This document shows positions 1 to 64,000 of a stretch of 64,000 bases of DNA, in pieces. Source of the DNA: Candidatus Undinarchaeota archaeon (GTDB lineage Archaea; Undinarchaeota; Undinarchaeia; Undinarchaeales; JALTGF01); the NCBI GenBank assembly GCA_964574035.1, contig CAZNLD010000003.1, forward strand, positions 15,485-79,484. The letters are read 5' to 3'. The position numbers and the translations under genes are program-made. The notes beneath the pieces were generated by a model. That model was not told the DNA's origin and did no database searches. It saw only the letters and a list, made by a program, of their open reading frames with translations. Every line of letters starts with the position of its first letter. Within the stretch, counting starts at the first letter, position 1.

Positions 1-52
1 TATCTTTTAATTGTTTTTCGTCATATCCTCTTACAGTAATTTTCTTTGCCAT
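1..52 (-). CDS. rps19: ribosomal protein uS19, N-terminal fragment (gene runs off the left edge)
   Basis: The reverse strand reads ATG GCA AAG AAA ATT ACT GTA AGA GGA TAT GAC... (MAKKITVRGYDEKQLK), starting 2 nt after the rpl2 stop. The position after L3-L4-L23-L2 fits the conserved archaeal order. It is too short to appear in the ORF track. Confidence 0.6.
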   Translation of the reverse strand, partial: MAKKITVRGYDEKQLKD

Positions 53-54
53 GA

Positions 55-771
55 TTATTTCTTACCTGTTCTTTTAGGTGAAATTGAACCAACATTTCGT
101 CCAGGAGATGTACCTCTCTTTACGGACTTCGGTTTTCCAATATGCTGGTGCCCTCCTCCACCGAATGGATGATCAACAGTGTTCATTGCAACTCCACTTA
201 CTCTCGGGTAAACTTTTCCTCGTTTTTTCGTTTTAAACCATTTGTTTCCGGCTTTAATGAACGGCTTCTCATTGAAACCTCCGCCGGCAACAATTCCTAC
301 ATTTGCTCTACAATTATGATTTAATGTCTTAAATGCACCTGAAGGAAGCTGAACAACCGTTCCTTCTGAATCGTGGGACATTACTCTGCCAAAATTTCCG
401 GCAGACCTTGCAAATTTCCCTCCGTCTCCAGGTCTGTTTTCAATATTATATACTGCTGTTCCTTCTGGTATTTGTGAGAGATTTAATGAATTACCTATTT
501 CTGCTTCTGCATTCTCGCCAAATGAAACTTCCTGTCCTACTTTCAAATCAACAGATGCTATCATATTTACAAATGTTCCGTTTTCAAACTTTACTTTAGC
601 CATTGGCGCATTTCTTCCGGGGTCTTGCAGAATATCTACTACCTCACCCTTTACTTTGCCCTCGCTTGATTTTTTAAGAGACTGGTGCTTTACTTCTCCT
701 TTAAAGCGGTGGCTGGGCGACTGTCTTTTCTTGCTGCTTCCCAGTTTTTGAGCTCTAATTCGCTTTCCCAT
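55..771 (-). CDS. rpl2: 50S ribosomal protein uL2
   Basis: 238 aa with the typical L2 C-terminal motif VAMNTVDHPFGGGGHQH and a basic tail. ATG start, 1-nt overlap with the rpl23 stop. Confidence 0.97.
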   Translation of the reverse strand: MGKRIRAQKLGSSKKRQSPSHRFKGEVKHQSLKKSSEGKVKGEVVDILQDPGRNAPMAKVKFENGTFVNMIASVDLKVGQEVSFGENAEAEIGNSLNLSQIPEGTAVYNIENRPGDGGKFARSAGNFGRVMSHDSEGTVVQLPSGAFKTLNHNCRANVGIVAGGGFNEKPFIKAGNKWFKTKKRGKVYPRVSGVAMNTVDHPFGGGGHQHIGKPKSVKRGTSPGRNVGSISPKRTGKK

Positions 772-1031
772 TAGATTACACCCATTCTGCCTACAATATC
801 TTCTGCAGAATAATCAGAAGTTAATTTGACAAGTGCCTTTTTCTGACCCTTGGCAGTGATTAAGGTAGAAACATTTGAAACCTCTACATTATATAGTTTT
901 TCAACTGCTTTCTTGATATCGTTTTTGTTTGATTTTAAATTTACTATGAAAGTAACCTTATTCTCAAAGTCTGCTGCATCAAGACATTTTTCCGTCATTA
1001 ATGGATATTTTATGATACTTGTTGGATTCAT
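771..1031 (-). CDS. rpl23: 50S ribosomal protein uL23
   Basis: 86 aa. Size, sequence style (IIKYPLMTEK...NKVTFIV) and position between L4 and L2 fit uL23. Confidence 0.9.
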   Translation of the reverse strand: MNPTSIIKYPLMTEKCLDAADFENKVTFIVNLKSNKNDIKKAVEKLYNVEVSNVSTLITAKGQKKALVKLTSDYSAEDIVGRMGVI

Positions 1032-1855
1032 TCAAATCTCTCCTTGAGCTCGCTCAGTGCTGTTTTTGTTATAATTGTAAGTCTTCCTGCTTTTGCCCCC
1101 GGCGCAAGCATATTCATTGAAACCTGATCTGCTTTTGCAGTATCCACGCCCGGGATATTGTCGGCTGCACCTGAATCTGAATCATTAGGAAGTATTAAAA
1201 GTACGCTCTTTTTTGTTCTGTATTTTCTTCCTCGTCTCTTTCCCTTTCCTGCTTTAATCTTTCTTTCTGATGCTCTTTCAAGCTCGGATTCAAGTCCGAT
1301 CTTTTTCAGGAAATCCAAAATTTCGGAAGTTTTCTTAATTTTTGACAATTCATCGTCAACTATAATCGGAAGATTCTTAGTATTTTCAATTAAATGACCT
1401 CTCTCTGAAACAGTTTCCTTGCTCATTGTAGCAGCCAAAGCGGACCTGTATGCTTTTTTAAGCTCTTTTTTGTTTAATCTTTTAACAATATCCTTTTCTG
1501 CCTTTGGCGGATGAGCTTGTCTGCCGCCTCTCGCACCCGAAATTAGAGCACCTTCCATTGCTCTCGGGAACCATCTACCCTTGCTTCTGAATTTATGTCC
1601 TCTTGCAGCCCTTCCGCTTCTTCTTGGACCGGCTTTGATTCTTGGAACTCTTGACCTTCCTCCGCCCGGACCATATGATTCGGCGCTTGCTTCCAAACCT
1701 GCTCTTTTGTAAGCTCCGCCCTGCTGGAATTTTCTGCTTTCTTCTGAAAAGAAGGCTCTTTTAATTAGATCGGGCCGATAGCGTTCGCTGAATAAATCCG
1801 GAAGCTTCACATCTCCGGTCTTTTTCCCTGATGCAGAGTAAATTTTTGCCTTCAT
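1028..1855 (-). CDS. rpl4: 50S ribosomal protein uL4
   Basis: 275 aa, basic with a G/R-rich loop (GPGGGRSRVPRIKAGPRRSGRAARG). ATGA overlap with rpl23. Operon position fits. Confidence 0.9.
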   Translation of the reverse strand: MKAKIYSASGKKTGDVKLPDLFSERYRPDLIKRAFFSEESRKFQQGGAYKRAGLEASAESYGPGGGRSRVPRIKAGPRRSGRAARGHKFRSKGRWFPRAMEGALISGARGGRQAHPPKAEKDIVKRLNKKELKKAYRSALAATMSKETVSERGHLIENTKNLPIIVDDELSKIKKTSEILDFLKKIGLESELERASERKIKAGKGKRRGRKYRTKKSVLLILPNDSDSGAADNIPGVDTAKADQVSMNMLAPGAKAGRLTIITKTALSELKERFE

Positions 1856-1857
1856 GA

Positions 1858-2832
1858 TTATCTACTTTGTTTTGATGCCAGACTTACATAAGTTATATCC
1901 GGCTCTTTCGGTTTAGGTGCTCTTAATCCCGGTCTTATTCTAACCAATCTTTTTGTTGAGCCGGGAACTGAGCCCTTTAATGCTATGAAATTATTTTTAA
2001 CCTTACCATAATTTACAAAACCACTTTTAGGAGTTATCTTTTTTCCGTCTTCTCCGAGCTTTACAACCCACTTGTTAAATTCTGTTCTTGTATGGAATCC
2101 TTTCTGCCCTGCCATTGGAACAGTCCATCTAGTTTCAGAACGTCTGTCTCCTAGAGTTCCGACATGTCTCTTTTTTCCTACTCTCTGTTTTCTCTTCAGC
2201 ATTTTAATGCCAAACCTTTTAACGGGTCCCTGCGTTCCTTTCCCTTTAGTAACAGCTGAAACATCAATATATTCGCCTTCTTTGAAAATATCAATAATTT
2301 TAATCTCTTTTCCAAGAATTTCCTTGGCATATTTCAGCTGGTCCTCAAACGTTTCTCCTCCTACTGCTATTTCAAAAATTTCCGGCTTTTTCTTGCCTAT
2401 TGCCTGGTCGGGTTTTGTATGAACGACTACTGAAACAAAATCTCCTTTCAATTCTTTTTCTTTAGCTTCTTTTTTTGGCAGAGAAATTTTTCTTCCAAGT
2501 AATTTTTTTGAATTTTTTGGAAGAGAAGCTGAAAATTCACCCGAAAGTTGATGTCCGTTGTTGGTTTTCTTATATGCTCTTATAGAAATAGGAACAATTG
2601 GCGGACAGTCAAGAACTGTTATCGGCGTGAAAACCTCTTTGCCGGAAGTAGAAGTATCTTTTGAAGTATCTTTGATTAGCATGTGAGTCATGCCTGCTTT
2701 GTAGCCGGCAAACCCAAGAAGTTTTGTCTCAGAAGAAGAAGGCCAAGTCCTTACTCTAGGATAATCTCTTTTAGCCCGTTTCCTCGGACTGAATGCCATA
2801 GATCCTGCTCGTGATTTATGTTTCCTTGCCAT
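1858..2832 (-). CDS. rpl3: 50S ribosomal protein uL3
   Basis: 324 aa with archaeal L3 motifs (FAGYKAGMTHM, VTKGKGTQGPVKRFG). First gene of the operon. Confidence 0.95.
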   Translation of the reverse strand: MARKHKSRAGSMAFSPRKRAKRDYPRVRTWPSSSETKLLGFAGYKAGMTHMLIKDTSKDTSTSGKEVFTPITVLDCPPIVPISIRAYKKTNNGHQLSGEFSASLPKNSKKLLGRKISLPKKEAKEKELKGDFVSVVVHTKPDQAIGKKKPEIFEIAVGGETFEDQLKYAKEILGKEIKIIDIFKEGEYIDVSAVTKGKGTQGPVKRFGIKMLKRKQRVGKKRHVGTLGDRRSETRWTVPMAGQKGFHTRTEFNKWVVKLGEDGKKITPKSGFVNYGKVKNNFIALKGSVPGSTKRLVRIRPGLRAPKPKEPDITYVSLASKQSR

Positions 2833-2878
2833 GTTATTGGAGTGCTAGTTATATTGACTGCGATCTCCTCCCTGATAA

Positions 2879-2964
2879 CAATCACCCCGTGTGGCAGACA
2901 TAAGCCAGCGTAGAAAAAGCTACGCCGTGGCCCGGTCGCCCGGTTCGCCGCCAGAGGGCAATTG
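2879..2964 (-). promoter_or_regulatory. GC-rich structured RNA element (three-way junction) in the leader of the rpl3 operon
   Basis: 54 of 86 nt are G/C in an AT-rich genome. The minus-strand RNA folds as CAAUUGCCC/GGGUGAUUG (9 bp), UGGCGG/CUGCCA (6 bp), CCGG-GCGA-CCGG (a GNRA-capped hairpin) and GCCA(CG)GCGUAG-CUUUUU-CUACGCUGGC. It lies between an A/T-rich TATA-like tract (about 2991-3016) and the rpl3 ATG (2832). Confidence 0.5.
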
Positions 2965-3036
2965 ATTTTCACACATAAGTGTGCGTGGCATTATATATAT
3001 TATATATGCTTTATAAGGGTTTCTGTCTGCGTTCTC

Positions 3037-3387
3037 TTAAAGAAATTGCAGCGCCAAAATATTTCCAAGTTTGTATGCTCCTGCTGTTATTGCAAAACCA
3101 ATAACTACAATGAAACAGGCCCATCCTACAAGATATGGAAGCCTCTGATATCCAAACGGAAGATAAGCTTTATCCTTCTTTTTTGCAGATTTATCTCTGA
3201 AAAAATAGAGAATTAAAACAAATGCCAGAAAAACACCGGATGAAATTATTACAAGCCAGCCGAAAAGATAGATAATCCATTTATAAAGATGATTAAGAGT
3301 AAAGAAATCATCCCAGCCGGAAACATATAATGATGTTCTTATACTCATTGAAACTAAATAAGAAAGACAGGTTAAATAATTTCTCAT
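3037..3387 (-). CDS. small integral membrane protein (3-4 predicted TM helices), function unknown
   Basis: 116 aa, strongly hydrophobic segments. ATGA overlap with the upstream 425-aa ORF suggests co-translation. Confidence 0.6.
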   Translation of the reverse strand: MRNYLTCLSYLVSMSIRTSLYVSGWDDFFTLNHLYKWIIYLFGWLVIISSGVFLAFVLILYFFRDKSAKKKDKAYLPFGYQRLPYLVGWACFIVVIGFAITAGAYKLGNILALQFL

Positions 3388-4661
3388 TTAAAGTGTTTCT
3401 TATAAAAGAGCCTGAGCCATCTTGAATGCCGCCTCGATTCTTCCAAAGCCAGATATCCCGAAACGGCCAAAATTCCAACGACAGGGCCTGCAACAAGAAG
3501 ACTGGCGATTAAGCCGCTCACTGCAGCAACATTTAAAAGGATATCCAATTGTTTCTTTTTCTTTAAACCCAAGACTTCTCTGTCTCTCTCACTAATATGA
3601 TAAATAAACTTGCTGACCCTTTTAAAATAAGTCTTGGGATACTTCATTCCAAAATAGTTTTCAAGTATATTGTAAATTATGTTTTCAACAGAATAATATT
3701 GCTTTTTCTTTTCCCGAATACCCATTATTTCATATTTTTCATCAAACTCTTTTATGGCAATTGAAATTTTTGCCAAATCTTTGTAAAAATTTGTTCTATT
3801 CCTTTCGCTTATTATAGAGTCCATGAATTTACTATTTAAATCAATGCCTGACTCTTGAATAAGCTCCCTGGCAGCGTTAATGAAATAATATTTTTCATCC
3901 TTTCCTTGATGCTCTTCCGCCCATTTGCTCCAGCTCTCCTTTTTCTTCCACCGCTTTTCTATTTCAGCCGCTCTCCCTGTAAGAAGGACCTCAAGAGCTT
4001 CTAGAAAGGGCCTATATACGCCTTCTTCAGGTTTAAATCCTTTTAAAAAAGCATACAAGAATGGCAGGGAAATTCGATTTACATCAACATAGACCTTTTC
4101 CTTGTAGCCTATCTTGGAAAGCTTATGCTTTAGATATAAAGAAGCCTTGTCCCCATAAGTATTAATGGATAGGTCCACTATTGCTAAAATAGGTATTGAA
4201 CCCCCAATAATAAACTCCGCGCCGGTTCTGGCTTCGCCTATAAATAAAGTATAGATGTCATCTCCGCCTAGTGTAAGCTTCCTTACTACCAAAGACAAAT
4301 CCTCTGCAACCTCCCCGACTTCAGTAGCCTCTAATAAATCTTCTTGAATCTCCCCCTTGGATTTTTTCTCAAGAAAATTTCTAACGTCCTCACCTACTTT
4401 GATTCTTAAAACTTCACTGTCGTACTTAAGTTCTCTTAAAATTTTCAAAAAACTTTTTCTTTTGAGAATTTCAGGATCAGTAAGCCTGATAACAAAGCCC
4501 GTCATCTTCTCAAAATCCTTTGCAGTCTCATGTAATTCTTTTATAGTTTCTTCTGCGGGCAGTTTTTCTTCTTCCCTGTGCTTTTCAGCTATACTTTTCT
4601 TCAGCTTCCTAACTTGTTTCTCATGTTCTTCCTTCTTTCCAGCAAAATCTGAAGAGGACAT
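3384..4661 (-). CDS. hypothetical protein, charged helical N-terminus and C-terminal membrane anchor
   Basis: 425 aa, ATG start. C-terminal hydrophobic stretch LLNVAAVSGLIASLLVAGPVVGILAVSGYLAL. I recognise no family motif. Confidence 0.65.
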   Translation of the reverse strand: MSSSDFAGKKEEHEKQVRKLKKSIAEKHREEEKLPAEETIKELHETAKDFEKMTGFVIRLTDPEILKRKSFLKILRELKYDSEVLRIKVGEDVRNFLEKKSKGEIQEDLLEATEVGEVAEDLSLVVRKLTLGGDDIYTLFIGEARTGAEFIIGGSIPILAIVDLSINTYGDKASLYLKHKLSKIGYKEKVYVDVNRISLPFLYAFLKGFKPEEGVYRPFLEALEVLLTGRAAEIEKRWKKKESWSKWAEEHQGKDEKYYFINAARELIQESGIDLNSKFMDSIISERNRTNFYKDLAKISIAIKEFDEKYEIMGIREKKKQYYSVENIIYNILENYFGMKYPKTYFKRVSKFIYHISERDREVLGLKKKKQLDILLNVAAVSGLIASLLVAGPVVGILAVSGYLALEESRRHSRWLRLFYKKHFK

Positions 4662-4715
4662 ACAAAAGTAGTGGACTAGTTAAAATATAATCTTTTTGGA
4701 ACGCCTTTGAAACAC

Positions 4716-4946
4716 TTATTTTAATTTCTCAGCAACTTTTCCAATCCATAAAGTTATTATTACAGCTAAAACGGTAGCAAGAACTGCATAGCTGAGCATT
4801 GCAGGAATATGATCAGAATTTTCAAAAACTTTATTGAAAACTGCTTTTATTGCATCATTCCAGGCAAGAGCTGCAACCAGTCCGAATGCTGCTGTAACAA
4901 GGGTTGACATTTTTTCAACTATTTCTCTCTTTAATTTTTTTCTCAT
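4716..4946 (-). CDS. small two-TM membrane protein (DUF5654-like)
   Basis: 76 aa with two hydrophobic helices and the motif AWNDAIKAVF, which I recall from a small archaeal/bacterial membrane protein family. The family assignment is from memory only. Confidence 0.5.
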   Translation of the reverse strand: MRKKLKREIVEKMSTLVTAAFGLVAALAWNDAIKAVFNKVFENSDHIPAMLSYAVLATVLAVIITLWIGKVAEKLK

Positions 4947-5033
4947 GAAACTAGATAAGAAGTCTCTGTTTTTAATGATTGCGCAGTCAGTTTTTCAGTA
5001 ATTTATTTAAAGAGAAGTGGTTTAAAGATTGAT

Positions 5034-5333
5034 ATGGGAAAAGCAGAATTTGTAAAAAAACATCCGTACTTTGTTCTGGCAGTGGCAGTTGTTTTCCTCG
5101 TAGTTTTTTTTGTAGGAGTTGAAACGGTCAAAGAGATGAATAATACTCCGGAAGAAAAAACTGAAGAAGAGCTGTGCGCCGAAGCCGGCGGAACCTGGGA
5201 AGAAATGCCGAACGCCTGCGTTGACTCCTGTGAAGCTCAGCGTGAGGACCTAATGTGCGCACAAGTTATAACTGAAGGATGCAACTGCGGAGAAGACATG
5301 TGCTGGAACGGCGAAATCTGCGAAGAACTTTAA
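5034..5333 (+). CDS. membrane-anchored Cys-rich acidic protein
   Basis: 99 aa with an N-terminal TM/signal anchor (YFVLAVAVVFLVVFFVGV), followed by 10 Cys in about 50 acidic residues. Confidence 0.6.
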   Translation: MGKAEFVKKHPYFVLAVAVVFLVVFFVGVETVKEMNNTPEEKTEEELCAEAGGTWEEMPNACVDSCEAQREDLMCAQVITEGCNCGEDMCWNGEICEEL

Positions 5334-5334
5334 A

Positions 5335-5775
5335 ATGCCGGGCTGGAAAACACATCTTGGATTTGGAATAATTACTGGGCTAGTGTTAGTAATTATTCTT
5401 CAGGAAATGGCAGGCATAACTTTAATTTCAAGTTCAAAAAACACTGCAGTTTTTATAGGAATTGTAATTCTGGGAAGTTTGTTTCCCGACCTGGATATAA
5501 GAAATAGTAAAATTTTCGGTGTTTTTCTGGGAGCCGCTACAATCACAATTCTTATTTCATTTGTAAGAGGCTATATCTATCTAGGCATTATTACAACACT
5601 TGTCCTTGCCGCCTTCTCATACATGCAGCATAGAGGGATCCTGCATTCGATTTCTGTTCTGTTAATAACTGCATTCATCGTATACACTGCAACTCTGAAT
5701 TCAATATTTTCAATTATTTGGGCAGTCTGTTATTTTTCACACCTGCTCCTTGACAGAGAACTAAGACTCCTGTAA
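5335..5775 (+). CDS. membrane-bound metal-dependent hydrolase-like protein (YdjM/DUF457-like)
   Basis: 146 aa, polytopic. It has N-terminal W-K-T-H, an FPDLD motif and a C-terminal HLLLD, as in the YdjM family. It starts 2 nt after the preceding stop. Confidence 0.5.
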   Translation: MPGWKTHLGFGIITGLVLVIILQEMAGITLISSSKNTAVFIGIVILGSLFPDLDIRNSKIFGVFLGAATITILISFVRGYIYLGIITTLVLAAFSYMQHRGILHSISVLLITAFIVYTATLNSIFSIIWAVCYFSHLLLDRELRLL

Positions 5776-5815
5776 ATTAGTTACCTTTTTATATTATAAT
5801 ACATAACTAAAAGAT

Positions 5816-6724
5816 ATGAGATTTAAATTTCTAGAAAAACCGGGAGAAAGGGAAAAAAAGTTTGAAGAGGCACCTGAATTCCTGGAGGAGAAAAAGCCAA
5901 AAAAGAGAGATCTTGCTAAAGATGTTCTCAATTATATGAAAGATGAATTCAAGGTAGAAAAAAGTGCAAGGTTAACAACCTCTCCTGATGCAAATCAACC
6001 CCCTCTTTCAATTCTTCATTCAGAAGAGCAGACATACAGCATGTGGCACAGAATGCCTATCAGAGGAGAATCAGGAATTGTCCATATACCTGATTTTGTT
6101 ATTTTCAAGGGAACAAGAAGAATGGCTCCGAGAGATAAGAACCCTGATGTTTTAATAGAGTGCAGAAAACTTGACGATAAAAGGTCAAACAGAACGGATT
6201 CAAGAATTGTAAGAGAAATGGTTGGAGCTTCATTAGATATCCTTCCAGGGCTTATTATTCTTGTAACTAACAGACCTCTTTCAGAATATGCAAAAGCAAT
6301 TGCAAAACATTTTGGAGTAGAGCTTGTAGATGCAAGCAAAGATAATGCAAGTTATGATTTATTCAAAGCGATGATAAGCAACGACCTTGAAAGCAGAGAA
6401 AAATTATATTCAAACCTTGACAAAAATATTCTGAAGCTTGAAGGAAAATTCAAAGTTGCAAAGGCCAAAGCAGCAGCATCAGGTTCAAGCGTAAAAACAC
6501 CTGATATTAAACCGAGCAGGTCAGAGCTCAGAGATTTAATAGCAAAAGCGCTTGAAACTACATCTAATTCTGCAAAAGAGCTTTCAACTGTACTTAATGC
6601 AGACGCTAACTTGATTTTAAATGAACTGTACGCTCTTGAAAGAGAAGGAAGAGCAAAAGTAGCAAAAAGAACCGGTAATGCACCAAAAGAATTTGAGTGG
6701 AAGCTTGGAAAATCGTCGAAATAG
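5816..6724 (+). CDS. hypothetical protein with a possible PD-(D/E)xK-like core and a C-terminal winged-helix-like region
   Basis: 302 aa. The segment GESGIVHIPDFVIF...(about 20 aa)...DVLIECRKLD resembles a restriction-endonuclease-fold motif. The C-terminal SELRDLIAKALETTSNSAKELSTVLNADANLILNELYALEREGRAKV looks like a wHTH. Confidence 0.6.
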   Translation: MRFKFLEKPGEREKKFEEAPEFLEEKKPKKRDLAKDVLNYMKDEFKVEKSARLTTSPDANQPPLSILHSEEQTYSMWHRMPIRGESGIVHIPDFVIFKGTRRMAPRDKNPDVLIECRKLDDKRSNRTDSRIVREMVGASLDILPGLIILVTNRPLSEYAKAIAKHFGVELVDASKDNASYDLFKAMISNDLESREKLYSNLDKNILKLEGKFKVAKAKAAASGSSVKTPDIKPSRSELRDLIAKALETTSNSAKELSTVLNADANLILNELYALEREGRAKVAKRTGNAPKEFEWKLGKSSK

Positions 6725-6776
6725 GCGTCAGTTTTAGGCGCGCATATATTTTTGGGACTAAATTGATTTATATTTA

Positions 6777-6837
6777 GAAAAGCGTTGATGGAAAAGAAAT
6801 AAAACAAAAATATAAACTGCCGGGGTGGCAGAATCCG
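6777..6837 (+). repeat. 61-nt direct repeat, copy 1 (tRNA-Ser upstream region plus first 19 nt of the tRNA)
   Basis: Identical to 6868-6928 (offset 91 nt): GAAAAGCGTTGATGGAAAAGAAATAAAACAAAAATATAAACT+GCCGGGGTGGCAGAATCCG. Confidence 0.9.
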
Positions 6838-6850
6838 ATAACCAGCGCAA
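6819..6850 (+). pseudogene. truncated tRNA-Ser 5' fragment
   Basis: GCCGGGGTGGCAGAATCCG matches nt 1-19 of tRNA-Ser(CGA) at 6910, then diverges (ATAACCAGCGCAACCC). No D-stem closure or anticodon arm can be drawn. Confidence 0.55.
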
Positions 6851-6867
6851 CCCTTTTCTTTAGAAAA

Positions 6868-6928
6868 GAAAAGCGTTGATGGAAAAGAAATAAAACAAAA
6901 ATATAAACTGCCGGGGTGGCAGAATCCG
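6868..6928 (+). repeat. 61-nt direct repeat, copy 2 (overlaps the functional tRNA-Ser 5' end)
   Basis: Identical to 6777-6837. Confidence 0.9.
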
Positions 6929-6995
6929 GTAATGCGCTCGCCTCGAAAGCGAGTCCCTTATGGGAGTTCAGGTTCAAATCCTGACCCCGGCGCCA
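6910..6995 (+). tRNA. tRNA-Ser (anticodon CGA), class II, CCA encoded
   Basis: Hand-folded cloverleaf: acceptor GCCGGGG/CCCCGGC; D arm GCA-GAATCCGGTAA-TGC; anticodon arm CTCGC-CT CGA AA-GCGAG; long variable arm TCCCTTATGGGAGT; T arm TCAGG-TTCAAAT-CCTGA; discriminator G plus CCA. Confidence 0.93.
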
Positions 6996-7049
6996 ACTTT
7001 TTTAATTTGTTAGCTGTGCAATTGGTTCTCTGTCCTGAAAAAGTTGACA

Positions 7050-7118
7050 ACACAAAGAGTAGGCTGGACAACAATACAATTGTTCCGCACTATATTCGAT
7101 TAAACCTACTCTTTGTGA
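7050..7118 (+). repeat. conserved hairpin element downstream of tRNA-Ser, copy 1
   Basis: ACACAAAGAGTAGG...CCTACTCTTTGTGA has 13-bp terminal inverted repeats around an inner AACAAT-ACA-ATTGTT hairpin. A near-identical copy lies at 29426-29492 in the same orientation relative to tRNA-Ser(UGA). Confidence 0.8.
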
Positions 7119-7237
7119 ACAAGTGCCGCGCTCGCTCGTTTCACTCGCGAGGCGACAGTAAGGAGCCATTCAATTTCTGAAATATCCTGGAGGTGTCGGA
7201 ACCGGCAAAAACTGGAAAGCGGATTCTGACGTTGCAG

Positions 7238-7256
7238 ATCCTGACCCCGGCGCCAA
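7238..7256 (+). repeat. 19-nt duplicate of the tRNA-Ser(CGA) 3' end (att-like direct repeat)
   Basis: ATCCTGACCCCGGCGCCAA is identical to 6978-6996. The sequence just upstream cannot form a T arm, so this is not a second tRNA. Confidence 0.85.
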
Positions 7257-7336
7257 TTGCTCGATAATAGATGATAGAACATCGATAATCGACAGTTAGA
7301 CAAGTTGTAGTGTTAATAAACATCTACCAGCAGCTG

Positions 7337-7554
7337 CCAGCTCAACCATTTTCCCTTGGCCAATACTACCAGTTCAAATAATTCAAATAATCCGTACCAC
7401 CCGTCCAAATTATCCGGCGAATTCACACTGCCAGTTCAAATTACTTGAATAGCTCAAAACACCAGCTCAAATAACTCAACGAGCTCAAACTACCAGCCCG
7501 AATAACCCGACGAACCCATACTGCCAGTTTCTCGTCTGTAACTCAGACTATAAG
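7337..7554. repeat. degenerate 31-bp tandem array (7 units), each built from three phased YYCRAA-type hexamers
   Basis: CCAG-initiated units start at 7337, 7369, 7400 (CCCG), 7431, 7462, 7493 and 7524. Example units are CCAGCTCAAATAACTCAACGAGCTCAAACTA and CCAGCCCGAATAACCCGACGAACCCATACTG. A period of 31 is not a multiple of 3, so the array is non-coding. Confidence 0.8.
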
Positions 7555-7584
7555 TTTCTTCAACAGCTGAAATCGCTGTACTAT

Positions 7585-8166
7585 TTATTCAGACATTTCA
7601 CTGATAGTCTTCCCGCTTGCGTCCTTGAGAATTGCTTTATCGCCGTCGTCGCTCCAGAAGTTTCCGCCGACTGCTGCATACTTTTTAGTTGTAGTACTTA
7701 AGTCGCTTGCACTGTATATGTATACATATCTGTTCAGAGTATATTTTTTAGGGAAAGTATAGAATAAACTTCCATTTCCTTTTTCAATATACCAGCCCTC
7801 AACATCCCAGTTCTTTGCTTCAACCTTTACATACTCTTCTCCGGTAAATGAAATCTCAGTAATTGAAGGTTCCATATACTCTTTTGATTCGCAGTTATAG
7901 TTAGGTATATGCTCGCACACTCCGTTTACACAGCTGTCTACCGTGCAGTCGTCTCCGTCGTCGCAGTCAGAATTGACTGTACACTCCGGACCTTCTGTTT
8001 CCGTTCCGGATTCTGTTTCAGTTTCCGTTCCTTCTGTTTCCTCTCCTGCTTCAATTTCTTCTATTCCTTCCCCTTCTTCCGTTCCTTCAGGAGCCGTTCC
8101 TGCGCATCCTGCTACAAGAAGTACAGAAACCAGCGAAAGTACAATCAGATATTTTTGTATTTCCAT
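7585..8166 (-). CDS. secreted lipoprotein with acidic T/E-rich linker, Cys-rich module and lamin-tail-like (LTD) domain
   Basis: 193 aa. Signal peptide with lipobox LLVAGC; GTETETESGTETEG linker; CTVNSDCDDGDDCTVDSCVNGVCE Cys-rich repeat; C-terminal EEYVKVEAKN...GWYIEKGNG...YTFP resembles an LTD. Confidence 0.7.
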   Translation of the reverse strand: MEIQKYLIVLSLVSVLLVAGCAGTAPEGTEEGEGIEEIEAGEETEGTETETESGTETEGPECTVNSDCDDGDDCTVDSCVNGVCEHIPNYNCESKEYMEPSITEISFTGEEYVKVEAKNWDVEGWYIEKGNGSLFYTFPKKYTLNRYVYIYSASDLSTTTKKYAAVGGNFWSDDGDKAILKDASGKTISEMSE

Positions 8167-8228
8167 GAATTTGGGTATGTTTAGGTTATTTAAATAAATT
8201 TATAAAGTATGAAAAACATAGAAAATAC

Positions 8229-8756
8229 ATGACAAAGAAAAAGAAAGGAAAAAAAGACCTAAATTTTGATTTTGCATATAACTCAGGAATAGCTCTTTTT
8301 GACGTGTTTTATAAAATGGATAAAGACCCCAAGAAAATAAACGCAAATCTTTTAAAAGGCGGTAAGAAGCACCCTTACAGATATGCCAAAAAATATTTTG
8401 AAGGTTTCGACCAGCTTACAAAAGATGTAAAAGAAAAGAATTGGGAAGAAATTAAAAACTCCAGAGAAACTAATGAAAGGAGAGAAAAATTAGAAAATTT
8501 CAAAGACACCGTCTTTGCAGACGCCTTTCTTACATTTATAGATTATATGCTTCTAAAAGTAATTGAAGATAAAGAAAAAACAGTAGAATATAGAGAGAAA
8601 ACAAACGAAATTATGAAAAAATACCTCCCTAAAAAATTACATGATTACATAGAAGATGACTTGGAAGCTCACACAAAAAAGGTATTGCAAGGAGAAATTC
8701 CGGAAGAAACTGCAGAAAAACAGCTTGAGAAATACCTTAAAAGTTTGAAAAAATAA
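8229..8756 (+). CDS. hypothetical K/E-rich helical protein
   Basis: 175 aa ORF with ATG start, no overlapping better ORF and no recognisable motif. Confidence 0.55.
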   Translation: MTKKKKGKKDLNFDFAYNSGIALFDVFYKMDKDPKKINANLLKGGKKHPYRYAKKYFEGFDQLTKDVKEKNWEEIKNSRETNERREKLENFKDTVFADAFLTFIDYMLLKVIEDKEKTVEYREKTNEIMKKYLPKKLHDYIEDDLEAHTKKVLQGEIPEETAEKQLEKYLKSLKK

Positions 8757-8763
8757 TTGCTTT

Positions 8764-9969
8764 TTAATTTCCTTTTATAAATTCTTCAATTCTGTCAAAA
8801 GCTTCTTCCAGAGTTTCAAGTTCAGGCAGGAATACAGTTCTGAAATGGTCCTTCCCGTACTCTTTGCTGAACCCTGAACCGTGGACGCACAAGACATGTT
8901 TTTCACTCAATAAATCAAGAACAAACTTTTCATCATTATCGAACTTATCGCTTTCAATTCTTGGGAACATGTATAGGGCGCCTTCTGGTTTTGAAACAGA
9001 AAGTCCCTCAATTTCATTAATTCTTTTTGCTGAATAATCTCTTCTTTCTCTTAAAATATCAACTGTTTTCTTAATATGGTCTGTAGGGCCATCCATAGCT
9101 GCTCCTAAAGCAACCTGAGCCGGCGTATTCATGCATAATCTGGCTCTTGCCTGTCTTAAGCAGGCTTCTTTTAATTCATGGATGCCGGGTCCTTTGAAAG
9201 TCATATATCCGCTTCTCCACCCAGGAGAAAGATAAACTTTTGAAAGACAGCCGAATGAAACAACATTTGCATCCGGATTTAAATTTTCAATTGGATAAAA
9301 ATCTGCATCAAAAGTAAGCATGTCATAAACTTCGTCAGCCATAATAAGTAAATCATTCTGAACTGCAATTTCAGTTATTTCTTTTAAAGTTTTCTTAGGA
9401 TAAACAGCACCAGTAGGATTGTTTGGATTAATAACAACAATGCCCTTTGTTTTATCAGTGATTTTATCTTCAATATCAGCAACATCCGGCTGCCAGCCTT
9501 CTTCTTCAATGCATCTGTATTCAACCGGATTTCCGCCGTAGAATTTAACTAAAGTATCATACAAAGGGTAATTTGGACCCGGAAGTAAAACTTCATCTCC
9601 TTCTCCTGTAATGGAAGCAAGAGTCATATCGATTCCTTCGCTGACTCCCGCTAAAGTAAGAACGTCATCCGGAGAAACTATAACATCTTTCAATTTCTTT
9701 TCTCTTCTGGCAATTGCCTCCCTAACTTCAGGAATGCCTTCAGAATCGCCGTAATAATTCTTGCCGTCTTTAATTGCCTTAATTTTGGCCTCTTTAATAA
9801 AATCAGGAGTGTCGAAATCGTATTTATCCGGGTCTCCTATATTTAAATGAAGTACCTCATGCCCCTGCTTTTCTATCTTCCTGGCAGGAACTACAATATC
9901 TCTGATTGCATAATGAATATCTTTTACTCTATCAGTAACATTCATATCATTCACAATAAGATAAGGCAT
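8764..9969 (-). CDS. PLP-dependent aminotransferase class I/II (alanine/aspartate aminotransferase-like)
   Basis: 401 aa. Fold-type I hallmarks: INPNNPTG, the PLP-lysine region SFGCLSKVYLSPGWRSGY and the LCVHGSGF tail. Confidence 0.88.
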   Translation of the reverse strand: MPYLIVNDMNVTDRVKDIHYAIRDIVVPARKIEKQGHEVLHLNIGDPDKYDFDTPDFIKEAKIKAIKDGKNYYGDSEGIPEVREAIARREKKLKDVIVSPDDVLTLAGVSEGIDMTLASITGEGDEVLLPGPNYPLYDTLVKFYGGNPVEYRCIEEEGWQPDVADIEDKITDKTKGIVVINPNNPTGAVYPKKTLKEITEIAVQNDLLIMADEVYDMLTFDADFYPIENLNPDANVVSFGCLSKVYLSPGWRSGYMTFKGPGIHELKEACLRQARARLCMNTPAQVALGAAMDGPTDHIKKTVDILRERRDYSAKRINEIEGLSVSKPEGALYMFPRIESDKFDNDEKFVLDLLSEKHVLCVHGSGFSKEYGKDHFRTVFLPELETLEEAFDRIEEFIKGN

Positions 9970-10007
9970 TTAAATAGATTTTCATTATAGTATATGAGCT
10001 GAATAAA

Positions 10008-11792
10008 ATGAAAATTGAGGAAAATCTGGAAATTCCTGACAGTCAAGTAATACGAAATCCGGACGACCATTTCTATAATAATTTCCTAAGACCCTACTAC
10101 ATTAAAACAAAAGACGGACAGTATCTATTTTCATCAAAACAGCCGGGAAGAAGACCAGACAGAGCTTTTTATATTATACCAAAAGGCTACAAACTTGGAA
10201 AAGGGCAGGAAAGATTCAGAAAAAGGGCAGGAAAGAGAATCTACAAAGCTGCTTTTGATTATTTGAAAGAGTGCGAAGCTATTGTTCAGGAAGGAATACA
10301 AGGAGAATCCGAATTTGAAACCGGAGTCAGAGTAACAACAAGTATTGAAAACCCCCATTCTGCATACATGAGCTGGATGGGGAAAATGATGCTTTTTCCA
10401 AAGAAAGAAGATACTGAAATTACCTGTTATAATTATATAATTCCCGAAAAACTTCCGGAAGAATACGAAAAGAGGATAAAAAAAGCGTGGAAAGGCTACA
10501 AACCAGGAGTCCCCCTTACAATATATGATTTTACTGAGATGAATAAAGATAAAAGAAGAGTCCTGAATTTAGGAGTAGACTATTTCGGAGGGGCATTCAA
10601 AAAACCAAATTTAACTATGGTCTGGAACAGGGGGGAGGAAGAAGGAATGATTTCGTATCATGCAGGCTGTACAAAAAATAGAGTTTTAAAAGGGCTGAGT
10701 GGAACCGGAAAAACTACACTTACAGTAGGCCCGGATTTATACCAGGACGACGCCCTTCTTGGAAAACCGATTGAAAAGTACAACAAAATAAAAAAAACTA
10801 AACTAATCGGCCTTGAAGCAGCGAGTTTTGCGAAATCACAAGGACTTGGTCCAGACAGCCCGGAGTGGCCTGGATTAATGAGCTCCAGAGACGGAAAATC
10901 AATTGTTCTTGCAACTAATATTGACTGCCAGGGAGTCAGATTTGCTGAAAAGGAAATTGACGGTTATGAAGTAAAGGCTCCGGAAAAAATACCGGGACAT
11001 GAAATAGGGCATCTTGAAACTAAAAAATATGAAAAATCAGGAACAACAAACGGCAGATTTATATTCAAATTCAGCGACCTGAATAAAGACTGGAAGGCAG
11101 GAATTGAAAAACACCTAAAAACGCTTGTTTTAAGCTTCAGAAGATTTGACATTCTCGAACCTGTTTTCAGAGTTGAAAAGCCAGAGATGGCTGTTGCTTT
11201 AGACAGCGCCTGCGAAAGTATAATTACAAGTGCAGTTGGAGGTAAAAAGACAGGAAAAAGAGTCAGGTCCTATGCAGCAACGGACTTTATGGCAAGACAG
11301 CAGTCTGAGCAGGCTTTAATCAAACTTAAAATGTATAAAGAAATGGGGCTTAAGCCAAAAGATAAACTTATTTTCTTTGTAAATAATTCGGGCTGGGTAG
11401 GCAGATATAATTATAAAGGCAAAGAGCTTGAGCAGGGAGAAAAAATCAAAGTTGAAGATTCAAAGAAGCTTATTGAACTTATTGAAGAAAAGAAAATTAA
11501 AAACTGGATCAAGCATCCCGTTTATGAATATTTAATTCCGGAGCCGAAAGAACTTGAAGAAAAACATGGAATGGAAAATTTCGGAAAGAGATTCAATCCT
11601 TTGGAATATTATTCATTAAAAGCTTACATGAAATTCATTAAAAGAGACATAAGAGAGAGAACAAAATTCCTTGAAGAATTATTCAAAAATCAGGATGGAG
11701 AGAAGCAGTTAAAAGAAGTAGTAAGCGTCTGGAAAAACTGTGAAATACCTGACAAGAAAGAAATTAAAAAGTTCTATAAAGACAATTATTGA
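10008..11792 (+). CDS. divergent ATP-type phosphoenolpyruvate carboxykinase-like protein
   Basis: 594 aa. It contains the PckA kinase-1a P-loop GLSGTGKTTL followed by a DDA(L) segment in place of GDDEH. The rest is poorly alignable by eye. Confidence 0.5.
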   Translation: MKIEENLEIPDSQVIRNPDDHFYNNFLRPYYIKTKDGQYLFSSKQPGRRPDRAFYIIPKGYKLGKGQERFRKRAGKRIYKAAFDYLKECEAIVQEGIQGESEFETGVRVTTSIENPHSAYMSWMGKMMLFPKKEDTEITCYNYIIPEKLPEEYEKRIKKAWKGYKPGVPLTIYDFTEMNKDKRRVLNLGVDYFGGAFKKPNLTMVWNRGEEEGMISYHAGCTKNRVLKGLSGTGKTTLTVGPDLYQDDALLGKPIEKYNKIKKTKLIGLEAASFAKSQGLGPDSPEWPGLMSSRDGKSIVLATNIDCQGVRFAEKEIDGYEVKAPEKIPGHEIGHLETKKYEKSGTTNGRFIFKFSDLNKDWKAGIEKHLKTLVLSFRRFDILEPVFRVEKPEMAVALDSACESIITSAVGGKKTGKRVRSYAATDFMARQQSEQALIKLKMYKEMGLKPKDKLIFFVNNSGWVGRYNYKGKELEQGEKIKVEDSKKLIELIEEKKIKNWIKHPVYEYLIPEPKELEEKHGMENFGKRFNPLEYYSLKAYMKFIKRDIRERTKFLEELFKNQDGEKQLKEVVSVWKNCEIPDKKEIKKFYKDNY

Positions 11793-11843
11793 GAAACCTT
11801 TTTAAACCAAATAGACGTATATAATGGCTATACGGAGGTTAAA

Positions 11844-12287
11844 ATGGGAATAGTAGATATTCGTTTTACAAAGTTAGACGCAAAAAGAGAAAAACCTAAA
11901 GGTAAAGTAGACAAGAAAGGAGTTAAAATTAAAAGCAACACCAAGGTTGTTAAAATGAAAAAGAAAAAACTCCCAAGTCTAGGCGATGCAGTGCTGGTTG
12001 ATTTTGAATACAAAGTTAACTACGAACCAAACTTTGGAAAAATAACAGTAGGCGGAAGCTTAATTTACCACGACAAAAAGCTGAAAAGTAAAATTAAGAA
12101 AGATAAAAAAGAAGGCATTCAGCTGGAAAAGAGCGCATATGTCGAAGTCCAGAATGCAATACTGCGTTCAGGAAGTACTCAGGCGCTTGTTCTGGCAAAA
12201 GAACTTCAGCTTCCTGCACCGATACAGCTTCCTACTGTAGTAGAAAACAAAGAAAAAGAAGAGAAAGGCAAGAAGGGCTACGCCTAA
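11844..12287 (+). CDS. hypothetical lysine-rich protein
   Basis: 147 aa ORF, ATG start, no motif recognised. Confidence 0.5.
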   Translation: MGIVDIRFTKLDAKREKPKGKVDKKGVKIKSNTKVVKMKKKKLPSLGDAVLVDFEYKVNYEPNFGKITVGGSLIYHDKKLKSKIKKDKKEGIQLEKSAYVEVQNAILRSGSTQALVLAKELQLPAPIQLPTVVENKEKEEKGKKGYA

Positions 12288-13183
12288 CCCTTCAAACTCT
12301 TTTTATAATTAGATAAAATTTGTTTGCTTAATCCAATTAAGGGCCTTAAAACAGGCAGGTTGATTTTTTTATCAACTTCTGCAAACTTTTCCAGATTTTC
12401 TTCTTTGAAAACTTCTGCTGAAACCAAAGCTTTTGCACCCTGTTTTTCGGCCAATTTCTCTGCTTCTTCAAATAAATTTGCTTTTATTTGGTGAACGTTC
12501 AAATCAATATACCAGTTCTTCAGACCATCAACCTCTTTTTCAACATCTTGGAAATCTTCCTTAAGACAGGCAATTTCAACTTCGCAGCCTCGTTTGGATA
12601 TTAACCAGACAGCCGTTTTTAGATTGTCAATAGACGAATCATGGACAGCTAAAACTTTTCCCTCAACTCCATAGGGAAGACCGCCAGGCCCCTGAATCTT
12701 TTCAGTAAAAATGTTGGATTCTTTCTGCCTTACTTCAATAAAAAGCTCTTTATCCGGAGTGTCCAAATCAACATCAGGTCCAATTTTCTCAACTATATCC
12801 GCACCAACTTCTCTTTCAACATCCTGGCTTGTAAATTCGTGATTGCCCGTCCTTCTTGCCCGGACTGAAAAGGAATCTTTTTCTTTGATGTGTTTTTCAG
12901 CAACTGTAAGAGCAGTTTTTCTTATTTCTGAAATTTCAGACTTACAGGATACAACCGGAGAGATTGAAACAACTCCGAAAACATGTTTAAGGATATCTAA
13001 AGCAGGTTCAGCTTTTGTTTCAACTAAAAAACGACCCCAGGGAGTCTTTATTTTAAAGTTAACTCCATCTCTTTTTAAGAATGCAGTTATATTTTTCTTT
13101 AGTTTATCTTCAAACTTCCTTCTGGTCTGCTTGCTTTTCAGACCTATTTCTCCATATCTTAAAAGGATTTTATCAAAGTTCAT
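12284..13183 (-). CDS. THUMP-domain ThiI-like protein with degenerate PP-loop
   Basis: 299 aa. The N-terminus ILLRYGEIGLKSKQTRRKFEDKL is the ThiI signature. Where SGGxDS is expected, the sequence is VLAVHDSSID. Confidence 0.65.
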   Translation of the reverse strand: MNFDKILLRYGEIGLKSKQTRRKFEDKLKKNITAFLKRDGVNFKIKTPWGRFLVETKAEPALDILKHVFGVVSISPVVSCKSEISEIRKTALTVAEKHIKEKDSFSVRARRTGNHEFTSQDVEREVGADIVEKIGPDVDLDTPDKELFIEVRQKESNIFTEKIQGPGGLPYGVEGKVLAVHDSSIDNLKTAVWLISKRGCEVEIACLKEDFQDVEKEVDGLKNWYIDLNVHQIKANLFEEAEKLAEKQGAKALVSAEVFKEENLEKFAEVDKKINLPVLRPLIGLSKQILSNYKKSLKG

Positions 13184-13233
13184 TATAAAGTATATGATAA
13201 AGTTTATTTAATAATGTTTATATAAAACATGCA

Positions 13234-13539
13234 ATGGAACTAATTAAAATTGAACCGAGAAGAGGTTCAGCAGAAACAGACGGACTTACTATCAAATTTA
13301 AGGCAAATATTGAAGACATTCCTCTAGAAATCGAAGTATACAGAGATATTGAATTAAAAAGAGAAAAAATAGTTGAAATACTTAACAAGAAAAAACATCT
13401 TTTTGGAATAAAAGCAGATAAAAATTTATGGACGAATCTTAAGAAAAAAGATATTGAAAAATTTTATGCAGAAATTATTATGATTGTAAAAAGAAAAGAA
13501 ATATCGGTTGGCAAAGCATACATTAAAAGAGAATCTTAA
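13234..13539 (+). CDS. hypothetical protein
   Basis: 101 aa ORF with ATG start, no motif recognised. Confidence 0.5.
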   Translation: MELIKIEPRRGSAETDGLTIKFKANIEDIPLEIEVYRDIELKREKIVEILNKKKHLFGIKADKNLWTNLKKKDIEKFYAEIIMIVKRKEISVGKAYIKRES

Positions 13540-13541
13540 AA

Positions 13542-13549
13542 CTTAAATA
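13542..13549 (+). promoter_or_regulatory. TATA-like box positioned for a leaderless transcript starting at the Cys mini-ORF
   Basis: CTTAAATA is centred about 26 nt upstream of the ATG at 13572, which is the usual archaeal TATA-to-TSS spacing. Confidence 0.35.
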
Positions 13550-13571
13550 GAAACAAATTCATATTAACACT

Positions 13572-13601
13572 ATGAAATCAGAACTATGCTGTTGTTGTTA
13601 G
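13572..13601 (+). CDS. candidate leader peptide MKSELCCCC (four tandem Cys codons) upstream of tRNA-Cys/cysS
   Basis: ATG AAA TCA GAA CTA TGC TGT TGT TGT TAG read directly from the sequence. It lies about 80 nt before tRNA-Cys(GCA) and is embedded in alternative hairpins. Confidence 0.4.
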   Translation: MKSELCCCC

Positions 13602-13681
13602 AAAAGATTGCATAGTCCTATTTCGGTTCTCTTAAATTTCTTTGAAGTGCTACGAGAACAGCCGAAGGTTTCATCAAAACA

Positions 13682-13754
13682 GCAGAGGTGGCGGAATCCG
13701 GTTACGCGCGCGGCTGCAAACCGCGATATCAGGGTTCAAATCCCTGCCTCTGCT
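13682..13754 (+). tRNA. tRNA-Cys (anticodon GCA)
   Basis: Acceptor GCAGAGG/CCTCTGC; D arm GCG-GAATCCGGTTA-CGC; anticodon arm CGCGG-CT GCA AA-CCGCG; T arm CAGGG-TTCAAAT-CCCTG; discriminator T. No encoded CCA. Confidence 0.93.
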
Positions 13755-13839
13755 TCAAACATAGTAAATGGTTAATGGTTAATAGTAAATGGTAGATAGC
13801 AAGTAATAAAACCAAACAAATAATACAGAATATATTGAA

Positions 13840-15240
13840 ATGCCTTTAAAACTCTATAATACCCTAACAAAGAAAAAAGAAGAATTCAAGCCGATTAAAG
13901 ATAAAAAGGTAAAACTTTACACCTGCGGTCCGACTGTTTACGATTATGCGCATATAGGGAATTTCAGAACATACATTTTTCAGGATATTTTGAAAAGGTA
14001 TCTTGAATACAAAGGCTACGATGTAAAACAAGTAATGAATATTACAGATATAGACGACAAAACAATAAAACGATCTCAGGAAAAGGGAGTTAAACTGGAA
14101 AAATATACTGAAAAGTACACAAAGGCTTTTTTTGAAGATATGAAAACACTGAATATAAAACCAGCTGATGTTTACCCAAAAGCCACTGAGACTGTTGATG
14201 AAATGATTGAGCTTGTTAAGAAATTAATGGATAAAGGTTTTGCATATAAAACAGAAGATGGGATTTATTTCAATATTAAGAAGTTTGATGAGTACGGGAA
14301 GCTTTCCGGATTAAAAATTGAAGAATTAAAAGAAGGCGCTAGAGTTAAAACACAGGAATATGACAAAGAAAATGCAAAAGATTTCGCCCTGTGGAAATTC
14401 TGGAAACCTGCAGACGGAGATAACTTTTTTGAAACTGAAATAGGAAAAGGAAGACCAGGCTGGCATATAGAATGCTCTGCAATGTCCATGAAACACTTGG
14501 GAGAAACTATTGACATGCATACAGGAGGGGTTGACTTAATTTTCCCCCATCATGAAAATGAAATTGCTCAGTCAGAAGGAGCAACTGGCAAGCATTTCGT
14601 TAAATACTGGCTCCACTGCGAACATTTACTTGTTGAAAATAAAAAGATGTCAAAATCACTAGGTAATTTCTATACTTTAAGAGACTTGCTGGATAAAGGA
14701 TACGACCCAAAAGCAATTAGGTATACTTTAATGGCTTCTCACTACAGACAGCAGCAAAACTTTTCACTTAAGGAGCTTGAAGCGGCGGATAAAACTGTAA
14801 ACAGACTGTTTGAATTTGAAGACAGATTAAAGGAAGCTGATGGTAAAAAAACAGACATATCTAAAATAATTGAAAAAACAAAAAAGAAATTTGAATCTGA
14901 AATGGATGATAATTTGAATATAAGTGAAGCTCTTGCTTCTGTTTTTAATTTCATGAAAGAAGTAAATAAATTACTGGATAAAGGAAAAATCAGCAGTAAA
15001 AATGCTGAAGAACTTCTTAATACACTTTATAATTTTGACAAAGTCCTCGGCATCTTAGAGATGGAAAAGGAAAAAGTTGGAAAAGAAAAGAAAAAGAAAA
15101 TAGAAAAACTATTGAAAGAAAGAGAAAAAGCAAGGAAAGAAAAGAATTTTGAAAAAGCAGATGAGATAAGAGAAGAATTAAAAGAAATGGGAATTGAAGT
15201 TAAAGATACTGAAAAAGGACCTAAATGGAAGGTGATATAA
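13840..15240 (+). CDS. cysS: cysteinyl-tRNA synthetase (class I)
   Basis: 466 aa with the HIGH-type motif YDYAHIGNFR, the KMSKS motif KMSKSLGN, and WHIECSAM and HHENEIAQSE motifs typical of CysRS. Confidence 0.97.
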   Translation: MPLKLYNTLTKKKEEFKPIKDKKVKLYTCGPTVYDYAHIGNFRTYIFQDILKRYLEYKGYDVKQVMNITDIDDKTIKRSQEKGVKLEKYTEKYTKAFFEDMKTLNIKPADVYPKATETVDEMIELVKKLMDKGFAYKTEDGIYFNIKKFDEYGKLSGLKIEELKEGARVKTQEYDKENAKDFALWKFWKPADGDNFFETEIGKGRPGWHIECSAMSMKHLGETIDMHTGGVDLIFPHHENEIAQSEGATGKHFVKYWLHCEHLLVENKKMSKSLGNFYTLRDLLDKGYDPKAIRYTLMASHYRQQQNFSLKELEAADKTVNRLFEFEDRLKEADGKKTDISKIIEKTKKKFESEMDDNLNISEALASVFNFMKEVNKLLDKGKISSKNAEELLNTLYNFDKVLGILEMEKEKVGKEKKKKIEKLLKEREKARKEKNFEKADEIREELKEMGIEVKDTEKGPKWKVI

Positions 15241-15305
15241 TGGATCCAAAGAAAAATAAAGAAAAGAAGAAAGATAAGAAAAAATCATGCTGTGGTTGCT
15301 GCTAA
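15240..15305 (+). CDS. candidate 21-aa micro-ORF MDPKKNKEKKKDKKKSCCGCC overlapping the cysS stop (TAATG)
   Basis: Read directly: ATG at 15240 shares its A with the cysS TAA. A polybasic stretch is followed by TCA TGC TGT GGT TGC TGC TAA. Confidence 0.3.
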   Translation: MDPKKNKEKKKDKKKSCCGCC

Positions 15306-15385
15306 AATAAAAAAAACATAACTACTATGTTGCTAGCTAGTTCATATTAGGATAGTTTATTAATATATAAAATACTTCTTTAAAA

Positions 15386-16486
15386 TTAGCAGACATATTC
15401 GGAAGAAGCTGAAGATGTGCTTTCAGAGGACAACGGACTAATTCCTGGAGAAGGAGTGCTGGTTGATAAAGTTTCTGAGCAGTCCTCCGGGGCAGTAGTA
15501 AATGCTGAGCAGACAGCGATTTTAATTGCCTCAGGAGATCTTCCTCTTAAATTATCTGGAATTACAATACCATTAATCTTTGGAGTTGGAGATCCAATTA
15601 CTTCTCCTGCTGAACTTGCATACTGCATAGCCTGGTCATATAGTTCGTTCCCTCTCTCGTCAATGCACAGGTCTACTTTACTAGAATCTATCCCTGAATT
15701 TTCCATAGCTTCGTCTATAACAGGATCCATACATTCCTTGAAATAAGTATCATTTCCTGCATCCTGAGTGTCAATCTCTTCATTAGTCTGCAAATTAAAA
15801 CCGTGGTAAACATTGTAGCATTCCTGCGCCCTTTCACTGTACACTACTCTTTTCAAGTAGTCAAAAAAGATTTCCTTTCCATACTGATCAATAATGCACA
15901 GCTCTTTCTTAGTTTCGAGCTCTTCGGCCTGCATATGAGTGATCCCTATATGCTTAATACTTATATTCGCTTCTTCTTTAAAGACATCATATACTGGAAT
16001 AAGGCCCTTCATGTATTGCAAACCATACGGGCAATAAGGAGATACAAATGCTTCAACTACGGGTTTTTCGGTTTTAGGAATTTCAGTCTGCTCTGCTTCT
16101 GCAGAACTTCCTTCCTGGCTTAGACTTTCAGTCATATCAATTGCCTGAGTAAACATCTTTTCGCCATCTTGTGAAACATATAACTCCATCTGCTGGCCCT
16201 GAATAGATATCGTTAGTTTAATTAAACCATTCTCTTCAACTGCATCAACAAGCTCAGCTTCTACATCGCCCTGTATTAAATTAGAATTAATGTAATTAAC
16301 AGAATTTTCTGCAACAGAATCAACATTATTTCCGCCCATAGTAATGAAACCGGACGGATTGATACTGGCCAAAGCCATTACAAGAATTACAAAAAGTATG
16401 ATTGTAGCAGACTTCCAAACATTACCCTTTATCTTATCAAAAAAATTGCTTTTATCTTTTGATTTTTTATCAGTCTCTTCACTCAT
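15386..16486 (-). CDS. membrane-anchored thioredoxin-fold (DsbA-like) protein with monothiol CPYG motif and Ser-rich tail
   Basis: 366 aa. N-terminal TM (ATIILFVILVMALA); FVSPYCPYGLQ where DsbA-like proteins have CxxC; several further Cys; C-terminus ...STSSASSEYVC. Confidence 0.55.
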   Translation of the reverse strand: MSEETDKKSKDKSNFFDKIKGNVWKSATIILFVILVMALASINPSGFITMGGNNVDSVAENSVNYINSNLIQGDVEAELVDAVEENGLIKLTISIQGQQMELYVSQDGEKMFTQAIDMTESLSQEGSSAEAEQTEIPKTEKPVVEAFVSPYCPYGLQYMKGLIPVYDVFKEEANISIKHIGITHMQAEELETKKELCIIDQYGKEIFFDYLKRVVYSERAQECYNVYHGFNLQTNEEIDTQDAGNDTYFKECMDPVIDEAMENSGIDSSKVDLCIDERGNELYDQAMQYASSAGEVIGSPTPKINGIVIPDNLRGRSPEAIKIAVCSAFTTAPEDCSETLSTSTPSPGISPLSSESTSSASSEYVC

Positions 16487-16573
16487 AGCATATTAAGTAT
16501 TGAAGTTGACTTATATACTTTTTCCAACAAACAAACCTTTTAAATAATTAAGCACTAAATGAATTGAATAAAC

Positions 16574-16759
16574 ATGGCAAAGCCAGCCTATCGGAAAGAA
16601 ATAGGACACCTTGAAAAAAGACTTAAAGTTACATTTCTGGATATGCTCACGCTTTTTGCTTTAATTGCCGCGGCTGTCCAATGGTATATAGGCAAGCCGC
16701 CGGAGATTTCAATTCTATTGGCAATAGTTTTCCAACTAGTCAGAATTGGAAGAAACTAG
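16574..16759 (+). CDS. small membrane protein
   Basis: 61 aa with two hydrophobic segments. It precedes an SD-like GGAGGTG belonging to the next gene. Confidence 0.4.
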   Translation: MAKPAYRKEIGHLEKRLKVTFLDMLTLFALIAAAVQWYIGKPPEISILLAIVFQLVRIGRN

Positions 16760-16771
16760 GAGGTGTCTTAA

Positions 16772-17437
16772 ATGGCAAGCAAGCACGTCTTCAAAGGCGT
16801 TGAATTAGAATGGCTGATACACGACTGTTTCAAAATAAAAAAAGATGACTTGACAGTTTACATTGACCCATATGGATTAGAAGGAAATCCGGAAAAAGCA
16901 GACCTGATTTTAATTACCCACGACCACTATGACCACTGCGACCCCAAATCAGTTGAAAATGTAAGGAAAGAAGGAACTAAAATAATTACAAATAAAGCAG
17001 TTTCTCTGAAAATAAAGGACTCTGAAGCGGTTTCTATGGGGGACAAGAAAAAAGTTAAAGGAATTGAAATAAAAGCAGTTCCTGCATATAATACAAAAGA
17101 AAACAGACTGGAATATCATCCAAAAGAAGACGGAGGTTTGGGATTTATTTTAAACATAGGAGGAGTTAAAATCTACCACAGCGGGGATACAGATTTAATT
17201 GATGAAATGGGAGATATTGATGCAGATGTTGCCCTTCTCCCTGTAAGCGGAACCTATGTAATGACTGCAGAAGAAGCAGCAGAAGCAGTCAAAAAAATAA
17301 AGCCGAAACTGGCTATTCCAATGCATATAGAAGCAGGAATTGTCGGAACAAAAACAGATGCAGAAGAATTCAAAAGTCTTATTCCGGAAGAAATAGAAGT
17401 AAAAATACTGGACCCGAAAATTAAAGCAGAGAAATAA
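16772..17437 (+). CDS. metallo-beta-lactamase-fold hydrolase (UPF0173-like)
   Basis: 221 aa with the motif LILITHDHYDHCD plus a downstream HSGD. An SD AGGAGGTG lies upstream. Confidence 0.85.
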   Translation: MASKHVFKGVELEWLIHDCFKIKKDDLTVYIDPYGLEGNPEKADLILITHDHYDHCDPKSVENVRKEGTKIITNKAVSLKIKDSEAVSMGDKKKVKGIEIKAVPAYNTKENRLEYHPKEDGGLGFILNIGGVKIYHSGDTDLIDEMGDIDADVALLPVSGTYVMTAEEAAEAVKKIKPKLAIPMHIEAGIVGTKTDAEEFKSLIPEEIEVKILDPKIKAEK

Positions 17438-17438
17438 A

Positions 17439-18050
17439 TTACTTAAGCAGAACAGCCCTGACAGGAGAACCGTCTACATTTATCTTCAAAGGGAAACAGC
17501 AGAGAGTATATTCTCCGGAGTCGACTTCATTTAAGTTTAAGCCCTCAATTATTGGAATCCCTGCCTTAAGCAGAAGATTATGAGTTTCATGCTCCGGCTG
17601 GTTCCTTTCTACGCCCAGCTCATCTATCCCAACTGTCTTTATCCCTTTAGAAACCAGATATTCAGCACCTGTTTTATCAAGATAAATAAAATTAAAATCA
17701 AATCCTTCATTTAATGAATTCTTAGTTTTGAATAGAACAATATCCCCTTCGTTTATTTTCAGTTTTTTCAAATCTTCCTTTCCTATTTTTTCATCTAAAT
17801 TTGTCAAATCAAAAACCCTGCATTTTCCATAAAATTTGTCAAGTGAAAGTTCATCTATTTTCATACCGTCTTCGAAAACATGGTACGGTGCATCTATATG
17901 GGTTCCTGTGTGGCTGTTTAAAACTAACTTAGTTGAATTGGAGCCGTCTGATTTAATAGAACTGCGTTTAGATATTTCAGGTTTATTTTCTTCTCTGTTT
18001 TTATAGAGAGTCATATCTTCACTGATTTTTCTGGAAATATCAATTATCAT
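17439..18050 (-). CDS. cyclase-family protein (kynurenine formamidase-like)
   Basis: The motif HTGTHIDAPYH (HxGTHxDxPxH) defines the family. The track start at 18080 is a TTG. The ATG at 18050 (MIIDIS...) is the more plausible start. Confidence 0.8.
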   Translation of the reverse strand: MIIDISRKISEDMTLYKNREENKPEISKRSSIKSDGSNSTKLVLNSHTGTHIDAPYHVFEDGMKIDELSLDKFYGKCRVFDLTNLDEKIGKEDLKKLKINEGDIVLFKTKNSLNEGFDFNFIYLDKTGAEYLVSKGIKTVGIDELGVERNQPEHETHNLLLKAGIPIIEGLNLNEVDSGEYTLCCFPLKINVDGSPVRAVLLK

Positions 18051-18966
18051 CTGCCTTCTTTCCCGGCTTGTGCCCGCCAAAAATATTTCTCATTGCATTT
18101 ATTAATTTAGTAGCATATTTTTCTTTTGATTGAGATTCCTTTCTCCTTTCAATTGCAACCCTGCCTGCAGGAACCTCCACGTTTAGACTTTCAGCTAAAT
18201 CTGCCAGTTTAGCCATTTCATCTGTAGTTTCACCGTAAATCCTGCCGCTAATACCTTTTAAATCTCCGAATTTTTCCAGCGCCTTTTTTGCAGATTCAAC
18301 AAGCATTCCTTCATTTATACTTCCGTGATTCCAGACATCAAAAACATCTTTTAGATTTACATCCATTCCTTCTTTTTCAGAAACAGATTTAATGGAAGAA
18401 GCTCCTTCTGCTATTCCTTCCATAGTTATATATTCAACAAAATTATGATAACCTTTTACTAAATGCCCTGCTCCTGATTTTCCAATATATTTGTATCCAT
18501 TTTCAATACAAAGAGATTTAAAAACCGGATCTAAAACATCATAAGCTCCTTTTTCTCCGCCAACCATCATACATGCTTTTCCTTCTGAAATCTTTATTCC
18601 GCCACTTGTTCCTACATCTAAATAATATATCCCTTTCTTTTTCAGCTCTTTTGCCCTTCTAACTGAATCCTTGTAATATGAATTTCCGCCGTCAATAATT
18701 ATATCGCCTTCTCCTGCCTTTTTAACAATTTGTTCAATGCAGTCGTCAACCGGCTTTCCAGCTGGGACCATTAGAAAAACTATTTTTCTTTCATCCAATT
18801 TATCCAATAGGACATCTATTGAATATACAGCATCTATACCTGCTTCTTTTGCTCTATCCACTGTTTTTCTTACTTTATCTGTAGCAACAAGTTCAAAACC
18901 TGAATTAGTCAAATGTTCAGCCATTCCAAAGCCCATTTTTCCAAGACCAATTAATCCAATTTTCAT
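18040..18966 (-). CDS. 6-phosphogluconate dehydrogenase-like NAD(P)-binding oxidoreductase (short, decarboxylating type)
   Basis: 308 aa with the Rossmann motif MKIGLIGLGKMG, and IIDGGNSYYKDSVRRAKELKKKGIYYLDVGTSGG as in Gnd/YqeC. Confidence 0.8.
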   Translation of the reverse strand: MKIGLIGLGKMGFGMAEHLTNSGFELVATDKVRKTVDRAKEAGIDAVYSIDVLLDKLDERKIVFLMVPAGKPVDDCIEQIVKKAGEGDIIIDGGNSYYKDSVRRAKELKKKGIYYLDVGTSGGIKISEGKACMMVGGEKGAYDVLDPVFKSLCIENGYKYIGKSGAGHLVKGYHNFVEYITMEGIAEGASSIKSVSEKEGMDVNLKDVFDVWNHGSINEGMLVESAKKALEKFGDLKGISGRIYGETTDEMAKLADLAESLNVEVPAGRVAIERRKESQSKEKYATKLINAMRNIFGGHKPGKKADDN

Positions 18967-19808
18967 CTTTCCACCTTGCTCTTACCGAAAACAAATGCCC
19001 CTATAAGACCGGCTTCTTCCTGAAGTCCGGCGGGAGCAATATCAGGTATTTTATTAACAGTATATTTTTTAATTTCTTCCTTTTTAGGGATTATTTTATT
19101 AAAATGGTTTAAAGCTACCGGTCCATTTACAAATATTTTATCAACCTGAACTGCATTGATAATATTTCCAAAACCCTGAGCATTATAGTCTCTTATCTTT
19201 TTAATCAACTCTTTAGATTTTGAACCGCTCTGCTTAAAAAATTCCTCCGGTTTCATTCCGGAAGCAAGCTCAATCCCATAGCCGGAGCAGAGTGAAGCCC
19301 AGCATCCTCTTCTTCCACAACTGCATTTAGGCCCGTCTCTTTCCAAAATCATATGACCGTATTCTCCGCCCGGTATTAAATTTCCATTAACTATCGTACC
19401 TGCGCCGATACCAGTACTGATTGTAACAAGACAGATTGAATTTAAATCCCTGCCTTCTCCATATTCTTTTTCGGCAAGAACTGCTGCATCCATATCATTT
19501 AAAACAAAAATATTTTCTGAAAAATTAATTTCCTTTGAAAAATTTATTTTTTCCTGGAGATTCATTGGAGGCGCTTCTAAAAGGACATTATTTTCAACAG
19601 GACCCGGAACTCCAACAGAAACAATATCAATCTTATCTGAAATCTGAGACCTTAAATATTTAGAAACAGATTTAAACTGCTCTAAAAAATCTTTTCTTTC
19701 TCTTTTAGTCTGAACTGTCTTTTCAACTATTTTCCTGTCTGTTTTTGAATTAAAAACAGCGCCCCTAAGATTAGTTCCCCCTATGTCGTAACATTCAATA
19801 AATGCCAT
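18963..19808 (-). CDS. ROK-family sugar kinase (glucokinase-like)
   Basis: 281 aa with an N-terminal DIGGTNLR ATP motif and the ROK zinc motif CSCGRRGCWASLCSG. Confidence 0.85.
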   Translation of the reverse strand: MAFIECYDIGGTNLRGAVFNSKTDRKIVEKTVQTKRERKDFLEQFKSVSKYLRSQISDKIDIVSVGVPGPVENNVLLEAPPMNLQEKINFSKEINFSENIFVLNDMDAAVLAEKEYGEGRDLNSICLVTISTGIGAGTIVNGNLIPGGEYGHMILERDGPKCSCGRRGCWASLCSGYGIELASGMKPEEFFKQSGSKSKELIKKIRDYNAQGFGNIINAVQVDKIFVNGPVALNHFNKIIPKKEEIKKYTVNKIPDIAPAGLQEEAGLIGAFVFGKSKVER

Positions 19809-19866
19809 AAAAGAATATAGCTGAAATCAAGATATATAATTTACGAATAATACTAACTAAAACAAA

Positions 19867-20031
19867 CTACTTTTCTCTTCTTTTGGCTCTAAGCCGGGTA
19901 TATCCGCATTCTCGGCATTTTGCCTTTCCCATTCTAATCCTTTTAGGGTCCACCCTGTTTCTTGCATTGCATTTCATGCAGATGTAGACATTTTTGAACA
20001 ATCTTGCATCTGCTTCAGGAAATCTTGCCAT
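19867..20031 (-). CDS. rpl40e: 50S ribosomal protein eL40
   Basis: Not in the ORF track (54 aa). The reverse strand gives [54 protein letters not shown], with the CxxC...CxxC zinc ribbon typical of L40e. Confidence 0.85.
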
Positions 20032-20075
20032 AGTATCAATATAGAGTGTATCCTTATATATAAAGGTTTAGCAGG

Positions 20076-21662
20076 CTATTTAAGACAGGCTTTAACGAAA
20101 CCAACGAATGGCGGGCTTGGGTCTTCAGGCCTTGACTTAAATTCAGGATGGAACTGAGTTGCTAAAAAGAAAGGATGGTCCGGCAGTTCAAGAATTTCCA
20201 TAATTTTCTTTTTTGGATATTTCCCTGAAAATTTAAGTCCGTTTTTCTCTAACTTGTCAATATATTCTGGATTTAATTCATATCTATGCCTATGCCTTTC
20301 AGAAATTTTAGTTTTGCCGTATAATTTGTAAGCTAAAGTTCCTTTTTCAATCCTGCAGGGCATGGCTCCTAATCGCATAGTTCCTCCCATATCTTTAATT
20401 TTGTACTGCTCAGGCAGGATGCATATAATTGGATGCTTGCAGTTTTCCTTATTTTCAGTAGTATTGGCATCTTCTAAATTACAGGCTTCTCTGGCAAAAC
20501 CAATTGCCGCCAGCTGGAATCCGTAGCATAAGCCAAGGAAAGGAATATTGTTTTCTCTTGCATAGTTAATTGCCATAATTTTGCCTTCGGCGCCTCTTGA
20601 GCCGAATCCTCCTGGAACAATAAGACCGTCAACCTTGTCCAGAACGCTCAATTCCTTGTTGTTCTCCTCGAATTCTTCCGTTCCTATCCACTTTATATTA
20701 ACCATACAGTTGTTCTCAGCGCCTGCATGCTTAAGAGACTCTAAAATGCTGACATATGAGTCACCCAGGGCCGTATATTTGCCTGCAAGAGCAATTGTTA
20801 TCTCTTTTCCCGGATTTAAAATTCTGTCAACAAATTTTTTCCACTTGTTCAGGTCCTTTTTAGTTTTCAGGTTCATTTTTTCTGCAACCTTCTTTCCAAT
20901 GTTTTCTTCCTGAAGAACTAAAGGAACTTCATAAATAGAATCGGCATCCGGATCAGAAATAACATCATCTATATGAACATTGCAGAAATTTGCAATCTTT
21001 TTCTTGGTTTTCTTTTCCAGCTTGTTTTCAGTTCTTGCCAAAATTAAATCGGGCTGGATTCCCGCCTCCTGCAGTCTCTGAACGGAATGCTGTGTCGGCT
21101 TGGTTTTCTGCTCTCCGACTACAGACATTACAGGAACAAGAGTTACATGGGCAAACAAAACATTGTCGTCCCCTTCTTCTAAGTGGAGCTGTCTGCAGGC
21201 CTCCAGGAAAGGCATGCTCTCAATATCTCCCACTGTTCCTCCGAGTTCAATTATAGTTATATCAGAACCTTTTGCTGCTTTTCTTATTTGTTTTTGAATT
21301 TCATCCGTAATATGAGGAATTATTTGAACTGTCTTTCCAAGATAATCGCCCCTTCTTTCCTTGTCAATAACCGCTTTGTAGACTTTGCCGGTAGTAATAT
21401 TGTTATCTCGTGATAAGCTCTTGTTAAGAAATCTTTCATAGTTTCCAAGGTCCATATCGCATTCTCCGCCATCGTCCAGAACAAAAACTTCGCCGTGTTC
21501 AAAAGGGTTCATAGTTCCCGCATCTACATTGATATACGGATCAACCTTAATCATAGTTACATTGTAGCCGTAGCTTTGGAGAATCTTCCCTATAGAAGCA
21601 GATGCTATTCCTTTTCCCAGACCGGACATTACTCCTCCTGTTGTTATGATATATTTAGGCAT
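20076..21662 (-). CDS. pyrG: CTP synthase
   Basis: 528 aa with N-terminal [16 protein letters not shown] and a glutamine amidotransferase domain ([15 protein letters not shown]). Confidence 0.97.
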
Positions 21663-21762
21663 AGTCTTAAAAGTACTTTAAAATATAAAAAGGTTATTAT
21701 TTAGATTCAAATATGAAGAACAACGCTTTAAAACAACGAATATTAAACAAAAGTGAAAACAG

Positions 21763-24700
21763 TTATTTCAAAAACTTCTCAGTCAGCCAGACCCTTCTCA
21801 ATTTTCCGTGTTTTTTAGTTTCAACAAGTCCTCTTTTTTCCAGAGAATCAACCCATCTGGATAAAGTTGTTGTGGGCATTCTTGTTTTATGGTAGATTTT
21901 CGCCTGAGTTGAATCTCCTCCTAAAAGTATTAAAGTTCCCATGATTTCTTTTTCTCTGTAATGGAGCGCTCCTAAGACAGCCCTCATTTTCGGAGTTATT
22001 TCTATATTTACAGGAGGCTTTTCTTTAATCGGCCCTGCATACGAAACGGATTTCGTTGTTCTCTTTTTTAATTTAGGAAAACTGAAATCGAATTTAGATA
22101 TATCGGACAAACCCAAATCAGGAAAACTACTGTTTTTCAACCTAATATAGTATTTTTTAAAATTTAATCTTTCAGGATTAAAATTAGGTTTGTTAAGTTT
22201 GCCTTTATGAAAACCGTAAGCAATTAAGCCGGCAAACAAAATCGCAGAAAACAAAATAATTGTAGTTGAATTTTCAACTTTATTAAAAGTAATCAACATT
22301 GTTGGATCCTGGTCTTCTTCAACCTCATTCGGCGCCTCTGTCTTTTTTAGGTTTTCTTGTATTTCAGTCGGCTTCTCGAGCCCAGATTCATTTTCCTGAA
22401 CTGGTTCTTTACCGCCGATTGCAAAATAAGAAAAGCCGGGAAGTTCTGTTTTAAAGACAATTAAATCAGAGCGAGAATACTTCTTTTCCCCTTCATTTTC
22501 ATTCCATTCTCTACTAGTTCCGTCGCTCCTATACAAAATTCCTTTTGATAAATCCAAACCATTCTCTTCAGCCCAGGATCTATTTACTAAAAAATCAATT
22601 TCAACTTTCTCTATATCTTCATTCTCAAAATTAACCGGCTCTATCTTGAGATAAACAAACGAATTTTCCGCGTCGCTGACCGAATTAGGCTTTTGATTGA
22701 ATTTTATAATTTGAACCAAGCCGTTTTTGATTTCTTTCCTTGCAGTTACCTGAACTCTTGAAATGTAAACTTCTTCCGCATTTTTACACTTTCCTACCCC
22801 AGTCTGATTTGGATAAAGATTTCCAATCTTTGCATTGCACTGAGGAAGAGGAGTTCCACTCGAACCGCCGCCTCCACCGCCAGCCGAAGAAGGATTCGGA
22901 CTAGGTATTGGCTTGTCCTTATCCTGAACTTCAATTGAGATATTTTGGCTGTCAATTAATTCGCCGTCTGAAACAGTAATATTCACCGTATAATTTCCAG
23001 AATCTTCATATCCTGTTTCCCAGGTATTAGAACTCATTGCACCGGAATAATTGAACTCTAGAATATTGTCATCATTCGAAACATTGTTTTCATTATCTGG
23101 ATCAGATGCATTTGGAAGAAGTTCTATTGTAGAGCTTTCTTCAACTATTAAATTGGGATAATTCTCAAAAACTGGCGGTCTGTTTAAATTAGATACATTT
23201 ATCTTAACATCCTGTATATCATTAAACTCGCCGTCGGAAACTTCCACAGATAAATTATAAAGTCCAGAATCTTCAAATGTTGTCTGCCACATCCCGGTTT
23301 CGTTTAAAGGAGGAGAATAACTAAAGGAAAGGACATCTCCGTCCGGGTCGGACGCATTTGGTAAAATAATAATTGAATCGCCTTCGGTTGCATTTATTTG
23401 AACAAACGGCTCCAGAACCGGCGGAGCATTAACATCATGTACGGTTAGATTCCAACTTACAATATCACTGAATGTCCCGTCGCCTGCCTCAGCAGAGATA
23501 TTATGGAATCCATTTGATTGAAAATCTGCTTCATAAACATAAGAATCAGAAGTCTCTCCATCAATTTCCTGTCCGTCTAGATACCATTTATAACTGATTC
23601 CTCCCAATTCAGAAGAAGCAGCAACTGAAAATTTCTGAGATTCTCCTTCACTAATTGCCTGATTTCCAGTTGGACTCAACTTGTTTAATTTGAAAGGCAT
23701 CTCAATATTTACAATATCAATTGTCTCATCTAGAACTGAACCCTGATAGTCAAGAGCGTTTGAATTTATTTTTATTTGTTTTCCGGCTGCTTCTGAACCG
23801 TAATCAGACGGATTCCAAGTAAAACTAATTTCAGTGTCCCCTGTATTTAAATCAAGTGTTTCTTCTTGATAATTAATTTCCGTTCCGTTCAAAAGAGAGT
23901 AAGAAGAATTTATCTTTCCATCCTGCACCGCTTTGCCGTGAGGATTTGTATAGGTTAGAGTTAGTTGATTGCTCCCATTATAACTATAATTTTCAGGGGT
24001 TAAAGTTCTTATTTTAGGTTCGTGTATCATATCTCCCGTAGTATAAGAATCAAGAGAATCATCTGGATTTTCCAATTTAATTTCGCTTAAAAATCTTTTT
24101 TCAATAGATGAATCATTATAATATATATTAACAACAGGACTTTCATAATTATAAACAGAACCGTTTAATTTAATTTCCGAAGTAGGCAGATTATACCCGC
24201 AACTTCCGGCAACAGGACCGCAGTTCGTAGTCAGCGTTGCATAATATTTTACATATTTCACAGCAACAGGGTCAATTGAAAAAATTGTTGTCGAGTTGAA
24301 ATTGCCATCTCCATTTACAGCAGACAGCTCGGCAAGTGTCTGCCAGTCAGAGCCGTTCAAGGAACCTTTAAACCGTATATAATGCGCTTCGTATCCTTCT
24401 CCTGAAATCCCACCGATATATACTATAAGCTCATCAATTACTCTCGGTTCAGGAAGTGTAATTAAAACCGGCTTGGTGTAATCATGGCGCTTCCCTCCAG
24501 TATCCCCGTCAATGAAATCGGCTTCTGAGCAGACTGCTCCAGTTGTATTTAATGCATAGTTCTTTTCCCCATCAGGCGCTGAAATTACTCCCCAATCAAG
24601 ACCATTGCTGATAGATACTGTCTGGCCCGGATTTATTATACATGCCTGTTTTGAAGCCCATTCCGTCAGTTCAGTTGTATTGTCGGGCGAATAAATTGAA

Positions 24701-24897
24701 GCATAAACATTGAACGCATCTGCATCTCCAATGTTCTTTAATTTTATATTTTCAGTGACAGCAGGTTTTCCATTAATAACTGAAAAATTTTGATAAGAAG
24801 CAGCAACAAGTTGAGGCTCGGCAAATGAGTACTGTATAAAAATAAGAAAAAAGAATAGAATAAAACATGCTAATTTTTCTGTTTTTATTTTTGCCAT
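21763..24897 (-). CDS. giant surface protein (PKD/cadherin-like repeats) with TM helix and cytoplasmic C-terminal winged-helix DNA-binding domain
   Basis: 1044 aa. Signal peptide (...IQYSFA/EP); repeated Ig-like modules (...ASDPDGDVLSFSY..., ...ASDPDNENN...); a Gly linker SAGGGGGGSSG; TM TTIILFSAILFAGLIAYGF; then about 155 aa ending in EKEIMGTLILLGGDSTQAKIYHKTRMPTTTLSRWVDSLEKRGLVETKKHGKLRRVWLT (MarR/TrmB-like wHTH). Confidence 0.8.
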   Translation of the reverse strand: MAKIKTEKLACFILFFFLIFIQYSFAEPQLVAASYQNFSVINGKPAVTENIKLKNIGDADAFNVYASIYSPDNTTELTEWASKQACIINPGQTVSISNGLDWGVISAPDGEKNYALNTTGAVCSEADFIDGDTGGKRHDYTKPVLITLPEPRVIDELIVYIGGISGEGYEAHYIRFKGSLNGSDWQTLAELSAVNGDGNFNSTTIFSIDPVAVKYVKYYATLTTNCGPVAGSCGYNLPTSEIKLNGSVYNYESPVVNIYYNDSSIEKRFLSEIKLENPDDSLDSYTTGDMIHEPKIRTLTPENYSYNGSNQLTLTYTNPHGKAVQDGKINSSYSLLNGTEINYQEETLDLNTGDTEISFTWNPSDYGSEAAGKQIKINSNALDYQGSVLDETIDIVNIEMPFKLNKLSPTGNQAISEGESQKFSVAASSELGGISYKWYLDGQEIDGETSDSYVYEADFQSNGFHNISAEAGDGTFSDIVSWNLTVHDVNAPPVLEPFVQINATEGDSIIILPNASDPDGDVLSFSYSPPLNETGMWQTTFEDSGLYNLSVEVSDGEFNDIQDVKINVSNLNRPPVFENYPNLIVEESSTIELLPNASDPDNENNVSNDDNILEFNYSGAMSSNTWETGYEDSGNYTVNITVSDGELIDSQNISIEVQDKDKPIPSPNPSSAGGGGGGSSGTPLPQCNAKIGNLYPNQTGVGKCKNAEEVYISRVQVTARKEIKNGLVQIIKFNQKPNSVSDAENSFVYLKIEPVNFENEDIEKVEIDFLVNRSWAEENGLDLSKGILYRSDGTSREWNENEGEKKYSRSDLIVFKTELPGFSYFAIGGKEPVQENESGLEKPTEIQENLKKTEAPNEVEEDQDPTMLITFNKVENSTTIILFSAILFAGLIAYGFHKGKLNKPNFNPERLNFKKYYIRLKNSSFPDLGLSDISKFDFSFPKLKKRTTKSVSYAGPIKEKPPVNIEITPKMRAVLGALHYREKEIMGTLILLGGDSTQAKIYHKTRMPTTTLSRWVDSLEKRGLVETKKHGKLRRVWLTEKFLK

Positions 24898-25019
24898 TCT
24901 CCTATCCCTGATTAAAGACGCAACTTCTGGTAATTTAAAGTATATTCAATAGTATATAAATTGTACTATATAGATTAGAAACCAAACTGGAATAAATTAA
25001 GGTAAACTGAAAGCACACA

Positions 25020-27383
25020 TCAAAAATATTTACTAAAAACTGTTTTAATTAACTTAAAAAGCTCCTTTTTAGAATATGCATAAATCCCAGCTATAACTGA
25101 TAAAGCCCCCACCGATGCTAAAATACTTTGAGTACGTGTTAGAGGTACTAATCCAGTTATAGACCTTTTTTCCTCTGCCGATCCATTATCAACAACTGCA
25201 GTATCTGATTCACTATCAAGATCTTCTTCAGCAAGAACTTCTTCCGCTTCTTGTTCATTTTCCCTTTCTTCAGTGTCATTATCACTAGAAGAGATGGTCA
25301 TAGTATAAGCCGTAGTGGTTGTTCTGGAAGGACTTCCGCCGCCTCCCACAGGAGGAGATGTTTCAGTAATTTTTTCTATGGTATAATTTGAAATCGCAAA
25401 CGCATAATTACTAGAACTATCAGATGCTTTGCAGTTCCAATTATACTTCCCATCGGATAAATTAACAGTAAAACTAGACCAATTTGAAAGTCCTGCAAAG
25501 GTTTTGGTTTCAACTAAAACCCAGGTTCCATTAAAATCTCCGTATAAACCAATAGTACTTAAATTATAATTATCAACTGCAGAACAATTGAAAACGACCG
25601 TTTCAAAAGTGGTAGTAGAACCGTTATCTGGAGAATGGAGAGTCACTGTTGGTGGAATTGTATCGGATGCTGTTTTTGTAGTATTATTTACAAAATTTGG
25701 ATTAACATTTCCAATAACATCTACTGTTCTTAAGCTGAGTTCGTAGGACATATTGTATTTTAGTCCGGTTGCATTATAGGAATTATTTGAAGTATTCGCA
25801 ATCCAGGAATTATTCAGCCATACTTCAGTATAATTAAAATCAGTATTGTTTGGATTAGTCCAATTCCAGTAAATCCAATGGAAGCCATTTGCAGTAGATT
25901 CAAGGCTTGAAACATTATCAGGGGGCGTTGTGTCAAGAATTACTGTCCTAAACTTAGTTTTATTTAGATTCTCAGCATCATCTTCTGCATAAACTTTAAA
26001 AGAATAAATCCCGTCCAGGAGGCCAGTCTTGTTTTCCCAAAACAGATTACCAGTAGAATTATTAAATGTTTCATTTGTTCCATTAAATTCTAAAATTACT
26101 GATTTGAGAAACAAATTATCAGAAGCAGTTACATTGATTAGTATCCATTTCTTTATGTAAGAGCCGTTTGAATCAGTATTTGAACTGTAACTTATTGCCG
26201 GAGAACTCACATCCTTATTATTTGTCAAAGGCAAATAATCTCCTCCTTTTTTAATCCCTCCACTTGAATTATAGGGAAGCAAAGTATTCCCTAAACCATC
26301 TCCTGTGTTGTCATAACCAGAATAATTATCCCAGTAATTTCCGCCTAAGAGGTCACCTCCAATTATATTGGTGGAAGGACTGATGTTTTTTCGGGAAATA
26401 TTCCAATAATTAAAGGAATCATCAAATGCATTCATACGCCCGCTTCCAGAATTATTGAAATAATTATTATAGATAAAATTACCAACTGATTTGTTTTTTA
26501 TGCGAATGCCGTCCTTAGTATTTGAACAAATGAAATTATTGGTTATATTATTATCATCTGAATGTAACTTAAGCAGGATACCTAACACATTTGAATTTAT
26601 TTTATTGTTTTTTATTGTATTGTTCGAACTCTTGAGAAGACGGATGCTATGTCCATTTGATTTAAAAGTATTATTCACCAAGGAATTATTCGAACTAAAC
26701 TTAATTTGAAGCCCCTTATCATTTGAAAAAATACTATTATTAAATAACAAATTATTACTTGAATTTGGCCAAAATTGTATACCGATAGGACATGAATGAA
26801 TTGTGTTATTTTTAAGCGTGTTATTGGGACTTAAATAAAAATCGATACCATGGAGTATCTGTGACTGGACAATATTATCAATTACAAGAGTTTCTGAACA
26901 AGATTGGAGCGAAAGCCCATATATATAGCCTGATTTAATCGTGTTGTTAATTAGGGTATTGTTTTGACTAAGTTTAAAATTAATCCCTGAGCCTGAAGAA
27001 AAAAAACTTGTATTCAAGGTGTTATTCAATAATGAAATATTTGAAGAATCGTTAAAATACATACCATACTTATATGTTGAAATTTTACAACCAGATATAG
27101 TCACATTTGTCTTGTTGTCTGCAAAAATACCAATCCCTTTTGACCCACTATTTCCAGTTATAGTTGAACCATTGCAGTTTAAAATCAGATTAGAAGAATT
27201 CACGAGTATAGCCCCGTTTGATTCCGAATCATCCATATTATAAGTGCCACTGCAAAGAACCGTTGAATTATTTACAACATATTCATCCAAACCAGTCAAA
27301 TCAACACAACTTGCAAATGTACTTCCAGAAAATACGATTATAAATAACAATACAAATCCAACTAACTTAATTTTGTTGTTCAT
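25020..27383 (-). CDS. secreted right-handed beta-helix (NosD/PbH1-repeat) protein with Ig/FN3-like modules and C-terminal TM anchor
   Basis: 787 aa. Signal peptide; about 12 N-rich repeats of the type NNTIxxNxxGIxLxxSSNN; N-glycosylation sequons throughout; GGGGS; acidic spacer; TM SILASVGALSVIAGIYAY plus a basic tail. Confidence 0.8.
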   Translation of the reverse strand: MNNKIKLVGFVLLFIIVFSGSTFASCVDLTGLDEYVVNNSTVLCSGTYNMDDSESNGAILVNSSNLILNCNGSTITGNSGSKGIGIFADNKTNVTISGCKISTYKYGMYFNDSSNISLLNNTLNTSFFSSGSGINFKLSQNNTLINNTIKSGYIYGLSLQSCSETLVIDNIVQSQILHGIDFYLSPNNTLKNNTIHSCPIGIQFWPNSSNNLLFNNSIFSNDKGLQIKFSSNNSLVNNTFKSNGHSIRLLKSSNNTIKNNKINSNVLGILLKLHSDDNNITNNFICSNTKDGIRIKNKSVGNFIYNNYFNNSGSGRMNAFDDSFNYWNISRKNISPSTNIIGGDLLGGNYWDNYSGYDNTGDGLGNTLLPYNSSGGIKKGGDYLPLTNNKDVSSPAISYSSNTDSNGSYIKKWILINVTASDNLFLKSVILEFNGTNETFNNSTGNLFWENKTGLLDGIYSFKVYAEDDAENLNKTKFRTVILDTTPPDNVSSLESTANGFHWIYWNWTNPNNTDFNYTEVWLNNSWIANTSNNSYNATGLKYNMSYELSLRTVDVIGNVNPNFVNNTTKTASDTIPPTVTLHSPDNGSTTTFETVVFNCSAVDNYNLSTIGLYGDFNGTWVLVETKTFAGLSNWSSFTVNLSDGKYNWNCKASDSSSNYAFAISNYTIEKITETSPPVGGGGSPSRTTTTAYTMTISSSDNDTEERENEQEAEEVLAEEDLDSESDTAVVDNGSAEEKRSITGLVPLTRTQSILASVGALSVIAGIYAYSKKELFKLIKTVFSKYF

Positions 27384-27439
27384 GCCACTCCCATATAGAG
27401 GATATATCTAACTGTATATATAAATTACTAAATAAGAAC

Positions 27440-27466
27440 TTACTTCACTGTAACTGATTTAGCCAG
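27440..27466 (-). pseudogene. displaced, diverged copy of the glmS 3' end (encodes ...LAKSVTVK*)
   Basis: The reverse strand reads CTG GCT AAA TCA GTT ACA GTG AAG TAA, versus TTA GCT AAG TCG GTT ACA GTT GAA TGA in the real gene end (27510-27536). Within LAKSVTV the differences are all synonymous. Confidence 0.6.
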
Positions 27467-27509
27467 ACAATATCTCTCCGCTTTGCTCCATTTGTTGCCT
27501 TGCAAAAAC

Positions 27510-29273
27510 TCATTCAACTGTAACCGACTTAGCTAAATTTCTCGGTTTATCCGGACTTAATCCTCTGATTACTGTAGTATAATAAGCCAATAATTGAAGA
27601 GGAATTATCTGAAGTAAAGGATAAAGAATCGGCTCGGTTTCAGGAACTTTAACTGAAATGTCAGAATGCTTGTCAATGTCTTTATCGTTTTCATTTGAAA
27701 CTGCTATAATAAATCCGCCTCTTGCCATTACTTCCTCAATATTTGAAATTGTTTTGTCGTAAGAATCCTGAGTTAAAGCGGCAACAACAGGAACTCCGTC
27801 TTCAATCAAACTTAAAGTCCCATGCTTCAGTTCGCCGGCGGGCATTCCTTCTGCATGTATGTATGAAATTTCTTTCAGCTTCAGGGCTCCTTCCAAAATC
27901 AACGGATGGGCCAGACCTCTGCCGATGAAATAAACACTCTTAGAATCTTTAATTCTGTCTGCAATGTCTTTTATCTGGTCTTCTGTCTCCTCGAGTGTTT
28001 TCCTCTGGAGCTCAGGAATTTTCTTCAAATTAACTTCTTTTCCTGCGATATAATGAGCCAGTAGATAGAGAACAATTAATTGAGAAACAAATGTTTTTGT
28101 TGCAATAACAGCAACCTCCGGACCCGCTTTTGTATGGCAGTAGAAGTCCGCCTTTCTTGTAATTGAACTTCCCAAACAATTAGTTATTCCAAGGACTTTT
28201 GCCCCGTTTTCTTTTGCAGAAGAAATCGCAGACAATACATCAGCTGTTTCCCCGCTTTGTGAAATAGCAATTACTAAAGTTTCACTGTCAATCAATCCGG
28301 CGAATTCATCTGAGAACTCTGATGCAAGAACGGCATGGGGCATTCTTTTTGAAACAGATTCAAATAAATGCTTTCCAATTAAAGCAGCATGATAAGAAGT
28401 CCCTGATGCAACAAATATAATTTTTTCAAATTTCTTTACTTTTTCAGCTGTTTTCTTAATTTCATTTGAAGTTGCCAGTGTCTTTTCAACTGCTTCAGGA
28501 ATTTTATTTATTTCCTTCAGAGCAAAATGATCGTATCCGGACTTTTCTGCAGATTCGGAATCCCAATTAACTTCGTGTATCGCTCTTTCAACATGTTTTC
28601 CTGATTCAATGTCTCTGATTTCAGCATATTCTTTTGTTATAACTGCATACTCTCCATTCTGCATTATCAGGGCTTTTTTAGTATGTTTAAGAAAAGCAGG
28701 CATATCTGAAGCAATGAAATTTTCTCCTTTCCCAAGTCCGATAATTAAAGGAGATTTGTTTCTTGAAGCAATTATTTTGTCGGGTTCATCTAAGTTTATA
28801 GCTGCAACTGCAAAAGAACCTTTTAATTTTTTGAATGCTTTTCTGGCAGCTTCTTCGAAATCGCCTGATTCGAATTCAATTAAATGAGCAATAACTTCCG
28901 TATCTGTTTCAGATTCAAAAGAGTAGCCCTTCTTTTCAAGTTTTTCTTTTAATTCAAGATAATTTTCAACAATCCCATTATGAACCACTGCAATTTTTCC
29001 GCTGTCAGACGTATGAGGATGAGCATTTTCCTGGCTAGGTTTTCCATGTGTCGCCCATCTTGTATGCCCTATCCCAATCTTTCCAGGCATCTGAGATAAA
29101 TTTAAACTTTCTTCGATTTCATCAATTTCTCCTACATCTTTTCTCACATTTAAAGAATCAGAAATTGTTGCAACTCCGGCTGAGTCATATCCTCTGTATT
29201 CAAGCCTTTTCATTGCCTCAACTAGAATAGGCGCAGCTTCTTTTTCTCCTACATATCCAGTTATTCCGCACAT
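27510..29273 (-). CDS. glmS: glutamine--fructose-6-phosphate aminotransferase (isomerising)
   Basis: 587 aa with N-terminal MCGITGY (Ntn Cys), SIS domains and the universal C-terminus LAKSVTVE. Confidence 0.97.
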   Translation of the reverse strand: MCGITGYVGEKEAAPILVEAMKRLEYRGYDSAGVATISDSLNVRKDVGEIDEIEESLNLSQMPGKIGIGHTRWATHGKPSQENAHPHTSDSGKIAVVHNGIVENYLELKEKLEKKGYSFESETDTEVIAHLIEFESGDFEEAARKAFKKLKGSFAVAAINLDEPDKIIASRNKSPLIIGLGKGENFIASDMPAFLKHTKKALIMQNGEYAVITKEYAEIRDIESGKHVERAIHEVNWDSESAEKSGYDHFALKEINKIPEAVEKTLATSNEIKKTAEKVKKFEKIIFVASGTSYHAALIGKHLFESVSKRMPHAVLASEFSDEFAGLIDSETLVIAISQSGETADVLSAISSAKENGAKVLGITNCLGSSITRKADFYCHTKAGPEVAVIATKTFVSQLIVLYLLAHYIAGKEVNLKKIPELQRKTLEETEDQIKDIADRIKDSKSVYFIGRGLAHPLILEGALKLKEISYIHAEGMPAGELKHGTLSLIEDGVPVVAALTQDSYDKTISNIEEVMARGGFIIAVSNENDKDIDKHSDISVKVPETEPILYPLLQIIPLQLLAYYTTVIRGLSPDKPRNLAKSVTVE

Positions 29274-29308
29274 ATTTTGATTTTATATTACTGTTTATTT
29301 AAGTATAG

Positions 29309-29381
29309 TGGGCCCGGTCGGAGTTGAACCGACGATCTTCTCCGTGTAAAGGAGACGTCATAGCCACTAGACCACGGGCCC
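29309..29381 (-). tRNA. tRNA-Val (anticodon UAC)
   Basis: Reverse strand: GGGCCCG-TG-GTC...GAC-G-TCTCC-TT TAC AC-GGAGA-AGATC-GTCGG-TTCAACT-CCGAC-CGGGCCC-A. Confidence 0.93.
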
Positions 29382-29425
29382 TTAATTTATGACTTACGAT
29401 GCAGATTATATAGATTTTCTTTCTT

Positions 29426-29492
29426 TCACAAAGAGTAGGTTTGTTCTGGTAGTGCGGGACAATTGTATTGTTGTCCAGCCTACTCTTTGTGT
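29426..29492 (-). repeat. conserved hairpin element downstream of tRNA-Ser, copy 2
   Basis: Reverse strand: ACACAAAGAGTAGGCTGGACAACAATACAATTGTCCCGCACTACCAGAACAAACCTACTCTTTGTGA. The first 42 nt differ from copy 1 (7050-7118) at one position, and the last 17 nt are identical. Confidence 0.8.
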
Positions 29493-29522
29493 TCCCAGAT
29501 TTTTCTTTCCTAAAGAAAAAGC

Positions 29523-29609
29523 TGGCGCCGAGGGCAGGATTTGAACCTGCATGGGCCGAAGCCCACCTGCTCTCAAGGCAGGCGCACTACCGGGTTATGC
29601 GACCTCGGC
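29523..29609 (-). tRNA. tRNA-Ser (anticodon UGA), class II, CCA encoded
   Basis: Reverse strand: GCCGAGG...CCTGC-CT TGA GA-GCAGG-TGGGCTTCGGCCCAT-GCAGG-TTCAAAT-CCTGC-CCTCGGC-G-CCA. Confidence 0.93.
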
Positions 29610-29658
29610 ATATATTGTACTCTACATTAATTATGTTTTTGGTACTTAAAAGTAGCGA

Positions 29659-30504
29659 TTACTCCCACGGCTTCTTAATCATGCCGTCGTCCATAAGTTT
29701 CCAGATGGCTGCCGCAACATGATGACATAGAACCAATTTGTTTCGATAGAAATTAACAATATAATCTTCGCACTGGCAGCTCCAGAGCCACTCTTCCGGC
29801 TCCTTTTCTAAATTAACTAAACCGACCATTCTGCTTCCCCTTATATTTCCAAAAGAAGGAATTTTTATTAAAAGTCTTGAAATTTCATCTTTCTTATCTG
29901 TATCCAATTTGCTGTAGTCAACATATCTGAGTTTTTCTCTGCTCAAAAGATAGTCTCTCCATCCTTTTGACAGACGCCTCCAGTCTATAAACAAATCAAA
30001 ACCCAGTCTTTTTGCTGAATTTCTGCCCCATGGCAAAATCATAGGAACGGGCTCATTTTCTCTGAAAGTGTATTTATTATATCTATTTACTAATCTCTGA
30101 AAATCTTTGGGCCAGACCCATTTCTGTTTAGCATACAAAATAAGAGACCTCGCTGAAAAGCAGAAAACAATCTGCCCTGCAAGGTCTTCAAACATTCTTT
30201 TGAAAACATACATAGACTGCTTTTCATAAATTAATTTTGGAACAGTTATGAAAAAATCAGATGAAATTTTAATTATACCTCTTTTTACTTTTTTCTTGAA
30301 TCCTTCTGTGTATTTTTTAGGAATTAACTGATAAAGTTTATTTAGCTTAGACAGAAGTTTCTCTTTTTTAGCCAACTTATAGTTTTCATCAAGAATTTCC
30401 TGCGCTTTATCCCAATCCGGCTTTTCCCTGGTTATTTTAAGAATATTAAGCTCTATTTTTCTTACAATTTTCTCCAGCTTTTCAAGATCCGGCTTCTTTG
30501 CCAT
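29659..30504 (-). CDS. hypothetical protein with C-terminal SWIM-type zinc finger
   Basis: 281 aa. The C-terminal WSCQCEDYIVNFYRNKLVLCHHVAAAIW fits CxCxnCxH. Confidence 0.65.
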   Translation of the reverse strand: MAKKPDLEKLEKIVRKIELNILKITREKPDWDKAQEILDENYKLAKKEKLLSKLNKLYQLIPKKYTEGFKKKVKRGIIKISSDFFITVPKLIYEKQSMYVFKRMFEDLAGQIVFCFSARSLILYAKQKWVWPKDFQRLVNRYNKYTFRENEPVPMILPWGRNSAKRLGFDLFIDWRRLSKGWRDYLLSREKLRYVDYSKLDTDKKDEISRLLIKIPSFGNIRGSRMVGLVNLEKEPEEWLWSCQCEDYIVNFYRNKLVLCHHVAAAIWKLMDDGMIKKPWE

Positions 30505-30535
30505 ACAAATAATTTATCAGAGAAGTTAATAATAT

Positions 30536-31018
30536 TTACTCAACTGAAACTTCAATCTCTTCAGTATTTTTAAGTTTTGTATTGTTCCAGTACATTTCAA
30601 GAGTCAACGTTCCGGTTGCAGTTTCAAAATCGCCCTTATCTCCAAAAACTTTGAACTGGATTATATCCTGGCTGTTTTTCCCTTTCAAAGGCTTGCTTTC
30701 AAAATACATGTCGGTTTTTCCGTCAACATCCACCGGAAAGATATATCCAGGAGCGCTGGACTTAACTCTCAGCTGAATTTGGGCAGAAAAGTCATTTTCA
30801 TCTTTTCTTGTTAAAGTTGCAGTTACAAAATCTTCCGTTGTTTCATCATCTTCTAAAATTATTGAAGTTGGTTCAACTGAAAGGTCTATAGTCGGCTTAT
30901 CCTCAGAAGTTGGAAGAACATCTTTTGGTGCTTTCTCCTCGCAGCCGCTTACAAAAACAACACTGACTAAAACAAATGCTAATGCCAGCAAAACTGCTGT
31001 CTTTTTCATATTTATCAA
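30536..31018 (-). CDS. secreted lipoprotein, function unknown
   Basis: 160 aa with a signal peptide and lipobox VFVSGC. Confidence 0.65.
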   Translation of the reverse strand: MINMKKTAVLLALAFVLVSVVFVSGCEEKAPKDVLPTSEDKPTIDLSVEPTSIILEDDETTEDFVTATLTRKDENDFSAQIQLRVKSSAPGYIFPVDVDGKTDMYFESKPLKGKNSQDIIQFKVFGDKGDFETATGTLTLEMYWNNTKLKNTEEIEVSVE

Positions 31019-31117
31019 TAAATAAGAGGGATTTAAATAACTTTCTAAAATAAATAATAAAGTATTAAAATTTATGAATATCCATTATCGATTATCTATT
31101 ATCTAATATCCATTATC

Positions 31118-31158
31118 TAACTAGTTACTTCAATTTCAATATTAACTTCTTCCGGGAC
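31118..31158 (-). repeat. 41-nt perfect duplicate of the rps10 3' end (stop codon plus last 12 codons)
   Basis: TAACTAGTTACTTCAATTTCAATATTAACTTCTTCCGGGAC is identical to 31240-31280 (offset 122 nt). The 81 nt between the copies contain two hairpins. Confidence 0.9.
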
Positions 31159-31238
31159 AGCTGATGTCAGCTGGCACCAGAGACTACATTATGTCGCATT
31201 AAATTGGTTAAGCAGCGACATAAATAGGCTTAGAAAAA

Positions 31239-31550
31239 TTAACTAGTTACTTCAATTTCAATATTAACTTCTTCCGGGACCTTAATTCTCATGATCTGCC
31301 TCATAACTCTTTCATTGGGATCCATATCAAGAAGTCTCTTATGAATTCTCATTTCCCATCTTTCCCATGTGGCTGTTCCGTCTCCGGAAACTGCTTTTCT
31401 TGTAGGTACCTTAAGAACTTTAGTCGGGAGAGGGATAGGACCGGCTAGGTCAATATTTCCAGAATCTGCAATTTCTTTTATCTGTTCGCAGACCTGATTG
31501 AGTTTTTCTACATCGTTGCTGCTTAGTTTTACTCTTGCTCTAGTTTCCAT
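31239..31550 (-). CDS. rps10: 30S ribosomal protein uS10
   Basis: 103 aa. RVKLSS...LPTK...TRKAVSGDGTATWERWEMRIHKRLLD is typical of archaeal S10. It lies downstream of tuf. Confidence 0.95.
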   Translation of the reverse strand: METRARVKLSSNDVEKLNQVCEQIKEIADSGNIDLAGPIPLPTKVLKVPTRKAVSGDGTATWERWEMRIHKRLLDMDPNERVMRQIMRIKVPEEVNIEIEVTS

Positions 31551-31615
31551 TTTTAAAGTAGATTAAGAGAAAGAGGTGTGCGTTAACCTCTTTCATCTTC
31601 GTTTTCGATTAGCGG

Positions 31616-32896
31616 TTATTTCTTTTTTGGAGTTACGTCAATAACCATTCCAGCGCCGACTGTTGAACCCATGTCTCTGATAGCGAACCTACCAAGAGGC
31701 GGGAAGTCTGAAGCTTTTTCAATGACCAAAGGTCTTGTAGGCTTCAGTTTGACAACTGCCGCGTCACCAGATTTAAGGAATTCAGGATTCTCTTCCTTGA
31801 CTTCTCCAGATTTTGGATCCATTTTCTTAACAAGCTCAATGAATGAGCATGCAACCTGTGCGGTGTGACAATGGACTACTGGAGTATATCCCTTAGTTAT
31901 TGCAGTTGGGTGCTCCAAAACCACTATCTGAGCAGTGAAATCTTCAACCACGGTTGGAGGGTCGTTTGCAGGTCCTGCAACATCTCCTCTCTTGACCTGG
32001 TCTTTGGAAATTCCCCTTACGTTGAAACCAACATTGTCGCCGGGTTCTGCTTTAGGAAGCTGTTCATGATGCATTTCTACATTCTTTACTTCTCCTGATG
32101 CACCAGAAGGCTCAAAAGCAAGCTTGTCGCCCGGTTTAAGAACTCCGGTTTCAACACGGCCGACAGGAACTGTTCCTACGCCTGTAATGGAGTAGACATC
32201 CTGTATTGGCAGTCTCAGTGGTTTGTCGACTGGTTTCTCTGGCGCCTTGAAATTGTCCATTAACTCGATAAGAGTTGGACCATCATACCAGTCAAAGTTC
32301 TCGCTTGCTTTCTTGGTGATGTTTTCACCAGTTACGAAAGCTGCAGCAGGAACGAACGGTATGTCATCAGTTTTAACGCCTAGAGGTTTCAAAAGGTCTA
32401 CAATGCTCTGCTTTATTTCTTCGAACCTTTCTTTTTTATAGTCGACTTCGTCCATCTTGTTGACTGAAACTATCATTTGATCGACACCAAGAGTTTTGAT
32501 TAACCAAGCATGCTCCTTTGTCTGGGGCTGGATGCCCTCTTTTGCAGAAACTACAAGAACTGCAGCGTCTGCCTGAGATGCTCCGGTAATCATGTTCTTA
32601 ACAAAGTCCCTGTGCCCCGGTGCATCAATTATGGTGAAGTAATACTTGTCTGTCTCGAATCTCTTGTGTGCAACGTCGATAGTTAACCCTCGCTCTCGTT
32701 CTTCTTTCATTCTGTCCATAACGAAAGCCAGACCGAAAGTTTCCTTGCCCAGGTTCTTTGCTTCTTCCTTGATTTTCTTCATTTCCTGGTCTGGGATATT
32801 TCCAGAATCGAACAAGATTCTTCCGACTGTGGTGGATTTTCCGTGATCCACGTGCCCTACGAAGACAACATTCATATGTGGTTTTGCTTCTGCCAT
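31616..32896 (-). CDS. tuf: translation elongation factor EF-1 alpha
   Basis: 426 aa with [17 protein letters not shown] and NKMD GTPase motifs. An SD GGAGGT lies 9 nt upstream. Confidence 0.98.
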
Positions 32897-33074
32897 GTTC
32901 TTTATACCTCCGTGTTATATTAACATCATAGCTTTAGCTGAGCAAATCTCCCAGCCTCCGCCTTTAAAGATGTGAAGTGCTTTTATTATATATAGAAGGG
33001 GTATATAAAAGCTTCTGCTGTACGGTTAATTAAATAAAAGTATTTTTATTTAAAGATAAAAATTTAGTGTGTTA

Positions 33075-33614
33075 TTACCTGACAGTTTTCAATAAGTCTG
33101 ACTTAGCGATTAATCCAAGAAGCTTGTCTTTCTCATAAACTAAAACAATTGGAGCATGCTTCAAAATTTCCCTTACTAATTTCAAAGGAGCATCTGGCGA
33201 AATAGTAGGAGGCGCCTCCGACATTATATTTTTCACTTTTTCTTTTCCCAAATTTTTTTCTCCGAGCCTTTCAACCAGAGTATTTTCAGAAATTAGACCG
33301 ACCAGATGTCCTTTTTCAAAAACAGGAAGCTGGGAAATGTTATGTTTTTTCATTAAAGAAACTGCTTTTTCAACTGTTTCAGAAGAACCTATAGTATGGA
33401 CTTTTTCAGAAAGTATATCTTTTGCCTGAACCGACTTCTTAGTTTCATAGTTTTCAAGGGCGTCAAAAATTTTCTTTGCCTTTTCATAAGTAGGACTCAT
33501 CTTTCCGGCCTCAATTTTGGCAATCGCGCTCTGAGAAACTCCGGAAAGTTTAGAAAGTTTGGACTGGGTTAAACCAAGCTTCATTCTCAATCTCTTTATA
33601 TCTTCAATTCTCAT
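33075..33614 (-). CDS. transcriptional regulator, XRE-type HTH fused to a CBS-domain pair
   Basis: 179 aa. N-terminal LGLTQSKLSKLSGVSQSAIAKIEAGK (HTH_3), then two CBS-like motifs (...HNISQLPVFEKGHLVGLIS..., ...HAPIVLVYEKDKLLGLIAKSDLL). Confidence 0.85.
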   Translation of the reverse strand: MRIEDIKRLRMKLGLTQSKLSKLSGVSQSAIAKIEAGKMSPTYEKAKKIFDALENYETKKSVQAKDILSEKVHTIGSSETVEKAVSLMKKHNISQLPVFEKGHLVGLISENTLVERLGEKNLGKEKVKNIMSEAPPTISPDAPLKLVREILKHAPIVLVYEKDKLLGLIAKSDLLKTVR

Positions 33615-33765
33615 TTCAAATTTTCTCCAAATTTATCTCTTTCAAATTTGTTAGCATCAATTTCAATGCCTGAGCATTGTATTCCTATCGGAATAATTTA
33701 GACAGAAAAGTATTTATATGTTTCTTTTAAAACTTTTAAAAACAATTAAAAGTTAGGAGGAAAAT

Positions 33766-34926
33766 ATGACACCAGACAAATATTTATTCACATCAGAATC
33801 GGTAACGGAAGGGCACCCGGACAAGCTCTGCGACCAGATTTCAGACGGAGTTCTGGACGCCCTGTACAAGCAGGACCCGGAATCAAGGGTTGCTGTTGAA
33901 ACATTGGCAACTACAGGATTAATTGTAGTTGCAGGAGAAGTGACAACAAAAGGATATATTGACGTCCAGGGAGTTGCAAGAGATGTCATAAGAGAAGCAG
34001 GATACGACAATCCAAATTATGGTTTTGACGCGGACCAGTGCGCCGTAGTTGTTGCACTGCATGAACAAAGCCCGGACATTGCACAGGGAGTTGACAAAAC
34101 AAAAGAACATGAACAGGGAGCAGGAGACCAGGGACTGATGTTCGGCTATGCAACAAATGAAACTGAAGACTATATGCCTCTGCCGATTGATTTGTCACAT
34201 AAACTTACAAAGAGACTTTCAGAAGTCAGAAAAAAAGGAATTTTGAACTGGGTAAGACCCGACGGTAAGTCACAGGTTACTATTGAATACGAAGATGGAA
34301 CTCCGAAAAGAGCAGACACGATAGTTATTTCAACTCAGCATTCACCGGATGTTGAATATGAACAAATCAAAGAAGACATAATTGAGCAGGTAATAAAACC
34401 TGTCTGCTCAGACTGGATAGACGAAGACACTAAATATCATATAAATCCAACCGGAAGATTTGTTCAGGGCGGTCCTCCGGGAGATACCGGACTTACAGGA
34501 AGAAAGATTATTGTAGATACATACGGCGGACACGGAAGTCACGGAGGAGGAGCATTCTCCGGAAAAGACCCAAGCAAAGTTGACAGGTCTGCCTCATATA
34601 TGGCAAGACATATAGCAAAAAATGTTGTCGCTGCCGGAATTGCAGATAAATGCGAAGTCCAGATTGCTTATGCAATTGGAGTGGCTGAACCAGTTTCTGT
34701 TCTCGTAAATACATACGGAACGGGAAAAATTTCAGAAGATAAAATAGTTGAAATTATAAAGGACAACTTCGACTTGAAGCCGGCGGAAATTATCAAGTAT
34801 CTGGATTTGAGAAGACCAATCTATAAAAAGACGGCGGCATACGGTCATTTCGGAAGAGATGAACCGGAATTCACCTGGGAGAAACTGAATAAAACAGAAG
34901 ATTTGAAGAAAGCAGCAGGAATATAA
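33766..34926 (+). CDS. metK: S-adenosylmethionine synthetase, bacterial/eukaryal type
   Basis: 386 aa with the motifs [24 protein letters not shown] and [19 protein letters not shown]. An SD AGGAGG lies 6 nt upstream. Confidence 0.97.
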
Positions 34927-34974
34927 ATTCTGTATATCAAAATTTCGGACAAACTGCATAGTAAAAAGTTCGAA

Positions 34975-35047
34975 TGGACCCGTCGGGATTCGCACCCGAG
35001 GCCTCTCGCGTGCGAGGCGAGCACTCTACTGACTGAGCTACGGGCCC
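34975..35047 (-). tRNA. tRNA-Ala (anticodon CGC)
   Basis: Reverse strand: GGGCCCG...CTCGC-CT CGC AC-GCGAG...TCGGG-TGCGAAT-CCCGA-CGGGTCC-A. The G3:U70 alanine identity pair is present. Confidence 0.93.
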
Positions 35048-35090
35048 AATAGGATAAATCCTATATACTTAAACCTTTTAATCTTTTATC

Positions 35091-35915
35091 ATGGCTGATG
35101 AAATAGTATTTCTTGGGACAGGAGGAGGAAGAGTTGTCATGTCAACTCAGGCAAGGGCAACCGGAGGATTCAGAATAAACGCCGGCAGATTCAAAATTCA
35201 TGTTGATCCAGGGACGGGCTCAATTGTCAAATGCAGAGAGTTTCACCAGAATCCCCAGAGCATAGATGCGCTGGTTGTAACCCACGCTCATCCGGACCAC
35301 TGCGCCGATGTCAACGTTTATGCAGAAGCAGTTATGATAAGCAGAACAAATAAAAAAAGAACTTTTCTGGGCTCAGAATCAGTAATAAACGGAACTGAAA
35401 AAATAAGCTCCGCCCTGTCTAAATATCATAAAAAAGCATTTGATAATATAAAGGTCATGAAACCGGGCTCCGATTTTACATTGAAAAAAGATAACTCCGA
35501 AATAAAAATAAAAGGACTGAAAGCAAGACACGGCGATGAAACTACCTTCGGCGCCAGATTTGAAATTAAGGATCTGAATAAGGTGATTTCATACACGAGC
35601 GATACTACTTATTTTAAGGAGCTTGCTGAAGAACACAAAAATTCAGATATATTAATTTTAGATGTAACCAGACCAAGAAATGCAAGACTAAAAAAGCACC
35701 TATGCTCCGAAGATGCGGCAAAACTTCTTGCCGAAGCAGAGCCGGAGCTTGCACTCCTTACACATATGGGAATGAAAGTTCTAAGAACAGGGCCTAAAAA
35801 AGAAGCAGCATATATTCAGAGGGAAAGCGGTGTAAGAACGATTCCGGCAACCGACGGTTTAAAAGTCAGCCTGCACGAAGACGAACAGTCTACTTTAAAA
35901 GAATTTAAACAATAA
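35091..35915 (+). CDS. metallo-beta-lactamase-fold protein (RNase Z/ElaC-like superfamily)
   Basis: 274 aa with the motif LVVTHAHPDHCAD and a downstream H/D ligand pattern. Confidence 0.75.
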   Translation: MADEIVFLGTGGGRVVMSTQARATGGFRINAGRFKIHVDPGTGSIVKCREFHQNPQSIDALVVTHAHPDHCADVNVYAEAVMISRTNKKRTFLGSESVINGTEKISSALSKYHKKAFDNIKVMKPGSDFTLKKDNSEIKIKGLKARHGDETTFGARFEIKDLNKVISYTSDTTYFKELAEEHKNSDILILDVTRPRNARLKKHLCSEDAAKLLAEAEPELALLTHMGMKVLRTGPKKEAAYIQRESGVRTIPATDGLKVSLHEDEQSTLKEFKQ

Positions 35916-35931
35916 AATCTATATTCGGAAT

Positions 35932-38121
35932 CTATTCTAAATAGCTTGCCGGACCAGGTATCTGGTCCTTCAGTCCTTTTCTCTGCCTGATTTCCTTGAT
36001 TATCTGTCTTTCAAGTTCTTTTGGGAGCTTCTCGTATCCAGCATTCTCTGTACTCCAAAGAACTCTTCCTTCAGTTGCCGACCTGATTGCTGAAGCAAAA
36101 CCAAACATATCTGCTACAGGCGCCTTTGCCTCGATTTCTATCTGATCTCCTTCCTGCTTCATATCCAAAATTTGTCCTCTCCTACCCTGAAGTTCCTTAT
36201 TTGCAGACCCCATGTGTGTCTGAGGGACCCTGATAAATACCATCTGTTTCGGCTCAAGCAGGTATGGTTTTCCTAAAAGAATTGCTCCTTTCATTGCAGA
36301 CCTAACTGCAGGTATAACCTGAGCAGGTCCTCTGTGAATAGCATCTTCATGAAGTTTTGTATCGTGAAGTTTAATTTTAATTCCGGCGCACCTTTCATCC
36401 GCCATTGGTCCTCTTTTCATTGCTTCTTCAAAAGCTTCGTGGCAGAGTTCGATTACTTCTCCAATATGGACTTCTCCCTTAACCATATTCAGGAATACAT
36501 TAGGTCCATGAATATATGAAACCTTTTTAGCTTCATCCTTATCCATTCCGTATTCTGTAAACTGCTTCCAGTCCTTCTTCTTATATTTTCCTTCTGAAAG
36601 GTCTCCCTCCATAATTGCATCAAATACTTTCTGCTCCAGAGGCTCGACAGTAATATAGAATTTATTGTGTTTATTCGGGCTCTTTCCTTCAACTTCCTGT
36701 GATTTTGCTCCGACGGATTCTCTGTAAACAACAATCGGATCTGAAGACTGAATATCAATTCCTGCATCCTTGGTAATCCTGTGCTTCCAAATTTCAAGAT
36801 GAAGTTCTCCCATGCCTGAAAGCTTATGCTCTCCGGTTTCCTCGTCAATATCAACCTGAACAGCAGGGTCCTGCTTTTCAATATCTCTGAGAACTTCAAT
36901 AAGTTTAGGCAGGTCTTTTGTATTTTTTGCTTCAATTGCCTCCGTAACAACAGGTTCTGCTTCTTTAATTGCTTCGAAAGGCTCAATCTTATTATTAGGA
37001 TCGCACGCGGTTTCTCCGGACCTTGCAGATTTTAAACCGATAACTGCAACAATATTTCCCGGAGGAATTTCATCAATTTTTACCCTGTCAGGCCCCATAT
37101 AAACCCCAACCTGCTGGGTCCTAAAGTTTGCCTTTCGGTTGCATAGATATATGTCCTGACCGCTCTTCAAAGTTCCTGAAAAGAGCCGTCCTGTTGCAAC
37201 ATCTCCGGCATGAGGGTCAACAATAATTTTAGTAATCATTAAAGCAAGCGGTCCGTCAGGCGTACAAAGAGACATAACTTCTTCAACTTCTTCGTCTTCG
37301 CCAGGCCAGATATGAGGAATTCTGTATTTTTGAGCTTCCTTTGGAGTAGGAAGATGTTTGACAACCATATCAAGAACAATTTGGTGAAGGGTTGCATCTC
37401 TTCCTAATTGTTTCCAAGAATCTTCAGTGTCGTAAGCATCAATGATATCTTTGAAAGTCATGTCAAGTTTTTTCATGTGAGGGAATGATAAAGCCCATTT
37501 ATGATATGCAGAACCAAACATAACTGAGCCGTCGTCTACTTTTACTTTCCAGTCATCTTTGAATTTTTCCGGGCAATTTTTGGTAATAAGCAAGTTAACT
37601 TTATTGATAATCTTAATAAACTGCTTCTGCATCTCATCCGGAGTCAATTTTAATTCTCTAATTAATCTATCAACCTTGTTAATGAAAAGGATAGGCTTTA
37701 CTCTCTCTTTCATTGCCTGTCTTAAAACAGTTTCAGTCTGGGGCATTGCACCTTCAACAGCGTCGACAACAATTATTGCACCGTCTACTGCTCTCATAGC
37801 TCTAATAACGTCCCCTCCGAAGTCAACATGTCCCGGGGTGTCAATGATATTTAAAAGATAATCATCACCCTTGTAATCGTGAATTAAAGAAACGTTCGCA
37901 GCATTAATTGTAATTCCTCTTGCCTGCTCCTGCGGGTCAAAATCAAGATAAAGCTGCTTTCCTGCAAGCTCTTCTGAAATCATGCCGGAACCAGCTAGCA
38001 GATTATCTGAAAGGGTCGTCTTCCCGTGGTCAATATGCGCAATAATACCGATGTCTCTAATCTGCTCCGGTTTCTCCATCAAATCTTTTACTTTGCCAAT
38101 TAACTCTTCTTTTCTTCCCAT
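35932..38121 (-). CDS. fusA: translation elongation factor EF-2
   Basis: 729 aa with [17 protein letters not shown] and NKVD motifs and the diphthamide-loop region [11 protein letters not shown]. Confidence 0.98.
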
Positions 38122-38125
38122 TTTA

Positions 38126-38725
38126 TTATCGAGCGCTTGCAGCTACTCTTTCTGACTCCTCCTTTTTGCCCACTGAATAGATTTTGTTGTCATTTTTTGA
38201 AGCAGCGATTAATTCGCTTGCAAGTCCTTTTGAAATAGAAGTTTTGCTTTTGAAAGCCCTTTGTGCAGCCCCGTGTGAAATAAAACTTAAAGAAAGATCA
38301 ATTCTCCTCTGAGGCGCCACATCTACTGCTTTATGAACAATAATTCCTCCGTGTCTGATTCTTGTCGTTTCCTCACACGGCGCTGTGTTCTCAACAGCCC
38401 TTACAAGAATCTGAACAGGATTCTTACTTGTCTTTGACTCTATTTCCTCAAGTGCTTTTTTAACAATTTTGACTGCTGTCTGCTTTTTTCCGGTGTCTCT
38501 GCCGGAAACTTTTTTATGAACCCTTGAATCTTTTAAGTGTCCAGTAACCATCATCTTTTTTACAAGTCTTTCAATAATATTATATTTCTTCTTGCTGAAT
38601 CTCTTGTTAGTATATAAATTAAAAGAATGTCTTTCCGGTGCATCCAGATTTAAATATTTCTGAAGGCCCCTGTCATTTATAGAAACAGATTCAGCCTCCC
38701 ACTTGTTAAAAATTTTTCCTGCCAT
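38126..38725 (-). CDS. rps7: 30S ribosomal protein uS7
   Basis: S7 motifs are present (...RLVKKMM..GKK..A..IV..A...). The track start at 38737 is a GTG overlapping the rps12 stop. The ATG at 38725 (MAGKIFNKW) lies 9 nt after the rps12 stop and is preferred. Confidence 0.93.
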
Positions 38726-38733
38726 TTCAACTA

Positions 38734-39171
38734 TCACTTAATTGGTTTCTCCTTTCTTCCAAGAACAAGCTCTTTCAGTGCAATTCCATTTACTTTTGTG
38801 ACTTTAAATCGTACACCAGGGATATCTCCCATAGATTTACCTCTTGCACCGCCTATTCCCATGATTTCAACTTCATCGTGCTCATCAATATAAGAAATTG
38901 CTTTATCGCCGGGGCAGAAAGCAGTAACATTTTTTCCGTTTTTAATCAGCTGAACTCTTACACATTTTCTGATAGCAGAGTTGGGTTGTTTTGCTTCCAG
39001 ACCGACTTTTTCAAGAACGATTCCCCTGGCTGCCGGAGATCCTCCAAGAGGTGAAGATTTGACATCCAGACCCAAGGCTCTCCTTTTGTATTCCCTGTCT
39101 CTCCAGCGGAATTTCTTTCTTCTTTTCTTCAATTTTCGTGCGGCGAATAAACCGCGTGGTTTTCTTGCCAT
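38734..39171 (-). CDS. rps12: 30S ribosomal protein uS12
   Basis: 145 aa with [20 protein letters not shown] and the PGVRFKV motif. Confidence 0.97.
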
Positions 39172-39210
39172 CGTTGGGTTTAATATAATAAAATTAATTC
39201 TTTAAATAAG

Positions 39211-39633
39211 TTACTTAACTTCCACTTCTTCAATTCCATGGTGCCTTTTTAATAAATCTTTTATCATCTGCAGATTTTTGCCTTTTTTTCCAAGAACTGC
39301 TCCCTTTGTCTGGTTATTTGCCTCAATAACTATTTTGTCATTATCTCCGTTTTTTCTTACTTCGGCGCCTTCCAGATTGCTTACTAAATTTCTGACAAAC
39401 TGAACTGGATCGTCTGAAAACTCTCTGACCTGTATCTGCTTTCCAAGATTTGCCCTTAATTTTTTGACATTTGCGCCTTTCTTTCCTATTGCAGCTCCAA
39501 GCTGTCCTTTTTTTATAACATAGACTATCTTGTCGTCTTTTACTATGCAGTCTTTTACAGTTACATTTCCTCTGCTTTCATTTTCAAGTGCTGCAATATA
39601 TCTCAATGTTTGTTTGTCTAATTTTATAGTCAT
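39211..39633 (-). CDS. nusA: archaeal NusA-like transcription termination/antitermination protein (two KH domains)
   Basis: 140 aa with GxxG KH motifs ([16 protein letters not shown]). It sits in the conserved position between rpoA'' and rps12. Confidence 0.9.
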
Positions 39634-40787
39634 TTCTTCTTTTTCTTCTTTTCAAACATATCCTGTTTAAGAACAAGTTCAGGAACTCCCGTTCCCATGT
39701 TTGCTACCTGCCCTACAATAATGTTCTCAACTACTCCGTTTAAATTATCAGTTTCGCCGTATGCCCCCGCTTTCAATAAATGTTTAACAGTTTCTTCGAA
39801 ACTTGCTCTTGCAAGAACTGATGCCTTATTTCCCGAAACTCCGTGTCTTCCAATTGCATCAAGCTCCCCGTTTGCAGTCATTGTATCTGCAACAAGAGTT
39901 ATATGTCTTGAGTCAACAGAAAGTCCTGCTTCCTTCAAAGTTTCCATTCCTTCATAAACTAAAGCATTTCTGACTGCTTCAACGCCAAGAACTTTTGCAA
40001 CTTCTCTCAAATCGTTGCTTCTGGTCTTTTTAAAATCAACTTCGTCAACTTTTGCAATTTGCTTTAAATTAGTTCCTCTGGTATACAAAACATAATCTTT
40101 GCCTTCTTTTTGTACAACAACATAGCTCACTCCTTCTATTCCCGATAAATGATTATCAAGGACCTTATTTTTCAGGCGCTGAAGCTTGGAAGCAACTTTT
40201 TTCTTGCTCTTAACTTTAAGCTTTGTTTTTGTAACGCTTGCATTTTTGCCCAGCTTTTCTTTTACAACTTTCTTAAATTTTGCAGGAGTCAAACCTCTTC
40301 TCTTAAGTTCCTCTCTGTCAAGTTCAAACACAATTTCAGATTTTGAGAAATTAGTCTGAACGCTTGTGGAAATGTCTTTAACGGTTGTCTCTTTAATAGA
40401 ATAAGCAAGTTCCTCTGCTTTTTTTGAATTATTATATTTTTTCTTTAAGTAAATAGACATCATCGGGGTTTTTGGCGTCCTTCTTGCATCAAGAATCTCA
40501 ATTAATCTTGGAAGTCCTCTGGTAACATCCATAGCAGTTCCTGCGTAGTGCTTCGTTCTCATCATCATCTGCGTTCCCGGTTCTCCAATCGACTGGGCTG
40601 CTATAACACCTACTGCTTCTCCCGGCTCTATTTTTGCTTTGCCGTATGCTTCAATAACTTTGTCAATAACTTCTTCAAGATTCTTTTTCTTGATATCCCC
40701 TGACTTTACTTTCTTTTCAAGCCTCTCAATCATATTATGTGGAAGCTCCTGTTCTTTCTTTTTTAATATATCAGTTACATCGCTCAT
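39630..40787 (-). CDS. rpoA2: DNA-directed RNA polymerase subunit A'' (Rpo1C)
   Basis: 385 aa with [16 protein letters not shown] and the C-terminal [18 protein letters not shown]...GQ motifs. Confidence 0.95.
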
Positions 40788-43336
40788 TTTTCAACATCCT
40801 CTATAATTCTTTCAAGGTCAATCTGGCCTCTGTCGGATTTTGCCGGGTTAACTCCGTCTTCTCCGTACTTAAACTGAACAACTGTTCCGTGTCCTTCTTT
40901 GACCAGTTCATTATAATCAACAACAACATCCTGCATAGCATTGATTAATCTTCTCTGCAGATATCCTGATTTAGGCGTTCTCATAGCAGTGTCCGTCAGA
41001 GATTCCCTTCCTCCCATCGCATGGAAGAAGAATTCAATTGGATCCATCCCGCTCTTATAGCTTGATTTAATAAATCCTCTTGATTTTGCACCTAATTCTC
41101 CGGATTTGAAGTGAGGCAGGGTTCTTCCTCTGTAGCCTCTCAAAATACGCTTTCCTCTTACAGCCTGCTGTCCAATACATGCACTCATCTGGGTTATATT
41201 CAGGAGAGAACCTCTTGCTCCTGTTTTTGCCATGCTCAAAGCAAAATTATCTTCTTTCAGTGCTTCTTCAGCTAGTTTTCCGGCTTTGTTTCTGCTTTCA
41301 TTAAGTTCAACCATAATTTTTTCTTCCAAAGTATCTTTAACGCTCTTTCCTTTTGAAGGAGTGAGTTTGCCCTTTCTATATTTTTTAATAAGTTCATCTA
41401 CGTTCTTTTCCGCTTTAACAAGAACCTTGTTAATTTCATTCCTTACATCTTCCGGAAGATCTTCATCGTCAATTCCTGTCGTAAATCCTTTGGTATCAAG
41501 ATAAGCAATAGCAAGTCTTGTAATTCCGTCAAGGAAGTCTCTTACTGCGTCCTGGCCATCCTTTCTTAAAATTTCCTCAATAAGTTCTCCTGCCATGGCG
41601 CCGACTGCCTTGTTATCAATAACTCCCTTTACAAGCTTGCCGTCATCGATTACTACATCATTTCCGTCTCTGGATTTGAAAGTAATGTTGACATTATCCG
41701 GTATAAATAAACTGAAAAGCTGCTTCCCGTCAACTTCCTTCTTAAATTTAGGAACTTTGCCTTTATATTCAGATTTCATTAAAACATCCATTGCAACTTC
41801 TTTGTCGAACTTTGAAGTTGTAAGGAAGTAAAGTCCGGTTATATGATCATGAATGCAGCCGATAATGGGTCCTGCGAATCTTGGAGACCTGATTTGAGAT
41901 TGAACTCTCATTAAAAGTCTTGCCTCAGTTCTCGCTTCTTCAGTTTGTGGAACATGCAAGTTCATCTCGTCTCCGTCAAAATCAGCATTGTAAGGAGTAC
42001 ATACACATAAATTCAGTCTGAATGTTTTTCCAGGCAGAACTCTTACCCTGTGAGCCATCATTGACATTCTATGCAATGAAGGCTGTCTGTTAAATAAAAC
42101 CATATCTCCGTCAACAAGCTGTCTTTCAACCTTGTAGCCGAATTCAATTTCATCTGAAATGAGTTCAGCGCTCTCCTCGGTAATCCTTTTCTTCTTGCCG
42201 TCCGGTCTGATAACATAATTTGCACCCGGATAAGTATCAAAATTCAAAATCATTTCTTTCATCTGTTCAATATTCTTGTCTGTAACCCTGATTGGAACTG
42301 AAAGTTCCTTTGCAATATCAAGAGGAACTCCAACTTCGTCAATGCTTATATTTGGGTCCGGAGAAATGACTGTTCTTGCGGAGAAGTCAACTCTCTTTCC
42401 TGCAAGACTGCTTCTGAACCTTCCTTCTTTTCCTTTCAGCCTCTGCTTCAAAGTTTTCAGTGGTCTTCCAGACCGATGCCTTGCAGTAGGAATTCCTGTC
42501 GTTGAATTGTCTAAATAAGTAGTAACATGGTACTGAACTAACTGCCACTGATCTTCAATAATTAAATGAGGCGCCCCTGCATCAATATTCTCTCTAAGCC
42601 TCTGATTTAATCTGAGAATATCAACAAGTTTATGAGTTAAATCATCTTCAGATCTTTCTCCTGTTTCAAGAGTAATTGACGGTCTGGTGGTTACCGGCGG
42701 GACCGGAAGAATTGTAAGAACCATCCACTCAGGTCTTGCGTTTTCAGCATCAAGTCCGAAAATGTGAATATCGTCATCTGGTATTTTTTCAAGCCGCTCT
42801 CTGATTTCAGTCGGCATTAATCTCTGTTTGTCCTCTTTGAAAGTAGTAGGTCTTTCCCTTCTGATTTTATACTGCTTTGCTCCGCAGTGCGGGCATTCTT
42901 TTGCTTTTCTTGCTTCTTTTATCGCTTCCTTGATAATTGCTTCGAGTTCCTGCTCTCCGCCGAGAGAGTTTTCAAGTTTATGTTTGTATTCATCAATTCT
43001 CTTCTGGCTGAGATTGACCCTAGAACATTCTCTGCATACAGACCTTAATATATTGTAAACAAATTTGACATATCCTACGTGAATAACTGGTCTTGCAAGT
43101 TTAATATATCCAAAGTGCCCCGGGCAGTCCCCCATTTTTGATTTGCAGGTTCTGCACCTGAGTCCTGGATCGATGACTCCCATTCTAGGGTCCATAAGTC
43201 CACCTTTAATCGGATATCCATCAGTATCGTGAGTATCAGGAGTTATAATCTTGACTACTGCCAGCTTCTTTACCATCTTTGGAGAAAGAACTCCAAAATC
43301 AATCTTGTCTATTTTTTTACTTATTATATTCTGCAT
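40784..43336 (-). CDS. rpoA1: DNA-directed RNA polymerase subunit A' (Rpo1N)
   Basis: 850 aa with a zinc ribbon ([16 protein letters not shown]) and the catalytic [10 protein letters not shown]. Confidence 0.97.
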
Positions 43337-45210
43337 TATCCCTTATCACCCAATATTAATTTTGGATATATACCCATTGATTTTAATTCATCAAGGAGCA
43401 GTTTGAAAGCGTAAGACATTTCAACAAATTCAACATCAACATTTTCCCCGCAGACTGAACAATATGCATAATCTCTGAATTTATCATAAACGGCAACCAA
43501 ACCGCATTTAGTGCAGACCGGCACCTCGGTTTTGTCAGACTCGTCAAGCAGTCTCTCCTTCAGAAGAAGCGAAGTTCCGTGACCAACAAGAGTATCTTTC
43601 TCCATCTCTCCGAGCCTTAGACCTCCCTCTCTTGCCTTTCCTGCAGTCGGCTGTCTGGTTAAAATTTGGACAGGTCCTCTGGATCTTGCTCTAATTTTAT
43701 CTGCAACCATGTGTTTAAGTTTCTGATAATAAGTAACTCCTATGAATATTTCAGCTTCCAGTTTCTTTCCCGTAATTCCGTCGTACATTACTTCTTTTCC
43801 AGTGCTCTTGAAACCAAGTTTTTCGAGCTGTTCTCTTAATTCTGCTTCTGGTTCACTGGTAAAAGGTGTTCCATCAATATATCTTCCTTCCATTGAACCA
43901 ATTTTTCCTCCTATAGTTTCAAGAAGCTGCCCGATTGTCATTCTTGAAGGTATTGCGTGAGGGTTTACAATTAAATCAGGAGTAATTCCATCTGAAGTAA
44001 AAGGCATATCAATTTGGGGAACAATTGCACCGATAACTCCTTTCTGTCCATGTCTTGAGGAGAATTTGTCGCCAATCTGAGGTATTCTGGGATCTCTTAA
44101 TTTAACTTTAACAAGTTTATCTCCATCTAAATTTTCAGAAAGTACAACCTTTTCAACAATTCCAGATTCTCCAACATTAACTGCAAGAGAACTTTCCCTT
44201 CTATGTTCAACGGCCATTCCAAATTCCTCCATAACTTCAAGAAATCTCGGAGGAGAAGTCTTTCCTATTAACACATCTTCTTCTTCAACAACACTTTCTG
44301 GCTCTACAATTCCGTCGTCTCCTAAAAATCTGTAAGTATGCTCCGTCCTATATCCTCTTATATCTTTATCAGGAACTTCAATAGTATCTATCTGACCCCC
44401 GGGATATCTCTGTTCTTCGGCCTTATATGATCTGAAAAAGATAGATCTTGCAAGTCCCCTGTCAATTGAAGATTTGTTAAGAATTACAGCATCCTGCATG
44501 TTATACCCCTGGAATGAAAGGATTGCAACAACAAAATTCTGGCCGGACGGCCTTTCATTGTAATCAACAGCATCGAGACCCACAGATGAAGCCATAGGCC
44601 TTTGAGGATAATAAAGGATATGTTTCTGAGTATCTGTTCTTAATCCATAGTTTGAAGCATAAATACCAATCCCCTGTTTAGACATATTTGCTCCAAGAGT
44701 TACTCTGGTAGCCATATTATGGCTTAAAAATGGAACCGCACTTGCGCATATTCCGAAAATAACCATAGGGTCGATTTCAATATGAGTATGCTTTTCAGTT
44801 AATTCATCTTCATTTAATGCAATATAGGCGTTCTCTTCTTCAGAAGCATCCAAATATTCAATCATATCAAGTCTGATTAAATCCTTCCAGCTGAGTTCGC
44901 CTTTCTTTAATTTTTTAACCTGTTCCTCTGAAACCTTTGGCTCTCCATTTTCAACCTTTATTAAAGGTCTTACAACCCTTCCGCCGTCGCTCCAAATTGA
45001 AACTCTGCTTTCTCTTTTAGAATGAGCAATACTTATATCCGGAGAAAAGACTCCCTGACTTCTCATATTTTTTAACTCTTCCACTAAATCTTTAGGAGAA
45101 GCAGTTGCTCCAATAAGTCTGCCGTTAAGAAAAATATCATATTCTCGGGCAGTCTGTCCTTTCTTGCTGCTTTTCTTTGATTTTTGTTTTTTAGATTTTT
45201 TCTTAGCCAT
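43336..45210 (-). CDS. rpoB1: DNA-directed RNA polymerase subunit B' (C-terminal half of split Rpo2)
   Basis: 624 aa with the GDKFSSRHGQKGV motif and a C-terminal zinc motif (CTKCG...CSVCG). Confidence 0.97.
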   Translation of the reverse strand: MAKKKSKKQKSKKSSKKGQTAREYDIFLNGRLIGATASPKDLVEELKNMRSQGVFSPDISIAHSKRESRVSIWSDGGRVVRPLIKVENGEPKVSEEQVKKLKKGELSWKDLIRLDMIEYLDASEEENAYIALNEDELTEKHTHIEIDPMVIFGICASAVPFLSHNMATRVTLGANMSKQGIGIYASNYGLRTDTQKHILYYPQRPMASSVGLDAVDYNERPSGQNFVVAILSFQGYNMQDAVILNKSSIDRGLARSIFFRSYKAEEQRYPGGQIDTIEVPDKDIRGYRTEHTYRFLGDDGIVEPESVVEEEDVLIGKTSPPRFLEVMEEFGMAVEHRRESSLAVNVGESGIVEKVVLSENLDGDKLVKVKLRDPRIPQIGDKFSSRHGQKGVIGAIVPQIDMPFTSDGITPDLIVNPHAIPSRMTIGQLLETIGGKIGSMEGRYIDGTPFTSEPEAELREQLEKLGFKSTGKEVMYDGITGKKLEAEIFIGVTYYQKLKHMVADKIRARSRGPVQILTRQPTAGKAREGGLRLGEMEKDTLVGHGTSLLLKERLLDESDKTEVPVCTKCGLVAVYDKFRDYAYCSVCGENVDVEFVEMSYAFKLLLDELKSMGIYPKLILGDKG

Positions 45211-46707
45211 TTAAGATTCCTTTTGTTCAGTTGAAAATAATACGCCTTTCTTTCCGAGATGCTCCTCAACCATTGCATCGTCGCTTTCTTCAGTTACCTT
45301 TGCAAGAAGTGCAAGATTCTTTACAAGACCGATATTTGACCCTTCCGGCGTTTCATTCGGACAGAGTCTGCCCCAGTGAGTTGCGTGCAGATCTCTTGCC
45401 TCGAAATGCGGCTGGGCCGTACTCAGTAAAGAACGAACTCTTCTTCTGTGTGAAAGGGCGGATAAATAATTCAGTCTATCTAAATGCTGTGAAACTCCTT
45501 TTCTGTTTCCAATCCATGCCCCCGTTGCAATTGCATGCTGGATTCTTTCTGTTAGGAAATTGGATCTGATTGCAGTTAAAACAGACAGTTTTCTATTTCT
45601 TTTGTAAGCTTTCTCAAGTGAATAAACAGTATTGTTAACTAATGCTCTGAATGTTACTCTGAACAGGTCTTCAAACAATCTTCCTGCAAGTCTCAGTCTT
45701 TTATTTGAATAATTATCTTTGTCATCCAAACCTATTTTTCCCAAATGAAGTTTGATTACTTTTTCAACCATTCTTGCCAAATACCTGGCTTTGTTTACTC
45801 TGTCTCCCGGCATCACTCCGATATGAGGTAAAATAAATGTGTCAAGAACCCTTTCAGCTCTTTCCATTCTGTCCTCTTTGGACTGGCCGAAAGCAATTCT
45901 CTTTCCAAGATAATCAAGTGCTTCTGGCCTGTTTTTTATTTCTTCTGCTTCTTCAAAACTTACGTAAAGTTCATTCTGAACTTCAGGAACAGGTGAAACC
46001 ATTTGAGCTATATCAGATTCTTTTTCAACACCTAATGCTTTTAAAATGATTACAAAAGGTACCTGCTTATTGAAGGGGGACGAACTCAGGAAAATATTTC
46101 CATCCTTCTTGTATTCAATGCTGTTTCTTCTCCTGTACCATCCGCTTGTTGAAAATACTCTTACTTTTTCAGTTACAGTTCCAATCTTGGGTTTTGCCAT
46201 ATTCATTCTGTTTGCAGATAGATCTTCAACAAGAACAAGAACTCTTTCTGTACCATTAACAATAAAATATCCGCCGGGGTCTTCCGGATCTTCACCTGCT
46301 TTTATCATGCTTTCTTTTGACATGTCGCTTAACGGACACAAATCGGAATGAAGCATTACCGGAAGTTCTCCTATTTTAGGAAGGATTTTTTCTCCCTCTG
46401 TTCCATTTTTAATTGGAACCATTTCAAGGAAAAGAGGAGAAGAATAAGATAAATCCCTTAATCTTGCCTCATTAGGCAGAATATCTCTGACAGCACCATT
46501 TGCTTCTTTTACTGAAGGCTTGCCGATTTTTATATTTTCAAGTCTGACTTCAAAATCTTCAATTTCGGGGTCAATAACTTCCATTTCATCAATAATTTTC
46601 TGCATACCTTCCTTTACAAAAGAATTATAAGAACTAATCTGATGTCCAACTAGACCATTTTCTCGTATGAAACCTTCTACCAATGCATCATATTTTCTTT
46701 TAGCCAT
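45211..46707 (-). CDS. rpoB2: DNA-directed RNA polymerase subunit B'' (N-terminal half of split Rpo2)
   Basis: 498 aa. It ends with ...HWGRLCPNETPEGSNIGLVKNLAL, and its stop abuts the rpoB1 start. Confidence 0.95.
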   Translation of the reverse strand: MAKRKYDALVEGFIRENGLVGHQISSYNSFVKEGMQKIIDEMEVIDPEIEDFEVRLENIKIGKPSVKEANGAVRDILPNEARLRDLSYSSPLFLEMVPIKNGTEGEKILPKIGELPVMLHSDLCPLSDMSKESMIKAGEDPEDPGGYFIVNGTERVLVLVEDLSANRMNMAKPKIGTVTEKVRVFSTSGWYRRRNSIEYKKDGNIFLSSSPFNKQVPFVIILKALGVEKESDIAQMVSPVPEVQNELYVSFEEAEEIKNRPEALDYLGKRIAFGQSKEDRMERAERVLDTFILPHIGVMPGDRVNKARYLARMVEKVIKLHLGKIGLDDKDNYSNKRLRLAGRLFEDLFRVTFRALVNNTVYSLEKAYKRNRKLSVLTAIRSNFLTERIQHAIATGAWIGNRKGVSQHLDRLNYLSALSHRRRVRSLLSTAQPHFEARDLHATHWGRLCPNETPEGSNIGLVKNLALLAKVTEESDDAMVEEHLGKKGVLFSTEQKES

Positions 46708-46961
46708 TAAACAACAACCCTGTAATAATTTGTTTTTCCGGCGGTTTTGCTTCCTCTTTCAATTTTAATAACATCGCCGTACTTTGCTTTCAAACCCCTG
46801 ATGGCAGGATCCCGTTTTTTAATTTTAGGAAGCTGAAATTTTTCAATTCCAAGATTTTCAAGGAGTTCTTTGGCTGCCTCAACAGACATTAAAGTGTGTT
46901 TCGGAACATATACGTGTCCACTTACATCAAGTTTTTTGCTTTTCTTTTTCTTCTTTGCCAT
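46707..46961 (-). CDS. rpoH: DNA-directed RNA polymerase subunit H (Rpo5)
   Basis: 84 aa with HVYVPKHTLMS...PKIKKRDPAIR...GDVIKIER..., typical of RpoH. First gene of the rpo operon. Confidence 0.9.
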   Translation of the reverse strand: MAKKKKKSKKLDVSGHVYVPKHTLMSVEAAKELLENLGIEKFQLPKIKKRDPAIRGLKAKYGDVIKIERGSKTAGKTNYYRVVV

Positions 46962-46977
46962 TTTTTAGTTAAGAGTA

Positions 46978-47151
46978 TGGGCCCGACGGGATTTTCAGTG
47001 CGCTCCGGCTTTATCCAGGGCGATCTTTTGAACCCGCGACCCCTTGGTTTCCTCGAAAACGCAAAGCATTTTTGAGTTACCCGGAGTTTACTCCAGCGAG
47101 CTTCGCATCAACCTAAAAGCCAAGTGCTCTCCCAGGCTGAGCTACGGGCCC
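46978..47151 (-). tRNA. tRNA-Lys (anticodon UUU) with two introns (canonical 37/38, about 65 nt; T-loop 59/60, about 35 nt)
   Basis: Reverse strand: GGGCCCG-TA-GCTC-AGCCTGGGA-GAGC-A-CTTGG-CT TTT A [intron 47049-47113] A-CCAAG-GGGTC-GCGGG-TTCAAA [intron 46992-47026] T-CCCGT-CGGGCCC-A. The exons assemble into a 73-nt cloverleaf. Confidence 0.8.
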
Positions 47152-47170
47152 GATTTTATGGTTTTAATCA

Positions 47171-47277
47171 TGGCGCCCTGGCTGGAATTTTCAGCGAACC
47201 AGACGAGTCCAGCAACGCATTTGAATCCAGGTCACGGCCGTGACAGGGCCGTATGCTAACCACTACACCACCAGGGC
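47171..47277 (-). tRNA. tRNA-Asp (anticodon GUC) with a 32-nt T-loop intron (59/60), CCA encoded
   Basis: Reverse strand: GCCCTGG-TG-GTGT...GCAT-A-CGGCC-CT GTC AC-GGCCG-TGAC-CTGGA-TTCAAA [intron 47188-47219] T-TCCAG-CCAGGGC-G-CCA. The intron junctions form a textbook bulge-helix-bulge. Confidence 0.82.
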
Positions 47278-47394
47278 ATTTGTCTTAGAGCATTAAGTCT
47301 AGATTTAGTGCAACTAAAATTCTAGACTATCCCATGTATTTGTTTTGATTTCACGATATATACAACGGAATTATGACCGTAAGACCCTTTAAGT

Positions 47395-47512
47395 GTCCGA
47401 CAGCGTCCTGTTTTTCCCGCGCCGAAACGCAGTAATCAACAGATCGCAGGAGGACTTTACTTCTGTGTTCGGGATGGGAACAGGTGTTGCCCCTCCGCTG
47501 TGACCGTCAGAC
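47395..47512 (-). rRNA. rrf: 5S ribosomal RNA
   Basis: The reverse strand contains the conserved CCCATCCCGAACACAGAAGT block. The termini pair as helix I (GTCTGACGG / CTGTCGGAC, including G:U pairs). About 118 nt. GC-rich relative to its surroundings. Confidence 0.85.
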
Positions 47513-47535
47513 TCTCATGTTAAACGTTATTAAGG

Positions 47536-47543
47536 TATATAAA
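47536..47543 (-). promoter_or_regulatory. TATA box for the 5S rRNA (and possibly the downstream tRNA-Asp/Lys) transcription unit
   Basis: The reverse strand reads TTTATATA, 24-31 nt upstream of the inferred 5S 5' end (47512). Confidence 0.45.
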
Positions 47544-47597
47544 GGTTACTGTTGTGAACTGAACTAAGTCATTTATATTCCAAATAAAGTTCTTTAA

Positions 47598-48557
47598 TTA
47601 AATCGGGAATCCTGCACTAAATCCGTGGAATTCTCCATCCGTAATCAGCTTTTTCTTTGGATAAACTACAATTCCTTTTCCGCTGACAATGTCCACATTA
47701 ACGATTTTCTTTACAATCTCTTCTCCTCTCATTTTAAGAATCTCTATACCGAAAGCTCTTGCTCCTTCAGATTCGTATGCGACATTATACAGAATAATAA
47801 TTCCATCTGCAAGGAACCCTTCGATACCGCTTTCAGTAAGCGCCAAACTCTCCGGATGCGTAGTTTCTGTAATAAGGAATGAAGTTATATCTTCCCTCTC
47901 TAAAAATCGGAACAGCTGTTCAATATATATTCTGTACCTACTCTCCTCTCCACTGAATGCAGAAGCAATAGCAGACAGAGAGTCAATAGCAACTATATCT
48001 GGTTCGAAACCTTCCGGAACAAGGACGGGTTGTATATCAATTAAAAGCTCTTTTTTTGCTTCACTTAATAACGCCTCAATTGATCTTGCAATATCCAATG
48101 TATTGAATCTTTTAAGCTGAAGAACACCTTTTTTAATGAATGGTTTTGGGTCCCAGCCGAAATCCCTCATATGCTGCTTAAGCCTGTCTTCTGGCTCCTC
48201 AAAAGACATGTAAAGGCACTTTTTGCCGCTTTGAATAGCATTCCATACAACCTGTAAGCAGAAAATTGTTTTTCCGGTTCCCGGCCCGCCTGCAACAAGA
48301 ACTGCAGAACCTTCCGGAATACCTTCTTTCATCAAAGTATCAAATCCTTTAATGCCGGTCTTAAACTTTTTAGCTTTCTTTAATTCTTTTTTCTTTCCAC
48401 TGCCGGGCTCTTTTGTTATTTTCTGCGCAAATTTACGCGCAGCCTTCATCTGTTTGCCGATATGCTCTTTGTGTTCTTTTTTCAAACCTTCTTTAGAATT
48501 TTTATTTGATTCTTTTTGCTTTTTACCAGATTTTTTTGATTTTTTCTTTTTTGCCAT
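47598..48557 (-). CDS. KaiC/RadA-like RecA-superfamily ATPase with polybasic N-terminal extension
   Basis: 319 aa. Walker A VLVAGGPGTGKTIFCLQ and Walker B-like DIVAIDSLS. The first about 70 aa are a K-rich tail. Confidence 0.8.
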   Translation of the reverse strand: MAKKKKSKKSGKKQKESNKNSKEGLKKEHKEHIGKQMKAARKFAQKITKEPGSGKKKELKKAKKFKTGIKGFDTLMKEGIPEGSAVLVAGGPGTGKTIFCLQVVWNAIQSGKKCLYMSFEEPEDRLKQHMRDFGWDPKPFIKKGVLQLKRFNTLDIARSIEALLSEAKKELLIDIQPVLVPEGFEPDIVAIDSLSAIASAFSGEESRYRIYIEQLFRFLEREDITSFLITETTHPESLALTESGIEGFLADGIIILYNVAYESEGARAFGIEILKMRGEEIVKKIVNVDIVSGKGIVVYPKKKLITDGEFHGFSAGFPI

Positions 48558-48602
48558 GTTAAACCTCTTTAACTTAATATGATTTATATATCTTTTTCAA
48601 AG

Positions 48603-49898
48603 TTACCTCTTCTTTGATTTTTTGATTTCTTTTTTAGCCTCTCTTCCTTTTTGCCTTTCCCTCACTTTCTTTTTCCTCAACATCTTTTTAATCTCTTTTT
48701 TCCTTTTCCTATTTTCAGACCATCTTTGGAGCCATGACTTCTTAGTTTTCTTCTGCTTCTTTTCTTTCTTTTTTGGTTTTTCTTTTTTCTTTTTCTTCAA
48801 ATTTTTAACAAGCTCTTCTTTCTTTAAATTAGCTTTAATATCATGTTCCTTCGCAAGCTTCTGAAGCCTCCTGTATGATTTATCAACAAGACTCTTTTCC
48901 TTGGATTCCTTTTCTTTTTTCTTTTTTTCTGACTTCTCTTCTTCAACTTTAACTCCTCCAAGCCTTTCGGCAAAACTTGCAAGTTTCTTCTTTTGAGCTT
49001 TGGTTAATTTCTTCTCTTTCTGTTTTCCGGAGAAGAATGCCAACGGGCCCCTTCTCTTCAACTTTGAAAAGGTTCCTTTTTTCTTTTCAAGTTCTGTTTT
49101 CAAAAGAGGTATCTGTCTGTTTATATCCCTGATGATTTCTTTGAACTTCTTAGTTTTTGTCAGGTACTCACTTTCGGACATTTCCTGCTCATCAAAGTAA
49201 ACCTTTTGAACATTTTTAATTAGATTATAAATCGTTTCCTTTTCGAGTTCAAGATGCCTTATCTGTTTTTTAAGAAGAATGATAGAAATTCTATTTTTTA
49301 AGATTAGTCCCGCAATAGTGGAAATTACGATAACCGTTAAAAGAATTTCCCAGTTTCTTTCCAAAAAGCCTCTGACTGTTTTTGTGCTTGCCTCATAAAA
49401 TGCCCTTACTTTCGTAGTTGTGGCCTCTACTTCAGATATTTTGTCGTATGTCTCCGAAATTAATGCATCTGCTTCTTCGTATCTTTCGCTCTCAAATGCT
49501 TCAACTGCTTCCGTATATAATGGATCGATTTCCTCCATATTTATTCCGGAGTCTCTCGCAGATTCAACTTCAAATTCAAGAGCTTTTAATTCATCATAAA
49601 CCTGAAACGCCTTTGTTTTTAATTCACATATTTGATTAGATGTTGAAACAACAAATTCATAGCTTGCAGTCAGATTTTGCTCTTCTCTCAGAAGCTGCGC
49701 TTCATAAAAATCTTCTGCCTGGCCAGACAAATCATCTACTCGCTGAGTTGAGAGATTGGCAGCCTTCATTTCCTGAATGCATTCTTCAGCTTCTGACAGA
49801 GCCTCTTCTGCATCCTGCTGATTATATGCAAATACTCCGGCAGAGAATATTAAAAGTACTAAAAATGCTGTCAAAAGCAATTTTCCTTTTCCATTCAT
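48603..49898 (-). CDS. bitopic membrane protein with coiled coils, HeH/SAP-like motif and polybasic C-terminus
   Basis: 431 aa. Signal/TM (LLLTAFLVLLIFSAGVFA); acidic helical ectodomain; TM (ILLTVIVISTIAGLIL); cytoplasmic coiled coil; SYRRLQKLAKEHDIKANLKKEELVKNL resembles Rho_N/HeH; the final about 70 aa are K/R-rich. Confidence 0.65.
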   Translation of the reverse strand: MNGKGKLLLTAFLVLLIFSAGVFAYNQQDAEEALSEAEECIQEMKAANLSTQRVDDLSGQAEDFYEAQLLREEQNLTASYEFVVSTSNQICELKTKAFQVYDELKALEFEVESARDSGINMEEIDPLYTEAVEAFESERYEEADALISETYDKISEVEATTTKVRAFYEASTKTVRGFLERNWEILLTVIVISTIAGLILKNRISIILLKKQIRHLELEKETIYNLIKNVQKVYFDEQEMSESEYLTKTKKFKEIIRDINRQIPLLKTELEKKKGTFSKLKRRGPLAFFSGKQKEKKLTKAQKKKLASFAERLGGVKVEEEKSEKKKKEKESKEKSLVDKSYRRLQKLAKEHDIKANLKKEELVKNLKKKKKEKPKKKEKKQKKTKKSWLQRWSENRKRKKEIKKMLRKKKVRERQKGREAKKEIKKSKKR

Positions 49899-50088
49899 AT
49901 TCCATGATTAAGAAACAGAGATATATAAACCTTAATGAAAGTTATTAATAGAATATTTATATTCAATAGTAGATAGTTAATGGTAGATGGTAATTGGTAA
50001 GTCGTAAGTGGTAAAAACCATCAAAAGCTGCCGACTACGCATTGAACCATTTACAATAAACCAATAACCATAAACTATCAACCATCAA

Positions 50089-50186
50089 CCCCCGATAGCT
50101 CAACGGCAGAGCGGCCGGCTGTAGCTGGAGAAAATCTTCTTCCAGTAGAAACCGGCAGGTTCCAGGTTCAAATCCCGGTCGGGGGA
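50089..50186 (+). tRNA. tRNA-Tyr (anticodon GUA) with a 26-nt canonical intron
   Basis: CCCCCGA-TA-GCTC-AACGGCA-GAGC-G-GCCGG-CT GTA G [intron 50125-50150] A-CCGGC-AGGTT-CCAGG-TTCAAAT-CCCGG-TCGGGGG-A. It has the C1:G72 pair typical of archaeal tRNA-Tyr and one A:C mismatch in the T stem. A T-run follows. Confidence 0.85.
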
Positions 50187-50265
50187 CCTTTTTAATTTTA
50201 TATTTGCTTTAACAGTAATTAAAAATAAGCTAAAAAATAAATAGTTCTTAAATCATTGATTAGTT

Positions 50266-51834
50266 ATGATAATAAAATATACTTCAGAAAAAGTTCCCGG
50301 AATTTTAGACAATATAACCCAAGTAAACGATATTAGCAAAATAAATAAAAAAATAAGGAGTAAAAAAATAAGAGTTTCATGGAGAAAGAGCTGGAAAAAT
50401 AGAGGACTAAATGACCAGGATAAGAAATACGAAAAAGAAGCGGTAGAACTTTCAAGAAAACTTTACGAAGTAACCCAAGATGTTTCTGAAAAATGTACTT
50501 ATGCTAATATTTTTAAGGGAATAGGGGCCAATGAAGAGGCAGAAAAAATAACTAAAAAAGAATTTATAGATAATTTCTCAAAAACACCAGATAATACTAT
50601 ATATTTGATAAAAGACGAGGAGATAAAAGGAGAGAAGCTTGAAATAGAGAGTGAAAACATAGATTTTTTTGATTTTGATAATATTAAATACAAAAAATAT
50701 ATTGGAGTGGTAGTAAAAAATGTTGTACTAGATAATACTGTTTTTGAGCTTGAAGCCATTTCAAACTCCCTTTTTTCAGGGCTAACAGTAAAAGGCAATG
50801 AAGGAGGAATTAATTTGCCCCATTCTAATCTAAATACAATTGTAAACAACAAAATAACTGGATGTGGATGGGGTTTAAGTTTACCATTTTCATTTAAAAA
50901 TACTGTTCTTAAAAACAAAATAATTGAAGCGGAGCAGGTAGGAATTTCATTTCTGACAGGCAATACAGTAGCGGACAACGAAGTGTATAAAACTAAAAAT
51001 ATAGGAATTGAAATCGGCGGCACTTCAAATATAATTATAAAAAATAAATGTAAAGAAAATAAAACCGGTATAGAACTCGCAAGGCAACACAATCTTATTA
51101 TAAACAATGAAATAGAATCTAATGAGAAAAATGGTATTGTTATTTCAGGTAGCAAAGGAATAGAAGCAAATAATACTCTTTTGAAAAATGAGATAAACAG
51201 TAATGAAGTAGGGATTGGTATTAAAAAATCAGATAATAATATAATAAAGAACAATAACTTTTCAAAAAATAAAACAGGCATATTCAATAAAAGTTCAGAT
51301 TACATCATCTTTCTAAAAAATAAAATATTTTCGCATAAAAATGGCATACATCAAATTAAAGACTGCCGTGGAACCATAATTAAAGAAAACTTTTTTGAAA
51401 ATAATGCATGTGGAATATTCCTGCATGGAGGCGTTCCTTGGGGCCACTATACACATATAATTAAAAATGGACTATATGAAAATAAAGAGTATGGAGTATA
51501 TATACACCACCAAACCTCAGTAAATTTTGAAGAAAACATTTTTCAAAAAAGTAAAATAAATACATTTTTTTCAGACTCTTTCGTTAAAGTCAATCCAAAA
51601 AGAAAAAATATCTGTTTGAAAAATGAAAGAAATAAAGTGACAGTAAGAAGTGAATTAAGTCTGAATGCGAACTTGAACTTATTCTTAGATCTGGATGAGA
51701 ATCTAGAATCCAAAGAACTAAAACCAAAACAAAAAGAAGAAATACTAAAAATTCTTTTTGAAGCTAAAATAAAAAAAGAACTTAAAAATATGCTTGAAGA
51801 AATAAAAGAAAAAGCGGGCGTAGATACTGAATAG
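50266..51834 (+). CDS. right-handed beta-helix repeat protein (NosD/PbH1-like), no signal peptide
   Basis: 522 aa. The central region has about 10 repeats of the type NKIxxNxxGIxI. The N-terminus is basic and non-hydrophobic. Confidence 0.7.
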   Translation: MIIKYTSEKVPGILDNITQVNDISKINKKIRSKKIRVSWRKSWKNRGLNDQDKKYEKEAVELSRKLYEVTQDVSEKCTYANIFKGIGANEEAEKITKKEFIDNFSKTPDNTIYLIKDEEIKGEKLEIESENIDFFDFDNIKYKKYIGVVVKNVVLDNTVFELEAISNSLFSGLTVKGNEGGINLPHSNLNTIVNNKITGCGWGLSLPFSFKNTVLKNKIIEAEQVGISFLTGNTVADNEVYKTKNIGIEIGGTSNIIIKNKCKENKTGIELARQHNLIINNEIESNEKNGIVISGSKGIEANNTLLKNEINSNEVGIGIKKSDNNIIKNNNFSKNKTGIFNKSSDYIIFLKNKIFSHKNGIHQIKDCRGTIIKENFFENNACGIFLHGGVPWGHYTHIIKNGLYENKEYGVYIHHQTSVNFEENIFQKSKINTFFSDSFVKVNPKRKNICLKNERNKVTVRSELSLNANLNLFLDLDENLESKELKPKQKEEILKILFEAKIKKELKNMLEEIKEKAGVDTE

Positions 51835-51900
51835 GAAAATAATAATTATAATATCCCTCCTCCACGATTTACTATCAACCAATAACCTTATATACTACAT

Positions 51901-52245
51901 ATGAATTATATTTCACGTATGAAACCAATTTCACAAAAACCCTACCACAAATGTTTTGAAACTCTGGCAAATGAACTCAGATTAAATATAATTAAAACTC
52001 TGAAAAAAAACAAGTTCTGCGTAACTGATTTGGCTGAAAAACTAGGAGTAGAAAGAAGCAGAGTATCTCATTCTCTGCAGACATTGAAAAGATGCTCAAT
52101 TGTTCATTCAAAAAAGAACGGCAAGAAAAATGTTTATTATTTAGATAAAAGGGTAAAAAAAAGATTGAAAAACCAGACAATTTTAAAGGCGCTCGGCAGT
52201 TATATGGACGAGTGCTGCCCTTTATACGGAGGCAAAAATGACTGA
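51901..52245 (+). CDS. ArsR/SmtB-family HTH transcriptional regulator
   Basis: 114 aa. LANELRLNIIKTLKKNKFCVTDLAEKLGVERSRVSHSLQTLKRCSIV matches the ArsR wHTH pattern. It overlaps the nifS start by 8 nt. Confidence 0.85.
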   Translation: MNYISRMKPISQKPYHKCFETLANELRLNIIKTLKKNKFCVTDLAEKLGVERSRVSHSLQTLKRCSIVHSKKNGKKNVYYLDKRVKKRLKNQTILKALGSYMDECCPLYGGKND

Positions 52246-53392
52246 GAAAAAAGTGTATCTAGACCATGCTGCATCAACACCAACAGCTCCTGAAGTTCTG
52301 GAAGAAATGGAGCCCTACTTTACTGAAAAGTATGGAAATGCTTCAGCTCTGCATTCATTTGGACGAGAAGCAAAAGAAGCATTAGAAAAATCCAGAGAAG
52401 CCATATTAAAAAAAGCAGGAGGAAAAAATCATAAACTTATTTTCACTTCCGGCGGGACAGAATCAAACAATTTCGCCCTTAAAGGATTGGCTTTCAAGAA
52501 AAAGAAAGGACACATAATTACAACAAAAATTGAACATGATTGTATATTAAATTCAGCAAAATGGCTTGAAAGCAGAGGATTTGATGTTACTTATCTTCCG
52601 GTAGATGAAAAGGGATTTATTGATCCGGAAGACTTAGAAAAATCTATAAGAGATGACACTTTTTTAGTTTCAATAATTCACGGAAATAATGAAATTGGAA
52701 CAATTCAAAAAATAAAAGAGCTTGGAAAAATCTGTTCAGAAAATGAAATTCCTCTGCATACAGATGCCTGCCAGAGTTTTACAAAAGTTCCAATTAATAT
52801 GAAAAAGGACAATATTGATTTAATGACAATTAACTCGCATAAAATCCACGGACCAAAAGGAGTCGGCGCACTTATAATCAAAGAAGGAATCAATATTGAA
52901 CCCCTAATGCACGGAGGCGGGCATGAATACAAACTAAGAAGCGGAACCCAAAATGTAGCTGGAGCAGTCGGCTTTGCAAAGGCAACAGAAATCATGAACA
53001 AAAAAGATATTAAAAATATGCGGAACCTCAGAAATAAATTAATTAAAGGTCAGCTTGAAATTGACGATACAATTTTAAACGGCCCAGAAGGAAAAGATAG
53101 ACTTCCAAATAATTCAAACATTTCATTTAAATTTGTAGAAGGAGAATCTCTGCTTCTGCATTTAGATTCAAAAGGAATTGCAGCATCAACCGGCTCTGCC
53201 TGCTCCTCAAAAAGTCTGGAACCGAGCCATGTTTTAACTGCAATCGGTCTTCCTGCAGAAATTGCTCACGGAAGCATTAGACTTAGTTTGAGCAAGTATA
53301 ATACAAAAGAAGAAATTGACTATACTGTTGAAGCAATGAAAGAGGCTGTTGAAAATCTAAGAAAAATTAGTCCAATGAAGGGAGGCAAATAA
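52238..53392 (+). CDS. nifS: cysteine desulfurase (NifS/IscS type)
   Basis: 384 aa with the PLP lysine region INSHKIHGPKG and the active-site loop ASTGSACSS. Confidence 0.95.
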   Translation: MTEKKVYLDHAASTPTAPEVLEEMEPYFTEKYGNASALHSFGREAKEALEKSREAILKKAGGKNHKLIFTSGGTESNNFALKGLAFKKKKGHIITTKIEHDCILNSAKWLESRGFDVTYLPVDEKGFIDPEDLEKSIRDDTFLVSIIHGNNEIGTIQKIKELGKICSENEIPLHTDACQSFTKVPINMKKDNIDLMTINSHKIHGPKGVGALIIKEGINIEPLMHGGGHEYKLRSGTQNVAGAVGFAKATEIMNKKDIKNMRNLRNKLIKGQLEIDDTILNGPEGKDRLPNNSNISFKFVEGESLLLHLDSKGIAASTGSACSSKSLEPSHVLTAIGLPAEIAHGSIRLSLSKYNTKEEIDYTVEAMKEAVENLRKISPMKGGK

Positions 53393-53850
53393 TGTACACT
53401 GAAAAAGTTATGAAGCATTTTAAAAATCCAAAGAACATGGGAGATCTAGAAAACCCTGATGCGGTTGGAGAAGTCGGCAATCCGGTATGCGGAGATGTTA
53501 TGAAAGTTTATCTCAAAATTGAAAATGATAAAATTAAGGAGATTAAATTTCAGACTTTCGGATGCGCTGCAGCAATTGCAACTTCAAGCATGATTACTGA
53601 ATTGGCAAAAGGAAAAACCTTGAAAGAAGCAGTAAAAATTTCAAACCAAGATGTTGCTGACTCTCTGGAAGGGCTGCCTCCATTGAAAATGCACTGCTCA
53701 AATTTAGCAGCAGATGCTTTAAAGGAAGCAATTTATCAGTATTTAAAAAATAAAAATAGAGAAATCTCAGAAGATTTGAAAAAACTGCATAAGAAAGTAG
53801 AGAAGGAAAAAGAAACAGCTGAGCATGTTCATGAAGAACTAAAAAAGTAA
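53392..53850 (+). CDS. nifU: Fe-S cluster scaffold protein (NifU N-terminal/IscU type)
   Basis: 152 aa with three ligand Cys in GNPVCGD, FGCAAAIA and MHCSNLA. The start overlaps the nifS stop. Confidence 0.93.
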   Translation: MYTEKVMKHFKNPKNMGDLENPDAVGEVGNPVCGDVMKVYLKIENDKIKEIKFQTFGCAAAIATSSMITELAKGKTLKEAVKISNQDVADSLEGLPPLKMHCSNLAADALKEAIYQYLKNKNREISEDLKKLHKKVEKEKETAEHVHEELKK

Positions 53851-53890
53851 AAAGCAATAAATACTCCTAATTAGATAAAGGAAGTTACAA

Positions 53891-54115
53891 ATGACTGAAA
53901 AAAAGAAAAAATTCACAAAAGATACAAAATTAGAAGAAGTTATGACTCAAAAATATGCGGATATTCTTGTAAAATACAAGATGCCCTGCATCGGCTGTCC
54001 AATGGCAAGAATGGAAGCAGGTCAATTGACTCTGGGACAGATTTCAAAAAATTATGGGCTTGACTTAGAAGGACTCTTAGAAGAACTAAATAAAAAAGCT
54101 AAAGAAAACAAATAA
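53891..54115 (+). CDS. DUF1858-type small redox/disulfide domain protein
   Basis: 74 aa. YKMPCIGCPMARMEAGQLTLGQISKNYGLDLEGLLEELN matches the CxGCPMA motif of hybrid-cluster-protein-associated domains. Confidence 0.7.
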   Translation: MTEKKKKFTKDTKLEEVMTQKYADILVKYKMPCIGCPMARMEAGQLTLGQISKNYGLDLEGLLEELNKKAKENK

Positions 54116-54281
54116 AAAAAGGATTAGAAAAAGCAGGCAAGGAGTTCCATAAAAAGAGAAATTTTGACATCTTTTTAATTTTACTTGTTATAGTAACTAC
54201 AATACTTTCAATTTATTTATTCGCTCTCTTAATGCATTATTTGCAAAACTCTCCTTGTGATACAGGAAGCTCCTGCACAAT

Positions 54282-54539
54282 TTAAAAATCTGGCATTTTT
54301 TCAAAAGCCGGACTATAATCTTTCCAGACTGTTCTTGAAAGCAATCCGTCCGTTCCATGCACTTCATGAATATACCCTTCTCTTTTCAATTCAGTTAAAA
54401 GAGTATGTGTTTCTTTTTCAGAAATTTCCTTTCTCTTTGCAGCCTTAACCACTTCATCCGGTCTGAACAACTGGCTGTCATGCTCTAATTCAAGTATGAT
54501 ATCTTTAACTTCCTTTTTAAGCTCTTCTGATATAACCAT
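54282..54539 (-). CDS. small hypothetical protein (possible winged helix)
   Basis: 85 aa ORF, ATG start. LLTELKREGYIHEVHG resembles a wHTH wing. Weak evidence. Confidence 0.45.
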   Translation of the reverse strand: MVISEELKKEVKDIILELEHDSQLFRPDEVVKAAKRKEISEKETHTLLTELKREGYIHEVHGTDGLLSRTVWKDYSPAFEKMPDF

Positions 54540-54573
54540 AATATTTAAATCAATTATAGAGAATTTATAGTTT

Positions 54574-55629
54574 ATGGAAGAAGTTCATATTGTAGGAGCT
54601 GGAAATGCAGGATGCTATTTAGCCCAGCAGTTAAAAAAGAAAGGAATTAATTTTCGGATTTTTGAAGAACACCCTGAAGTTGGAAGACCTCCACATTGTA
54701 CAGGGCTGGTCAGTAAAAACATAGATGAATTCTTAGATGTTTCAAAAGACGTAGTTTTGAATCAGATCAAGGGAGCCAAATTATTTTCTCCAGATGAAAC
54801 CTGTTTAGAACTGACAAGGGATGAAGACCAAGCATATGTTTTTGACAGAGTTGGATTTGATAAGAAGCTGGCTGAAGGACTTGAAATAACTACAGGAAAA
54901 AGAGTTGAAAAATTAAACCCGGAGGCAGAATTTATTGTCGGGGCTGACGGTCCGAATTCAACTGTTGCAGAACTTGGAAACTTCCCGAAGCTTGAAAAAA
55001 CAATTACCGGAATTCAAGTTGAAATTGAAAATGAAAGTATGAGCAAAGATTTTGTTGAAATGTATTTTGGAGAAGGTGTTGCCCCCGGTTTCTTTGCATG
55101 GATAGTTCCAATGAATAAAAGACTGAAGGTAGGGCTTGCTTCGAATGAAAGCCCAGGAAAATACCTTGGTAAATTTATTTCTGAAAAATTCGGAAATCCT
55201 GAAATACTAGAAAAATATGGAGGAGTAATTCCAATGAAATGGAGAAGGGAGATATGGAAAGACCATATTGCGCTGGTTGGAGACGCTGCCGGGCAGGTCA
55301 AGCCGACAAGCGGAGGTGGTATTTATATGGGCTTCAAATCTGCAAAAATATTGGCGGATGCTCTTGAAAGGAAAGATCTTGAAGCTTATGAAGAGCTGTG
55401 GAGCATGAAAGTTAAACCTGAATTAAATTATGCTTTAATGATTAGAAAATTCCTTAACAGATTGACTGATAAAAAAATGGATAAACTCTGGGAGCTTCTT
55501 AACAAACCAGAGATTAAGAAACTAATTGAAGAACACGGCGATATGGACAAACCCTCTAAACTAATAAAAGAAGCAGTTAAAAATCCAGTTTTATTGAGTT
55601 ATCTCCCTTATTTCAGATACTTATTCTAA
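54574..55629 (+). CDS. geranylgeranyl reductase-family FAD-dependent oxidoreductase
   Basis: 351 aa with the FAD motif HIVGAGNAGCYLA, GADGPNS and GDAAGQVKPTSGGGI. Confidence 0.85.
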   Translation: MEEVHIVGAGNAGCYLAQQLKKKGINFRIFEEHPEVGRPPHCTGLVSKNIDEFLDVSKDVVLNQIKGAKLFSPDETCLELTRDEDQAYVFDRVGFDKKLAEGLEITTGKRVEKLNPEAEFIVGADGPNSTVAELGNFPKLEKTITGIQVEIENESMSKDFVEMYFGEGVAPGFFAWIVPMNKRLKVGLASNESPGKYLGKFISEKFGNPEILEKYGGVIPMKWRREIWKDHIALVGDAAGQVKPTSGGGIYMGFKSAKILADALERKDLEAYEELWSMKVKPELNYALMIRKFLNRLTDKKMDKLWELLNKPEIKKLIEEHGDMDKPSKLIKEAVKNPVLLSYLPYFRYLF

Positions 55630-55672
55630 TCAATTACAAAAGAATTCACTATTTACCATTTACGATTATCTA

Positions 55673-56362
55673 TCATTTCCCATATCTTCTCTTCCTCCTG
55701 TCAAATTCTTTCAGAGCTTCAATATAATCTTCTTTTGTTAGGTCAGGCCAGTATTTGTCTATAAAATACAGCTCTGAATATGCCCCCTTCCATAAAAGAA
55801 AATTTGAAATTCTCTTCTCAGAAGTCCGTATAATTAAATCAGCATCCGGAAAATCTGAATACATGTTATTTGAAATTGTTTTTTCGGAAATTTCTCCAGA
55901 TCCAGAAGCTTTTTCTGCAGCATCTACAATTTCAAGCCTTCCTGAATAAGCTAGAGCGATCTGAAAATATTTTTTATCATAATCTTTTGTTTTTGCTTCT
56001 GCAGTCTTAATAGCATCCAGAAGTTTTTTTGGAAGCAAATCAAGCCTGCCGACTGCACTTACATTTACTTCTTCTTCATGAACAACCTCATCTTCAGCCA
56101 GTTTCAAAAAGTGTTCTGAATAAAGATTAAATAAAATTTTTAAAAGTGATTTAGACCGATTTAAATTTTCATATGAAAGACCATATACCGTATAGTATTT
56201 AATTGGTAAATTTTTGAAGGACCATTTGCCAATATTCTCCATGACCTCTATTCCCTTTTTGTGACCCTTCCAAGGTTTAAAACTCTGTTTGACTGCCCAT
56301 CTCCTGCAGCCGTCGGGGATTAATCCTAAATGTTCAGGATAGTTTTTGATTTTCAAGTCCAT
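55673..56362 (-). CDS. uppS: cis-prenyltransferase (undecaprenyl diphosphate synthase family)
   Basis: 229 aa with HLGLIPDGCRRWA and the C-terminal IRTSEKRISNFLLWKGAYSELYF motif. Confidence 0.9.
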   Translation of the reverse strand: MDLKIKNYPEHLGLIPDGCRRWAVKQSFKPWKGHKKGIEVMENIGKWSFKNLPIKYYTVYGLSYENLNRSKSLLKILFNLYSEHFLKLAEDEVVHEEEVNVSAVGRLDLLPKKLLDAIKTAEAKTKDYDKKYFQIALAYSGRLEIVDAAEKASGSGEISEKTISNNMYSDFPDADLIIRTSEKRISNFLLWKGAYSELYFIDKYWPDLTKEDYIEALKEFDRRKRRYGK

Positions 56363-56365
56363 TCT

Positions 56366-56394
56366 AATAAAAATGAAAGGGGCTTGGGTGCCCC
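56366..56394 (-). terminator. hairpin plus U-tract after the histone gene
   Basis: Reverse strand: GGGGC-ACCCAA-GCCCC followed by TTTCATTTTTATT, 8 nt after the histone stop. Confidence 0.4.
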
Positions 56395-56401
56395 CGTTTG
56401 T

Positions 56402-56602
56402 TTAAGAAAGCGCGAGTCTTATGTCCTCAGACCTAACGGTCTTTCTTCCTGCATGATTCGCTAGAACTACTGCTTTATTCGCTATCTCTTTTGCATAATT
56501 TTCCAGAACGGCCCGCATGCTTTCTTTTCCATCGTTTGATACCCTGTCTGCGCCCGCTTTTTTGATAACACGGCCTACACTGGACAGAGTTAATTCAGCC
56601 AT
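56402..56602 (-). CDS. archaeal histone (HMf family)
   Basis: [22 protein letters not shown]...[29 protein letters not shown] is a histone fold. The track start at 56611 is a GTG. The ATG at 56602 has an SD GAGGTG 6-7 nt upstream. Confidence 0.92.
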
Positions 56603-56770
56603 TCTTTCCACCTCTTTGAGATCCAGGCAGTTCGAGCGGGACCCCCACAGCCCCTAATGCCTAGAATCTAATATTTAGTGCTGTCTCAATTTGAGGCAGC
56701 ATACTCAGAATTGGGAACGTCTTAAATGTTTAAATACTTTTTCCAAAAAAAAGAAGAAAACTTGCTGAAA

Positions 56771-58642
56771 TTACTGAACTTCTTTGATTTTTTTCTTCAA
56801 AATATTCATTATCATTTTTCCGTCTGCCTTTCCCCTGAGTTCTTTCATTGCAACTCCCATAAGTGGTTTTAAAGCTCTGCCGCCTTTTTTCTGAATGAAC
56901 TCTTCTTTCTCTTTTACAATTTTATCAATTGTTTTTTCAATTTCATCTCCTGACGCTCTGCTTAAATCAAGTTCTTTGACAATTTCTTTAAACTCTTTTT
57001 CAGGACTGGTGTGCCATTTTTCAAGAATTTCTGGAACTGCCTCCTTGCTGAACTCTTCATTGTCTAAAGCCTTGAATAAATCAAGATAATATCTCTCCTG
57101 CAAAACAATATCTTCCGGCATGCTCGGAACAATATTTGTAAAAGTTCCTGCAATAAGCTTTGGCTGGACCTCAGTTTCTTCTGCCAATTTCTTGAACAGT
57201 GAAAGATAATTTGAATCATAGAGTTTTTCAACCATTTCTTTAGGAAGATTAAATTCAGACCTTAAGTCTCCTTTCTCCTCCCACGGCATTTTTGGAAGGT
57301 TTTTCCCCAGCTCTTTCAGATATTTGTTCTCAAAACTTATCGGATTTAAATCAGTTTCAGGGTACATTCTAGCTCCGCCGGCAAGTGGCCTCATATAGCT
57401 TGAATTTCCTTCTTCCAACGCCTTCCTGGTTTCTTCAGGCACGGATTCAAAAGCAGTATCTATTCTTTCAGAAACTGCTTCAAAAGATTTTTCACAGATT
57501 TCCTTTTCATCTGCAATTAAAATGAAGGCATCATTTGAATTTACTTTGAGCTTCTTTTCCAGCTTTTCAAGTTCTTTTTCAGTTATTCCATATGCAGGAA
57601 GTTCATCTGAATGGAACAAACCACCGGCTCCGTATGCTCTGGCATAGTCTGCAAGCTCGCTTCCAAATCTTCTTCCCGGCTGAACTTCTTTTCCAAGAAG
57701 TCCTGAAAAATTTTTAAGTTTGACTGCTCCTACAATCCCGTTTTCTTTCTTTAAAGCCGATTTAATTACCTTTGATTTTGTATTTTTGAAAAGTTTTGAA
57801 ACGTCAATATAGCTGGATTTAACTTTTTCTGCGTTTTTAATATTTAGCAGTTCTTTAATTTTAATTAAAGTCTGCTGTCTTTCAATTTCATTATCAATAA
57901 CAAGAGGAATTGATTTTAAATCCTGAACTCCTTTTATTTCAACTCTCGCTCCGTCTTTAATTGAAATATTTAAATCCTGCCTGATTGTTCCAAGACCTCT
58001 TTTTGCTTTTCCAGTAGCCCTGATAATAGAGCCAATTGCTTTTGCCACTTCTTTTGCCTTTTCTGGTGTCTCTATATCCGGAGCTGTGGCCAACTCAATT
58101 AAAGGAATTCCCAGCCGGTCAAGGCTATAAACTGTTTCATCTCTCTTTCTTTCAATAATTCTGGAAGCATCTTCTTCGATGCAGATAGAAAGTATACCTA
58201 TTTGAGCGCCTTTAAAATTCAGAGAGCCGTCGACTGCTGCAAGAGCAGTCCTCTGAAAACCGGAAGTATTTGAACCGTCAACAACTGTTTTCCTCATAAC
58301 ATGCATTTCATCTACAATTTTCGATTTGAGCATAGATGCAACCGTAAGAACTGTTTCAAGGGCTTCTTCATCAATTTCTTGAGGCGGTTCTTCGTCAAGC
58401 TCCACCATGCAGCAGCTGTCGTTGTAAAAGTGATAAGTATAACTTGATCCTTTGGCCTGGGCCTGCATAGCTGCAACATCAATTTCTCCTGTCTCTCCCG
58501 CAACAGCTCTGAGGTTTCTCTTCACAACTAAATCAGGTTCGCCTTCAGACAATTTAGAAGAACAGCTGCAGAAAAGCTTTTTAGTGTTAAGCTGCTGGTG
58601 GATTTCTAAACCTATTTTAAGTCCTAACTCTGTGTAATCCAT
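56771..58642 (-). CDS. gatE: Glu-tRNA(Gln) amidotransferase subunit E
   Basis: 623 aa. N-terminal GLKIGLEIHQQL...KLFC and a GatB/E core, with a C-terminal YqeY-like tail. It sits directly after gatD. Confidence 0.95.
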   Translation of the reverse strand: MDYTELGLKIGLEIHQQLNTKKLFCSCSSKLSEGEPDLVVKRNLRAVAGETGEIDVAAMQAQAKGSSYTYHFYNDSCCMVELDEEPPQEIDEEALETVLTVASMLKSKIVDEMHVMRKTVVDGSNTSGFQRTALAAVDGSLNFKGAQIGILSICIEEDASRIIERKRDETVYSLDRLGIPLIELATAPDIETPEKAKEVAKAIGSIIRATGKAKRGLGTIRQDLNISIKDGARVEIKGVQDLKSIPLVIDNEIERQQTLIKIKELLNIKNAEKVKSSYIDVSKLFKNTKSKVIKSALKKENGIVGAVKLKNFSGLLGKEVQPGRRFGSELADYARAYGAGGLFHSDELPAYGITEKELEKLEKKLKVNSNDAFILIADEKEICEKSFEAVSERIDTAFESVPEETRKALEEGNSSYMRPLAGGARMYPETDLNPISFENKYLKELGKNLPKMPWEEKGDLRSEFNLPKEMVEKLYDSNYLSLFKKLAEETEVQPKLIAGTFTNIVPSMPEDIVLQERYYLDLFKALDNEEFSKEAVPEILEKWHTSPEKEFKEIVKELDLSRASGDEIEKTIDKIVKEKEEFIQKKGGRALKPLMGVAMKELRGKADGKMIMNILKKKIKEVQ

Positions 58643-58643
58643 A

Positions 58644-59948
58644 TTAATATAGAAAAGTTTCAGGTTCTATTTTATCATTAAATTCGTTAGCGTAGTTTTC
58701 AAGCATCATTTTTTCTGCCTTATCCAGTTTCTTCGTATGTCCCAGAACCCAGCCGAGTTTTACAAATGCTGTTTCAGGAAGCATGTCTTTCAGATAAACT
58801 GCCCCTGCATCCTTCAAAATCCTTCCGGCGCTGTAAACAAGAGGGTCTGCCTTTCCATATAAAGTCTGAGAAGTCATACCCACAAACATCCCTGAATCAA
58901 CTGCATCTTTTACATGTTTGGTCCAGCTGAATTTTTTCTTTTCAGGTTTTGTTGACATATGACCGAAGCCGGTTCCCGCCAGAACTACTCCCTTATACCC
59001 TTCATCTACGAAAAAGTCTAAAGCTTTCGGATCTGAACCCGGATAGTGATGAAGCAATCCGACCTTTTCTTCAAATTTAGTATCAAGTTTTGGCTTTGAA
59101 TTCGACCTCTTAGTATGATCTGAATTTTCAATAATTATGTTCCCGTCAGACCAAACTTTTGCCAAAGGAGAGTCATTAATTGGTCTGAATGCATCTCTCC
59201 TTGAAGTATGCATCTTCCTTACTTTTGTTCCCCTATTTGCAAGACAATATTCATCCTCTGTACTTCCGTGCATGACTATTGATACTTCTGCAATGTCGCT
59301 CAAACAGTACTGAGCGGAGCAGATTAAATTCATTGCTCCGTCAAAAGAGCCCCTGTCAATTGATCTCTGAGCTCCGACAACTGCAACCGGTTTATTTAGA
59401 TTTTGTATCATGAATGAAAGGGCTGCAGAAGTGAAATGCAGAGTATCTGTTCCATGAGTAACAATAACCCCTTTCAATCCGCTTTCTTTCAGATCTTTGT
59501 AAACCATTTTTGCTATTTTTGCCCATTCATTTCCAGTCATATCTTCGCTTAAAAGCCTGAAAGGCGTATGAATATGTTCTATATTTACAAAATCAGCAAG
59601 TTCCGGGACAGTAGCAAGCAGTTCTTTTGGAGATTTAAAAGGAGAAACGCCTCCTGTTTCATAATCAACCTCAGAAGTTATCGTTCCGCCTGTTGAAACT
59701 ATAGAAATATTCGGATTGGATTTCTTGAAATCTTTCTTTGATTTTTTCTTTTTTTCTTTCTTTTCTATTTTTCCTAGTTTTTCAACATCAAGAATTTCAC
59801 TTTTTAAGATACCGACATTGTATCCGCTTTTTAATTTTAGAACAATATGTTTTTCATCTGAAAGTTCAGTCCTCGGCATTATTGTTCCTTCGTATTCTTT
59901 TCTTGAAGTTTTAATTTTAACTTTTGAATTTGGCTTTAAATCTTTCAT
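58644..59948 (-). CDS. gatD: Glu-tRNA(Gln) amidotransferase subunit D (asparaginase-like)
   Basis: Asparaginase motifs STGGTI and VVTHGTDT. The track start at 59987 is a GTG. The ATG at 59948 (MKDLKPNSKVKIK...YEGTIMP) is the typical GatD N-terminus. Confidence 0.93.
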   Translation of the reverse strand: MKDLKPNSKVKIKTSRKEYEGTIMPRTELSDEKHIVLKLKSGYNVGILKSEILDVEKLGKIEKKEKKKKSKKDFKKSNPNISIVSTGGTITSEVDYETGGVSPFKSPKELLATVPELADFVNIEHIHTPFRLLSEDMTGNEWAKIAKMVYKDLKESGLKGVIVTHGTDTLHFTSAALSFMIQNLNKPVAVVGAQRSIDRGSFDGAMNLICSAQYCLSDIAEVSIVMHGSTEDEYCLANRGTKVRKMHTSRRDAFRPINDSPLAKVWSDGNIIIENSDHTKRSNSKPKLDTKFEEKVGLLHHYPGSDPKALDFFVDEGYKGVVLAGTGFGHMSTKPEKKKFSWTKHVKDAVDSGMFVGMTSQTLYGKADPLVYSAGRILKDAGAVYLKDMLPETAFVKLGWVLGHTKKLDKAEKMMLENYANEFNDKIEPETFLY

Positions 59949-60002
59949 AGGTAAAGTATAATTTAAGAAGATATTTATAATTAACACATCAATATCTGGG
60001 AT

Positions 60003-60983
60003 ATGAATGCGCTTGAAAAACTTGAGAAGTATAAGAAAGTAGTCAATTTGGAGTTAGAGAAATTAATGCCTGAGAAGGAGCCGAAGGAATTGTATGAATT
60101 GATGAAATATCATATTTTTGCAGGCGGTAAAAGAGTAAGGCCGGCATTATGTCTGCTTGCCTGCGAAGCGGTATCCGGTTCATATGAAAAGGCTCTGCCG
60201 GCAGCTGCATCTCTTGAAATGGTACATGCATTTACTTTGGTTCATGATGATGTAATGGACAGAGATGAATTGCGAAGGGGCAAACCAACTCTTTGGAAAA
60301 AATACGGTGAAGGGCTTGCAATAAATGCAGGGGACGGCATATTTACAAAAACATATGAAAGTGCCTTAAATCTGGAAGATACTGAAAATAAGAAAGAAAT
60401 TCTCAAGATTTTGACTAAAACAATTATGGAGGTCTGTGAAGGGCAGGCTTTTGATGTAAGTTTTGAAAAAAAAGGAAAAGTTTCTCTGGAAGAATACATA
60501 AAAATGGCAACTCTTAAAACCGCTTCTCTGATCAAAGCTTCAGCTAAAATCGGGGCAATGTGCGGCTCCGGGAGTCAGGAAGAGCTTGATGCTCTCGCAA
60601 ACTACGGTGAAAAGGTTGGACTTTCATTCCAAATTTGGGATGACTATATTGATTTTGCATCTGAAAAAACTGGAAAAACTTTTGGTTCTGACATTAAAAA
60701 AGGGAAGAAAACGAGTATCGTATGCCATGCTTTAGAAAATGCAGATGAAAAAGATAAGGAAAGGTTGAACGAAATACTTGACAAGCCAATTGAAAAAACA
60801 GATAAAAAATTAATAAATGAAACGGTAGAGATTCTGGAAAAAACCGGCTCAATTGATTATGCTAAAAATTATGCATTTGAACTTGTTAAAGATGCAAAAG
60901 AAGGACTTGATATTTTAGAAGATTCGGAGGCAAAAGAAATTCTTCTTGAATTTGCCGATTTTTTAGTTTCAAGAAAAGATTAG
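60003..60983 (+). CDS. idsA: geranylgeranyl diphosphate synthase (trans-polyprenyl synthetase)
   Basis: 326 aa with the FARM LVHDDVMDRD and the SARM IWDDYIDF. Confidence 0.9.
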   Translation: MNALEKLEKYKKVVNLELEKLMPEKEPKELYELMKYHIFAGGKRVRPALCLLACEAVSGSYEKALPAAASLEMVHAFTLVHDDVMDRDELRRGKPTLWKKYGEGLAINAGDGIFTKTYESALNLEDTENKKEILKILTKTIMEVCEGQAFDVSFEKKGKVSLEEYIKMATLKTASLIKASAKIGAMCGSGSQEELDALANYGEKVGLSFQIWDDYIDFASEKTGKTFGSDIKKGKKTSIVCHALENADEKDKERLNEILDKPIEKTDKKLINETVEILEKTGSIDYAKNYAFELVKDAKEGLDILEDSEAKEILLEFADFLVSRKD

Positions 60984-63900
60984 CTTATTGATTTGAAAGG
61001 ACCGGATGATTTTGATTTTTTTGAATTATTGAAAAGAGTGTAAATAAAGACTCCGACTAAACAGGCGATAATTACACCAGTTGCCTTCAATCTATTGTTT
61101 ATTCCAACTGAAAGTCCGGTTGGAGCTGAATTAGCTTCTGTTATAATCTGCTCGGGCGGCTGTTCAAATTCAATTTCTTCAGATTCTGACGAGCCTTCTG
61201 GTTTCTGCTCATTAGTATTTTCTGTTTCTTCACTTTCATCTGCAGGCGGATTATAAGCCGATCCTCCGCCGCCGGAGCTGCCTTCTATATTATTTGAATC
61301 TCCGTTTTGATTATTTTCATCGGAGTCATCATTTCCTGCACTGTCGGGCACTAAAACAAACAGCATGAACGTTTCAGAAGAATTCTTCTTTCCGTCAGAA
61401 GCTGAAATGGTAACCGTATAATTTCCGGCGTCGCTTTCAACTGTCTGCCAAAAACCATCTGAACCTAATGGTTCGGATATATTTACTGTTAAATTATCCC
61501 CGTCCGGATCTGAAACTGCCGGACTTATCGTAACATTTTCAGTTGCATTTATTGAAATATCTGGAAATTCCGGTATCAAAGGAGGACGGTTTACATTTAC
61601 AACAGTTACATACCAACTTCTTTCTTCAATATAAGTTCCGTCAGAAACTTCAACTGAAACATTATGAAGTCCAGCTGAGTTGAAATCCGGACTGTAAACA
61701 TAAGTTGAACTAATTTCTCCCGGAAGCTCCGTTCCGTCTAAACTCCATTGATAAGATACAGTTCCCTCTTCAGAAACTGCATTTATAAAAAATTCAATTG
61801 AGTCATTTTCATATATTTCTTTTTCTTCTGTAGAACTGGAATCTAAAATCTGAAGAGGGCTGCTAACTTCAATAACAGCAGTATCTTCTGCAAGCATAAC
61901 TCCCTGATAATCTGTTGCAACTGCAACCGCAGTTATTTTATTTCCTGCAGTTGATGCTCCGAAATCAGACGGTTTGAATGAATCATGAAAAGAAGTGGAG
62001 CCTGTTGAGTAATTTAGTTCTACTTCCTTTGAATTTAATTTATCATCATTCAAAAAATAATTTAAATGCAGTTTCCCGTCCTCTATTAAAATATCCGGAT
62101 TTGAATATACAAAATTTAAATCTACTGTTCCCTGATAATTTATCTTCCCGGGTGCGCTGCTTATTAAGTCAATATTTTGAACCATGTCCTCCGGTTTTAA
62201 TTCATAAGATTCATAATAATCGCCTGCTGAGAATTCAAAATTAATATATTTCCATCTGCTTCTTGTTATAGAACTCCATATAAGACTTCCAAATGTAATT
62301 CCAGATATATTTTGAAATTCTGCCCCTCCAGATAATATTTTAGTCTGATCTGCAAAGACCTCATAAGTTTTGTTCTGAGCATCATACTTTAAAGAATATT
62401 CATGAAAGTCATCTGAGTTAGGAACAACAACTTCTTCAGATGAGTCTTTCATCCTTGCAATTAACTTGTTGTCTTTATTAGTAAGACTTAATCTAAATTC
62501 CAGTTCTTCATTTCCTTTTCCATAAACAGTAAAACCAATAGGGTGTTCTGTAAATTCAGGCATAAAACTGGAAGTTAAGGTAAAATCAGTCGGCACCTTT
62601 TCCGTATCTACCGGCAGAAAATATCCGTTATCCGCACTTGAAGGATCGTCAATTAAAAGATAATTATCAGTCATGTAGTTTGAGCTTGTATCTCCTATCG
62701 GAGTCCAGTTAAATTCAGAATTTTCAGGAAGATAATCTCCGAAATAAGAATAACTAAGGGACCTGTTTACCGGTTCAACTAAACTCGTGAATTTTTCCAT
62801 TTTATTTTCAAGAGGCACCAATAGTCTGTGAGAACCTTGAGGATCGTTGTAAAGGAGTTCAAGCTTGGGCGCAGTTCCAACATACGAAAGGAGGTCATTT
62901 AGAACAAATTCCTCTCCTTCTTCTACTCTTATTGCACCTCCGGCAAATTCGTCAACTACATCTATGTTTTTATTTGGAGAATATAATCTGGCTTCAATTC
63001 CATATGCATCGTAATCTCCTGAATTTTCAAATTTCAGTATGAAGGAAACCTCTCCAGAGTCATTTTCCAAAAGATAGGGGGTTGCTGCAAGTTTTGGACC
63101 TGGATGATCGTTTTTATCATTCGGATCTCTGTTTCTGTTTATTTCCTCTCTGTCTGTGTAACTGTCTGCATCCGAATCCTGATAAAAAGTTAAGATTGCT
63201 TTTCCGCCCTTCTTTGCTTTCTTTTTAAGGAAGGTTTTATTTTGAATTCCCTCTGTTTTAGTAGTCCACCAGCTTAAATTTGATACGGAGAAATTATTGA
63301 CTGAATATAACACAGAATTATTTACTTTTAAACTGATTTCTCTGACAGGCTCATTCTTAACAACAACAGACCGATTGAGCTTTTTTAAGATGTCCAGATA
63401 GGTTGAATTAGTATCCACTGGAATTAGATAAGAAACTAACTCTTCTTTTCCATCTGACACTCCGTCGTCTATTTGAATTAAAACTCCTGAGTTATAGGCG
63501 GAAACGGCCTGTATCTGCTCATTGAAATCATATGCAATTGCACTTATTTCTATATCTGCCCCGGTGTCAATTGCCTTAATTTCTTCCAATCTTAGAGGAA
63601 CTTCTACTGCACCGGAATAAACGATTGACTCGCCCGGCGGGAGATTATTAATAACTGCCCCCGGTTCATCTAAAAACGGAAATGTCTTCTTATATTTTCC
63701 AATTTTAACAAGGAACCTTAGATTTTTAATGTCAGTTGCTTTGTCCGTTCCCGTATTTGAAACCTTTAAATTAAATCTTAGAACTCCCCATTCAGAAGTA
63801 TCCTGCGTTTCAATTCTGGCCCATTCTTTTGCAGTTCCAATTGTATGCAGATCGTAAGTTGAAACTGAAGTGGAACGAGTTACTTGATTTGTAGTTGAAA

Positions 63901-64000
63901 GAGTCTGAGAATGCCCAATTCCTGTTTCCGTTTCCTGTTCAAAGGATTTATAAGTTCTTTTCTCTCCTCCTTCATGGATTTCCTCATATGTTCCTTTTTC
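60980..64000 (-). CDS. giant surface protein (paralog of 21763-24897 ectodomain), 5'-truncated by the window edge
   Basis: The track ORF (869 aa) starts at a TTG at 63589. I checked the same frame codon by codon and found no stop up to nt 64000, so the gene continues beyond the window. It has PKD/Ig-like modules (VSYQWSLDG..., AVSDPDGDNLTV), GGGGS, an acidic spacer and a C-terminal TM VIIACLVGVFIYTLF. Confidence 0.8.
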   Translation of the reverse strand, partial: EKGTYEEIHEGGEKRTYKSFEQETETGIGHSQTLSTTNQVTRSTSVSTYDLHTIGTAKEWARIETQDTSEWGVLRFNLKVSNTGTDKATDIKNLRFLVKIGKYKKTFPFLDEPGAVINNLPPGESIVYSGAVEVPLRLEEIKAIDTGADIEISAIAYDFNEQIQAVSAYNSGVLIQIDDGVSDGKEELVSYLIPVDTNSTYLDILKKLNRSVVVKNEPVREISLKVNNSVLYSVNNFSVSNLSWWTTKTEGIQNKTFLKKKAKKGGKAILTFYQDSDADSYTDREEINRNRDPNDKNDHPGPKLAATPYLLENDSGEVSFILKFENSGDYDAYGIEARLYSPNKNIDVVDEFAGGAIRVEEGEEFVLNDLLSYVGTAPKLELLYNDPQGSHRLLVPLENKMEKFTSLVEPVNRSLSYSYFGDYLPENSEFNWTPIGDTSSNYMTDNYLLIDDPSSADNGYFLPVDTEKVPTDFTLTSSFMPEFTEHPIGFTVYGKGNEELEFRLSLTNKDNKLIARMKDSSEEVVVPNSDDFHEYSLKYDAQNKTYEVFADQTKILSGGAEFQNISGITFGSLIWSSITRSRWKYINFEFSAGDYYESYELKPEDMVQNIDLISSAPGKINYQGTVDLNFVYSNPDILIEDGKLHLNYFLNDDKLNSKEVELNYSTGSTSFHDSFKPSDFGASTAGNKITAVAVATDYQGVMLAEDTAVIEVSSPLQILDSSSTEEKEIYENDSIEFFINAVSEEGTVSYQWSLDGTELPGEISSTYVYSPDFNSAGLHNVSVEVSDGTYIEERSWYVTVVNVNRPPLIPEFPDISINATENVTISPAVSDPDGDNLTVNISEPLGSDGFWQTVESDAGNYTVTISASDGKKNSSETFMLFVLVPDSAGNDDSDENNQNGDSNNIEGSSGGGGSAYNPPADESEETENTNEQKPEGSSESEEIEFEQPPEQIITEANSAPTGLSVGINNRLKATGVIIACLVGVFIYTLFNNSKKSKSSGPFKSIS

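Follow-up and report, generated by a model that had tools for sequence, protein, structure and literature searches.

The window, a stretch of 64,000 nucleotides from a Candidatus Undinarchaeota archaeon, carries on its forward strand a nine-codon mini-ORF that ends in four Cys codons, a tRNA-Cys(GCA) gene 80 nt after its stop codon and, beyond this tRNA, cysS (Table 1). An earlier note had proposed that this arrangement is a cysteine-sensing leader-peptide attenuator, and the mini-ORF, its TATA box, the arms of the hairpins, tRNA-Cys and cysS are all present at the positions it gave.

Table 1. Features of the mini-ORF leader and of the genes downstream of it (positions in the window)
Feature	Sequence or product	Position	Strand	Basis or remark
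TATA box of the mini-ORF transcript	CTTAAATA	13542-13549	+	8/8 against the reference archaeal TATA 8-mer
Mini-ORF	MKSELCCCC*, ATG AAA TCA GAA CTA TGC TGT TGT TGT TAG	13572-13601	+	read directly
Four tandem Cys codons	TGC TGT TGT TGT	13587-13598	+	proposed sensing codons
Closing stem	AUGAAAUC / GGUUUCAU	13572-13579 / 13667-13674	+	MFE fold of the window and L001
Hairpin 1	ACTATGC / GCATAGT	13583-13589 / 13610-13616	+	loop holds the remaining Cys codons and the stop
Conserved motif	CATAGTC	13611-13617	+	function unexplained
Hairpin 2	TTCGGTTCTC / GAGAACAGCCGAA	13622-13631 / 13654-13666	+	predicted folds
T-rich tract	CTTAAATTTCTTTG	13631-13644	+	upper part of hairpin 2
tRNA-Cys(GCA)		13682-13754	+	Rfam tRNA model, 63.6 bits; ARAGORN
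cysS	cysteinyl-tRNA synthetase, 466 aa	13840-15240	+	tRNA-synt_1e and CysS_C domains; closest homologues named cysteine--tRNA ligase

The TATA box lies exactly 22 nt before the ATG of the mini-ORF, and the predicted transcription start coincides with the start codon, with T at -1 and A at +1. Upstream of the window genes, TATA-like 8-mers peak at gaps of 19-24 nt, which suggests that leaderless mRNAs are common in the window. The geometry of the mini-ORF promoter, matching that of other window genes and being the norm for first genes, indicates that its transcript is probably leaderless; the spacing of the TATA box thus supports the leaderless start that had been suggested, and the same geometry is found in relatives. 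The absence of a TATA box proper to the tRNA was also borne out, as none of the TATA-like 8-mers stands 22-26 nt before tRNA-Cys, the usual distance. The nearest, at 43 nt, is CTTAAATT (13631-13638), a 7/8 match within the T-rich tract. No run of at least four T was found between tRNA-Cys and cysS, and AGTAATAAAACCA, situated ~25 nt before the cysS ATG and conserved in the window and in L001, may be the own promoter of cysS. Cys represents 0.88% of the codons of the window genes, in which TGC is preferred (96 vs 60), yet TGT provides three of the four codons of the run. In the intergenic regions of the window, no mini-ORF with a run of another amino acid was found at a promoter-like position. 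A poly-Leu ORF in the +2 frame (MLLLLEKIA*, window 13586-13615), with analogues in L082, L005 and L076, was discarded as a by-product because the starts of these ORFs are internal and unconserved (ATG, GTG, TTG or none). Small Lys/Cys-rich ORFs occur nearby in the clade (window 15240-15305, L004 4227, L115 2203).

Eight leaders were compared, that of the window and those of the related loci L001, L081, L082, L005, L113, L024 and L076. The search of the relatives that the earlier note had called for was positive, the Cys-run ORF and its surrounding architecture recurring in six to seven DPANN lineages whose CysRS are 47-87% identical to that of the window. In the shared order, a TATA box is followed after 22-23 nt by a start codon with a pyrimidine before it, then by 3-7 codons that vary, a run of 3-5 Cys codons with a stop codon directly after it, and a T-rich tract. 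A perfect TATA 8-mer at 22-23 nt is present in seven of the eight leaders; CTTAAATA occurs at the same 22-nt gap in L001, L081 and L024, and TTTAAATA or TTTAAAAA at a gap of 22-23 nt in L005, L113 and L076. All eight leaders display a pyrimidine at -1 and a purine at +1 of the predicted start, and in all of them the stop directly follows the Cys run, for an ORF length of 8-11 codons. The variants of the mini-ORF read MNSNLCCCC* (L081), MKLNLCCCC* (L082), MKHTLCCC* (L005), MIYNTKFCCC* (L113), MSNTHCCCCC* (L024) and, with a GTG start, VKKQNHLNCCC* (L076). Between lineages, the Cys codons vary only by exchange of TGT and TGC, a CTA to CTG change is synonymous, and the N-terminal residues vary (K/N, S/L, E/N) up to wholly different peptides in L005, L113 and L024. 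Such a pattern at the codon level is what a sensor ORF would typically show. Between the window and L001 (CysRS 87% identical), the mini-ORF is identical over 30/30 nt and the tRNA-Cys(GCA) over its whole length (100%), against 86% for the remaining leader, 56% for the 22-nt spacer between TATA and ATG and 70% at neutral third positions of cysS. As the lineages may share the element through descent, they should not be regarded as independent inventions.

The element is always found upstream, and on the same strand, of a gene set ending in cysS. This set is tRNA-Cys-cysS in the window, L001, L081 and L076, tRNA-Cys-cysK-cysS in L082, cysK-cysS in L005 and L113, and LAGLIDADG-cysE-SAM_HAT-cysS in L024, so that the gene next to the leader is a tRNA in five of the eight cases. 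The identity of cysK was given by TIGR01136 above cut-off and that of cysE by NF041874 above cut-off, TIGR01172 scoring 210.3 vs a cut-off of 210.65. The element was absent upstream of the lone cysK genes of L114 and L117-L119, upstream of cysS within Nop5-fibrillarin operons (L111, L112) and from the 450 nt upstream of the bacterial cysS loci among L001-L080; some tRNA-Cys-cysS loci (L110, L011) also have no such ORF, and the viral contigs scanned with CysRS yielded nothing. An ambiguous case, which was not counted, is a leaderless-looking ORF of 23 codons upstream of cysK-cysS in L120, ending SCLCF* with two separated Cys codons. The proposal of a cysteine-related leader ORF is therefore reinforced by the comparison, the Cys run, the stop, the start and the TATA spacing being kept and the next gene being always tRNA-Cys, cysK, cysE or cysS. 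Because it is kept in relatives and always precedes cysteine genes, the mini-ORF probably senses cysteine supply via the ribosome, and its conservation leads us to consider this sensor role as likely.

The mini-ORF could also encode a functional Cys-rich micropeptide, for example metal- or thiol-binding, whose linkage to cysteine genes would be fortuitous and non-regulatory. Like a small independent gene, it has a promoter to itself and T-rich sequence past its stop, and it would have company in the small Lys/Cys-rich ORFs mentioned above. However, the peptides have only 8-11 residues and the C-terminal Cys run is their sole common feature, their N-termini being unrelated between lineages, and the complete identity of the mini-ORF with that of L001, synonymous sites included, exceeds selection at the peptide level. 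Such a micropeptide, which would also leave unexplained the same-strand placement directly upstream of cysS-containing sets, appears very improbable.

The frequency of such ORFs was evaluated by searching both strands of 1.75 Mb for an ATG, at most 12 codons, at least three Cys codons and a stop. This pattern matched 12 times, and ten of the matches are the element, located before cysteine genes of the window and of six distinct relatives (L001, L081, L082/L083, L005, L024), L085-L087 being from the window's own organism. The background thus amounts to two matches (~1 per Mb), both inside unrelated genes, and shuffled sequence gave 0.35 matches per 1.75 Mb. MHLCCC* of L059 and MNFEENWSNPCCC* of L063 were rejected as members and attributed to background, because the former lies inside a called ORF and the latter is devoid of cysteine-gene context. 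A metagenome scan with the pattern CTATGCAAN{3,10}YTARCARCARCARCA, which stands for four Cys codons, a stop and the 3' arm of hairpin 1, added no members: its 22 matches were ascribed to chance because none had the ATG, TATA or tRNA context. Short ORFs are plentiful in an AT-rich genome (37% GC), and on this ground the mini-ORF could be conceived as a product of chance, or as a TGT microsatellite, within AT-rich intergenic DNA. The microsatellite, which the earlier note had named as an outcome contrary to its proposal, is nevertheless contradicted by TRF, which calls no tandem repeat or microsatellite at the TGT run, and by a run length that is stable at four Cys codons in the window, L001, L081 and L082. 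The conservation of both ORF and promoter spacing in distant lineages and the excess of ten instances over two background matches oppose chance as well, and together these sequence comparisons effectively refute this reading.

The leader from 13572 to 13681 is predicted to adopt a Y-shaped fold of -27.0 kcal/mol (z = -2.59; 2/200 shuffles as good), with hairpins 1 and 2 and a closing stem. The seven core pairs of hairpin 1 are retained in the window, L001, L081 and L082, with one two-sided compensatory change from A-U to C-G and one change from A-U to G-U, and sliding its register lowers the pairing from 89% to 18-44%. Since this hairpin overlaps the Leu-Cys codons, it has to be melted by a ribosome that occupies the Cys run. 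The folds of L005, L113, L024 and L076 lack it. Hairpin 2, whose loop holds TTTCTTT (13637-13643), has a counterpart in L001 and L081, and none in L082 or beyond; the TTTC of the T-rich tract is invariant across the four aligned leaders. The core of the closing stem pairs ATGAAA (13572-13577) with TTTCAT (13669-13674), a segment displaced by an insertion in L081, and the stem would, according to the folding model, make the start codon inaccessible once the leader is complete.

The mutually exclusive hairpins that had been postulated as a switch did not withstand this comparison. Hairpin 1 held up, with its one compensatory pair, and two of the other proposed pairings did not. The alternative pairing of GCTGTTGTTG (13588-13597) with CAAAACAGC (13675-13683) is reduced to 2+2 bp in L001, where the partner reads TTAAAATGC, and the GAAAT/ATTTC extension of hairpin 1 is unconserved in L001 and L081; both were rejected, being unconserved in these relatives and missing from the free as well as the masked MFE folds. 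Folding the segment 13560-13700 gave an unremarkable structure (z = -0.74). Masking the first 30 or 42 nt, in imitation of a stalled ribosome, produced no new fold and left hairpin 2 and the tRNA fold unchanged. Only hairpin 1 is thus conserved, and the leaders of the four lineages devoid of it are nearly unstructured (-2.5 to -9.5 kcal/mol).

The leader could also act as an untranslated RNA or DNA element in which the ORF is incidental. It could be the RNase P-released 5' leader of pre-tRNA-Cys, a binding site for CysRS or tRNA-Cys, for which ThrRS operators and T-boxes are models, or an inverted-repeat operator of the form GAACTATGC...GCATAGTCC, to be bound by a transcription factor. The fold of the 110-nt leader beats shuffled sequences, the identity of the mini-ORFs of the window and L001 holds at the nucleotide level, beyond that of the peptide, and the covariation of hairpin 1 would suit a DNA palindrome equally. 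Moreover, no obvious coding reason accounts for the conservation of the CATAGTC motif: CATWGKY is found 9-10 nt past the stop in six of the eight leaders and at 5 nt in L024, and it is present even where hairpin 1 is not. Nevertheless, structure is unconserved outside the Undinarchaeales/L082 group while the features of the ORF are conserved, variation in the run is confined to Cys-preserving third positions, and the probability that 6 lineages would all by chance have an in-frame stop right after the run is of the order of (3/64)^6. The element also precedes protein genes without a tRNA (L005, L113, L024). In an Rfam cmscan of 13400-13900 (E <= 10), only the tRNA and noise were obtained, with no T-box (RF00230) or other family. 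Inspection by eye of the leader found neither a C box (RUGAUGA) nor a D box (CUGA). Taken together, an untranslated element seems quite unlikely. An ACA triplet abuts the 5' end of the tRNA, and nothing else there is H/ACA sRNA-like.

Archaea couple transcription and translation, often have leaderless mRNAs, and terminate transcription at U-tracts with aCPSF1/FttA. The use of U-tracts bound by aCPSF1 in archaeal termination has been described (PMC8716108), and a steric exclusion of FttA by the coupled ribosome has been proposed (PMC11616081). T-rich sequence follows the stop in all eight leaders, with T about twice as frequent as A, as a weak signal that overlaps TATA-like words and ranges from T3CT3 (window) to T6CT4 (L005). 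The T3CT3 of the window is weaker than many of the T4-T8 runs at gene ends in the same window, and the tract lies 31-44 nt past the stop, outside the reach of a stalled ribosome.

The same sensor ORF could have another output. Its unit would be a short transcript by itself, placed in tandem with a promoter proper to the downstream gene, and its occupancy by ribosomes would change expression otherwise than through premature termination, by promoter occlusion or read-through interference, by translation-dependent stability or processing of a leader-tRNA precursor, or by sequestration of the 5' AUG, all of which are candidates. Within the leaders, TATA-like 8-mers lie at a leaderless distance from the next gene in L024 (TTTATATT, gap 23) and L113 (AATATATA, gap 22); given these words, and the conserved AT-rich box of cysS, the downstream genes may not need read-through. 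The 7/8 word before the tRNA of the window points in the same direction, as does L081, where the mini-ORF and the two hairpins persist with the tRNA 288 nt away, beyond an insertion, and provided with a TATAAAAT of its own. In the window, L001, L082 and L076, moreover, the pairing partner of the start codon is a U-rich ...CAU segment further downstream. TATA-like words, on the other hand, arise easily in AT-rich intergenic DNA, and the Shine-Dalgarno-like GAGGT of L005 cysK, with T6CT4 ahead, fits a leadered mRNA that could be attenuated. We regard this other output as unlikely, though a more serious contender than the micropeptide or the untranslated element.

The best explanation, which we consider reasonably probable, is a leaderless leader ORF read by the ribosome and reporting the supply of charged tRNA-Cys. 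We infer translation of the mini-ORF, ribosome stalling and the output step alike. Transcription would begin at the A of the ATG (13572), as set by the TATA box, and a ribosome would load on the 5'-terminal AUG and read nine codons, the last four of them Cys, before the stop. When Cys-tRNA(Cys) is ample, the ribosome would complete the ORF and depart, hairpin 1 and the closing stem on the start codon would form, and the vacated RNA would leave the pyrimidine/U-rich tract exposed, so that termination or cleavage of the transcripts would tend to occur ahead of the downstream genes. Under a shortage of Cys-tRNA(Cys), a ribosome stalled on the Cys run would hold hairpin 1 open and cover the RNA just past the stop, and more polymerases would continue into tRNA-Cys or, in relatives, into cysK, cysE or cysS. 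On this sensor ORF, conditional termination or read-through at the U-rich tract, possibly via aCPSF1/FttA, is a tentative proposal for the output, to which we would give rather less than an even chance.

Leader-peptide attenuation is a textbook bacterial mechanism, in which, as in trpL, hisL and pheM-pheST, tandem codons for the regulated amino acid are set in a short leader ORF before biosynthesis or aaRS genes. The present leader resembles these systems by its tandem cognate codons in a short ORF, on the same strand and before the cognate synthesis and charging genes. It differs from them in that they need exclusive 1:2, 2:3 and 3:4 hairpins and an intrinsic terminator, and neither the masked folds nor the leaders of the relatives revealed exclusive terminator and antiterminator structures or their conservation. 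T-boxes, which are located upstream of cysS and other aaRS genes of Firmicutes, bind uncharged tRNA via one specifier codon and the T-box sequence, without translation. The element is comparable to them by its position upstream of an aaRS gene and its proposed tie to tRNA charging, and is unlike them in having no Rfam T-box match.

Closer counterparts are the mycobacterial polycysteine leaderless sORFs (Ms5788A, 'Cys ribulon', Canestrari et al.), experimentally shown to be Cys-responsive attenuators (10.1101/834739). In both cases the transcript starts at the start codon (as predicted here), a poly-Cys tract occupies the 3' end of a very short ORF upstream of cysteine-related genes, and the proposed sensing is a pause of the ribosome at low Cys-tRNA. 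The output of the mycobacterial sORFs is translational, their Cys tract pairing with the Shine-Dalgarno region of the gene that follows (10.1101/834739). Here, neither the sequences nor the MFE folds showed the Cys tract to be complementary to the start region downstream, the GAGGT region of L005 included, which contains no complement of UGUUGUUG. The host is also archaeal and the promoter a TATA one, the leader is often followed by a tRNA gene, without a ribosome-binding site, and cysS and tRNA-Cys are among the targets in place of genes for sulfur assimilation; the resemblance implies no sequence homology. The uORFC-8-2 motif before cysS of Rhodobacterales, itself only predicted, is another Cys-codon uORF (PMC8632094), similar to ours by tandem Cys codons upstream of cysS that are placed in the first stem (here hairpin 1) and by a stalling proposed to lead to more CysRS. 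Its uORF is longer and carries two Cys codons, near positions 14-15, and the motif includes a clear intrinsic terminator made of a stem and a U run (PMC8632094), whereas 3-5 Cys codons end a leaderless ORF of 8-11 codons here, with no hairpin-plus-U terminator. Finally, the cysS leader of Deinococcus deserti encodes a leaderless 10-aa peptide with its TSS mapped at the AUG (PMC4007540), and shares with the present leaders a 5'-terminal AUG and an ORF of ~10 codons with Cys codons. It differs by its two Cys residues, its -10 promoter and the position of cysS as next gene with a Shine-Dalgarno sequence, its regulation being a candidate one (PMC4007540).

The view of the earlier note that a device built on Cys codons is not established consequently does not apply to bacteria, where three precedents exist, and stands for archaea, as no archaeal precedent for a Cys-codon leader ORF was found in the literature searched. 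Bacterial leaders of this kind being already known, what is new is an archaeal Cys-codon leader ORF and its location before a tRNA gene. The element could represent the first ribosome-mediated amino-acid sensor in Archaea, in which a stalled ribosome, without alternative hairpins and possibly by shielding the U-rich tract from aCPSF1/FttA, sets how many transcripts reach tRNA-Cys (in relatives cysK, cysE or cysS), a reading we hold to be plausible but somewhat short of an even bet.

This element bears on whether archaeal ribosomes can serve as metabolite sensors, and provides a small conserved test case of ~110 nt with four codons to mutate. Gene callers commonly apply a minimum of ~30 codons, below which ORFs of 8-11 codons fall, and scans for mini-ORFs with amino-acid runs at leaderless promoter distance could therefore reveal more sensors. 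DPANN archaea have reduced genomes and few recognised regulators, a context in which a protein-free regulator would make sense. If the proposed reading is true, the window presents an unusual translated ORF before a tRNA gene, and charged tRNA-Cys would exert a feedback loop over the synthesis of its own tRNA and synthetase.

The features from which the earlier note had proposed a Cys-sensing attenuator, a nine-codon ORF (mini-ORF) preceded by a TATA box and followed by tRNA-Cys and cysS, are all present in the window. Cys makes up 0.88% of the codons in the window. Microsatellite behaviour of the TGT run had been named as damaging to the proposal; Tandem Repeats Finder detected no repeat there. 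An Rfam search of 13400-13900, up to E <= 10, returned the tRNA only and no second family. TATA-like 8-mers in front of the window's genes are concentrated 19-24 nt upstream of the ATG (21 hits over six positions vs about 0.6 per position nearer to it), which indicates that leaderless mRNAs are common in this genome, and the predicted leaderless geometry of the mini-ORF matches this spacing exactly. Read in the +2 frame, the Cys run also gives a poly-Leu ORF, with comparable frames in L082, L005 and L076 (loci of relatives); the internal starts are not conserved and the ORF was judged a by-product of the UGU repeat. The gap between tRNA-Cys and cysS (13755-13839) contains a short tandem repeat and no run of at least four T.

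Coordinates of the mini-ORF locus, of poly-Cys leaders in distant lineages and of neighbouring features (peptides are given up to the stop codon)
Locus	Feature	Position	Strand	Remark
Window	TATA box CTTAAATA	13542-13549	+	22 nt before mini-ORF ATG
Window	Mini-ORF ATG AAA TCA GAA CTA TGC TGT TGT TGT TAG, MKSELCCCC	13572-13601	+	Read in sequence
Window	+2 frame, MLLLLEKIA	13586-13615	+	Ends at TAG within GCATAG
Window	CATWGKY motif	13611-13617		Mostly CATAGTC
Window	tRNA-Cys(GCA)	13682-13754	+	ARAGORN; Rfam tRNA model, 63.6 bits
Window	AATGGTT x3.9	13767-13793		7-nt tandem repeat
Window	cysS	13840-15240	+	Downstream of tRNA-Cys
Window	MDPKKNKEKKKDKKKSCCGCC	15240-15305	+	Overlaps cysS stop (TAATG)
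Window	98-nt tRNA	50089-50186	+	Rfam tRNA model
L005	MKHTLCCC			Before cysK-cysS
L113	MIYNTKFCCC			Before cysK-cysS
L024	MSNTHCCCCC			Before LAGLIDADG endonuclease, serine O-acetyltransferase (cysE), SAM hydroxide adenosyltransferase, cysS
L024	LAGLIDADG homing-endonuclease gene	2730-3566		Free-standing, between leader and cysE
L076	VKKQNHLNCCC			GTG start; before tRNA-Cys-cysS
L120	23-codon ORF MAKLKVNSNEIRDNLAKASCLCF	1494-1565		Upstream of cysK-cysS
L004	MDQKKKKSKCGCCS	4227-4271		About 175 nt upstream of tRNA-Cys
L115	MKNKKCKCCGCNPCRYSPTCKCCKCKKEK	2203-2292		Within IscS/NifU/cysK cluster
L001	Insert 3' of tRNA-Cys	4801-4912		Ends in GTTCAAATCCCTGCCTCTGCTT
L076	Insert 3' of tRNA-Cys	about 4855-4955		Ends in AATCTGGGCGCGTGC
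L081	Insertion of about 190 nt	1262-1455		Between leader and tRNA-Cys
L004	tRNA-Cys upstream of cysS	about 4447-4700		Intron of about 190 nt
L110	tRNA-Cys upstream of cysS	about 3857-3961
L011	tRNA-Cys upstream of cysS	1670-1763

The CysRS of the window shares 87% identity with that of a Candidatus Undinarchaeales MAG (L001) and 60-64% with those of further DPANN archaea, among them Undinarchaeota and MAGs that bear the labels Pacearchaeota or Aenigmatarchaeota. The taxon labels of some MAGs look unreliable, such as “Methanosarcinales” for L005 and L076. In L001 the mini-ORF is identical (30/30), and an unchanged TATA again lies 22 nt away across a diverged spacer (56% identity), to be compared with 86% over the rest of the leader, 100% in the tRNA and 70% at third positions of conserved cysS codons. 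L081 (CysRS 82%) has ATG AAC TCA AAC CTG TGC TGT TGT TGC TAG (MNSNLCCCC), also 22 nt after CTTAAATA, and L082/L083 (68%) have ATG AAA TTA AAC CTG TGC TGT TGT TGC TAG (MKLNLCCCC), followed by tRNA-Cys, a cysteine synthase gene and cysS. Substitutions among these close relatives change the amino acid at codons 2-4, those from CTA to CTG and from TGT to TGC being silent.

When all fetched loci were scanned, without bias, for short ORFs containing three or more consecutive Cys codons, this arrangement was also recovered where no residual sequence similarity is left (L005, L113, L024 and L076). The pattern “ATG, up to 12 codons, at least three Cys codons, stop” has 12 matches in 1.75 Mb, against 0.35 expected from block shuffles; 10 are these leaders and the remaining two lie inside unrelated genes. 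In this small set of eight leaders, from six to seven lineages that possibly share the element by descent, an 8/8 TATA reference word precedes the start codon by 22-23 nt in seven, and all have a pyrimidine at -1, a purine at +1, a stop codon immediately 3' of the Cys run and a T-rich sequence (T about twice A) 3' of that stop. The downstream gene set ends in cysS at every positive locus. The poly-Cys leader is not universal: it is absent before lone cysK genes (L114, L117-L119), before cysS within Nop5-fibrillarin operons (L111, L112) and before the tRNA-Cys-cysS pairs of L110 and L011, the bacterial loci fetched did not show it ahead of cysS, and the metagenome pattern scan and viral-contig scan gave no further members. 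The ORF of L120, which begins 21 nt downstream of TTTAAAAA and stops 10 nt short of the cysK start, has two separated Cys codons and no run; a degenerate relative of the leader and a frameshift in the assembly are both possible readings. In L024 the homing-endonuclease gene sits as if inserted at the leader-operon junction.

Other peculiarities surround these cysteine loci. Small Lys/Cys-rich ORFs occur in the window after cysS (absent at this place in L001), in L004 (Undinarchaeota), abutting the stop of a gene homologous to the 147-aa gene of the window, and in L115; they may represent a family of small proteins or a second type of ORF dependent on Cys. Inserts of about 90-100 nt directly 3' of tRNA-Cys in L001 and L076 terminate with a second copy of the 3' end of the tRNA and look like the scar of an element integrated there. 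An inverted repeat, TTTCATCAAAA / TTTTGATGAAA, flanks the L081 insertion, with TATAAAAT after it, near the tRNA, which has a 21-nt canonical intron and was mis-called tRNA-Leu(CAG) by ARAGORN. DPANN loci commonly have a tRNA-Cys immediately in front of cysS, and several of these tRNAs contain introns; ARAGORN in bacterial mode missed such genes or called one “tRNA-Stop”. The presumably intron-containing 98-nt tRNA of the window is absent from the ARAGORN output. The L004 tRNA leader holds a long inverted repeat, GACGCT...AGCGTC.

We infer that the mini-ORF is translated from promoter geometry, which places the start codon at the predicted first transcript base, and from the kept frame, the codon variation and the gene association. 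The frame from start through Cys run to immediate stop is kept in every lineage and the N-terminal part of the peptide is not; variation within the run is restricted to third-position T<->C exchanges preserving Cys; and the associated genes have products making, carrying or charging cysteine. A purely structural RNA or DNA operator would need none of these properties, and structure is not conserved beyond one group, the leaders of L005, L113, L024 and L076 folding at just -2.5 to -9.5 kcal/mol. A functional micropeptide is hard to reconcile with products of 8-11 residues sharing solely the terminal Cys run.

In the window, the 110 nt from ATG to tRNA adopt a Y shape (-27.0 kcal/mol, z = -2.59) made of a closing stem, AUGAAAUC/GGUUUCAU, hairpin 1 (13583-13616; ACUAUGC/GCAUAGU, whose loop holds the remaining Cys codons and the stop) and hairpin 2 (13622-13666). 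The slightly different segment proposed earlier for folding, 13560-13700, is unremarkable (z = -0.74). Of the mutually exclusive hairpins initially suggested, hairpin 1 is kept in the Undinarchaeales/L082 group and the competing pairings are unsupported. Its seven core pairs are retained in four sequences, with A13583-U13616 changed to C-G on both sides and another A-U pair to G-U, and pairing collapses on sliding the register; judged from these comparisons hairpin 1 is real within the group, the covariation in four sequences being suggestive only, and a DNA palindrome would covary alike. The competing pairing of GCUGUUGUUG with CAAAACAGC is broken in L001, where the partner is TTAAAATGC, and is irrelevant in L081, whose tRNA lies 288 nt away. 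Masking the first 30 or 42 nt of leader plus tRNA, mimicking a stalled ribosome, abolished hairpin 1 and the closing stem and left hairpin 2 and the tRNA unchanged. With pairings broken and no new structure on masking, a terminator/antiterminator pair is absent. A ribosome occupying the Cys codons could not avoid melting hairpin 1 and would hold the 5' AUG apart from the downstream segment with which it pairs. The CATWGKY motif has equivalents in L001, L081, L082, L005, L076 and L024, at a fixed 9-10 nt past the mini-ORF stop (5 nt in L024), even in lineages where pairing with the Leu-Cys codons is impossible.

Sensing by a leader ORF follows an established logic, and a sensor role of the mini-ORF is probable. 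Poly-Cys leaderless sORFs in mycobacteria are a direct experimental precedent for sensing, with a translational output via Shine-Dalgarno sequestration (10.1101/834739). As the next gene here is often a tRNA, the output must affect either transcription or what becomes of the RNA. The simplest proposal would be that transcription ends early, under certain conditions, within the pyrimidine/U-rich tract that follows the stop, U-tracts being recognised in archaea by aCPSF1/FttA (PMC8716108), which a coupled ribosome is proposed to exclude sterically (PMC11616081). The tract starts 0-4 nt past the stop in L076, L024, L113 and L005, close enough to be reached by a ribosome stalling at the final Cys codons, and about 18-31 nt past it, behind hairpin 1, in the window and L082. 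Termination or read-through as output is nevertheless tentative, somewhat less probable than not: the window tract is just T3CT3, weaker than many gene-end T4-T8 runs of the window. TATA-like words also lie within the leaders of L024 and L113, at leaderless distance from the next gene, and in the window (CTTAAATT, 43 nt upstream of tRNA-Cys), and an AT-rich box, AGTAATAAAACCA, about 25 nt upstream of the cysS ATG is kept in L001, so that cysS may own a leaderless promoter while also receiving tRNA read-through. Tandem promoters with different coupling to the downstream gene are therefore a serious alternative.

Full-text literature searches for archaeal leader-peptide attenuation found nothing relevant, and to our knowledge none has been demonstrated. 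Applied to bacteria, the earlier statement that a device built on Cys codons is not an established mechanism is incorrect: the polycysteine leaderless sORFs of mycobacteria were shown experimentally (10.1101/834739), the predicted uORFC-8-2 motif, which precedes cysS in Rhodobacterales, has two Cys codons in its first stem and an intrinsic terminator (PMC8632094), and the Deinococcus deserti cysS mRNA starts with a 10-codon ORF containing two Cys, its TSS being mapped at that AUG (PMC4007540). The DPANN element is similar in its working to these systems and a member of none: it lacks the structural features by which classical attenuators and the mycobacterial translational attenuator are defined, and matches no Rfam model. 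What is new is its occurrence in Archaea (DPANN), with promoter and termination contexts of the archaeal kind, and its position before a tRNA gene.
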